Part shown: positions 1 through 64,000 of the stretch, piece by piece
How positions within the stretch are numbered: the first letter of the stretch is position 1
Layout of the letters: each line of letters begins with the position of its first letter
From: Eledone cirrhosa
Lineage: Eukaryota
Assembly: GCA_964016885.1 (NCBI GenBank)
Contig: OZ024741.1
Span: 496,001-560,000, forward strand
Reading direction: 5' to 3'
DNA: 64,000 nt
Notes under the pieces: model-generated
Database searches by the model: none
What the model was told of the DNA's origin: nothing
Seen by the model: only the letters and a program-made list of their open reading frames with translations
Translations under genes and position numbers: made by a program

Positions 1-1700
1 CTTGTGTTTCACCCTGCTCATGTGGGAAGGGAGTTTTCTTTTGTGCTAACTTTATTTTTTCCATATGTCTTACCAAGTCTGCCTTTCTAAATTATTGTAT
101 GTTTCTTCCATGTTATTTATCCATTCTGCATTTGCATTATGAGATTCTTCTGTACTCCATACTCTTTTCCAAAATTCACCAATCTCATGAATTGAAGGAG
201 ATCCTTTTACCTGAATTGTCTCTGTCCTGATTTCTCCATAAAACCTCCTTTTTGCATCAAACATAAACAGCTTATTTTGTCTGTAAAACCTATTTCGTTT
301 TTCTAATTTTCTGATTCTTTAAGCTTTCAGGGTTTCTTTGGTTGATGGAATATCAAGTTTTGAAGTTACGTTGTATTTCATAATCACTTTCCTTCCTTTT
401 CTTGCCTTGACATACTTCCCAGCACAGATTTGATCTAGGATCCATATTTCTCCCTCCGTCATTTCAATTTCTTTCACAATTTTTATTTTCCAGATTGTTT
501 TTTTTTTAATCTTTTTTCTTGTGAGTGTTGTGTCCTTTTCATTTTTTCCTTAACCCTTTAGCATTTGCATTACTCTATATATACTATTTTTGCAGTAAAG
601 GCTTTATCTTACATAATTATCTCACATAATATCAAATTTATGAGATTTTGATATTATTTATTTTGAAAACAATACTTTAACATTGGTATGAGTGGCCTGT
701 TTGAACAGAAGAGGTGAGAGAATTCTGGCCGGATACAGCCGGTTTGAATGCTAAAGGGTTAACCTAGATTTCCTTTCTATTACCATTTCTACTTCATAAA
801 TAACCTCATTCAATTCTGATATATCAGGCTCTATCTCTTCAATTATTGCTTTAACAGCCTGATTTCCAATTTTTATGTGTCTTTTGTTCTGGTTGTTGAT
901 TCTCAATTTTTGCAAGAACTCTTTAACCCATACTAATGTTTTGGGGGTTCATTGAGAATTTCTTGTTTTGTTTGTTCTTTGCGTTCATGAGTAGAAATAT
1001 CCTCATCCATATTGTCAACCTGTCTTTCATCTTGACCCTGCTCTGTTGGGTTTCGGATACTTTCAATTTTTTGTGAAATTTCTTCTGGTGACAATATAGT
1101 CAATAAGTTTTGGGGTTTCTCTTCTGTCGCTCAACATTCTTCTTGATTTCATTTAACTCTGCATTTAGTTTCCAAGAATGTCCTTTCTTACATTTGCAAA
1201 ATTGTTTTCATCCATATTTGGTCTCGTGTCCAAATTTCTTTCCCTCCATAAAAGAATTTTCTGTGTTTTGATTCTGGCGGTTTTTCTCAATGAGTGATAG
1301 AATGCATATATCACTCTTTTATACTCGTCTTGAGTCCATTTGATGCATTTAAATTTTTGTCTTCCTTATGGTGCTGAACATGGAGAGCTTGGGTTGAGAT
1401 TACTCTTGATGAAGTGACCATTCAAGTGTGTATTTGGAGAAAACCTTGTTTCAGCGGCATACTTGTTGACTCTAGGCTGATTCCTCCCTGAGGGATGTGG
1501 CCCTTGTTGACCCAGGCAACAACCAACCTGATATGTGTTTTTGTCTGTAGGCATTGTGGTTTTTTTTTCTTTTTGCATTTTATCCTTCACTGCCTAGGGG
1601 TAATTTTGTTCCAAATACCACCTCAAGGACGATTATCAACCAGGATTAGTGAGCTCATCCATCAGATGCCAGTTATATATTTCTTGGTCATGATTATTAT
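1..1700 (-). mobile_element. Degenerate 5' part of an R4/Dong-like (RLE-type) non-LTR retrotransposon
   Basis: ORF 70-264 (RRFYGEI...EIGEFWKRVWS...HNANAEWI) resembles the pre-RT region of R4/Dong ORFs; many stops and frameshifts; same strand as the adjacent RT/RLE remnant. Confidence 0.6.
554..758. mobile_element. piggyBac-type MITE (205 bp)
   Basis: Terminal inverted repeats CCCTTTAGCATT (554-565) and AATGCTAAAGGG (747-758), flanked by TTAA at 550-553 and 759-762. Confidence 0.8.
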
Positions 1701-1759
1701 TAGAGCTGTCCTTAATGTCTTCTTCTTGTAAACGCTTTGCAGTTAATATAAAAAATCAT

Positions 1760-4280
1760 TACTACTACTACTACCATCACCACTACCACTATTATTATTA
1801 CTACTATTATTATTATTATTGTTATTTCATTTATCTTGCTTTATGTTCATACGAGTTATCACCAAGTCACAACCAGTGACCTCAAGAGATAACAAGGTCT
1901 GCCATGTTCAAGAAATTTTTTTAAAAACCATATACACACATGTATCTTTAGGTGTTTACACTTGTGATATACTTATATCGACAGAATTTTCCTAAGTAGA
2001 TGGGCAGTTCCCATTACTACTATCTTTTGTATTTCTTCTATACATGGGTTTCCTGGGATTTGGGATAAGTAATCATTAACCCCCTTAGGTATCATTCCTA
2101 GAGCGCCTACAACCACTGGTATTGTTTTAGTCCTCAACTTCCACATTTTTCCAATCTCTATTTTCAAGGTCTTTATATTTGCTCAATTTTTCAAATGTTT
2201 TTATAGATACATTCTTGTCTATTGGAACGGACATATCAATTAGCAGGCATACCATCTTTTAAAAGTCCTTCAGTATTATATCAGCTCTATTTGCATCTAT
2301 TTTTCAGTCTGTTTGGATGCTAAAATTCAACAAAATTGAGATGTGACCTTTTTCAAGTACGGGAGGTGGTTGATACTCCCACCAATTCTTTTGATGGGGC
2401 AGGTCAAAATGTTTACACATTATCCAATGTATGTATTGTGTAACTCTGTCGTGCCTGTTAAGGTATTCGGTTGGAGTTATAGGATTGCACATTGAAATAT
2501 GATCAATGCTCTCTGGTTGTTTTTTTACATACTCGGCATAATGGGTTGCATCCATTTTTTATGATGTTGGCTTGATAATTTTTTGTTGGCAGACACTGAT
2601 GTTGTGCTGATATAATCAGTCCTTCAGTCTCCGATTTCAGCCAACTACTGATGGGTTAAAGTTTTGTCAAAATCAGAATTGTTAGCTCTTTCTGGGTATT
2701 TTCCATATAGAGGCTTTTCTTGCCATTTCTTAGCCAGTTTCTTTAATAGTTCTTTCTTTGCTTTTTCTGTGTTTTTCATTTCAGCAGTTAAGGGAACTTC
2801 TTAAATTTGTAATTCATTATTGTATCTATGTGCACCTTTCGTAATGGAGTATGATCTTTTGTTGCTTTCATGTTTCAATCATGTGATTCTCTTAAATATG
2901 TAGATAATCCAATTGTTGCAGTTTTCAAAGCATTACCTAACTGGATTAATCCACGTTCTCCTTCTTTCCTAGGGAGATATATTCTATCTGTATCTGCCTT
3001 AGGGTGATGCATTCTGTGCATGGTGAAGTGTTTTCTGATTTTTGTATCGAGTTTACAAATCTCTGTACTTGACCAGTTGATGACATTGAAACTGTAAGTT
3101 ATTACTGGTATGGCAAATGTGTTTATGACATCGATCCTATTACTTGCATTCAACTCTGATCTTAGAACTGCTCTTACTCTGTGGTAACATTCCCTCTTTA
3201 TCCTTTCCCTCATGTCGAGTGCTTGATTCTGTCTCCTTCACAAACACCTAGATATTTATAAGTTTCTTCTTGATCAAGTTCTCTTATCACATTCCCTCGA
3301 TCAAGATTAATATCTGAACTTTTGAGCAGCTTTCCTTTTATGTACGTGGTTTTGGCGCATTCATCTAGTCCAAACTCCATTTTAATATCATCACAGAACT
3401 GCTTCACAGTGGATAATAGCCCTTCAGTTTGTTGTTTCAAGGTATTTGGCCAGTCCAATAGCGGTGCTCTTGTAGGTAAGTTAGTTCAAATTGGATCAGG
3501 CCTCCTTTAGTTCTAGGAAGGTAAGGATGATCCACATCTGCCTTCAGGTGGTGCATCCTATAACAACTCAGTAACTTACAGATTTTGTTTTGATTCTTTT
3601 AATTACACCTATTTTGCAGTTCAACACACCAAATCTATAAGTGATAACTAGAACTGCCAAGGAATTTATGGCTAACACCTTGTTATGAGCATTTAGTTCT
3701 GATCTCAGAACTGCGTACACTTCCCTGTAACATTTCTTCCTTATCCTCTCTTTCATACTTGTGTAGCGACTAGTGCCACCTTGCCCGGGGAGAAAAAACT
3801 AATTGGAGTTACTTCCCGTTGAATTCTAGAAGATTCCTTGAACTTCTGGTCTAGGGATTATAAAGGAGGGAGAAAAGAGACATCTTAGCTTATTTGGCGA
3901 CCGGCTCTCGGACAGTTCACTCACGAGCGAGTTTGTTAACCTTATTATATCTGTATCGAATTTAATTAGTGGTTGGCCTGCAGTGGCGTTCACCAAAGTA
4001 AATAGCCCTGTGACCAATTCACTAAATGTGCATGCTGCATGCCAGAACCTTCATTAATCCCTAAGTATTTATAGGTTTGTTCCTACTCAAGTTCCTTTAT
4101 GACTGTTTCAGCATCTAATTCAACTGAGTTTGAGTTGACAAACTTCCCTGTCTTGAAAGTGGCTTTGGCACACTTATCAAGTCCAAATTCTATCCTGATG
4201 TCATCACTAAATGTTTTTACTGTCCGCAAAAGACCTTCCAGGTCATCATTGTCTTTGCAATATAGCTTTAGATCATCTGT
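1760..4280 (-). mobile_element. R4/Dong-like non-LTR retrotransposon 3' remnants (RT C-terminus, zinc-knuckle region, restriction-like endonuclease), with the RT segment present twice
   Basis: ORF fragments MEFGLDECAK/YKYLG (3210-3458), ELNASNRIDVINTFAIPVITYSF (2875-3213), ESIDHI...RHDRV...IHW (2304-2555), EIGKMWKLRTKTIPVVVGALG (1973-2167); (TAA/TAG)n tail at about 1760-1820; second RT fragment at 3540-4280. Confidence 0.8.
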
Positions 4281-4281
4281 C

Positions 4282-5260
4282 CTAAGCCTCGCCTAACTGC
4301 ATTGGAGCGTTTGCTCTTTCGCTTTTTGTGGAAGGCATGTGCTCCGATGGTCAGACGGTCCATTTTCTGTCAATACCCACTATGTGGAGGGCTTGGCATG
4401 TCGTGGCTGATGGTGCGCAGACATGCGATCAAGCTATGACATCTCCACCTCTTCCTCAGCGATGATCAGGTGTGGTCACCGTATGCTAGATGCGTTTTTC
4501 CCCAGCTCGTCTCCCTAACGGAGCTGCAATCCTGGGTCAAGCAAAGACCGAGAGGGAGTGTTTGGAGATTGGAATGTCTTCAGGTGCTCACAGTCCTTGA
4601 CCAATTGAGCAATGCGATCAATGGAAACTCCACCTTGGCGTTCTATAGAGGGTTCATGGAGGGAAACAGTGACAACGTCCTTGGGGAGACTCTGGGCATC
4701 AACGAAAATCAGCTAGCCAATCTCTTCAGGAGAACTTTCGGGCCAGGGCCCATTGAGAACTTCCAGAAATCCCTGGCCTGGCAGTGCTACTGGGGAGCTT
4801 TGCCAGTTCGGGATAAACTCTACAGGCATGGAAGTGCTGTCAGCCGGGCCTGTCCGAAATGCGCACAGGGTGACAAAACCGTCCTGCATGCACTCATCCA
4901 GTGTCCGAGCATTGCTGACTTGTGGGTTTATGTCAAACACCTGCTGTCGTGTGTAGGACAGAACCGGCTATCAGCTGAGTCCATCATGAGGATCGTCCCA
5001 CCGTCTTCCTTTAGCAGGGAAGGGCAGGCAGTTTTTATCTGCCTGGTGGCCATGGCGGAAGAGATCGTGTTTGAAAGGGCTGATGACGAGCACTTATCTC
5101 TTCGATGATGCCCTGATTAACTTTTTAAAATTTCATTTTAAAAGGAAAATCAGGGTGGAGAGGGAATTGCTCTCTTCCCAGCAATTTGTTGGAAGATGGG
5201 TGAGAGAGGCAAACATGACCCTTTGTGGAATAGGGTTACAGCCCTTTACATTTTGAGAAC
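4282..5260 (+). mobile_element. Tx1/L1-like LINE 3' fragment with zf-RVT-type zinc-binding domain
   Basis: ORF 4470-5108 contains WQCYWGALPVRDKLYRHG...CPKC...TVLHALIQC (CCHC-type C-terminal motif of L1/Tx1 ORF2); GC-richer than the flanks. Confidence 0.7.
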
Positions 5261-6147
5261 AAATCGTTCCGAGGTTAACTTTCCCTTTCAATCTTACTGG
5301 GGTTGATTTAATCAATATTCCCTTCTCCCCGAAAAAAATTGTTGGACTTGTGCCTAAATTAGAAACCATTTTTAGACTATTTTATTTAATCTGAGTTATG
5401 GCAAAATCTTCTAATTCAATTTATTATTATATAATTTCAGGTTAGAATACATTCCGCCTATAGTGAAACTGGTTATAATAAAAAGCAACGTTGGGAATAT
5501 AGACCATTACTAACGGTAAGTTCCCTATTGTTATTTTATTGGTTTTAATGGGTCGCAGGTGGCAGATAGTGATGGCTAGTTTTGATATAAGTGGGGAACT
5601 GCTGGATGAATAAGCAACCCCGAACCAACAGCAGTAAACTACTTGGGGAGATCGAGAAATGAGTGACACTTGTAGCTTTCAAGAAAAGTCTCTCAACGTA
5701 GTGGTGTGGCTACGATGAGATGAGTTAAGGCTGCCTCTAAATAAGCCTAGTCTTCACGGGTTTAAGAAAGAACCATACAGCATCGTCCTTTACGCGGGTT
5801 AACAAGGGATGCGTTTAGGCCTCAGGTAGAGGAGCCTACTCAAAAAATATATTGCAGTCTCCATTTCATGCCACACAAACTGGCAATGGGCCTGCAACCT
5901 GTGCTGGGAGGTGTGGTATAGTGGCACAAAGATTGTGTATCCCAAGATGCCAAAGAGGGTTCAGAAGGGAGAAAACCTTGACAATTGGAACAGTTTTTTT
6001 TACTGCAACCATGCCTGGGCATTGTTTTCAGTTCATAATAACCCCAGTAGTTGTTTACAAACCAATAAAGGAGCTTCTTTATGGTTGTTTCAGCTGGTAG
6101 AAAGAACAGCCAAATCGATTGCAGATCTCACACTACCATTTTATATA

Positions 6148-7215
6148 GGTATAGATTTTATATGTGGCCAGTGCTCTGGTGCAATAAGTAGCAGCAAGTG
6201 CCCACAGAATACTAACACATTCCATTGCACAGATGGTTCTATAGAAATAGTGGACAGCTTCCGTTACCTGGGCGACAAAATCAGCAGTGGGGGAGGGTAC
6301 TCTGAAAGTACAGTAGCTAGAGTCAGAACGGGATGGAAAAAGTTCAGAGAGCTTATACCACTATTGGCCGCTAAAGGGTTCTCTCTAAAAATGAAAGGCA
6401 GGCTGTATGATGCCTGCATACGAACAGCAATGTTACATGGCAGTGAGACCTGGGCATTGTGTGCAGAGGATATACGCAGACTGGAGAGAAACGAAGCTTG
6501 CATGCTCCGCTGGATGTGTAATAGTAATATACGTGAACGGCAAAGCATAAACGAACTAAGGGAGAAATTAGAAATAAGAGGGATCAGATGCTGTTTACTC
6601 AAGAGAAGACTACGTTGGTATGGTCACGTGATGCGCATGAAAGACGACAGCTGTATAAAAAAGTCCAGGGCAATAAAAATAGACGGTAGCCACGGAGTAG
6701 GCAGACCCAGAAAAACCTGGGACGACTTGATAAATTCCGACCTCACACACTTACACCTCTCCAAGACAATGTCACTGGACCGAGATCTTTGGCGCTACAC
6801 AGTAATAGAGAAGACCCGCCTTACCTAAGTGCAAAGTGAAACCTACTACAGTCAGTAGGCACCTCTAACAAAATACACCCCTGTCCCACTACTCCCACCC
6901 CATCTACACCACCCCTTTCAATGTAAAGTTATGTTGGTACCACAACATCCAGCCCGAAACAAATGAGGTCGTGTAGGTGTCACAACAAAAAAACACACAG
7001 TCCACGCTGTAATGTGGCCGTGTAGGTAACACGGTAAAAACCTCCCAGTTCCACACTGTAAATGTGGTTGGTGTTAGGAAGGGCATCCAGCCGTAGAAAA
7101 CCCGCCAGACAGTCCTATGCAAGCAAGACAACCACTCTTGCCTCAAGTGGGAAAACTCCCGTCCAAACCCATGCGAGCGTGGAATATGGACGTTAAACGA
7201 TGATGATGATGATGA
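6148..7215 (+). mobile_element. 5'-truncated RTE-clade LINE
   Basis: FRYLG, AMLHGSETW, RLRWYGHVMR and GRPRKTW motifs in ORF 5911-6828; 3' UTR ends in (GAT)n at about 7199-7215; near-identical to copies at 27-28 kb and 54.5-59 kb. Confidence 0.9.
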
Positions 7216-7799
7216 CTAGACACATTAGATGGCATATATATATATATGACTGTCAATTGCCTAAACTATATAAACAAATCTACCCAGATTCAAAGTTATC
7301 CATGAACACAATTATATACAAGCCAACCCCACAATAGGACTACCATAGGCCTGCTAGTGGGTATCTCAGGCCAAATGGCATCAAGGTATGACATGCATAT
7401 ACATAATTAAAATCATCAGGTGCCTAAACTGACCATGTTTCTCCAAAGGTAGAATGTACTTTAATGTTTCAGTTGCTTTCATTTCAAGATCAAAAACTGG
7501 AAAGTAGAAATATGAATCCAATTTTATATATATATTTTAAAAAACCCATTCTTAATAAGAATGTTAATGAAATCTACATCGACTTGTTTCAGAAACCTAA
7601 TGTGGTGGAAGGGCGTCTAAGATTATAGAAAACTAATTCACACAACAGAATATGAGGAAATGTTTTTGTTTCATAATGTGAGAAGGGTTAGATTTGACAA
7701 CTGATATTGGCGTGGTAGGTGTACTTATAACAACTAACACACAACAGAACATGAAGAAATTTGTTTTGCTTTATAACTTCGTAATAAGACGCCCTGCTC

Positions 7800-9580
7800 C
7801 ACACCTGCTATTAAGGTGGAGAGAATATTTTGCTTGTCTCCTAAACCCGATCACATCATCTTCTGATGTACACAAGATACTTCTGGGAGCAGTGACTAAT
7901 CTCTCAGAGGTTGAGGTTACAAGAGCAGTTAAGGAGCTCAAATGTGGCAAGGCCACTGAGGAAGGTGAAATCCGGCCCAAGATGTTAAAAGCATTAAATA
8001 GAGAAGGTATTCTCTGGCTGACTCATGTGTGCTGGGTGGCCTGGATCTCTGGAAAGTCACCTAAGTAATGGCAATCAGAAGTGATAATCTCAATTTTCAT
8101 AAAGGGAGACAAGAGAGATTGTTTCAATTACAGAGGGGTTAAACTTCCCTAGTAAAGTTTATGCTAAGTGTCTAGCAAAGAGATACAAGGAGATTATCGA
8201 GTCAAAGCTAGCTGAAGAACAGTGAGGTTTTCACTCCGGACGCAGCCAACCAAATATTCACACTGCAGCAGGTCTTCAAGAAATTGTAGGAGTATTGCCA
8301 AGAGGTATATTCTTGTTTTGTAGATCTTGGAAAGGCATATGACCGTGTTCTTTGGCTGCTGTAGAAGGTTGTGGAGGAGTATGAGATTGATGGTCAGCTT
8401 CTTGCTGCCCTGATGTCTATACAAATGCCCGAGTATTTGTGTTTGGATAAATGGTGCTAAATCAAAACCATTCAATGGGGAGTCGGACTCTGCCAAGGGT
8501 GTGTACTGTTACCTCTTCTGTTCATTATTTACATGAACAGGGCGGTAGATTGGCAGTACCGGTAAAGGGTCGGGCGCCATGCTTTGAAGCATAGAGTTAC
8601 CTCCCTTTATGATCTGAGTTCAAATCCCGCCGAGGTTAACTTTGCCTTTCATCCTTATGGGGTCGATAAAATAAAGTACCAGTAATGCACTGGGATAATT
8701 GCTGGCCTGGTGCCAAAAGTAGAAACAATTATTTACATGAACTGGGTTGGAAGTGGTATCACGTCTGGCAGGTGTAAGATCAGTTGGCTGGAATTTGCAG
8801 GCGACCTGGTATTACTTAACTTCGACTTGCACTTGATAGGTTTGATGCCGAATGCTGCATGGCTGGACTGAAAAGCAGTGCTGCAAAAACTGAGACACTT
8901 GTCCTCTCATGGAAGCCTGCACAATGCACTCTACATGTGAATGGAGTTCCACTGAAGTTCAAGTATCTTGGGGCTGTGTTCACGAGTGATGAAGGCAAGA
9001 GGCTGAATTCAGTGCAAGGATTGCAGGAGCTGGTGCAGTGATGTGTCAACTTCAGTATTCGGTAATCAGAAGAAGGGAGGTAGTCATAAAAGCCAAACTT
9101 GCTATCTTCAATTCGGTATTCATGCCAACCCTTACCTATGGTCATGAATGTTAGGCAATGACTGAAAGAATATGATCGTGAATACAAGCAGCCAAAATAG
9201 GGTTCCCTCAAAGGGTTTTGGAATAACGTTACTTGATAGAGTGTGTAGCTTGGAGAACAGAGTCACTCCAGATAGACGCTACTGCTCAGAATTAAGATAT
9301 CACAATTCCGATATTATAGACAAGTGGTTAGAATGTCTCAGGAAGAATTGCTGGACAAATTTTATGAACAAAACCAACAGGCAAAAGACCCAGGGGTAGA
9401 CCCTGAGCAAGATGGTTGGATAACATCCATGAGCTTGGTTGGTCTCACTTGGAGATCCAGCTGGATTAGTTGGAGCCGGTTGCCTCTAACATGACCTACT
9501 GGAAGGAATGTTTGAGGACTCTGTCTCCACGACCCACTCAGGAATAAGTGGCCGAAGAAGAAGGAGAAAGGGGAATTTAC
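7800..9580 (+). mobile_element. Degenerate RTE-like LINE (second family), interrupted by a SINE
   Basis: RWREYF...LLN, EVTRAVKELKCGKA, IRPKMLKAL and FKYLG fragments; a related fragment lies at about 24520-24995. Confidence 0.75.
8540..8730 (+). mobile_element. tRNA-derived SINE with target-site duplication
   Basis: A-box-like TGGCAGTACCGG and B-box GAGTTCAAATCC; flanking direct repeat TTATTTACATGAAC (8525-8538 and about 8729-8742); other copies at about 29640-29850 (-), 53935-54110 (-), 59459-59645 (+). Confidence 0.85.
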
Positions 9581-10329
9581 CAAAATTGAAAATGGATAAA
9601 GGAAAATTTTACTTGTTAAATTTGTCCTCCTGTATCTTGTACTAATTCACATATTCCACATATATGCATTTTCATTTTAATGGAAAAAAAAAAAATAGCA
9701 GCTGTATTGCAGATTAGAATTTTAAATCAAGCCTCTCCCTTCATATCTCACTTTTGGTTCTCTAGGATGCAATGGCCCTTTTGATTCCTTGAGTTTGAGA
9801 CCCCCTGATCTAAATCCTAGAAATATTGTCTGTTGTTAATTCCAATTCTGCGATCTTTACTTCTGGATATGAATTGTGTATGTTTTTGATGTTTTTTATC
9901 CACTGAGTCTTTATTGAGCCGACCTACAAACACAGACGTTCCAGCCATGCCCACTCTGTATTTCTTCTATATCTAGAACTATGTTCTTTAACTCTTTATG
10001 ATACTGAACCAACTAAATCTACTCTAAGTTCTATGATATTAAGTTATTCATTTTGAGTGTTTATATTATCTCGACAAAGTTTTATGTAAGAACATTTCTG
10101 AAGTTACACCCCAAACATCAGTTTAATGATGAAAAAGTTATGTTACTAAATCTCTACAATTTTTTTATAAACATCATAAACTTTTTTTTATGATTTCAAA
10201 ATTATAGGGAGTCTTAAATTAGAAATATGGTAAGAAAAAAGAAAAAAGTTTTGTTTTTTAACATTCCTGGATTTATTTTTTATGTTTATTATTATTATTT
10301 TCTGTCCCTTCTTGTTTTACATCTCACAG

Positions 10330-10468
10330 GCTTTTAGTAGTGATAGCATATTCAAGAACTTTTGCCTTGCTCACCTCTTCACTTGTCAAAAATTCGAAGA
10401 TGGTGTCCTTGGATTAGCTTATATAGCCTCAGATCGTCGTAAAACTCTTGGAGGTATATGTTCATCAG
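10330..10468 (+). CDS. ADAM17: ADAM17/TACE-like metalloprotease, internal exon A (AFSSDSIFKNFCLAHLFTCQKFEDGVLGLAYIASDRRKTLGGICSS)
   Basis: Polypyrimidine tract plus CAG acceptor, GTAAGT donor; CLAHLFT...F..G.LGLAY...GG.C is the ADAM17/ADAM10 catalytic-domain signature; phase 0 in, phase 1 out. Confidence 0.92.
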
Positions 10469-11029
10469 GTAAGTACTCATTCTTTCCATCAGTAGCTACT
10501 TGCTTCTCTGTATTCCAGCTCAGTTATGATCTAACAGCCCATGAATCAAAGATTTCCCAGCCATGACCAGCCTATCTTTTGTTTTAGATGTAGTTTGTTA
10601 TTGAACTGCCTGTTTGTCTTTAGTCCCAGGACAACCATATTCAGGCAGGCATGGTTAAATATATTCCAGATATAGCCACCCTCTCTTCTATGGTGTATTA
10701 TTCAATGTATTTTTTTCTTATTTCAGATGATAGCGTATACTTTGAGATTAGTTGTAGTGACGTAATTGGCTCCCCTTTTTTCAGTGGGACATAAACAAAT
10801 ATCACGACCTATAAAAGCAGTGTCAAGTGCAAAGTAAAGACATACATGCACATACACATGTATATATACATATGCTTGTTTACCTGTACTTGTGTCAGTT
10901 TTGGCTCCAACCTGTGAATCCACAACATTGCAAACAGTTTATCTATGCAGTGATTGTAGGTGTCCAAGGTGGACAATGCCAGTCCTGGTTTCAACTGCAC
11001 ACACTGTGTGTGTATATATATATATTCAT

Positions 11030-14880
<3,851 letters not shown>

Positions 14881-15013
14881 AATATTATATATAGATATAT
14901 ATATATATATAAGTATTGAAATTTCCGTTGAAAACAGAAAAGGTCATAGAAGTGAAGAGTGCTCTATGTAAGTATCAGAGCAAAATTTAATGTATAAAAA
15001 TCAATACAATATA

Positions 15014-15091
15014 ATTACCTCATTACCAGAGGTTTCCCGAATGAGGCAAATACGAAAGAAACATCTTCATTCGTTCGTCAGACGAGGCAAT
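15014..15091 (-). ncRNA. Type I hammerhead ribozyme (mirror copy)
   Basis: Reverse complement of 16366-16443, with differences only in the stem II loop. Confidence 0.78.
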
Positions 15092-16365
15092 ATAAAACAT
15101 GGGTAAATACTTGGAAAGTCTCATCAAGAAAAGCAAAAAAACAAAAAAGATATAGACAAATGAATTAGAATATGAAATATATAATAATCTTTCAAGAAAT
15201 ATAGTTAGGTGTGTGTATATGTATGTATATACGTTCACAGATGTGCATATATGTGTATGCACATATGTATACGTATAGTGAAAAAGTGTGCGTAAATATA
15301 ATTTAGGGCAAATGTATCTGTATGTCTGTAATCTACAGACAGAATAGATACATCATAAGAAAATGAAGGCACGCGCATAAACACACCTACACACACGTAC
15401 ACTTAGATGCGGAAGTAAAAGAGGTAAGGGAGTGTAATAATTAAAGGAAAGTATCAATCTCGATATATTTATAAAAATGGAACAATTTAGAAAGAAAAAA
15501 TTAAAGAAAAGAAGACAAAAAAGGTACATACATACACACACGTATATCTCACAAAAAAACGCAAAAATATACATGCTTATATACACACGCACACTTACAC
15601 ATCCATACGTTCGATACGTACACACACACACACACACACACACATACTTACACTCACGCATATTGACCTGTTTGCATGCACACGTATGTGTATGTGATTT
15701 TATATCCGTGTTTTTACATCTAGGTTTTATGTTTTGTTCCTTTTTTCTTCTCCCCCTTTTTTTTACATCCTCATTTTTATGCGTGTGCATGCAAACAGGT
15801 CAATATGCGTGAGTGTAAGTATGTGTGTGTGTACGTATCGAACGTATGGATGTGTAAGTGTGCGTGTGTATATAAGCATGTATATTTTTGCGTTTTTTTT
15901 GTGAGATATACGTGTGTGTGTGTATGTACCTTGTTTGTCTTCTTTTCTTTAATTTTTTCTTTCTAAATTATGTTCCATTTTTATAAATATATCGAGATTG
16001 ATACTTTCCTTTAATTATTACACTCCCTTACCTCTTTTACTTCCGCATCTAAGTGTACGTGTGTGTAGGTGTGTTTATGCGCGTGCCTTCATTTTCTTAT
16101 GATGTATCTATTCTGTCTGTAGATTACAGACATACAGATACATTTGCCCTAAATTATATATTTACGCACACTTTTTCACTATACGTATACATATGTGCAT
16201 ACACATATATGCACATCTGTGAACGTATATACATACATATACACACACCTAACTATATTTCTTGAAAGATTATTATATATTTCATATTCTAATTCATTTG
16301 TCTATATCTTTTTTGTTTTTTTGCTTTTCTTGATGAGACTTTCCAAGTATTTACCCATGTTTTAT

Positions 16366-16443
16366 ATTGCCTCGTCTGACGAACGAATGAAGACGTTTCT
16401 TTCGTATTCGCCTCATTCGGGAAACCTCTGGTAATGAGGTAAT
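16366..16443 (+). ncRNA. Type I hammerhead ribozyme
   Basis: 10-bp stem I ATTGCCTCGT/ATGAGGTAAT, core CTGACGA (16376-16382), stem II CGAATGA/TCATTCG, GAAA (16421-16424), stem III ACC/GGT, GUA triplet. Confidence 0.8.
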
Positions 16444-16480
16444 TATATTGTATTGATTTTTATACATTATATATATATAT

Positions 16481-19400
16481 CGTTTCTGAATTTGTTTAGC
16501 AAGATTCTTTATCTGAAATCGTGTGTTGAAACCGATATTGTTATACTTTGGGAGGGTCATGTTGCCATAAGAAACACACGCACCAGTTGCTTTCACTTCA
16601 ATTTATTATAATAAATTTATAATAAATTTATAAATTTATAAATTTCTGGTTGGTTGGTTGGTTCCACAACCAGATAGTTGTTTATATATTGTCATAGTTC
16701 TTTCGTCACACACTCTGTGACCTCTTCAGTGACACACATATACAACACACATCCCAACAACAACACACACACCAACAACAACAACAATAATAACATACCC
16801 AGAAACAACAACAACAGACACGCAGACACAAACAACAATAACAACACATACAACAATAATAACACACACGGAGACAACAACAACACACATCAACAACAAC
16901 AACAACACACACACATTCAATGCCTCTCACCACCACCACAATCTTAACAAACACACAGACACAGAAAACAAGTAATGACAGTAGCACAGAAATCACAGAA
17001 ATAAGGGAAAGTAATAGGATTAAAAGGAGAAGGGAGACTAAGGACAAAGAAAATAACCAAAACGAACACACAGACACACAAAATAGGGTAGATAACAACA
17101 ATGAGCCAGTGGAAAGAGACAGGAGTAATTATGAGAGACATAGAAACAACCATGAGGCTGTTGGTGGAAATAGAAATAGAAACAACACAACTAACAATAA
17201 CAATAGCACTAGTACACACAAAGCAGTAGCCTGGAACTCTACTTTTTATAATCCCTCCGATAAATTGTTCGACCTGCGACGAGTCCATGCCACGACTTTA
17301 CCATTTAACAAACGCACGCAATTGCCGTCGCAGGTCGATGAACAAACAGAAGCACAATTTAGTATAGCTAGATCCGAACTTAGAAATATTATAGAACAGT
17401 ATAACAAGAAGCATAATAGAATGGAGGCCCAGCAACTGGGAGAAAAATCTGCAAATGGCTTGCGTAAGCTCATGCAGCGTTCGCGTTATGGAGAGATAGC
17501 ATGCTTTCCAACAGACAAGTCCGGCAGAATGTCGGTTGACAGCCTGCCAAACTACATCCAGGCAATGCAACCCCACATCACTAACACAAGAGCATGAGGA
17601 TAGAGAAAAAGCCCTAAATGCCCATATGGTGATGTGGACGAATATAATGCAGCCCAACAAAAGGACTGCCAACAACTTCCAGGCCTGGAACAATGACGTG
17701 CCGGCATTGTATGGGCTTCGAAAAGACCATAAAACGGGCAGTGACCCTGTCGCGGACCACCAACACGGCCAGTCTGTGGAGCTAACATTGCTAGTAACTA
17801 CAGACTATCCTACTTCCTCTCCCTGATCATACGCCCCATCATTGAAATGTCCCCAGATGTATGTGACAGCACGGAGGACCTCCTCAGCAGAATCGGCGAG
17901 TGTAACCGATCTAGGGACCTAACAAACTGCATAATAGGTAGTATGGATGTTGTGTCCCTGTATCTATCTATTGACGTGGATTTCGCTGTGGAGAAATGCG
18001 TAGAAAGGATCAGTGAGAGAAATGTTGAGTTCCGTGGGATTGATACTAGTGAGCTGGGACTCCTACTTAAACTTACCTATAGTAATAATTACCTAGACAC
18101 ATATGACCTTAGCAACCTGTGCCCTACAAGACCAGCAAGAGGCAGACCACCTACCATTACCTCAATGGCCAAGAAAACCCACACAGATAGATGGAACGGG
18201 TGGACCAAAGCCATACGGACACCCGAAAACCACGATGAACTGAAGAAAATGATTGCACATGCGGTAGGGGCCAGCATAAAACTAACCCTTAAGGAACATA
18301 TGTTCAAATTTAATGGAAAAACATATGCCCAAGAGGAAGGAGCAGCCATTGGTGTTAGCATTGCAGGCGACATAGCTAACTTATTCATGGTATGGTGGGA
18401 CAGTAGACTTAAATTTAAAGAACAATTAGAAGACCCCTTAACCCTGATAATGTACTCCCGCTACGTTGATGATATAAACATCGTAGTTAAAACACCCCCA
18501 CTAGAGAACAGTCAGGAACTAGAGAAAAACACAATGGAAAGCATCCAGCAAATAGCTAACTCCATCCAGCAGAGCATTAGAGTTACTATAGACTACCCAA
18601 GTAAACACCCCAACCATCGATTACCTGTACTAGACACAGAGCTCTGGTTAGATACCATTAATAACAAAAAACAAATCCTCCATTCCCATTATGCCAAACC
18701 CATGATTTCCAAACATCTGATCCACCGAAACTCGGCCGTTTCGGACCATACCAAAATCAACATACTGATTGCGGATTTGGTACGGGTGATGAGAAATGTG
18801 TCCCGCATGTGCAACCCTGAAGAACTAGAGAGACACATACAACACTTCATCCACCGTATGCAGTTCTCTGGCTACAATCAGAGAGATAAAATCAGAGTGT
18901 ATAGAGGAGCCAGAACCAAATGGGAAAAAATGGTAAATAATGACATAAATGGGACCTGCCCCTTGTATAGGAGCAAATTTTGGAATAGAATAGAAAGAAC
19001 TAGGAACAAGGCTAATAGAATAAACTCATGGTATGATAGCAATAAATACAAGAGTGTAATGTTCATCGATACAACCCCTAGAGGTGAATTAGCTTACAAA
19101 TTTAGAAGGGCCCTAGATAAACATAAACTCAATATTAAGATAGTAGAAAGACCAGGTACCTCCGTAAAAACACTTATTAGCAAGACATACCCTTTTCAAA
19201 GACCCTCATGTATAGATAAGAAATGTATAACCTGTAAAATAAGCCCCCATATTAACTGTAAAACTAGAAATGTAGTGTATAGCATAAGATGTACTGAAGG
19301 ACAATGTAGAGACAAAATATAGTGTACATAGGTGAGACAGCTCGTAGTGTAGGGGAACGGATAAATGAACACTGGTGAGACCTTCAAGATAGTAAAGAAT

Positions 19401-19965
19401 CATCTGTACTCTACCAACATGCTAAAATAGAACACAAGGGTAAATTAGAGAACATAGAAATAAAAATAGAATCTACACACAGAAAAGACGCAATGTTTAG
19501 ACAAATCACAGAGGCAATAAACATAAAAGAATTACAACCAAAATTAAATAGAAAATATGAGTGGAACAGCAACATCACAACTTACAATTAAGGACAAAAT
19601 GAAAACACACACACACATAGAACAAACAACCAACCAGTAACATGTAAATAAACAAATAAATAAATGAACATAAACACACACAGACACCCGGATGTGGCGC
19701 ATGCGCAGACTGAGCACACAACACACACACAGAAACAAAATGGCGTAGGACAGAACAAAGGAGAGGCACAGAAACAAAGAAAGGAATCCCCAGTCACTGA
19801 AGAGGTCACAGAGTGTGTGACGAAAGAACTATGACAATATATAAACAACTATCTGGTTGTGGAACCAACCAACCAACCAGAAATTTATAAATTTATTATA
19901 ATAAATTGAAGTGAACGCAACTGGTGCGTGTGTTTCTTATTGGCAACATGACCCTCCCAAAGTAT

Positions 19966-19970
<5 letters not shown>
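16481..19970 (+). mobile_element. Near full-length Penelope-like element (possibly Naiad-like), frameshifted, with inverted 5' pLTR
   Basis: ORFs 16920-17597, 17536-17826 and 17847-19322: PTDKSG, SMDVVSLY, GAAIG...IANLFM, YSRYVDD, LPVLD, HYAKPM, then GIY-YIG (NVVY...YIGETARS) to about 19560; 16536-16733 inverts 19793-19970. Confidence 0.9.
19793..19835 (+). ncRNA. Minimal type I hammerhead ribozyme (extra G after core)
   Basis: gtca-CTGAAGA-g-gtcaca/gagtg/tgtgac-GAAA-g-aa-c-TA-tgac; further copies at 16691-16733 (-), 22782-22824 (-), 23391-23433 (+). Confidence 0.7.
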
Positions 19971-20005
<35 letters not shown>

Positions 20006-20009
20006 TATG

Positions 20010-20950
20010 TTTATATATTTCGTTTTTGAATTTGTTTTGCAAGATTTCTTATCTGAAAACGTGTGTCTGAACAGATAATTTTAAACTTTGGGAGGGTTAT
20101 GCTGCCAATAAAAACACACGCACCTGTTGGTTTTCACTTAAGTTTACTATAAATTTTCGGTTGGTTGGTTCTTTATTTTATCCACCCCATAAGAATGAAA
20201 AGCAAAGCTAATCATGGCAGGATTTGATTAACAATCAGGTGGTTGGATATTTTACAAATTAGATGTGCAATGTAAATGTGAAAGAAAAGCAGAGCTTGGA
20301 CAAGCTGAGGGAGAGGGGTTAAGGGGATTCCGAGTATGTAGTATATAGCATAAGATGTACTGAAGGACAGTGTGAGAATAAGAACACAACATACGTAGGT
20401 GAAACAGCCCGTAGTATAGGAGAAAGGATAAGTGAACACTGGCGAGAACTCCAAGATAGAAAAACTCACCAGTACTCCACCACCATGACAAAATAAAACA
20501 TAGAAATAAAAATTATATCCACACAGAAAAGATGCAATGCTCAGGCAAATCACAGAGGCAACAAATATAAATGAACTCCAACCCAAATTAAACTGAAAAC
20601 ATGAGTGGAATAGCAACATCACAACTAGTAATTAAGGACAACATGAAGACATACAGACACACACAGATTGAACAACCAACCAACTAGTGACAGTAAATAA
20701 ACACATAAATAAATAGATAAACACACACACAGCCAGATGTAATGCATGCGCAAACTAAGCACACAACACAATATAAAAAACCTAGTTTCTGAGGAAGTCA
20801 CAGAATATGTGACGAAAGAGCATTGACAATATATAAACAACCATCCGGTTATCGAACCAACCGACTGGAAATTTATAATAAACTGATGTAAAAAAACCAA
20901 CAGGTGTGTGCGTGTTTTTATTGGCAGCATGACCCTCCCAAAATTTAATT
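20010..20950 (+). mobile_element. Older diverged fragment of the same Penelope family (GIY-YIG end plus pLTR, inverted 5' piece)
   Basis: 20335-20945 parallels 19270-19965 (YVGETARSIGERISEHW); 20015-20170 is an inverted pLTR piece. Confidence 0.8.
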
Positions 20951-21379
20951 ATATATATTGAGAGAGAGAGGGTGGTGGAGTAAATATTAGTTCAAGAGCC
21001 AACTTGACCATAGTCATTCAGATTTTCAGCTGTACACCTTGCCATTGACACCATTCTGGAAGAAACTCTGGCACAATTCATTATCGTCATCATTATTTTA
21101 CGTCCATTTACAAAGTATAACAATATATATAAGGGTATTAACTCTAACATATTTGTATATGAAATACGTGAAGTTGTATGTCTGGCGACATACTGTATGT
21201 TTATAAATAAAGATACCCAACAGCCCATTACTCTATATGCAAATTTGGTTGATGAGCCAATGTAAATAGGCTTCTAAACTATGTTTTAGCTTATATTAAG
21301 TTCCAGCAGTAAGCAGTCGGGAGCGCTAGTTTGATAATGACCAAAGTCAGAAATGATGACATCCTCATCACTGTCAGTT

Positions 21380-22600
21380 TTCAAATTCATAGCTTTGTTA
21401 GCCTGCCTGAGATCCCACTACATCTTTTATGTACCCATTGCTTGCATTTGGGACATAGAATGGAATTCCTACCTACTCTTTTTCTGCACACTGAGCAGGG
21501 CCATTTCCCAGAGGAGATCTGGGCCCAATTTTCCCTTCTACTTACTAGAACTTTAGTCTTTGCCAAGTTGACTTTAAGACCTTTAGATTCTAGACCTTGC
21601 TTCCAAGTTTGGAATTTCATCTCTAGTTCAGCTATAGATTTGGCTTTACGGGTTAGGTCATCAGCATAGAGAAGTTCCCATGGGCAATTAGTCATAAACT
21701 CCTCCATTATTGCCTGCAGAACGATAATAAACAGGAGAGGGCTAAGAACAGAGCCCTGATGAACACCAACCTGCACGCTAAATTCTTCGCTATAGTCATT
21801 GTAAATTCTAACCTTGCTGGCTGTTCTTCTATACATTGCTTGAACTGCCTTCACAAGTCATTCGTCGACTACTAGTTTTCTAAGAGCCCACCATGTCGAT
21901 AAAATCCAAGTAGAGGGGCTTACTCTTAGCTAGATACTTCTCCTGCAGTTGTCTTAACAAGGAGGAGGTTTTCTGTGGTACTTTTACCTGGGAAAAATCC
22001 AAACTGCATCTCATCTATGTTAACTCGTTCCCTAATCAGTTGAGCTATGACTCTTTCAGAGACCTTCGTAACCTGGTCAACCAACTGAGCGCCTCTGTAG
22101 TTTTCATCTTTGCCCTTGTAGCAGTTTATGATGATGCTGTTACACCAGTCATTGGGTATGACATCATTTTGTATAACTTGGTTTACAATGCAGGAGACTG
22201 GTGTGGCTCATCATATCTGGAGTTTTCAGCATCTCAGCAACTATCTCTGAGGGACGAGCTTCCCTGTCTGACTTCATATCTTTGATTGTCTTACTTACTA
22301 TACTACCGCTAACTTGTACAGCCGGTCCCTCTGTCGGGTCGACATGTGACAGACTGTCTTCATCCCATGCATTCTCCTCATTCAGTCATCTTTCATAGTG
22401 GCACTTCCATGCTACCTTCTTTTCAGCATCAGTAAGGGCAAGTTCGCCAAAATCATTTTGGACACACTTCTCCCCACCGACATCACAATTTTCCCTGACA
22501 CACTGTCTAGCGATCCTGAACACCTCATGCTGCAAAACATGCTTACATTTTTTTTCTGCTTCCCTTCTAGCAAGGTAAACTTGTCACCTTGCTTCTCATA
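21380..22600 (-). mobile_element. RTE LINE internal fragment (RT domain)
   Basis: ORF 21387-21854: GVHQGSVLSPLLF, LLYADD, WPCSVC...WVHKRC. Confidence 0.9.
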
Positions 22601-22603
22601 GAC

Positions 22604-22632
<29 letters not shown>

Positions 22633-22639
<7 letters not shown>

Positions 22640-23625
22640 ATACTTTGGAAGGGTCATGTTGCCAATAAGAAACACACGCACCAGTTGCGTTCACTTCAAT
22701 TTATTATAATAAATTTATAAATTTCCTGTTGGTTGGTTGGTTGGTTGGTTGGTTCCACAACCAGATGGTTGTTTATATATTGTCAAAGTTCTTTCGTCAC
22801 ACATTCTGTGACCTCTTCAGTGACTGGGGATTCTTTTCTTTGTTTTTGTGCCTCTCCTTTGTTCTGTCCTACGCCATCTTGTTTCTGTGTGTGTGTTGTG
22901 TGCTCAGTCTGCGCATGCGCCACATCCGGGTGTCTGTGTGTGTTTATATTTGTTTATTTATTTGTTTATTTACATGTTACTGGTTGGTTGTTTGTTCTAT
23001 GTGCGTGTGTGTTTTCATTTTGTCCTTAATTGTAAGTTGGGATGTTGCTGTTCCACTCATGTTTTCTATTTAATTTTGGTTGTAATTCTTTTATGTTTAT
23101 TGCCTCTGTGATTTGTCTAAATATTGCGTCTTTTCGCAATTAAATAGAAAACATGAGTGGAACAGCAACATCACAACTTACAATTAAGGACAAAATGAAA
23201 ACACACACGCACATAGAACAAACAACCAACCAGTAACATGTAAATAAACAAATAAATAAACGAATATAAACACACACAGACACCCGGATGTGGCGCATGC
23301 ACAGACTGAGCACACAACACACACACACAGAAACAAGATGGCGTAGGACAGAACAAAGGAGAGGCACAAAAACAAAGAAAAGAATGCCCAGTCACTGAAG
23401 AGGTCACAGAATGTGTGACGAAAGAACTTTGACAATATATAAACAACCATCTGGTTGTGGAACCAACCAACCGGAAATTTATAAATTTATTATAATAAAT
23501 TGAAGTGAAAGGAACTGGTGCGTGTGTTTCTTATTGGCAACATGACCCTCCCAAAGTATAACAATATCGGTTTCAACACACGTTTTCAGATAAAGAATCT
23601 TGCTAAACAAATTCAGAAACGAAAT
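22633..23625. repeat. Palindrome of two inverted Penelope pLTRs (arms about 440 bp, spacer about 62 bp)
   Basis: 22633-23075 is the reverse complement of 23138-23565; same family as 19545-19970; (TA)n on both sides. Confidence 0.93.
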
Positions 23626-25199
23626 ATATATATATACATATACACATATAATTGTTGAGGGTTGTGGAAAAATCATTGAAGTAAAAATGTCTATGTTCAA
23701 TATTTCATTTATTAATAATTATTAATAATTCTTACATGTGTTTCAATGCAACATAATATTTTGGGCCCATGAAATCTGAACTTTTATACAACAAATAACT
23801 TCATATTGCTGGGGAATATTGTTATTGTATCTCATTAGAGAAGATGTAATTATTATGGGCAAGAAATAAGACATATATGTGGGAAGCTCTAAGCAGTATC
23901 ATTGGAAGCTGACCTGTCAGCATTTAAGGATTAGTGGAATAATTTTGAAGTTAACAGTCATCCAATTATTGCAGTCAGTTCATATTTTTAGGGAGGGCCT
24001 TGACTGTCTGTTCAGTTGTAGGTGATAAGTTTATAATATTTTTGAGAAAGATAAGGTGGAACAATAACTCTCAGCGGTAATTTAGATGCTTTTGATCTAT
24101 GTCCAAGACAGTAAGAAAGCTCTGTTGTACTCTAAAATGTTCAGCTGGTCAGTGATAATTGTCTATATGCAATTTGTTAATGGTGTTTTGACCCAGAAAC
24201 ATTAATTTCTTACGAGGAGGGATTGGATTTGTAGTAGTGACATTTGTAAGATTAATACACTGTAAAGTGGATGTGAAGGCACCACGGAAAAAAAGCACCC
24301 AGCACTCACTGTAAATGAGGTTTGTGTTAGGAAGGGCATCCAGCTGTAGAAATCAAGCCAAAATCAGTTCCTGTATGAGCAAGACAAGGTAAGCCGACTG
24401 GACACTGCTCACAACAGGACAACCCGTCTAACCCATGCTAGCGTGGAAGAACGGACGTAAAACGGTGATGATGATGATGAATAGATACTAAGATATTTAT
24501 GATATATGTTGCTTTGAGGTAGGTGTCTATAAGCCAAACTCCCTATCTTCAATTCGGTATTTATGCCAACCCTTAAATCTTGGGTAATGACCGACATAAT
24601 ATGATCTTGAATACAAGCAGCTGAAATAGGGTTCCTACAAAGGGTTTTAGAGTAACGTTACTTGATAGTGTGTGTAGTTCAGAGATCAGAAAGTTACTTC
24701 CGGTAAAGCCACTACTTCTCCGAATTGAGAGATCACAGCTCTGATACTATGGACATGTGGTTAGAATGTCTCAGGAAAGAATCGCTGGACAGATTTTACT
24801 GGCAAAACCAGCTGGCAGGAGATCCAGAGGTACACCCTGAGCAAGATGGTTGGATAACATCCATGAGCTTGACTTATCACTTGGGGAGCCAGCCGGATCA
24901 GTTGTAGACAGTTGCTTCTGACAGGACCCACTGGAAGGAGTGTTTGAGGACTCTGCTCCCATGACCCTCTCAGAAATATGTGAGCAAAGAAGCTGCTTTC
25001 ATGAGAAATTATGCATATTAGTTATAGAGGGAGATCATGAGTTTGAATTGTGTAGAGGCATTTTTGTAAGAATATGATCTTTTTATGCTATTATTTTCTC
25101 GTACTATTACTACTATATCTGTATGAGAAATTTATGAGTGTTCTTGACAGAGGACCATTTATATTTATTTAAAGCATTTTGGATACATGTGTTATATAT

Positions 25200-25705
25200 A
25201 TATCATCATCATTTCATGTCCACACTAACATGGGTTAAACGAGTTACCCCATTGAGACAAGCCAGGTCTAATGACCATGACTTGCTCGTACAGGACTGGT
25301 TTTGGCTTGGTTTCTATGGCTGGATGCCCTTCCTAACATCAACCTCATTTAAAGTGTGTGCTGGGTGTTTTGTGTCATTGCACATACACAACCACTATAT
25401 AGTGTGGCTTGGGAATTTGGGTGGGGGGAATTGATCTGGGGGCATATGAGAGGGCAGTCATGGGTGGTGCAAGAGAGGAGGGACGTAAACGGGGCTGAGT
25501 TGCATAACACCAGAGATCACCTTCAAGTGGTGCAATTGTGCAAGGTCAGTCTTCCTACGTCATAGCTTCTATCAACCTTGAGCTCCCTGCACGTTTTTAT
25601 ACAGCGGTCATCCTTCATATGCATCACATGTGCATACCAACACATTCTCCTCTCTTGCACACTACATTTAACTCCTCTTATACCTATTTTCTCTCTCAGT
25701 TCATT
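25200..25705 (-). mobile_element. RTE LINE 3' fragment
   Basis: ORF 25523-25726 INELREKIGIRGVKCSVQERRMCWYAHVMHM; (GAT)n tail at about 25202-25212. Confidence 0.75.
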
Positions 25706-25743
25706 TATATATATATATACACACACACATATATTTATTACAG

Positions 25744-25854
25744 CACGTTACCACATGGGTGCAATACAGAATTTAAATACTGGTTGGAGCAGTTCTATGA
25801 ACACCCGGGGTCATCATATTCTCACACAAGAAGCACAGATAGTCACTTCCCATG
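25744..25854 (+). CDS. ADAM17: ADAM17-like exon B (ARYHMGAIQNLNTGWSSSMNTRGHHILTQEAQIVTSH), ending at the first zinc-ligand His
   Basis: TTACAG acceptor and GTAAGT donor; phase 1/phase 1; LNTG...N..G..ILT.EA..VT.H matches the ADAM17 segment preceding HExxH. Confidence 0.92.
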
Positions 25855-25919
25855 GTAAGTGTCTTATTGTGTTATTCTTGTATGGTTCTCAGCATTGATA
25901 TGATGACTGTTTGTGGCTA

Positions 25920-26517
25920 ATGTGTGTGTAGTGTGGTGGTGGTAGTGTGTAGTGTGGTGGTGGGTAGTGGCAGTGTGGTGGTGGTAGTGTGTGTAGTGTG
26001 ATGGTGGTAGGGTGGTGGTGGGTTGTGGCAGTGTGGTGGTGTGTAGTGTGGTGTTGGTAGTGTGCGTAGTGTGGTGGTGGGTAGTGGCAGTGTGGTGGTG
26101 GTGGTGGGTAGTGTGTGTAGTGTGGTGGTGGTAGTGGATAGTGGCAGTGTGGTGGTGGTGGTAATGCGATGGTGGGTAGTGGCTATGTGGTGGTGGTAGT
26201 GTGTAGTGGGTTGTGGAAGTGTGGTGGTGGGTAGTGGCAGTGTGGTGGTGGTGGTGGTAGTTGTGTGATGGTGGGTGGTGGTAGTGTGTAATGTGGTTGT
26301 GGAGGTGGTAGTGTGGTGGTGGATAGTGGGTAGTGTGGTGGTGGGTAGTGGGTAGTGTGGTGGTGGGTAGTGGGTAGTGTGGTGGTGGTGGGTAGTGGTA
26401 GTGGGTAGTGTGGTGGTGGATAGTGGCTAGTGTGGTGGTGCGTAGTGTGGTTGTGGTAGTGGGTAGTGTGGTGGTGGATAGTGGGTAGTGGTATTTGGGT
26501 GGTGGATAGTGGGTAGT
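25920..26517. repeat. G/T-rich low-complexity tract (GTG/GTA/GGT repeats)
   Basis: About 600 bp of degenerate GTGGTGGTA/GGGTAGT repeats. Confidence 0.95.
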
Positions 26518-26803
26518 AAAGAACCTCAGCTCCAACAGGTTTTAAAATCCCCATAAGGATATCTCTATAACACCACCAGAGTTATGGGTCCACACATTTA
26601 TACAGGGTGTGAATACATTCTTTGTTTGCTGGCTCGTATGATGGAATTATGTTAGATGGATTGATGTTCTTGTATGATGGAATTATGTTTTGCGACATTT
26701 CATTTGATAAACCTTGTCTTTGTTCAATGTTTAAAAGTCTATTTACAAACATTATTTTCTGTTCCATCTTTTCCAACCAAACTCCTGTCTGCATTGTTTA
26801 CAG

Positions 26804-26809
26804 AATTTG
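26804..26809 (+). CDS. ADAM17: ADAM17-like 6-nt microexon AATTTG, completing Glu-Phe-Gly of [12 protein letters not shown]
   Basis: tttacag|AATTTG|gtaagt with canonical splice sites; joins CAT G|AA TTT G|GT CAT and restores exactly the two residues missing from the zinc motif between exons 25744-25854 and 32464-32582. Confidence 0.88.
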
Positions 26810-27109
26810 GTAAGTTGGCAGCATTTTTGTTTTACCTATTTCTTTATCATCCATCACAGCACTGTAGGATATGTCCCAGTATTACTTTGGCAGTGATGGC
26901 TAAAACAGATGAAAATAGACCTTCACTTTCTTTATTTGATCATCTCATATTGGAGTGTCCACTCTGTCATATTGGAGTGTCCACTCTGTCATCAACAGTT
27001 TAAGATTTACTTCTTTGTTGACATACTGTTGTTCAGTTATACTTCATAAAACTACAGGCTTTAAGTGTGTGGCTCAAACATTTGCTTTAATAAAAGGGGG
27101 TGATAACAA

Positions 27110-28510
27110 CTTTAGCCCCATCCTATTTATTATTGCCCTTCAGGCTATAACAGAGGAGTTCAAAACCGGCTGCCCATGGGAACTCTTATACACAGATGAT
27201 CTAATGCTCACAGCTGAATCAATGGCTGAACTAGAGAAGAAATTCCAAACATGGAAGCATGGCCTAGAATCAAAAGGCCATAAAGTAAAGTTGTCTAAGA
27301 CTAAAGTCCTAGTTTGTAGAAAGGAAAATAAGGCACAGGTACCCTCATGGAAATGGCCATGCTCAGTGTGTAGGAAAGGAGTAGGCAGAAATTCAATTTT
27401 ATGTCCCAAATGTAAAGTATGGGTACATAAAAGATGTAGTAGGATCACAGGTAAACTATCTAAGAACGTAGACTTTATATGTGGCCGATGCTCAGGTGCA
27501 ATAAGTAGCAAGTGTCCAAAGGATACTAGCTCCTTCTATTGCTCAGATGGTTCTATAGAAATAGTAGACACTTTCCTTTACCTGGGTGACGAAATCACCA
27601 GTGGTGGAGGGTGTTCTGAAAGTACAGTAGCCAGAGTCAGAACGGGATGGAAAAAGTTCAGAGAGCTTATACCGCTGTTGGCCACAAAAGGTTTCTCTCT
27701 AAAAATGAAAGGCCGATTGTATGATGCTTGTATACGAACAGCAATGCTTCATGGCAGTGAGACATGGGCATTGCATGCAGAGGACCTGCGCAGACTGGAA
27801 AGGAACGAAGCATGCATGCTCTGTTGGATGTGTAATAGTAATATATGTGAACGGCAAAGCATAAATGAACTAAGTGAGAAATTAGGAATAAGCAGGATCA
27901 GATGCTGTTTACTTGAGAGAAGACTACGTTAGTATGGCCATGTGATGCGTTTGAAAGACGATAGCTGAATAAAAAAGTGCAGGGTGATCAAAATTGATGG
28001 TAGTTACGGAGTAGGTAGACCCAGAAAAACCTGGGACGATCTGATAAATTCCGACCTTACACACTTGCACCTCTCTAAGACTGTCACTGGACCGAGATCT
28101 TTGGCGCTACGCAGTAATACAGAAGACCCGCTTTGCCTATGTACAAAGTTAACCTACAGTCAGTAGGCACATCTTAACCAAATATACACCCAATCCACTA
28201 CCCTACCCTATCCTCCCACTCCCACCAACAGCACGAGATAATGAGATCGAGATCGTGTAGGTGTCAAGAGAAAAAAAAACACAATCCACGCTGTAATGTG
28301 GCCATGTAGGTAACACGGTAAAAAGTTCCCAGTTCCACACTGTAAATGTGGTTGGTGTTAGGAAGGGCATCCAGCCGTAGAAAACCTACCTGATAGTCCT
28401 ATATGTGCGAGACACGGTCACCCAACCAACCTTGCCTCAAGTGGGACAACTCCCGTCTAACCCATGCTACCGTGGAAAATGGATGTTAAACGAAGATGAT
28501 GATGATGATT
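27110..28510 (+). mobile_element. 5'-truncated RTE LINE
   Basis: ORF 26955-27932: SPILF, LLYTDD, Cys-rich insert, FLYLG, HGSETW; (GAT)n tail at about 28492-28509. Confidence 0.9.
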
Positions 28511-28684
28511 AAATGAGTGAGTTTAGACAGCAGTCTGTAACAGGAGGATTAGCCGTGCGTATCATATTTATATAAGCAGCAGGAGCACTGTAAAATAGTG
28601 TGTGTATATATTGCTCAAAATAATGTCAACCAGGATAATGTCATAGATTTGATATTAACTGCCTCCATCTCTCTCACTCTCCTC

Positions 28685-28925
28685 ATCTCTTTCTATCATA
28701 AGTAGATGGGAGCCCACGCGCTGACTGCCCTGAGGCCCCGGCAGACAGAATAGAGGAGGCCTTGGTGGATGGTGAGGGAAATGCATTGGAAGAGCCATTC
28801 CAGCTCGGGAGGCTCACACCTGTGGGTAACTGACTCCGTGCTGATGGTGGTGAGCAGGAGGGAGGTGGTCCTAGGGCCAAGGACACAAGAAGTCTCCACT
28901 GCTGCGGGCTCGACCGAATATGTTT
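28685..28925 (-). mobile_element. Possible C-terminal remnant of a CRE-like RLE retrotransposon
   Basis: AAVETSCVLGP...ELEWLFQCISLTIHQG resembles the (A)VET.G...L.QR.S..IQRG end of CRE-type ORFs; short and degenerate. Confidence 0.35.
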
Positions 28926-29059
28926 GTAACAAGGGTAATCATTTTATCTGTGCTTATTCAATTCAGTCACTAAAATGTTTATTAAAATGGTGGCTATGGA
29001 GGTTACAATGGTACAGGACGTTTAGAAATAAATGCAGATTGTAAAATATTAATTTAAAA

Positions 29060-29635
29060 TTACATATCTCAGTCCATAATCTTTATTGATCATTGAAAAA
29101 GCCATTAGAATCTACACATTTTTACAAAGATTATAGAAGTTTATTTATTCAGGTAAAATCAAATTCTGAAGCTTCAAAGTCATTTTTTGCAACTGTTTCG
29201 TTGTTGAAGACTTTTCCTTACAAGAAGTTGTTGATACCCTTAAAAAAGTGATTGTCAGTTGATGAAATATCCAGTGCGTATATGACCTTCCATGTCATCA
29301 ACAGTGAATTCCCTTCAACAAAATGTTTGAAACCAAAATAGCACTGTACATTCATTAACACTTCCTTGGCCCTTCATTGATGTTTCTAGCCATTTGTACT
29401 GCAGCCAATTTTAAACTCATAGAAATGAATTTGGCAACAAATCCTGTTTGACTCTTAAATTCAATGATGTGAAAATTTAAACAAATGCAATTTATATTAA
29501 GAATAGATTCCATTAAAAGAACATAAAACAAGCTTTAATATATAATTTTACATATCTTGTGTGAGTTTTTCTTCTTAAAAAATGTTGAAGCATAAAAACA
29601 TAAAACCTGCATTAATTTTGGAACAAACTGATATT
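29060..29635 (-). mobile_element. Highly degenerate mariner-like remnant
   Basis: Minus-strand YALDISSTDNHF resembles the mariner YSPDLAPSDYHLF motif; TIR-like end near 29611-29633. Confidence 0.45.
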
Positions 29636-29877
29636 GTTTCTAATTGAGGTACAAGGCCACCAATTTTGGGAGCTGGGGAAGTTGATTAATCGACCCCAGT
29701 GCTTTACTGGCATCTTATTTTATTGACCCTATAAGGATGGAAGGCAAATCTAACCTCAGTGATATTTGAACTCAGAATGTAAAGGGCCATACCTAAATGC
29801 CGCGAAGCATGTTGCCCAGTGCTCCACCAATTCTGCCAATCCTCCATCCTTTTGAGCAAACTAATGTAATAAAATAC

Positions 29878-30185
29878 TAATAATAATGAAAATCATTGTG
29901 TACAGTGCTCAGGTGCACTACAACTCATCAAAAGTGCATGTGTAGTACATAGAATAATGTACAAATGTCAGGTAAGTGAACAGTATATGAGTCATGATAT
30001 ACACACAGATACACACATGCGTGCATGTGTATGGAGGGGGAATATCAGGTGTAGTGTTGGCAAATTTTGGGAACATGGAAGTTTTGGAGGATGCAGTGTC
30101 CCGACAGCTAACAACTGATGCAGGTAGTTTGTTCCATGCTTCAGCAACTCTGAGCGTGAAAAACTGTTTCCAAAAGTCATTTATC
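29878..30185 (-). mobile_element. CR1/L2-like LINE 3' end
   Basis: FFTLRVAEAWNKLPASVV is a typical CR1/L2 ORF2 C-terminal motif; (ATT)n tail at about 29878-29887. Confidence 0.7.
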
Positions 30186-30359
30186 ACTCTATTTCTCTTC
30201 CTTCACAATACCCATGTAATGTGGCATAGCATCCAATCTCTTTATATTCACTAACCCCAAACATCACCCTTTGAACCTCTAGCTACTCTAGCTATAACTC
30301 TCTCTCTCTCATATGATGCTTTATTGACATTTACCACTCTCTCTCTCTTACCATCACCC

Positions 30360-30970
30360 ATATCATCATTTAACGTCTATCTTCCACGCTAGCATGATTT
30401 AGACGGGTTTGTCCCATTTGAAGCAAGTTGGGTCTGGTGACCGTGTCTCGCTCATATAGGACTGTTTCTGGCTGGTTTTCTACGGCTGGATGCTCTTCCT
30501 AATGCCAACCATATTTACAGTGTGGGCTGGATATTGTGTGATACCAACATAACTTTACAGAGTAAGGGTGGTGTGGGGGTGTATATTGGATTGAGAGGTG
30601 CCTACTGAGCGTAAGTTTAAGTCTGTGTGCAAGAGAAGGCGCGTTTTCTGTATTACTGCATAGCACCAAAGATCTCGATCCTGTGTCATTGTCTTAAAGA
30701 GGTGCAATTGTGCAAGGTCAGCTTTTATCACCTCGTCCCAGGACTTTCTGGGTCTTCCATCAATTTTGATCATCTTGAACTTTTTTATACAGCTGTCATC
30801 CTTCATATGCATCACATGACCATACCAACATAATCTCCTCTCTAATAAACTGCATCTGATCCCTCTTGTGCCTAATTTTTCACTTAGTTCATTTACACTT
30901 TGCCATTTGTATATATTACTATTACACATCCATTGGAGCATGCAAGCTTCATTTCTTTCCAATCTGCACA
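30360..30970 (-). mobile_element. RTE LINE 3' fragment
   Basis: ORF 30555-31025 RLERNEACMLQWMC...RLCWYGHVMHM...GRPRKSW. Confidence 0.85.
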
Positions 30971-30977
30971 CTGCGCC

Positions 30978-32095
30978 ATTACTATCCACCACTAACCCTC
31001 CCCTCTCTCTCCCTCTTACCATCACCCATCTCTATTGCTATCCACCCCTCCCCTCTCTCTCCCTCTTACCTTCACCCATCTCTATTGCTATCCACCCCCC
31101 TCTTTCTCTCCCTCTTACCATCACCCATCTCTATTGCTATCCACCCCCTCTCTTTCTCTCCCTCTTACCATCACCCATCTCTATTGCTATCCACCCCCCC
31201 TCTTTCTCTCCCTCTTACCATCACCCATCTCTATTGCTATCCACCCCCTCTCTCCCTCTTACCATCACCCATCTCTATTGCTATCCACCCCCCTCTTTCT
31301 GTCCCTCTTACCATCACCCATCTCTATTGCTATCCACCCCCCTCTCTCTCTCCCTCTTACCATCACCCATCTCTATTGCTATCCACCCCCCTCTTTCCCT
31401 CCCTCTTACCATCACCCATCTCTATTGCTATCCACCCCCTCTTTCTCTCCCTCTTACCATCACCCATCCCTATTGCTATCCACCCCTCTCTCTCTCTCCC
31501 TCTTACCATCACCCATCTCTATTGCTATCCACCCCCCCTCTCTTTCTCTCCCTCTTACCATCTCCCATCTCTATTGCTATCCACCCTCCCCTCTTTCTCT
31601 CCCTCTTACCATCACCCATCTCTATTGCTATCCACCCCCACCCGCTCTTTCTCTCCCTCTTACCATCACCCATCTCTATTGCTATCCACCCCCACCCCCT
31701 CTTTCTCTCCCTCTTACCATCACCCATCTCTATTGCTATCCACTCCCTCTTTCTCTCCCTCTTACTATCACCCATCTCTATTGCTATCCACCCCCCCCTC
31801 TTTCTCTCCCTCTTACCATCACCCATCTCTATTGCTATCCACCCCCCTCTTTCTCTCCCTCTTACTATCACCCATCTCTATTGCTATCCACCCCCCCTCT
31901 CTTTCTCTCCCTCTTACCATCTCCCATCTCTATTGCTATCCACCTCCCACCCCTCTTTCTCTCCCTCTTACCATCGCCCATCTTTATTGCTATCCAACCC
32001 CCCTCTTTCTCTCCCTCTTACCATCACCCATCTCTATTGCTATCCACCCCCCCCTCTTTCTCTCCCTCTTACCATCGCCCATATCTATTGCTAGC
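30978..32095. repeat. Minisatellite, about 50-55 bp unit (CCCTCTTACCATCACCCATCTCTATTGCTATCCACCCCC...TTTCTCT), about 21 copies
   Basis: Directly visible tandem array; unit length varies in the C/CT tract. Confidence 0.97.
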
Positions 32096-32463
32096 CCATT
32101 ATGTCATTCATGATATTTTCTATTCAATCTCTTTAGCAACAACCATCATGTAGCTATCACTTCCTCCTTTACCACCCTATTATTGCTTTCCTTATCATGC
32201 TGGAGAAAGAGAACTCTTAAGTCATGGAAGGGATAAAGTAACTTTTCAGGTACTGGTGTCCTGATAAAATGAACCCTGTACATTTTGTAAAGTGGACCAA
32301 CAAGGAATAAATTAGCAAGATATTGTCCTTCAAGTCATCCATATCTGATATAAAGTCCAGACCATGTTTTTATGTTAATTTTTTTCTGATGTTGTTTTTG
32401 TCTTTGTTTACCCTTGGTTGATCAAAGAGTTAACCTAGTATTTCATTTCTATTATTACATCAG

Positions 32464-32582
32464 GTCATAACTTTGGTAGTGAACATGACCCAGGAGCGGG
32501 CATATGTGCCCCTTCATCCTTTGAAGATGGCAAATACGTCATGTATCCCTTTGCTGTCTCAGGTTATGAATTAAACAACTGG
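32464..32582 (+). CDS. ADAM17: ADAM17-like exon C ([40 protein letters not shown])
   Basis: CATCAG acceptor and GTGAGT donor; second and third zinc His plus the Met-turn GKYVMYP.AVSG typical of ADAM17; phase 1 in, phase 0 out. Confidence 0.95.
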
Positions 32583-34920
32583 GTGAGTGGTTTATTTTAT
32601 TTTTATTTTATTTTTTTTACATCTTATTCTGTCTTCTTTGTTTTATTATTATCATCATTGTTTAACATCTATTTTCCATGCTTGCATGGCTTAGACGAGT
32701 TGTCACATAATGAAGCCAGGCAGGTTACGTGATCACATCCTGCTCATTCAATCTGATTTTGGCTGAGATTTCTATGGCTTGATGCCCTTCTTAACACCAA
32801 CCATATTGCAGCATGTACTGGGAACATAGCACCAGCACCTTATAGGGTGAACTGGGTGCTTTTATAATGGCACCAGTACAACCAACTTTACACACTTGAC
32901 AGGGGGCTTTTCTCTCGTCTTACAAGCATGACTACCTTACAAAGTCGACTGGGTTCTTTTTGTTGTGAAATCAATGCTTCCACCATACTTCATAATTTCA
33001 TTATTGTTGTTGTTGTCTTCATTGTACATTTCATCACACACCAGCTCTATCATCATCATCATTACCATCTTCACTACCATCAACATGCACAGTAAACAAG
33101 CCCATAAGGGTGGCTTTACATAGTCTGTTGACTTGCTAGAAATAGCTGTTAAATTTAAAAGCTAAGATATGAAATGATGTAATCCAAGATATCCAGTCAT
33201 CTCTACCAAAAAAAAATGACATGACAGTCATGGTTGGAATGCTTTTTGATCATATGTCTAGAGCACCAACAGCAAAACATGCAGGAAGCCTGTTCATTTT
33301 CATATTTTTGTTCAGCCTGCTTGAAATATTAGCCAGATCTCCCTCAAATTACACTCTACCATTTTATAAAAAGGAAGGACGCATTGCAAAATGTGATCCT
33401 AGAAATGCAACCAGTACACTCTGTAAAGTGGTTGCAGATAGGAAGAGCATCCAACTGTAGAAAATGTGTTAAACAAAGGGTTGCAACAATTCTTCAGTTG
33501 TGTAAAAGACGTGACAACTTCTCCATTGCTGGTGACATTCAGTAGAGTGAGGGATTTAAGTGTAGGCCTCAAATCTGCCAAAGCACTTCATGGAGTGTGG
33601 GAACATAACTGAAATTCAAATCCTTGGCTCATCTGAGAGGTCAGTAACTCCATTTCAATACTGACTTGGTTTGTGCTGACCCATTTAACCTTTGCTAGCA
33701 AGGAAAGTGGATATTAAATGATGATGTGACTGTCTTGACTGGAACACCTGGGCCTAAACAACAGCAGCAATAATAACAGTTGTAAATAAAGCACTCAATA
33801 TCCTTGATAGGGATATTATATTGATCAATACATTGGTCAGATTGACTTCTACCACAGGTCACACAATTTGACTGCATGTGGATGAGCCTAATTTTGAGTT
33901 TGGTCTTGCCAAAGCATCTTTCCTGAGAATGTACTGGTGTCATAAATATGGTATTCACAAAATTAATTTTCAATTAGGGAACCTCTGTATTTTTACTTCC
34001 TTATTTTTTACAGCTTAATTGGGGAGGGAGGAAGGATGGTATCAATGACCCTATATTTTTTAGTGTATCTGGGAGTATTGGGAGAAAGGAAGGAAGTTGT
34101 CCTCAAACCAAAGACCTTGTCTGAATGCTTGAAATAAAATAAACTGCGTTAAAGACACCCAAGGACCAGGCGAAGGTGTTAAACTAGGTGATATATTAAG
34201 TCCATCATCCAACAACTCAAGATACAAAAAGTTGGGACATATACCACAAAGCATCTTGCCTAACATTCTAATTGTTCTGTTAATCCACTGCTCTGGTCTC
34301 GTACTTTATCAACTTCAAAAGGATGGAAGGCAAATTTGATCTTGGTTGGTTTTATACTATGATCTAATGACTCCGCTAATTCACCATCTATGGTTTGTTT
34401 ACCTGCTAAAAATAGTAGCTAAATCTCCCTCAAAACTCACACTACTATCTTTTTTTTTTTAAAGGAAAGGAAAGAAGACATTGAATAAATGAAGAAAAGA
34501 CAGGAGGGTTAGAATGGAACATCTTTAGGTCTGCTGGTTCAGTGCTGAACTGAAACTAAACACTTAACAATAAATGTGAAAAATTAACTTTATCATTCAA
34601 AATGTTAGGTTAGTTTTCAGCTTGTGCTGTGAAGTAATGGTAGCTGGAGATTGAGGCCTAGCAATTCTACCTCCAATAATTAAAGTTGCTACAGAAATGA
34701 TGAAAGTTACTCAATGCCCCATTTATAGATGAAGAAAAGGAATTGATAAAATAAGTAGCTGACATGATGGACTAACCATAGTTGAAGGTGATGCCTCACC
34801 ATAGTCATAGTTCAATGATTGAAACCTGTAAAACATTAATATATATATAACAATAAGTTTAATATAAATGTGCTAAACATAATATTTTTACTATTTTTTG
34901 CTTTTATTTTTTGTTTCCAG

Positions 34921-34990
34921 AAATTTTCACCTTGCAGCAAGAAATTTGTAACGAAAGTATTGTTAGAAAAAGCTAATTTATGTTTTGCAG
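34921..34990 (+). CDS. ADAM17: ADAM17-like exon D (KFSPCSKKFVTKVLLEKANLCFA)
   Basis: Long T tract plus CCAG acceptor, GTATAA donor; FS.CS...KA..CF ends the catalytic domain; phase 0 in, phase 1 out. Confidence 0.92.
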
Positions 34991-35064
34991 GTATAATCAA
35001 TTTGTAATTTTTGTATTTTTTTATATGTTCAATATGTTCTCAACACATATAAAGTGGCAGTGAT

Positions 35065-35790
35065 GTCACAATCATCATAATGACCAGCAACACCACAACC
35101 ATCATCAATATCACCAAACTACCACCATCAACACCAACATCGCAACCATTACCATCAGCATCATCAACACAACCACCATCAGCAACACCAACATCGCAAC
35201 AAACATCATCACAACCACCACCAATACCACAGCAACCATCATCACCCACCACAACAACCACCATCACCCGCAACCACCACCATCACCCGCAACCACCACC
35301 ATCACCTCCAACATTACAACCACCAACACCACAACCATCAACACCAACATCACAACCACCATCACCACAACCACTACCATCACCACCAATACCACAACAA
35401 CCATCATCACCACCAATACCACAACAACCAGCAACACCATAACAACCACCATCACCAATAATATAACAACCAACAGCGCCACCATCAACACAACACCAAC
35501 ATCACAACAACCATCACCACCACTAACATCACAACAATCATTACAACAACCACCACCAACACAACATCAACACCATCATCACCACCACCATCGCATCCAC
35601 CTTCATCACCACCAACAACAACATTACCACCACCACCATCACATCTACCACCAACAACAACATTACCACCACCACCACCACCACCATCACATCCACCACC
35701 ACCACCATCACATCCACCACCACCACCATCACATCCACCACCATCACATCCACCACCACCAACACCACCGCCACCATCATCATCAACAAC
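35065..35790. repeat. (CAC/CAA/CAT)n low-complexity tract
   Basis: Degenerate trinucleotide repeat filling most of the intron between exons D and E. Confidence 0.95.
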
Positions 35791-35828
35791 ACTGACATAT
35801 AAATAACTTTACCATTTCTCATTCACAG

Positions 35829-35967
35829 CTAGAACAGAGTACATATGTGGAAATGGTAAAATAGATAAAGATCATGGTGAAGAGTGTGATGTAGGTTATC
35901 TGAGTTCCTTGAGTAAAGGCAAATGTTGTACAATAAAATGTCGCTTTACTCCTGGAGCTCAATGCAG
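35829..35967 (+). CDS. ADAM17: ADAM17-like exon E, disintegrin start (ARTEYICGNGKIDKDHGEECDVGYLSSLSKGKCCTIKCRFTPGAQC)
   Basis: CACAG acceptor and GTATGA donor; CGN...GEECD.G...CC...C....GAQCS disintegrin pattern; phase 1 in, phase 2 out. Confidence 0.94.
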
Positions 35968-36474
35968 GTATGATATTTTCATTTGGTGTTGTGGTTATAG
36001 AAAGGGCATCCAATCATAGAAGGACACATTGCAAAGAAAGTGTGATCCTAGCACCCAGTACACTCTACAATGTGGTTGCTGGTAAGAAGGACATCCAGCT
36101 GTAGAAAACCTGGTTGGGAGGACCCTTTCGTTGTGTAAAAGATATGACATCTTCCCTAGTGCTGGTGCCATGATAAAATACACTGTGTAGAGCCATATTC
36201 AAATGTTCTCCCCCTTCAACCTATTAATTGTCATTCTCTTTCAAATCAGATTGAATGACCACATAAACATTTCTTTATTATGAAATATATATTATTATGC
36301 ACATAATATGTATTGCACTACCTTAGGTTTTAAGGCACACATGTGGCAGCAATTGCAGACTGCACATGGCAGTACGGAATATGAGTGTTATCATTGTTGT
36401 TGCATATTTATATTTTTCTTACACATATTGCTTATATAAGAAATCATTTCTTCATTCATATATTCCTTTTTCAG

Positions 36475-36582
36475 TCCCTTAAACCATGAATGCTGTACCA
36501 ACAATTGTACGTTTGCACATCAAGGTGTTGTATGTCGATCACTTCAAGAAGCATCTATTTGTCTCCAGAATTCCAGCTGTAC
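36475..36582 (+). CDS. ADAM17: ADAM17-like exon F (SPLNHECCTNNCTFAHQGVVCRSLQEASICLQNSSCT)
   Basis: TTTTTCAG acceptor; ends at a U12-type donor ATATCCTTT; disintegrin cysteine spacing; phase 2/phase 2. Confidence 0.9.
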
Positions 36583-38716
36583 ATATCCTTTATCTAGTCT
36601 TCACATGTCTTCTGTGTTTTACCTCAAAGTTTATTGCTGGATTTTTTAAATTTTATATAGACTCTGGGGGCTGAGTGATAGCACTACATATTTTATTTTA
36701 TATAGACTCTGGGGGCTGAGTGATAGTACTACATATTTTATATTTGCTGTGATCTACTCTTGAGATATGTTGTTGGTGCAAGATTCCAGTCAGAAAATTT
36801 TCCAGATGACTTAGTTGGGAAATAGTACTGTAGATGGGACTGTAAAAGCTAGAAAGGCATGTCTGGAAAGACTGGAAGAAAGAGGTCAACAAAGACCAAT
36901 ATGAATTAGCTAGATAACAAGTTTATATAGAACAGAGAGGAGCTAAAACCTGGAGGTTTGTCAATGTACAACTTGAGGATCAGAGGCATGTGATATTCTG
37001 GTTTGCAATGCAGTGTGGCAAGTGTGATTCAAAACATTGGGAAAATGTGTGTTCAGAATGACAGTAGTGCATATATCCTCACCAATCCTCAGAAGAAAGA
37101 TCTTGAAAATGTTACTTCAAGAGGTTAATGAATGTGGAGAGTGACTACATTCAGTTGATCTACCAGAGTGATCAGCTATCAAAGTTAACAGTTCTTTAAT
37201 CACAGGACATGAAAAAGGGAAAAGCTGCTGGACCATCAGAGATAGTTGTGACAAAAATATTTGGTGAACTAGGGCTTCACACAGTCAACCATGTAGTATA
37301 CAATGGTGTCATTGACAATGGCTGTCAGAGCAGAATAACCATTCTACAAAAGGAGATGTACTAGGAGGATCAACTACCACATTAAATTGAAGGATCAACT
37401 ACATTAAACTGATGGATCAAGTACAACATTAAACTGATGGATCAAGTACAACATTAAACTGATGGATCAAGTACAACATTAAACTGATGGATCAAGTTGT
37501 GAAAGTAGCAGAAAGAGTTGTAGTATAAAAAAAAATTGTGGAAAGAATCAGTTTAGATTTGATACTGTTTAATTTAGTGCCAGGAAAGAGGTCCACCAAT
37601 AAATCTCAATTCTCAATCCACTTTTGTTTATTATAAAGTACTTTAGGACATAAAAGAAGAGTTTAAGACCATTTGTCAATTGAGAAGACAAGTGTCTCAT
37701 TTTTCGCAACACTGATTTTAATTCCAGCAATACAGCACTCGGCATCAAACTTATCAAGTGCAAGTCAGAGATTACCTTCTATTGAGTTAAGTAACACCAT
37801 GTCACTTGCAAATTCCAGCTGACGTATTTTACACCTGCTAATTGTGATACCGCTTTCAACCCGGCTGCACATATCAATCTTGTTCGTGAAAATAATGAAC
37901 AGAAGAGGTGACAGTACGCACCATTAGCGGAATCTGACTTCCACATTGAATGTTTTCGATTTAGTACCATTTATCCAACCACAAATACTTGAGCATTTGT
38001 ATAGAGACATCAGGGCAGCTAGAAGCTGACCATCAATCCCATACTCCTGCACAACTTTCCACAGCAGGTCCTGGGAAACACGATCATATCCATCTAACCC
38101 ATGCTAGCATGGAGGAACGGACGTAAAACGAAAATAAGAATATACCTCTTGGCATGATTTCTCAAAGACCTGCTGCAGTGTGAAGATTTAGTTGGCTGTG
38201 TTGTGTCTGGCGCAAAAACCTTCTATAGAAGATCTAGAGAAGAAATTCCACATGTGAAACAAAACCTAGGACGGAACAGCCTATACTCGGTCATATATCT
38301 GGTACACTACATGTGTTGTTTCCTTGAGCAGGACACTTTATTTCACATTGTCCAGTTTACTCAGCTGTAGAAATGAGATGATAGGACTGGAGTCCCTATC
38401 GTTCCACTGCAAAGTGGTCGTGGAGGTGCCACGGCAAAAAAGCACCCAGCACTCACTGTAAATGAGGTTGGTGATAGGAAGGGTATTCAACTGTAGAAAT
38501 CAAGCCAGAATCAGTTCCTGTATGAGCAAGACAAGGTCAGCTGACCGGACACTGCCCACAACAGGACAACCCGTCTAACCCATGCTAGCGTGGAAGAACG
38601 GACGTAAAACGGTGATGATGACTACACTCTCTTAACCAATTGCTACTCTCATCCATTCTACTAATTTTTCATCTTTTTAATATAAATTATTCTGGAAATT
38701 TCCTTAACATTACTAC
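36583..38716 (+). other. U12-type (minor spliceosome) AT-AC intron
   Basis: 5' site ATATCCTTT at 36583-36591; branch site TTTCCTTAAC at 38699-38708; terminal AC at 38715-38716; splicing restores C-T-G in frame. Confidence 0.9.
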
Positions 38717-38779
38717 TGGTCTGAATTCCAGTTGTCCCAAATCAGCGTTCAAAGCAGATTACACTGAGTGTCTAGACAA
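38717..38779 (+). CDS. ADAM17: ADAM17-like exon G (TGLNSSCPKSAFKADYTECLD)
   Basis: Follows the U12 branch point and AC acceptor; GTAAGT donor at 38780; matches G.SS.CP......D.T.CLD of ADAM17. Confidence 0.9.
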
Positions 38780-38927
38780 GTAAGTATGACAATTTCCACT
38801 CTCTCTCTCCCTGGCTGGGTCATCTTTTTCTTGAGACAACATTGACTAGAGAGAACTTGTTTGCCTTGCAGAGGACATGGCAATCTCACTAATACGGTGA
38901 CATGATAATATGCACTTAGTATGGGGC

Positions 38928-40078
38928 GGAGGGGATTTAAGAAGTTTGTGGAAAAATAGAATGAAATGAAAACCATTTTGTTAAAGGTTTATTTTTTCAC
39001 TGTAGCACAATCAACATCAAGGTACTTTTGTAAGCAATGATACCAGCCATTTATACCATCCTGATAGAACTGAGAATTTAAACATGTCAAACTAGCTGTT
39101 TTTACATCTCAAATCAGGTACTTTTAAAAAAATTTTAAGTTTAGGAAATAAAAAAATTTGGAAGTTGCTTAATCAGGATTGTAGGGTGGATGTCTAATAA
39201 TTTTCCCCTTGTTTGATGAGGGGAATGAACAGGAGTATTGCCGTCGTGGAAAATAACTCTGATGAAGTTTTCCAATGTGCTAAATTTCTGGCTAAAACTT
39301 AAGCAAATGTTACTCTTTTTCTTCCCTCTAAGAAGTCAACAAACAAAATGCCCCCCCCCCCCCCCCCCACATTCCCAAAAGACAGTTGCCATAACCTTTC
39401 CTCCTAAACAGCTCACTCTTGATCAAACCCTTTCTGCCTTTAGGTAACCATTGCTTTAACTGATCTTTGTCTTCAGGATTGTACTGGTAAAACCATATTT
39501 CATCTCCTGCCACAAATTAATCTCAGAAAGCCTTCTGAATTTTGATCCAATTTATTTAAAATTTCTAAAGAAATCTCTACTCTTGTTTATTGTTGATCCG
39601 AGCACAAGTCTTGACACCAAGTGGGCAGAAAATTTGCTCAGCTGTAATTTATCACTTAAAATTGTATGAACTGAACTAACAGAGGTGTCTAAGGTGTGAG
39701 CTATTCTTCTGCTGTTAATCATTGATCTCCAATTAAATCTCAAACAGCATCGATATTTTTTTTATTCTTCACAAATGATGTTGATGGCCTACCGGTTTGT
39801 TCATCATCTTCAACTCCATCTCAGCCTTCTTTGAAATGAGTCATCCATTTGTAAATTGCTAATTTTTTAAGGGAAGTATCTCTATAAATTTGTTATTGGT
39901 TCTTGTTTCATTTTGATAGAAGACATGATATAAATTACAAATTAAGCTCCAAATTACTTGTGGATCATACAGGTTAGAACACATGTGTTCATGTTTAAGT
40001 TGCTGCAATCAAGTAGTAAAATATTTGCATAGTGTTCTTATAAAAGACATTTTCCACAAACTTTTTGAATGTCCGTCA
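38928..40078 (-). mobile_element. Degenerate mariner (Tc1/mariner) DNA transposon with imperfect TIRs
   Basis: VAGDEIWFYQYNPEDKDQLKQW (first catalytic Asp region) and HTH-like RRIAHTLDTSVSSVHTIL; AAGTTTGTGGAAA near 38942 and TTTCCACAAACTT near 40051 are inverted. Confidence 0.75.
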
Positions 40079-41173
40079 TTCAGTCTTCAAAATGTTTGAA
40101 CAAATAGACAAGATAGGGTAAAGAATACTCTTTAGTCATGTTGAGTACATGACAACCTATCTAATGCACCCAGTACACTCTGTATAGTGGATGGTATTAG
40201 GAAGGATATCCAGCCATAATAACCATGCCAAAAATAGAATGTAGAAACATGGTTCTTCAACCCATCTAAGAAGGCTGTAACTCCAAATAAAAACTGACTT
40301 GAACTGCAATGTTCCATTCAATCCAAAGCAAATGTAAAATGATGGTGATATATATTGATTCTATAGACACATCATCATCATTATCATCTTCATTTAACAC
40401 CTATTTTCACAGCAAGAATCTTTAGGTATGACAGTATATAAGTTATGTTTTACCTTTATACAGGTTCAACAGCTTGTATATAGAAATCAGTTATTTTTTT
40501 GTAGTCTCAGTGTTATTAATGTTATTGTATAAATTTTGGTTTGGTTAGTGTATTAGTTTCAGAAAGAGATACAGAGGTTTGTTTGAATGTCAGCCCTGAG
40601 TTTTATAGTCAAATGGTTGGTGGCTAAACTGGCTCCCTAACCAGACCCTGGCCTGCTGAGGAGGGTCAGTTGAACCTCAGCAGCACAAAAAAACAAGAGC
40701 TGTTAAAAGGGCAGATGAACTCCTCTGTCACAGGCCATCCACTGTAACAATGGGTTAAATAGCCTCACCAACCTGCAGTTGGCCAAGCTTGGTGAGTACG
40801 TATACACCCCTGATATGATCAAAACCAAACAGAAAGTGGTGGAGGTCAGCCAAGGAGGGAGTACTTTAACAGGAGTGGGAAGGCCTTGGATTAATTTACT
40901 GGGTATACTTGTGTATTTGTAAGTTTGTGCATAGATGCTTATGTGTGTATGGTGGCAGGTTGTTCTGGAAGTTAGTATTTTAATTGCTGTGCTATGTTCA
41001 TACCAATGTGCAGTGAATTGGTAATCATGAAAACATTCAATAGATTGTATTTGATCCAGTTCTCTGCTCTCTTTCAAATTCCGCCGAGGTTAACTTTACC
41101 TTTCATCTTTTTGAGCTTCATAAATTACCAGTCCAATACTGGGTTTAATTCTTCCTCTAAATCTCTTTTTCAC

Positions 41174-41241
<68 letters not shown>

Positions 41242-41747
41242 TTCTCTTCAGGCCAGGAGAAGAGTGAGTTCTTCCTGATTTAAAAGCACCATCTGTCATG
41301 ATTGAACCCTTACAACACCATCAGGAGTTACATGCCCATACATACATGTTCACACCATTTTCTTGTCTTAATATCTTTTATGATACCATATACTTCTGTT
41401 TGTTTTCTCATCCATGAACCCTTGATGCTAAACTGCCCCTGTTTCTATGATATCAAACTATTTGTTTTAAAGTGTTTATATTTATCTAAAAACCTTCCAT
41501 CATAATTTTATATAAGAACCTTTGTTAAGTTATATTCCATATACCAGCTGAGTAATGAGAAAAATAGTTATTCTAATTCTTCTTGATTATTTTCAAAATA
41601 ATTTGAAAACCGTAAGTAATGTGTTCCATTAGAAATTTGTTAACAAAAGTGTTAACAAGTTTTTCATCCTTTCTAGTTCTTCCTAACATCTGTCTTTCCA
41701 TATTTCTTTGTATTCTTCTAAGTTTTTGCTTTTTCTTTGTTTTATAG

Positions 41748-41821
41748 AGGCAAGTGTTTGAAAGGAAAATGTCTATCTTTCTGTGAAGCTCGCAATTTGA
41801 ATTCATGTATCTGTGACGCTG
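41748..41821 (+). CDS. ADAM17: ADAM17-like exon H (KGKCLKGKCLSFCEARNLNSCICDA), start of membrane-proximal domain
   Basis: Long pyrimidine tract plus TAG acceptor, GTAAGA donor; GKC..GKC..FCE....SC.C matches ADAM17; phase 2 in, phase 1 out. Confidence 0.93.
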
Positions 41822-42094
41822 GTAAGATGGTTATTTTGTCTAAATACATACTAACTTGTAGTTTAGGAGAAAATATCTAAATATGGGGTTTGTTAATTCG
41901 TATGTTTCTAATATCTTTACTAGTAGACAGATCATTGTGACATTTTGTAATATTGGACTAAAGACTGTAAACTTTAATATGATATAGTCATAATTCTGTT
42001 TTATACTTTTTCAAGAATATTTTTTACTAGTGCAGTTTCATGCAGTACAGGACATTAACAGTTAAATATAATTTAGTCTTTTGATTATCCACAA

Positions 42095-45000
42095 CTAGCA
42101 GAAGAACCGCCCAAACTCAGTTGGATATTGCAGTTCATTATTTACTGTATCATCCTTACGGGGTTGATAAAATAAAGTACCAGTAATGTACTGGGTAATT
42201 GCTGGCCTTGTGCCAATAGTAGAACCAATTATTTACTGTATCGGAGCTTCTGTAGATTATTTCATGACCTGGGAACTTGTTGACCATGAACTCATACACC
42301 AATCTTGCTGCATCATTTGTTGGAGTGATAATGGCTCTATTTGCAAGCCATAGTGGGTTTGTGTAGTTTCCTAGAAGATTTGTATACACAAAATCACACA
42401 GTCCAGACACATTGCCATATTCCAGACAAAGTTCATTTAGCAGAAGAATTGTGAATGCACCTACAGTTGGAATGTTACCATTTCCCACATCAAGAAGGTA
42501 GTTTGCAAACTGTCTTTCATTAGAATCCTCTGCATTAATTAACCGTTGATTGGTTGTCATCTCCATGGTTTCCACATAGTCCCAGAGATAGGATCTCTTG
42601 ATGGTTGCCTCAACTATTTGTGGTCTGGCACCATGTACAACTGGAAGAATTTGCTTCCTGTCACCAGATAGTAATACTGTTAGGCCACCAAATGGCTTTT
42701 TGCAATCTTGAACATCTTTGAAGCTCCTGTCAAGGCATTCAAAGATATGCTTATGTTCCATACCTATCTCATCAATGATTAGCAGGTCAGCTTGCTGCAT
42801 AAGTTTACCTGTGTCATCCCTCTTTGTGAAGAAGCATGTTGATTCAGCAGTCACATTGAGAGGAATCTTGCACTTGGAATGAAGAGTTCTACCTTTGTGA
42901 AGCAAAGTGGCTGTTATTCCAGATATGGCAGTGGCAAGTGCAATTTTTTTTTAGATCAGAGGTAATCCAATAGGATGTTTATGACATAGGTCTTTCCTGT
43001 ACCTGCACTTGCATTCAAGCAGAAAATTCTGCCTTCATTTTCATTTACAGAGGTGATTACTTTGTGAAAAAAACCAGTTGCTCAGGATTCAGTGTTGGCA
43101 GAAGTTCATTTGTGTTTGCTTGCAGTTGGTGTGTATTGAAATCAGTTTCTGCCATAAGAACCCTGTTGATTTCTGGTATGGCAACAATAGTTGGGTCTGG
43201 CCGAGGAAGTCCATAGTTGGCATGAATGTCCAAGCCATCATGTTGAAGTCTTTGTTGGATCTTCTGTAGAACAATCTGCATGGTTTGCATGGACATGACT
43301 TGCTCATGACGTTCATGCATGATATCCTCTGCAAGACAATTCTTCCATTTCTCCCAGAACTGCAGAGGGTCATTTGGCATGTAGTACAATAAAGTGGTGC
43401 AGAAGATCTCTCGCAACTGAGGACCAAGTGTAATGGATGAGGCCTCTTCCATACATTTGCCTTTTTCTCCATCTTCATCTAACAGACCAAGTTCCCTGCA
43501 TGCTTCTTGGAATGTTGGAAATTCAACTCCTTCAATTGTCATCAAATGTGTGTATGAAGTTGACCCAGCCTTGTGATGTAGGATCATTCTGAGGTAATAT
43601 AATTCAGATTGATGTCTACTGAGAGATACTGTTGGAATGCATCCAAGAGATTCACTCATAAATTGTTGATCACCATCCAGATGTCCCTTTTTTCTTCTTT
43701 GCCACTTTTTGTTTGTCCAAGTGAAATATTTAGGAATATCAATATACAATATGTTTTGTGCCAGTGGGTCTCTAATATTCAGTTGAAAATATTCCGTCAA
43801 CTTAGTCATTGGTTGTCCCCTAGAAACAACACTTTTTTCCTGCCCTCACTCATACACGACGATTTGTTCCCCAGGTAAATGGCAAGGCAACTTTTCAACT
43901 GGCCGTTTTCGAAGATGTAATAGAAATTTATAAATTCTCCAGAATGCTTCACTGGCTGAGATGTACCAAGCATTGATATAGGTCTCAATCTGATTTTGGG
44001 CATGGACACAATTTCTTTGATTATCCTTAATAGTGAAAGTGATCTTGTCTGATCCTTTTATAATGTACTTATATAAGTACTTAACAGCCTTGACACTGTG
44101 GACAACCTCACAATTGATGTGGCACTGATATCTCAATGAGAGTAAAGGGTTGTATGGAACAATCCAACGATTATCAACAGCAAATTCTTGACCTTTAAGT
44201 TATATTGTATGGGTGTGACCACCATGCTGTCTATCCCTTCTTCTATACTCCGGAAAGGAATTTTCGGCAACAAATGTGGTTTGTTCGAATGCTTTGGGAT
44301 AACTTTTTGAGCAATGGCGTTGTTGTCCTAGCCCTTCCATGCATGGGCACATCATATTAGCTTGTCCACATGGGCCATGAATGTTGCAGAATGTGATGAT
44401 CTTATGCAAATTGGATTGGTCCCTTTATCAAGAATCTCACAGTACACTACCTAATCAATGGCATCAGCAGTTTTGGGCTTGCTATCTTCAGCTATTATCA
44501 GCAGAATATGAGCATGAGTGAGGCCCCGTTTCTGCCACTCTATTGTAGCAGAATGAGCCAGGTTTCCTAGGACATTTTTTTCAGTATGTCATCCATGAAG
44601 ATGTCATACTTGATCTTGAAGACTCTTGCACAGATATCAGGACAGCCTCTAGGTTCTTCATCAGGGTGCAAACTATTTTTTATTTCATCCCAGTTAGGGT
44701 TAGTTGTTACCATGATGAAATAAGATGGCTTTCCCATGTGTCGAACCACAGTCATCGAATTCTGAAAGCACTTACTGTAGAAGTGAGGGGAACCATAGAT
44801 TGAAAGGAGGAAGAACAATTCTCCGGCCTGCATTTACTGAATCTCCTTCAGCCACAGCATCATACAAACTCTCATACTTTTCAGCTCGTATCATGGTTTG
44901 ATTGTTGCAGACCCATTTGAGGCGACAATGTTCTATTTTTGCCTGGGCATCTACAGCATATTGCTGCATCAGCCACCTGCTCTTTATGATAGTTATAGTC

Positions 45001-45972
45001 ACCTTGCCTAACCTGAAACCGATAACAGTAGAAATCAGTGGGTGTGAGTGTGTGGTTGTTGTCAATCCTTTTCAAACCAACCTGAAACCCATCATTCCCA
45101 CAAGGAAACAGTAGCACATAATGCAGAGGATCATAAGAACGGTGTAACTGATGAATCCTCTGAAGACCACCATCTCTTTTATGAATGATGACATCCAAAA
45201 GACCTAATGCTGTATCAGGTTGAATAACAGCAATCTCAGATGCCATGGGAAGATTATATGTGCAACAATGAAAATCAGTGGGTTTTACTTTGTCAGCATG
45301 TAGGACAATATTCACATTTTCAGAGACTGGCATTTCAATGACTGATTTGAAGCTTCTTATATAGGAGTTGCAGTAGTGCAAGTCTTCTTGCAAGTCCTGC
45401 GGGACAACAGCATCTAAATTAGCATGATGCAAGCGATTCTGAAGCTCATGATCTGTATCATAGAAGTAAAGCTGCGCAAACTTGGGTGAAGCATCACTTG
45501 GAAGTAGTGATCCAATAATATGATAAATCTTACCTTGGATCTTAAATGTGGGACTAAATCCTGGTGTTTTAATCTCTTTGCAACCAATTGAAGCTAAGGC
45601 AAGCACGTTGTTATATGTACGTATCTTATGGAGAAAAGAATTTCCTGCTCGATTGATATCGAAATATTTCAGTATATTTGGTGGAGGAGGGGGAAGTTAA
45701 GGGAGTTTCACTTTTCCCTGGAAGCAGCACAGAGATTTGGGTTCATGTGGCCAGCGATAAGCTTTGCAGTGCGGACAAACAGATGCAAAGAGACTCCCTG
45801 CATTATGTTGTGGCATTAGGGAAAGAACAGTTTGCTTTTGGAAAGGTTCATCTGTAGGATTCTTTGCCAGACCTTCAATTGACCTGTTCCTTCCTCTCTG
45901 AACGTTTGGTGTATTTGTTGCAAGTTGTTGTTGGTGTGTTAACTGAATTACATTTGTAGAAACACGTATCAA

Positions 45973-46020
<48 letters not shown>

Positions 46021-46298
46021 CTGTCACAGTCACTCCTCTCTTTATATACTCACACATACAATCTCTATCTCACTCTAGCAATTTTAGGAAATTAAAGAAC
46101 AACAACATGCACGCACATCAGCGTGTTGAAAAGAATCCAAATCGCTTCATCTTTCTCTTTCTCTCTCTCTCTCTCTATATATATAGTATAGATATACCGG
46201 AAGTATTGAAATTTGAATCTTTTAAAAGAAGTGATAAACAGGATAAAAAATTATATTCTGGATGCAGTCCCGCGCTCCTTACTTTATTATAGTTTAGA
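42095..46298 (-). mobile_element. Helitron (degenerate Rep/PIF1 helicase) with both termini
   Basis: Fragments CPHC...CCFQGKVKLP, PKFAQLYFYD, YDPLHYVLLFP, EWQKRGLTHAHIL, HGPCG, HINCE...KYLYKY, AGTGKT, IIDEI, FGG...GD; 5' end TCTAAACTATAATAAAG at 46298; 3' CTAG at 42095-42098; inserted between A (42094) and T (46299). Confidence 0.9.
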
Positions 46299-46701
46299 TT
46301 TCCAGGTTGATAAAACAAAGTACCAGTAGTGCACTGGGGTCTATTTTATCGATCCCCCTCCCTTCCAAAGAAAAAGAAAGAAATTCTTGGGTTTGTGCTT
46401 AAATCAGAAACCATTATTGTTACATATCTTTAGAAACTCCTACTTTTTTTGCACATTCATTGTAAATGTAAGCTTGGCTGTGTGATTAGAAGTTTGCTTT
46501 GATTCCACTGTATGGCACCTTGGGCAGGTGTTCTCGATTGTAGTGTTAGGCTGACTATTGTCTTGTAAGGGAAATTGGAGAAATGGGAACTGTGCTGAAG
46601 CTCATCATTTATGTGTTATATATATATACAAATTACCAGACAAACAAATGTATGTATGTATGTGTATATATATATGTGTGTTGGCTCAACTTATAATAGA
46701 A

Positions 46702-46762
<61 letters not shown>

Positions 46763-46789
46763 CTGTGTCTTTAATGGTAGCTATGATGC

Positions 46790-47690
46790 TTCCATAGGCA
46801 GTATGCCAGTTGAGCACTCTATGTGCTTACAGAGCAGAGTGTGATATAATATAAAACGAAAAATCAGTGATGCATCTGGACTCAATTTATTGTGTGTTAC
46901 AATTGTTTCGCCAGCAGACAGCTCGAGACATGATCATTGTATGGATCTGTCTGATTCTAGAACTGCAGGTTCGTCGGACACTTCCAATAATTTCGGAACA
47001 AATTTTCTCACTGGGGTTTTAGCTTCAAAAAACATCTTCCTCGCTTGTCCTGCCGTTGGTGTTGTTTTTCTACGTCATCATAAATTCTGGCCAATAATTG
47101 CTGCTATACTGTTCATCAGCTACTTTCCGTCCAACACACTTCAATTAATTCATGCTGGGTTTGGTATTTCAAAGGTCACTCACTTACACATACACACACA
47201 CACATATACACATACACGCGCACACATACATATATATACATACGCACACATGTACATATACACACCCATATACATATACACACACACATGCCCATGACCA
47301 TATAACTAACAACATACGTGTCCACAGGCGCCTGCCTACATGCCCTCGTACATCAGCTCGTACATACAAAGACACACATGCGTATGCGTACATCTACTCA
47401 TATACACAAACACGTACAGACATATACATAGACACGCACATATACACATAGACACGCTTCCAAACACATACATACACACATACATATATATCTGTATATA
47501 TATATATACATGTGTATATGTACACACACATAAACGTACTCACCAGCAATCCCTTAGCCTGTTTTAGGTGCACACACACACACACACTGGCTCATATACA
47601 TTCAAACAAATATGCGCCCAAATACCTCCGTGCCCACATACATCCACAAAGATAGATACACTCACACATATCTCTGTTCGTACTCAAATG
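46790..47690 (-). mobile_element. Solo Penelope-type pLTR-like repeat carrying a hammerhead fold
   Basis: About 47115-47690 recurs inverted at about 63365-64000; contains the ribozyme fold at 46894-46981. Confidence 0.65.
46894..46981 (-). ncRNA. Type I hammerhead-like ribozyme (CCGACGA core, long stem II)
   Basis: Minus strand reads gtgt-CCGACGA-acctgcag...ctgctggc-GAAA-caattg-TA-acac; stem I can extend through TTATTG/CAATAA. Confidence 0.62.
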
Positions 47691-47974
47691 TGTTACCTAC
47701 ACGGCCACATTACAGCGTGGACTGTGTGTTTTTTTGTCGTGACACCTACACGACCTCATTTGTTTCAGACTGGATGTTGTGGCACCAACATAACTTTACA
47801 TTGAAAGGGGTAGTGTGGATGGGGTGGGGGTAGTGGGACGGGGGTGTATTTTGTTAGAGGTGCCTACTTACTGTAGTAGGTTTTACTTTGTATTTAGGTA
47901 AGGCGGGTCTTCTCTATTACTGTGTAGCGCCAAAGATATCGGTCCAGTGACATTGCCTTGGAGAGGTGTAAGTG

Positions 47975-48050
<76 letters not shown>

Positions 48051-48237
48051 CATATATATGTATATATATATATATATATATACATACATATATATGTATA
48101 GTATATAAGGGAGAGGATCAGGAGTGTGTAACACTCCACTTATCCAATAGGCAATATAAGGTTAGCTCGATGTCTGAGGACAGAGCCGTAATATAATTAA
48201 CAACAAAGAACGCTTAGAGCATAGGTATATCTTTACT

Positions 48238-48284
48238 TGCTAACAGTGTTTCGTCCACACTATAAGTGGGACTCATCAGAGCAT
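48238..48284 (-). ncRNA. Minimal type I hammerhead ribozyme (mirror copy)
   Basis: Reverse complement of 51592-51637. Confidence 0.82.
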
Positions 48285-51200
48285 AAAGAGTGATTACATA
48301 TTACACAAGCAATAACAAATCCAAGACATTGAAGAAATAAAAAATAAACATTGAAAAATAAGCATTGAAAAATAAGAGGTGCTATCAGTCACAGTTGGGC
48401 AGGGTGCTGTTAACATACAGTTACATACAAGCATACGCATAAGCATGAGCACCCGCATGCAACCACACAACAGGCAGCCATATGCAACACATATAGTATA
48501 GACTAATACAAATAACATATCATGGACGAGTATGCAAAAGCTAAGAGATGAATGGTGGGTATACAATGGGTAAAAATACAATGGGTAAAAGTAAGATAAA
48601 CAAAGGATAAAAATAGATTAACCATAGATAAAAAATAGATTAACCATGGATAAGAGATAGAGAATAGATAAGGAATAGACAAGAATAGATAAGATAGATA
48701 GGAGTAGATAAAAATAGATAAAAAATAGATAAAAAATAGATAAAAAATAGACAAATAAAAAATATATATATAAAATATACAAATAGAGATAAAGGGATAA
48801 TAGCTCACTTTCGAAATTATCCAATAGGCTATTATGCGGGGGGCTCCTATATGTCTTAAAGCCATAATTATTAAAACTACGCTTATCTTCAGGGCTATCA
48901 TACTTCTTATCAAAATGGAACGCACGCCACCGAACACGTTTTACGAAGGAATTTATGCTAGTTATCAGTAATTTCTCATATGAGATTTTAGAGGGGGTGG
49001 GAATATTCTTCAAAGAAATGGGTAAGTATGTCTTTTCGGGCTGCCCTCTGAATGGTTTCTGCCTTATTAGAAACATAGTTTACGCGTGTGATGTGGTAAC
49101 TACGGCGTCCACTACAACTTATATAGGATCAACTTCCACCCCCTTTAAGACCAGGTTTAACTCTCACCAGTGCACTTTTAGACACAATAAACTGAGGAAT
49201 TCCACCTCCTTGGCAGCGTACGTCCACAATTTAAAAAATGCACGAACACATTACACCCTCACTTGGCGGCAGGTTGCTAAATCCCATCCATATACTCCTC
49301 ATAATAGAGTATGTAACCTATGCCTTGCTGAATCCCACTCTATTATATTTGCTAAATGCTCTCTACTAAACAGAAAGTCAGAAATATTTTCCTCTTGCCC
49401 CCACCGAATATTAAGCTCTTCTACTTTAAACCTATTAGCTAGCACTTTCTTAATTCTCCAGTTGGGCTATCTTGTGTAACTGTCTCTTATTGTGTGTAAT
49501 TGTTTCCTATTGTTTGTCTTCTATGTATATGAGTCTGTGTGTGTATACGTATGCCTGCGGGAGAATATTGATCTGGATATTGAGGTGTACAGGTGAGTTG
49601 GTGTGTATGTTAATAAGCACCCCTGTTTGGCACAGTGGATGTGACCCATCCACGCTCGCCTAGCCACCCTTAATGCATTGGTGGGTCTATCCCAACGTGT
49701 ATTTTACGGATCTGTACCTCTGTATGCGCATGAGTTATGATGTAACATATCTATGTAGAGCGTGTACTGCGATATAGGCTGCACAAATGGAAATCTAGCC
49801 TGTAACTGTGAGCGGACCTGTGCCATCTCGCCGTGAGCAGTAGATACGTAGCACATGCACGTGTTACCCTCCTATTCTGTGGTTTAAGATCTACAGGCTG
49901 ACTTCGGAGAGCTCTTGCCCGGTGTTGTAGTCTTTCTAGCACAATCGGCCTTCCATATATTGACGGTCGTTGTTATTATCCCAAAAGTAACGTTTTGGCC
50001 CCGATAGCCCTCCGTAGTTATTAACGGTCTGTTTACACTTGAATCGGGCGACTACACGTGTGGACATGCATATCTTCGTAAGAATTTACTTTGATTAATT
50101 TTGCTGCATCTCCTCGTAAGAATTTATTTTGAATGTATTATCTGTGACCAGTTGTGAGCGACTGTGGTGGGTTCTGCCTTTGTTGGCCTAATGTGATATT
50201 TCTGTGTATTATATCCGCTTTGACCCGGGTGTCCTACGCTGTGTATGTGTGCGTGTGTGTCTGTATATACATTTATATGTGTATGGGTGTAGGTGGTTGT
50301 ATGTGTCTATATATAAATATATATATATGTATACTGTCTCTGCATATGCATGTGGTGTGTGTATATGCATATACGTACTAACCATATTGTTGTGTATAAT
50401 CTTGGGATGCCTCAATGTTGTGATTTCATGGATATTGGCTTTTGAAGCTATTTTTTATATGCGCTGTTGAGTATGCATATTAACCCGCCTAACCCAACTG
50501 TATTTGCTTGCTTTCGGCTAGCCCACCTGCACTTGCTTGCTTTCGGCCCACTTATCTGCCTCTTGATGTTCATGTTGATGTAAACGATTTTGCTTGCTAC
50601 CTTGTGACGTTGTGACACTCAGTTATCTGCCCATGGATGTTCCTGCTGCTGCATGTGAATTTACCTACCTTCCTTGCATACGTCCTCGCTAGTGATGTGG
50701 ATATACCTCTGTTGACCAATAGATTCCTGCCAGAGTGTGAACCTTTTGTGATTGCCCCACCGCTCAACTGTGTGAATGCACACCCGTGACTTTCGAGTGT
50801 GAACTTCTGTGACTGCCCAACCTGGGATGTCTCCATTGCATTGCAATGGTCAACTCAATCGAGTGTGGACATAGCACCTGTTGATTATAAATCTCATTTG
50901 AGCATTTGATTGTTGTGATATGGCTAACTGTAACACTTAAGGCGTTCGTGTGCCCCTGATATATTCAAGAAATATATTCTAAAATAATATATCTTATCTC
51001 ACTTTACTTTATTTTATTTTATTTCATTGTATTTTATTTTATATAATTTTATTTTATTTTATTCTTTACCCTTTATCTCTATTATCTGTATATTTTATAT
51101 ATATATTTTTTATATTTTTTATATATATTATTTGTCTATTTTTTATCTATTTTTTATCTATTTTTATCTACTCATATCTATCTTATCTATTCTTGTCTAT

Positions 51201-51591
51201 TCCTTATCTATTCTCTATCTCTTATCCATGGTTAATCTATTTTTTATCTATGGTTAATCTATTTTTATCCTTTGTATATCTTACTTTTACCCATTGTATT
51301 TTTACCCATTGTATACCCACCATTCATCTCTTAGCTTTTGCATACTCGTCCATGATATGTTATTTGTATTAGTCTATACTATATGTGTTGCATATGGCTG
51401 CCTGTTGTGTGGTTGCATGCGGGTGCTCATGCTTATGCGTATGCTTGTATGTAACTGTATGTTAACAATACCCTGCCCAACTGTGACTGATAGCACCTCT
51501 TATTTTTCAATGCTTATTTTTCAATGTTTATTTTTTATTTCTTCAATGTCTTGGATTTGTTATTGCTTGTGTAATATGTAATCACTCTTTA

Positions 51592-51637
51592 TGCTCTGAT
51601 GAGTCCCACTTATAGTGTGGACGAAACACTGTTAGCA
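51592..51637 (+). ncRNA. Minimal type I hammerhead ribozyme
   Basis: tgct-CTGATGA-gtcc-cac/ttata/gtg-t-ggac-GAAA-c-act-GTT-agca: canonical core, G-C closing stem II, very short stem III, GUU triplet. Confidence 0.85.
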
Positions 51638-51839
51638 AGTAAAGATATACCTATGCTCTAAGCGTTCTTTGTTGTTAATTATATATATGTATATATATAT
51701 ATATATATACATACATATATATGTATATATATATATATATATACATACATATATATGTATATATATATATACACTCACATATATATATGTACATACACAC
51801 ACATACATACACATCAATAAAAAAAATTACAATATACCA

Positions 51840-53000
51840 AAATATACATCTAATATACATTCTCCACAGCACCTAACATGGCCGACTACATGGCCAAAAC
51901 CAACGATGTAAAGATGGGGAACATCGACTGTCTGTCGGAGCGTGGAGGACCTCTTGGGGACTGGCCTTCAAATAATTACCTAGCTCCCGAGGGTGCCGCC
52001 ACGCCTGCGGAAGGCGATACAATCCAACGCCAGGTGGGAACGAGTGGCAAGGGGGAGATCACCGTGCCGGCGGAACAACACCCTGAGAATCGTGAGGGCC
52101 AAGCGTCCGAAGCGAACAAAATAACAACAGAACTTGTAACTGCAGAGCAGGCACCCAGTGCCCCCTGCAAGGAAAATGCCTGACGAAGGGCCTGGTATAC
52201 AAATGTGTGGTTAGCACCCACAATGTAAAGCGCACCTACATCGGCGCAACATCCACGACCTTTAAATCGCGGATCAAGGACCGGAGCAAGAGGCACTCCA
52301 CTAGGCGGGCGGACCTGGTGTGGGACCTGAAAGGCAAAGGCACCCCGTACGCCCTTGACTGGAGTATCATTCGGCACGCGAATGCATACTCGGCTGGAAG
52401 TAGAAAATGTAGTCTATGCCTATACGAGGCCATGGAAATAGTCAAACTGAAGGATGACGCGGTCAACCTGAAATCAGAAATTATCATGACCTGCAGTCAC
52501 CAGAGAAGGTACACACTCTCCGCATGGAATCCCCCGGGAAGCCCAGGTTAAGGACATTCAGCGGAGCATGCGCCGACCAGAGCGACGAAACGGGTTCAAG
52601 GGATCGGACACCATACCCTGATGACATTATATGCCCCGTGGGGTAAACCAAGATAACCCAAGATGCATACCCGACTCTGCACGTCACCCTAGGCAGGAAC
52701 ATCGCCTGAGCCGAGACAGGTTGACCCGGATTCCACGGTCGCTCAGTCAGGTACTTTGCACCCATAGGACAACACACCTCAACCACAGTGGCAGACCCCA
52801 ATATGACCAGGCTACACACCCCCATGCATGTGTACCTTTTCAATCGTGAATACATACTCTCCACGTGTTCCATTTTGGAACACATATTATTTGTTCCGTA
52901 CACAGACCTAAGTGTGCACCTTATACTCCCCATATGTACTATATTACACACATACACATACCTTCTCCTTTCTCCTCTCTTTTTTTAATATATCTCTATG
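51840..53000 (+). mobile_element. Penelope-like 3' fragment (GIY-YIG endonuclease)
   Basis: In frame from about 52135: CNCRAGTQCPLQGKCLTKGLVYKCVV...YIGATSTTFKSR...CSLCLYE...NLKSEIIMTCSHQ. Confidence 0.8.
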
Positions 53001-53296
53001 TGATGTTATATGCATATTTTAATACATTGTATATTTATTTTATTGTTTTTATATGTATGTATATGCGTAGGTGTGTGTGTATGTATATATATATATATAT
53101 GTGTATATATGTGTGTGTGTATGTAGAGATATATATGTGTATATATAAGGATTAAAATACTGGAGCGTGTTGGAGTTAAACACCCTCTTTGTATTATAGA
53201 AATGACAGTAAAAGGTATAGCTCAATGTAATTAAACAGAACCGAAGAATTATGAAAATAAAACAAAGAAGCCTTCAATACATCAAAAGTCTTTATT

Positions 53297-53337
53297 AGCC
53301 AACAATGTTTCGTCCTATTAAGGACTCATCAGGGCAA
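53297..53337 (-). ncRNA. Minimal type I hammerhead ribozyme (mirror copy)
   Basis: Reverse complement of 54405-54446. Confidence 0.82.
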
Positions 53338-54404
53338 TCAAAACCACAAGAAGTACTATCGGCCAATACAAGCCGAAAACTCCGAAGAATATGGAGTGTA
53401 CATACACTAAAGTATTGGAAGATTATGGGTAAAAATATATAATAAAAATCACTAAGGAGGTGGATAACATTTTGAACCATATTACAAATATAGTCCAAAG
53501 CAAAAAAACTAGAGCTAAACAAAGGTGGTTATATAGAGCGGGAATTATAGTACTATATATAATACAATATAATATAATATAATATACTTGTAACAATATT
53601 AAAATTAAAATTAAAAGGCACAATATACATATGTATATATGTACGCACACGTACGCACATATACATATACATCAATACACATTTCCATCATTAACAGCAC
53701 AAATTAAACCTTATTAAGAGTTTAAATATAAATAAGCATAATAGGAATAAAAATAATAATAATACGTATATCTAATATACAGTATAACATGAAGTAATGA
53801 AATGATTAAAAGTAACACATATAATATATAATAAACTATATAATTATATAATATATAATATAATATAATAGATAATCTCCGGTTAATTTACACAAACAAT
53901 ATAGATGTCACAATAATACTATAATAATAATATAATTGTTTCTACTTTAGGCACAAGGCCAGCAATTACCCAGTGCATTACTGGTACTTTATTTTATCGA
54001 CCCCGTAAGGATGAAAGGCAAAGTCATCCTCGGCAGGATTTGAACTCAGATCGTAAAGGGACGTAACTATGCTGGAAAGCATGGCGTCCGACCCTCTGCC
54101 GATACTGCATAATAATATATAATATATAATGGCATGTAAGTTAACAAATCAATTCATATAGAGTTACAGAGTAGGTGAGAAAAAAATATAAATTGTACAA
54201 TACCCAAAATTATGATGGTACAAAAATATAAACATCTTACATGATATATAAAATTTAACATATCATAATGGTACATAAAATCATCGGTAAGTAATAAGGA
54301 TCAATAGTACAATAACAACTTCAAGTTGTTATTGTACTATTGATCCTTATAGTACTATTGTACTATTGATCCTTATAGTACTATAGTACTTCTTGTGGTT
54401 TTAA

Positions 54405-54446
54405 TTGCCCTGATGAGTCCTTAATAGGACGAAACATTGTTGGCTA
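54405..54446 (+). ncRNA. Minimal type I hammerhead ribozyme
   Basis: gcc-CTGATGA-gtcct/taat/aggac-GAAA-c-att-GTT-ggc. Confidence 0.85.
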
Positions 54447-54537
54447 ATAAAGACTTTTGATGTATTGTAGGCTTCTTTGTTTTATTTTCATAATATGTGT
54501 ATATATATATATATGTATGTATATATGTGTGTATATA

Positions 54538-55205
54538 TCATCATCATCATCATCAACGTTTAACGTCTGTGTTCCACGCTTGCATGGGTTTGGACGGGGG
54601 TAGTCCCACTTGAGGCAAGAGTGATTGTCTTGCTCGCATAGGACTGTCTGGCAGGTTTTCTACAGTTGGATGCCCTTCCTAACACCAACCACATTTACAG
54701 TGTGGGTCTGGGAGGTTTTTACCGTGTTGCCTACACGGCCACATTACAGCGTGGACTGTGTGTTTTTTTGTCGTGACACCTACACGATCTCATTTGTTTC
54801 GGCCTATGGCGCGGCACCAACATAACTTTACATAGAATGGGGTGGTGTGGATGGGGTGGTGGTGGTGGGACGGGGTGTATTTTGTTAGAGATGCCTACTG
54901 GTTGGAGTAGGTTTTACTATATATTTAGGTAAGGCGGGTCTTCTCTGTTACTGAGTACCGCCAAAGGTCTCGGTCCAGTGACATTGTCTTGGAGAGGTGT
55001 AAGTGTGTGATGTCGGAGTTTATCAGCTCGTCCCAGGTTTTTCTAGGTCTGCCTATTCCGTGACTACCGTCTATCTTTATTGCCCTGCACTTTGTTATAC
55101 AGCTATCGACTTTCATGCGCATCACGTGTCCATACCAACGTAGCCTTCTCTCGAGTAAACAACATCTGATCCCTCTTATCTCTAATTTTTTCCTTAGTTC
55201 GTTTA
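54538..55205 (-). mobile_element. RTE LINE 3' fragment
   Basis: ORF 54925-55125 GRPRKTWDELINSD...; (GAT)n tail at about 54538-54553; another piece at about 47690-47975. Confidence 0.88.
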
Positions 55206-55454
55206 TATATATATATATGTGTGTGTATATATGTGTATATGTATATGTTACGTGAATGTGTGTGGATGTATTGTATATTTATTTTATTGTATATTGTATA
55301 TTTATTTTATTGTTTTTATATGTGTGTATATGTGTAAGCGTATGTGTGTGTATATACATGTGTGTGTATGTATATATATATATATATATATATGTATGGG
55401 TATATATATATGTATATATATATATGTGTGTGTGTGTATATGTGTATGTGTGTG

Positions 55455-58400
55455 TCATCATCATCATCATCGTTTAACGTACATCTTCCACGCTAGCATG
55501 GGTTTGGACAGGAATTTTCCCACTTGAGGCAAGATTGGTCGGGTGACCGTGTCTCGCTCATATAGGACTATCTGTCAGGTTTTCTGGATGCCCTTCCTAA
55601 CACCAACCACGTTTACAGTGTGGACTGGGAGGTTTTTACTGTGTTACCTACACGGCCACATTACAGCGTGGACTGTGTGTTTTTTTGTCGTGACACCTAC
55701 ACAAATTCATTTATTTAGGACTGGATGTTGTGGTACCAACATAACTTTACATCGAAAGGGGTGGTGTGGATGGGGTGGGGTAGTGAGACGGGGTGTATTT
55801 TGGTTAAGAGTTGCCTACTGACTGTAGGTTTCGCTTTGCACTTAGGCAAGGCGGGTCTTCTGTATTACTGCGTAGCGCCAAAGATCTCGGTCCAGTGACA
55901 TTGTTTTGGAGAGGTGTAAGTGTGTGAGTTCGGAATTTATCAAGTCGTCCCAGGTTTTTCTGGGTCTGCCTACTCCGTGGCTACCGTCTATTGTGATCGC
56001 CCTGCACTTTTTTATACAGCTGTCGTCTTCATGCGCATCACGTGACCATACCAACGCAGTCTTATCTCGAGTAAACAGCATCTGATCCCTCTTATTCCTA
56101 ATTTCTCACTTAGTTCATTTATGCTTTGCCGTTCACGTATATTACTATTACACATCCAACAGAGCATGCAAGTTTCGTTTCTCTCCAGTCTGCGTAGAGC
56201 CTCTGCACACAATGCCCAAGTATCACTGCCATGTAACATTGCTGTTCGTATGCAGGCATCATACAGCCTGCCTTTCATTTTTAGAGAGAAACCTTTAGCG
56301 GCCAATAGTGGTATAAGCTCTCTGAACTTTTTCCATCGCGTTCTGACTCTAGCTATTGTACTTTCAGAGCACCCTCCACCACTGCTGATTTTGTCACCCA
56401 GGTAACGGAAGGTGTCCACTATTTCTATAAAACCATCTGTGCAATGGAATGAGCTAGTATTCTGTGCGCACTTGCTGCTACTTATTGCACCTGAGCACCG
56501 GCCACATATAAAATCTATATTCTTAGTTAGCTTACCTGTGATCCCACTACATCTTTTATAAAATGGAGTTTCTGCCTACTCCTTTCCTACACACTGAGCA
56601 TGGCGATTTCCCAGATGGGGCTAGTGCCCTATTTTCCTTCCTACATACTACATACTACATCCTACATCTTAGACAGGTTAATTTTAAGGCCTTTTGATTC
56701 TAGGCCATGCTTCCATGTTTGGAATTTCTTCTCTAGTTCAGCCATTGATTTAGCTATAAGCGTTAGATTCAGCTATAAGTGTTAGATCATCAGCATATAG
56801 GAGTTCCCGTGGGCAGCCGGTCTTGAACTCCTCTGTTATAGCCTGAAGGGCAATAATAAATAGGAGGGGACTAAGGACGGAGCCCTGATGAACACCAACT
56901 TGTACGCTAAACTCTTCACTATATTCATTGTTAATTCTAACCTTGCTGACCGTTTCTTTATACATGGCTTGTATAGCTCTCACAAGCCATTCATCAACAC
57001 CTAGTTTTCTGAGAGCCCACCAGATAATGGGGCGTGGGACTCTGTCAAAGGCTTTCTCCAAGTCAACAAAAGCTAAGTATAGGGGTTTACTTTTAGCTAG
57101 GTACTTCTCCTGTAGTTGTCGTACAATGAAAAGAGCGTCTGTGGTACTTTTACCTGACACAAACCCGAACTGCATTTCATCTAGATCAATTCGCTCTCTG
57201 ATTAGTTGCGCTATTACTTTTTCTGTGACCTTCATGACCTGGTCAATTAATTTAATGCCTCTATAGTTACCCCTATCTAGGGCATCTCCTTTACCATTGT
57301 AGCAGTTAATGATGCTGCTGCTATGCCAGTCCTTCAGTACAACCCCATTCTGTATGACTTGGTTTACTATCCGGGTGACCATAGTGTGTCCCACCGTGCC
57401 AGATGCTTTCAGCATTTCCGCAAATATTTCCGAAGGCCCAGCCACCTTGCCCGTCTTCATATCTTTGATTGCCTTACTTATTATACTACCTTCAACTTGC
57501 ACTGCTGGTCCCTCTATTGGATCGATGTGGGGGGAGACTGTTTTTCTCCCATTTATTCTCCTCATTTAGTAGCCTTTCGTAGTGACACTTCCAAGCTACC
57601 TTCTTATCAGCGTCAGTGATGGCAAGTACACCATCATCATTAAGGACACACCTCTCCCCGACAATATCACGGTTTTCCTTGACACATTGCCTAGCAATCC
57701 TGAACACCTCATGTTTTTGGTCCTCGCATTGTAGAACCTGCTTGAACTTTCTTTCCGCTGTTTCCCTTCTTGCGAAGTACACTTGTCTCCTAGCTTCCCT
57801 CCTGGCCACTTGATAGTCTTCTCTACTTCCCCCATCCCGCCATACTTTCCAAGCCTGCTTTTTGGCCTTGATTGACTCCTCCACCTTACTGTTCCACCAC
57901 CACGTTACTCTTTCTCCTGCCTATAGGTCTGCTCCAGCCACAGATTTCATCTGTCGCCTTCAGCAGGAATTCCCACTGTTCCTCTATATTGTACAACTCT
58001 AATTGCTCTTCCTTACTCTCAAAAGCATCAAGTAATATGCTTTTAATTTTATTACTGGCTGTGGGGTCCTTTAGCTTCCATATTTTTCTCCTGTGGATAG
58101 TCGTCCTCTGTTGTCGAGTACGTTTTGTCCTGACTACAAGGTCGCTGAGTTTGAGTCTATGTTGGGAGGTGCATTCTTCATGGGGGAGGGATTTAGTGTT
58201 TACAACAGACACTCTGTCACATCTTCTGGTAAGGATATAATCTACCTGGCTTGTGTGTTCCCCCGATCTATAGGTGATCAAGTGATTGTCTCGTTTTTTG
58301 AAGTTAGTGTTACAGATAGTTAGGTTATTTGCGTCACAGAATTCCAGGATTCTGGAGCCTTCCTCATTTCTAGTACCAAACCCATAGCCTCCATGGATTC

Positions 58401-59050
58401 CATCATAGCCGTCACAATGTTGTCCAACGTGACCATTTAGGTCGCCAGCAATAATTATGTAGTCACTGTTGGTTATTTGGGAGGTAATGAGCATTAGCTA
58501 CTCATAGAATCTGTCTTTTATAACACCAGGCAGTCCGGATTGGGGTGCATACACAGATATTATTGTCACAGTAGTTCTTTTTAGGACAAGTCTTATTTTT
58601 ATTATTTTGTCGTTCACTCTATTTACTTCTATTATCTTATCTGCCCATTTTTCTGCTAGCATGATTCTACTCCACCCAGCCCATTGTCATTCCCCACCCA
58701 GAAAAGTTTATAGCATCGTTTTTTACCCACAATGAATCTAGCAGACCCACCCCTCCACCTGGTCTCTTGGATACAGCAAACATCAACCTCCTTACGTTCA
58801 AGCATTTCTACAACCGCGTTAGAGCGACCTTTTAAGGTGCCTAGATTCATGGTACCAACTATGAAGCTTTGGATTGCGTTTGGTGGGTGGGAACGGTGGG
58901 GTGCAGGGAGGGGTGAGGGAGATGGGGTTATGTTGGCCATCCGCGGCCGAAATAAAGAGGAGGAGTCCGGCAGCATGAGGTGAATTTGTCTTTATCTCCA
59001 GAATTCCATAGTCCATCCATCATATCGAAAGGCAACCAGGTCTAAACTTA
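55455..59050 (-). mobile_element. Near full-length RTE LINE (APE endonuclease plus RT), frameshifted
   Basis: GTMNLGTL, CCIQETRW, AGDLNGHVG, QVDYIL, SQHRL (APE); NYRGIKL, QFGF, DLEKAFD, QGSVLSP, YADD (RT); (GAT)n tail. Confidence 0.95.
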
Positions 59051-59277
59051 AGAAGTAATAGCATAGGCCGCTGACTTATGATTGGTCCAAGTAATAATGG
59101 TAGCGAGTGGGAGGGGTATGGGGTAGTTAGCGAGAAGGTTTAAATAAAATCCTTTTGGGGCATAATTGAACAAGCATATAACAGTAATAAGAGAAGAATT
59201 ATGGGATTTTAAAATACAAGAAGATATTTTGAACAATCAGACAGAAATGAAAGTATATATGTATATATATATATGTA

Positions 59278-59344
<67 letters not shown>

Positions 59345-59458
59345 CACCATCACTGACACTATCCACCACCACCACCATCACTGGTACCATCCACCACCAT
59401 CACCACCACCATTACCAGCGTAAAGCAAACAGTTATTATTATTATATAAAAACTGTTA

Positions 59459-59645
59459 GGGCGGTGGATTGGCAGTATCGGTGGAGGGTCGGACGCCATG
59501 CTTTCCAGCATAGTTATGTCCCTTTACGATCTGAGTTCAAATCTCGCCGAGGTTGACTTTGCCTTTCATCCTTACGGGGTCGATAAAATAAAGTACCAGT
59601 AATGCACTGAGTAGTTGCTGGCCTTGTGCCTAAAGTAGAAACAAT
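59459..59645 (+). mobile_element. tRNA-derived SINE with target-site duplication
   Basis: Same family as 8540-8730; TTATTATATAAAAACTG on both sides. Confidence 0.85.
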
Positions 59646-60009
59646 TATTATATAAAAACTGAATTGGACTGGGAAAAGTCAACAGTTGACATGATTTTGA
59701 TTTTGTATTAGTACTGCCGGTAATATATATATATATATGTGTGTGTGTGAGTGGTGTGTGTGTGTTTGTATGCATGAATGAGTGTTGGTGTGTGAGTGGC
59801 GTGTGTGTTTGTAGTTTGTATGCATGAGTGTTGGTGTGTGCGTGTCATGTCAATAAGTGTTTTTTTGTTTTTTTTATGACCATGCTGTAAAATGGAGGGG
59901 TAGTGAGGGCCCTTGAGTCTAGTAAGACATCCTCTCTAGTGCTGGTGGCACAAATAAAATCACCCAGTCCATGCTTTAAAGTGGTGCTGGTGTTAGGAAG
60001 GGCATCCAA

Positions 60010-63000
60010 CCAGTGTATCAATGCCAAAACGCTTATCATCACAGCAACAAATAGGAACAACAACAAAATATGAAGGTGTCGCATCTCAGAGTTGCAACAC
60101 TTAATGTTGGCACTCTCAGGGGTAGATATGCTGAAATAGCGGAGATGCTGGAGAGAAGGCATGTGGATGTGTGCTGCGTGCAAGAGGTGAGATGGAGAGG
60201 TGCCTCTGCGAGACTAGTCGTAGGCAAACATCTTAGCTATAAGCTTTTCTGGGTAGGTAAGGATGATGGGTTAGGGGAGTAGGCATTTTCCTGGCTGAGA
60301 GATGGATCAATAAGACAATAGAGGTAGTTCGAGTTAGTAATCGAATAATTAAGCTTAGATTAGTTGTAGGCAGGAGACTACTGACAATCATCTCTGCCTA
60401 TGCTCCCCAAGCAGGCCTAAGCAAAGATGAGAAAGACTGCTTTTACGAGCAACTTTTACAAACAAGCGCAATGACAGAGGACCGAGACATCGTTATGCTA
60501 GCAGGGGACTTCAATGGTCATGTTGGACAGCTCCAGGATGGTTACACTGGGGTACATGGTGGGCACGGTTACGGTTCAAGAAATAAAGAAGGAGTGAGAC
60601 TTCTTGAATTTTGTGATGCAAGTACACTGGCTATTTGCAACACAAACTTCCAGAACCCTGCCAATCACCTAATAACCTACAAATCTGGCGAGCACATAAG
60701 CCAGATTGACTTCTTACTAGTTAGGCAGCGGGACAGGCAGATAGTGTCTAATACCAAGGCATACCCTGGGGAAGAATGTACCCCACAGCATAGGTTAGTC
60801 ATTAGTGATATCTCAGTAAGCAAGAGATGGAATGAGACATACAGGAAGGTGTGGAAAAGAAAGGTCTGGAAGCTAAAAGACCTTTCACTAAAATATAAAT
60901 TTAGGAAAGCCCTTCAACATGTATATGACGAAAAAGAAGACGATTTAGAGACGTATGACATAGATAAAACTGGAATTTCTTACGTGACAACTTGCTGCAG
61001 GCTACTGATGAAACTTGTGGCTGGAGCAGAGCTCCAACCAGACAGAGTGACCTGGTGGTGGAACAGCACAGTAGATAAGGCTATTAGGGACAAAAGACTA
61101 GCATGGAAGGCTTGGAAAAAGGGTGGGACTAGGGAAGAATATACAGCCGCTAAGAGAGAAGCTAGACGTCAGGTGTACTTAGCACGCAGGGAGGCTGAGA
61201 GTAGGAGGTTTGCCAATGTTCTGCGACGGGAAGATCATAGGCATGCGGTATTCCACATTGCAAGGCAGTGTGTCAATGCAAATCAGGATGTTGTTGGAGA
61301 TAAATGTGTCCGGGATGATGCCGGTGTACTTAGTGTCACGAATGATCAGAAAAAGGAGGCCTGGAAATGTCATTATGAGAGACTGATGAATGTTGAGAAT
61401 GAATGGGAGAGAGAGAAATTACCCTTAGTAGATCCAACAGAGGGACCAGCTATTGAGATTGACGAATATAGGGTCCAAGAGGCGATTAAGGAAATGAAAA
61501 ATGGTAAGGCTGCTGGACCATCGGGAATAGTTGCTGAGATGCTGAAGGCATCAGGGGACGTAGGCACTAAACTGGTTGCACGCATCATCAATCAGGCTAT
61601 ATATGGTGGTGTCATACCCAAAGACTGGTGCAGCAGTATTCTCATAAATTGCTACAAAGGTAAAGGGGATGCTCTGGAGAGGAGCAATTATAGGGGTATA
61701 AAACTGATGGATCAGGTTATGAAAGTGGCAGAAAGGATATTAGCACAACTAATTAGAGAAAGGTCCAAACTAGATGAGATGCAGTTTGGTTTAGTGCCTG
61801 GGAAGAGTACAACAGATGCCCTCTTCTTGGTGAGACAATTGCAAGAGAGGTTCTTAGAGAAAAATAAGCCACCTAGAGAAGACCTTTGATAGGGTACCCC
61901 GATCTGTCATCTGGTGGTCCCTAAGGAAACTAGGTGTTGAGGAATGGCTTGTGAGGACAGTGCAAACTTTGTACAGAGGTACTCTCAGTAAAGTCAGGGT
62001 AGGAATGGAGTTTAGTGAGGAATTCCAGATACAAGTAGGAGTACATCAAGGTTCAGTCCTCAGCCCGCTCTTGTTCATTATAGTCCTCCAAGCCATAACA
62101 GAGAAGTTTAAAACTGGCTGTCCATGGGAACTTCTCTATGCTGACGATCTGGTTCTTATAGCAGAATCAGTAGAGGAGCTAGAGAATAAATTCTGGCTAT
62201 GGAAACAGCAGTTGGAAGCAAGAGGACTGAGAGTGAACCTAGCTAAGACAAAAGTGTTGATGAGTAGAAAAGAGGACAAAACTCTGATTCCGTCAGGGAA
62301 ATGGCCATGTTCGATATGCAGAAAAGGAATTGGCATAAATTCTATAAAATGCACACAATGCAGATCCTGGGTACACACGAGATATAGCTGGATAGCAGGC
62401 AAACTAACAGGTATGGAGAAATATGTATTCAGTAGATGTACAGGGAAATTAGACAGTAGAAGTCGCATTGATAGACACAATTTTCAAATGCAGGAGGGTG
62501 CTATAGAAGTGATGGATAGCTTCCGGTACCTAGGAGATCAGATTAGCATGGGAGGAGAGTGTTCCGAGGCCATAGTATCTAGAATAAGGACGGGTTGGAA
62601 GAAGTTTAGGGAGCTGCTTCCTCTGCAACTGCAGAGGATATGTGACTGCTGGAGAGAAATGAGGCAAGCATGCTCCATTGGATGTGCAGTGTAAATGTCC
62701 GTGAACGACCCAGCCTGAATGTGTTGAGAGAGAAAATGTGTCTGAGAGGGATAGAATGTAGTGTACGGGAGAGGAGACTGAGGTGGTATGGACATGTGAT
62801 GCACATGGAGGATGACCGATGGGTGAAGGAAGACGTGGTAGAGGTAGACCACGAAAAACATGGGCGGAGGTGGTGGGAACAGACCTCAGATCGTCGAAGC
62901 TCACGGTGGAGATGACAAAGGACCATGACGAGTGGAGAGATGCTGTGCTGAATAAGACCCGTCCCACCCTTGCGAGCAGGGAAGAGCGGACGTAAAATGA

Positions 63001-63015
63001 TGATGATGATGATGA
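60010..63015 (+). mobile_element. Near full-length RTE LINE of a sister subfamily, frameshifted
   Basis: ORFs 60070-60282, 60471-61889 and 61951-62694 carry APE (ATLNVGTL, VQEVRW, GDFNGHVG, QIDF) and RT (QGSVLSP, YADD, FRYLG) motifs; (GAT)n tail at about 62998-63015. Confidence 0.95.
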
Positions 63016-63364
63016 TATATATATATAAAGAAAAAAAGATGAAATCGAAAATGCAACTGGAGTCTTATTTTTTTTTAAATAAGATTCCAGTTGCATTTTC
63101 GATTTCATCTTTTTTTCTTTATGTATATATAATGTATGTGTGTGTGTGTATATATATATACACATATATATATGTATATACTTTCATTTATTTTTCTATT
63201 TACTTATTTATTTATTTATTTATATGTGTGTATGTACGCTTGCATGTATGTGTATGGATGTATGTATTTGGTTACATTGTTTATGCTTGTGCATGTATAA
63301 GAGGATGCATCCTTTCATGGATGACCCTGTATGACTTTTGTGCAGATTTATATGACCGTGAGTA

Positions 63365-64000
63365 TATCACATTTGAGTACGAACAGAGATATGTGTGAGT
63401 GTATCTATCTTTGTGGATGTATGTGGGCACGGAGGTATTTGGGCGCGTATTTGTTTGAATGTATATGAGCCAGTGTGTGTGTACGTGCACCTAAAACAGG
63501 CTAAGGAATTGCTGGTGAGTATGTTTATGTGTGTGTACATATACACATATGTATATATATATATACAGATATATATGTATGTGTTTGGAAGCGTCTCTGT
63601 CTTTGTGCCTCTTTGTACAGACAGGCGTGTGTGTGCATGTCTATGTATATGTCTACGTGTTTGTGTATATGAGTAGATGTACGCGTACGCATGTGTGTCC
63701 TTGTATGTATGTGCATGCGTGTGAGAGCTGATGTACGAGAGCATGTAGGCAGGCGCCTGTGGACGCGTATGTTGTTAGTTATATGGTCGTGGGTGTGTGT
63801 GTGTATATGAGAGAGTGTGTGTATATGTATATGGGTGTGTATATGTACATGTGTGCGTATGTATATATATATATATATGTATGTGTGTATGTGTATGTAT
63901 ATATGTATATATTTGTGTGTGTATATGTGTGAGTGAGTGACCTGTGAAATACCAAACCCAGCATGAATTAATTGAAGTGTGTTGGACGGAGAGTAGCTGA
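63365..64000 (+). repeat. Inverted copy of the 47115-47690 pLTR-like repeat, running off the window
   Basis: Mirrored ORFs (QIRAQIPPCPHTSTKIDTLTHISVRTQM; MLGLVF.RSLT) on opposite strands. Confidence 0.85.

Follow-up and report, generated by a model that had tools for sequence, protein, structure and literature searches.

The window, a stretch of 64,000 nucleotides from the Eledone cirrhosa genome, contains catalytic, disintegrin and cysteine-rich exons of an ADAM17-type gene in this order; a furin-type RSRR site and further catalytic exons lie upstream of it. Among the exons is one of only 6 nt, which holds the last two bases of a Glu codon, a Phe codon and the first base of a Gly codon (HEFGH). 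The features are as follows:

5441..5515, + strand: ADAM17 catalytic-domain exon
10330..10468, + strand: ADAM17 catalytic-domain exon (CLAHLFT...GGICS)
25744..25854, + strand: upstream exon, closed by the first zinc His plus a single G and followed by a GT donor
25855..26803, + strand: intron 1, 949 nt, splitting the Glu codon, with a GT-rich simple repeat at about 25920-26517
26738..26803, + strand: acceptor region of the microexon, with a 64-nt AG-free zone, pyrimidine tract, TGC at 26790-26792 (positions -14 to -12 relative to the microexon) and CAG
26804..26809, + strand: 6-nt microexon, phase 1-1 (evidence: coordinates, candidate scan, pattern shuffle, exon joining and 26 annelid-like loci)
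26810..26815, + strand: donor of the microexon, consensus GTAAGT
26810..32463, + strand: intron 2, 5,654 nt, splitting the Gly codon; mostly repeats in high copy number, plus a reverse-transcriptase-like LINE fragment that starts near 26940
32464..32582, + strand: downstream exon, starting in phase 1, with the second and third zinc His and the Met-turn
34921..34990, + strand: last catalytic-domain exon
35829..35967, + strand: disintegrin exon
36475..36582, + strand: disintegrin exon, followed by an AT-AC intron
38717..38779, + strand: disintegrin/cysteine-rich exon
41748..41821, + strand: cysteine-rich/membrane-proximal exon, the most 3' exon mapped

The exons show matches of about 44-87% to cephalopod ADAM17-like proteins, the closest named ones being the ADAM17-like proteases of Argonauta and Octopus. 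The best PDB match of the exon at 32464..32582 was ADAM17 (human structures; E 8e-10, versus 9e-4 for ADAM10). Joined by their coordinates, the ten exons read through 301 aa with the microexon and 299 aa without it. There was no stop in either, in agreement with an earlier proposal (the first-pass annotation) that skipping would preserve the frame. Once the microexon is included, the gene has the HExxHxxGxxHD zinc motif and then the Met-turn, and from its sequence we take it to be an intact ADAM17-type sheddase. A tblastn search of the window and of 60 kb upstream turned up no exons for the signal peptide, the full prodomain, the membrane-proximal domain or the transmembrane helix; ADAM17_MPD is present in two close relatives, P0240 and P0097. 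Two exon queries, with one candidate scored for each, returned no second ADAM17 locus in the genome, giving a copy number of at least one. The genome also holds a separate ADAM10-like gene and another ADAM, in both of which HExGH lies inside a single exon.

A U12-type AT-AC intron occupies positions 36583-38716 (+) of the same gene, with ATATCCTT as donor, TCCTTAAC as branch site and an AC acceptor, in frame; it could also be prone to mis-splicing by standard annotation. Long ORFs are present in the introns and downstream (about 4400-5250, 5830-6825, 11657-13150, 17745-19319, 26940-27929 and 60055-62691). They look reverse-transcriptase, endonuclease or GIY-YIG-like, and we take them to be retrotransposon fragments.

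Existence of the microexon

The 6-nt exon at 26804-26809 is a true exon. The 6.6-kb interval between the flanking exons (25855-32463) contains 32 AG-N6-GT candidates, and this one alone encodes Glu-x-Gly and restores H-E-x-G-H. The GT-rich simple repeat that fills most of intron 1 was the source of 14 of the 32 chance candidates. The combined pattern of acceptor, E-F codons and donor occurs once in the window, versus a shuffle mean of 0.05, and 5 of 100 shuffles reached one occurrence; the comparative loci described below are a stronger test of chance. Over positions 26455-27150/27141 there were zero differences between the window and genomic contigs of three runs, all of one sample, and the bin 26607-26907 stands at single-copy depth, so the microexon is not an assembly error. 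The three sequencing runs aligned to the region consist wholly of genomic contigs from one sample and contain no splice joints, and a sequencing-run search with a 6.9-kb stretch gave no RNA run among the matches listed.

The first-pass annotation had placed the flanking exons, the 6-nt exon, the CAG acceptor, the GTAAGT donor and the TGC exactly. Its central claim, that an ADAM17-type protease owes its HExxH glutamate to this exon, is borne out by the single fitting candidate and by 18 of 18 comparative loci. It had also pointed to a transposon-free island of about 550 bp around the exon. Such an island does exist, but nothing sets it apart, since intron 2 has further low-depth stretches at 29015-29616 and 31122-32024, and we discarded this argument as uninformative.

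Conservation and intron layouts

A metagenome scan for ADAM17 loci yielded 146 confirmed loci, the best 80 of which were kept, with taxa assigned by nearest named protein. Among these 80 loci we observed the microexon in 26, a Glu-codon intron only in 6, a Gly-codon intron only in 4 and a contiguous motif in 21. The other 23, including all cnidarian-like loci (n = 6), have a Gly-codon intron but little upstream DNA, and were excluded from the layout argument as uninformative upstream. The loci with a Glu-codon intron only are four bivalve-like and two annelid-like ones (upstream donor confirmed in 6/6), those with a Gly-codon intron only are three bryozoan-like and one arthropod-like, and the contiguous ones are insect-like, vertebrate-like or spliced contigs. 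The 26 microexon loci are for the most part annelid-like; 18 span both flanks and eight come without the upstream exon. In each of the 18 with both flanking exons and a donor after the His there was exactly one candidate between them, always E-F-G, although these loci are interrelated (downstream exon identity 64-93%). Their reverse complements (28,447 nt) contained no microexon candidate.

The sequence comparison indicates that the microexon is ancestral coding sequence carved out by two introns 6 nt apart, and not a new insert. These introns, one in the Glu and one in the Gly codon, split the zinc motif and leave the intervening bases as a microexon. By parsimony, the layouts suggest that the Gly-codon intron is older and that the Glu-codon intron was gained in the mollusc/annelid lineage. 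In lineages with a single intron the 6 nt are fused to the neighbouring exon and therefore cannot be skipped as a cassette. With no intron, either intron or both, all found in living lineages, the four layouts form a natural series on the origin of a microexon from ancestral coding sequence. The same series bears on how an essential 6-nt exon between kilobase introns gets reliably included.

Some of these loci showed repeats of their own. An intron of a bivalve-like ADAM17 locus (L008, about 520-1720) carries a tandem repeat of about 79 bp, with about 15 copies of an HNxGSEHD exon end plus donor. In two annelid-like ADAM17 loci (L022 and L065), the CLAHLFT...GGICS exon is present in three tandem copies, possibly a cluster of mutually exclusive exons within the catalytic domain.

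Gene models, transcripts and splicing

Among 122 named mollusc models, 70 include the two residues E-x, 38 lack exactly these two, 6 are garbled at the junction and 8 are short of the motif; a skip-form ADAM17 model is present in 21 of 53 mollusc species. Models from other lophotrochozoans include E-x in nine cases, skip it in one (Paralvinella) and are short of the motif in two, and those from outside Lophotrochozoa include it in 17 cases, with none skipping and two short of the motif. The form alternates between close congeners in Haliotis, Mytilus and Biomphalaria. Such flips, together with the six garbled junctions, are as expected of annotation noise, and we regard the skip-form database proteins as mostly annotation errors. 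On one contig of Mytilus trossulus a skip-form and an include-form model occur together at 99% identity, which may reflect a second locus with a missed exon. A skip-form model can also arise without a microexon, through an alternative acceptor where the middle codon is CTA, TTA or ATA. This route does not apply to E-F-G genes, but skip-form models remain no more than indirect evidence of two introns.

Standard annotation had been expected to miss the exon, and it did so in the 38 skip-form and 6 garbled models among the 114 mollusc models that cover the motif, versus 0 of 17 outside Lophotrochozoa. It had also been expected to call the product a pseudo-protease, which is not what we found: both Argonauta models are skip-form and the Octopus models already contain HEIG, and skip-form models keep the name 'ADAM 17-like protease' and still match Reprolysin profiles. 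From the 44 of 114 public mollusc ADAM17 models (39%) without an intact motif at the junction, readers would wrongly infer dead proteases.

The garbled motifs (P0080, P0042, P0387, P0367, P0010 and P0401; for example HDLG in a RefSeq model of Biomphalaria and HDLC in Candidula) are probably artefacts; a second alternative hexamer may swap Glu for Asp in those snails. P0099, P0104, P0124 and P0170 are long ADAM17-like proteins, at least two of which have tandem metalloprotease units; in P0170 the E-x residues are missing from both units.

Transcript-type sequences gave a uniform result. Of 85 Logan proteins, all from relatives and from unspecified tissues, 77 include E-x, none skips it and 8 are short of the motif, so that inclusion is the assembled form in 77 of 77 proteins covering it; their RNA origin is deduced from open frames of 700 codons, free of introns, on contigs of 2-4 kb. 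For twenty of the 77 there is a skip-form gene model at 72-99% identity; these twenty represent 136 contigs, 128 of them oyster-like (for the two large oyster clusters, the members listed are 15 of 104 and 15 of 221). A skip form could have surfaced in this set, because it is in frame and would cluster with include-form proteins, but assembled contigs reveal the major form only and minor skipping is invisible in them. Isoform sets in RefSeq and UniRef all include the residues (Biomphalaria 4, Lingula 3, Mizuhopecten 4, Pomacea 3, Pecten 2, C. virginica 2+2), and the isoforms in those six taxa vary elsewhere, never at the microexon. Together these data speak against the tissue-specific on/off switch that the first-pass annotation had proposed. 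We consider it probable that this conserved active-site microexon is near-constitutive, that is, normally included in all tissues, also in Eledone cirrhosa. The spliceosome would then produce HEFGH, and thus an active enzyme, throughout, with the strong donor and the long AG-free acceptor presumably aiding recognition of so small an exon. The several RefSeq models in skip form count against this reading, and minor or conditional skipping may occur.

The TGC upstream of the exon had been taken as an eMIC mark. However, a TGC at -25 to -6 is found at 3 of 10 acceptors of this gene and at 31% of 205 pyrimidine-rich YAG sites; since a single TGC matches the background of this gene, we discarded it as evidence of eMIC control. 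The 64-nt AG-free zone belongs to the top tenth of the background, and zones of at least 61 nt occur at 4 of the 9 other acceptors of the gene. In the annelid-like loci (18 de-duplicated of 26, related to one another), the AG-free zone at the microexon measures 52-134 nt, with a median of 70.5 versus 22 at the next acceptor (paired p = 2.5e-4). A TGC is present at 13 of 18 microexon acceptors versus 3 of 18 next acceptors (p = 0.002; these loci are not independent). Exons controlled by eMIC are described as having UGC near the 3' splice site and a long AG exclusion zone (10.1101/2021.02.24.432780). The annelid-like architecture fits such targets; it could equally reflect a general need of any 6-nt exon, for example a distant branch point. 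The genome has a match to SRRM_C (PF15230), at 29.3 bits versus the Pfam cut-off of 27, covering profile positions 12-55 in a single exon. This exon (L093, G000:C22, about 28,167,743-28,167,880, minus strand) encodes an SR-rich stretch along with the SRRM_C/eMIC-like segment.

The Glu of HExxH is the general base, and its loss is expected to abolish activity. Skipping removes this residue and narrows the spacing of the first two His, i,i+4 in the included form, to i,i+2; a skip form would be catalytically dead because the Glu is lost. In AlphaFold2 models of the natural 99%-identical Mytilus pair, which are weak evidence since the alignment drives the fold and which do not bear on trafficking, the active-site helix is predicted to shorten from 381-395 to 381-391, with one turn lost and the global fold unchanged. 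Local confidence also drops in the modelled skip form, with a pLDDT of 84 at 391-400 as against 96 in the included form.

The microexon could be mostly included and still tunable via Srrm234/eMIC or other factors, with a fraction skipped in some cell types or stresses; the product would be an ADAM17 that stays in frame, escapes NMD and is catalytically dead, and that reduces shedding or competes with the active enzyme. We regard this as possible but not likely. The long AG-free zone, the TGC and the modest proximal pyrimidine content are conserved in the annelid-like copies, the SRRM_C match is above its cut-off, the natural skip-form model is predicted to retain its overall fold (mean pLDDT 81.3 vs 81.4), and cold-induced exon skipping is described for a potato invertase transcript (review PMC8483784). 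Yet skip forms are absent from all 77 transcript-type proteins, the cis features of the Eledone cirrhosa gene are unexceptional by the counts above, and the recurrence of one-intron layouts in bivalve-, annelid- and bryozoan-like loci implies that a cassette is dispensable. The reading stays viable because, as described for human cells, UGC is found in 74-79% of SRRM3/4 microexons and is not strictly required, and because constitutive exons, once shortened, can turn SRRM4-responsive (10.1101/2024.09.17.613571). A wider and distinctly speculative version, which we think unlikely, is that gain of the Glu-codon intron made the catalytic Glu a microexon that later came under eMIC or stress control, and that molluscs and annelids dial shedding down in particular cells via a full-length dead sheddase. 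If true, splicing would act as a switch directly on the general base, and intron gain within ancestral coding sequence would have given rise to a regulated microexon; regulated skipping, if found, would be a new means of controlling a central sheddase.

A strict eMIC-type neural switch, with inclusion in neurons, skipping in other cells and ADAM17 active in neural tissue only, would explain the TGC at -14 to -12, the 64-nt AG-free zone, the multiple-of-three length and the eMIC-like segment. It is very unlikely, since inclusion is what was assembled in the 128 oyster-like contigs and in every transcript protein seen that is mussel-, ark-clam-, whelk- or cuttlefish-like; these are unlikely all to come from neural samples. 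Moreover, eMIC programs are described as almost wholly rewired between phyla (10.1101/2021.02.24.432780), yet this exon is common to molluscs and annelids. Hardly any credence can be given to the notion of a chance hexamer in a gene that is a natural pseudo-protease without Glu. The same deletion is seen in 38 mollusc gene models, and the transcripts examined all come from other species; but such an exon stands in 18 of 18 comparative loci versus none on the reverse strand, HE[FLI]G is found in congeners and transcripts, and the remaining catalytic features of the gene are all intact. A near-constitutive exon remains our preferred interpretation.

Comparison with known microexons

In the literature listings searched, with few subscription journals among them, we found no account of this ADAM17 microexon. 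ADAM does not appear in the main text of a bioRxiv study that includes octopus (10.64898/2026.09.05.749416), the supplements of which could list the exon, and PMC8632122 concerns a 3-nt MAP4K5 exon unconnected to ADAM17 splicing. For human micro-exons of at most 51 nt, PMC4317164 gives a constitutive share of about 81%, which drops sharply at smaller size.

Other ADAM genes share the HExxHxxGxxHD motif and the Met-turn, as seen in vertebrate and insect ADAM17/TACE and in the ADAM10-like gene of the same genome. In insect-like and vertebrate-like ADAM17 loci and in that ADAM10-like gene the motif is uninterrupted, unlike in the gene described here. With the neural microexons of the SRRM3/4 or Srrm234-eMIC type, the exon has in common its short, frame-preserving form (6 nt, phase 1-1), a regulator-like domain in the genome, and a UGC and a long AG zone, the last two not exceeding the background of the Eledone cirrhosa gene. 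Those microexons are described as left out in non-neuronal cells and as little conserved from phylum to phylum (10.1101/2021.02.24.432780, 10.1101/2024.09.17.613571), whereas the ADAM17 exon occurs in two phyla and is core catalytic; the relatives speak indirectly against skipping in non-neural tissue, with inclusion in 77 of 77 proteins as major forms from unspecified tissues. Closer in size is the micro-exon of chicken cardiac troponin T, likewise 6 nt, constitutive and from an animal, as cited in PMC4674806; it differs in lacking an enzyme active site and, going by the title cited there, depends on a G-rich intron enhancer.

The best analogy appears to be the 9-nt microexon of plant acid invertase (GH32), also a tiny, phase-1, in-frame exon that forms part of a conserved enzyme motif and has been conserved for long (PMC8831610, PMC4674806, PMC8483784). 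It lies in the beta-fructosidase motif, is described as constitutive and, according to PMC8831610, routinely goes unannotated. As in that system, the exon found here encodes part of a motif that is contiguous in outgroups. The invertase exon belongs to a plant glycosidase and spans 9 nt (D-P-N), whereas the present one belongs to an animal metalloprotease, spans 6 nt and carries the general-base Glu; and for the ADAM17 exon, unlike the invertase case, one-intron and no-intron layouts survive in other lineages.
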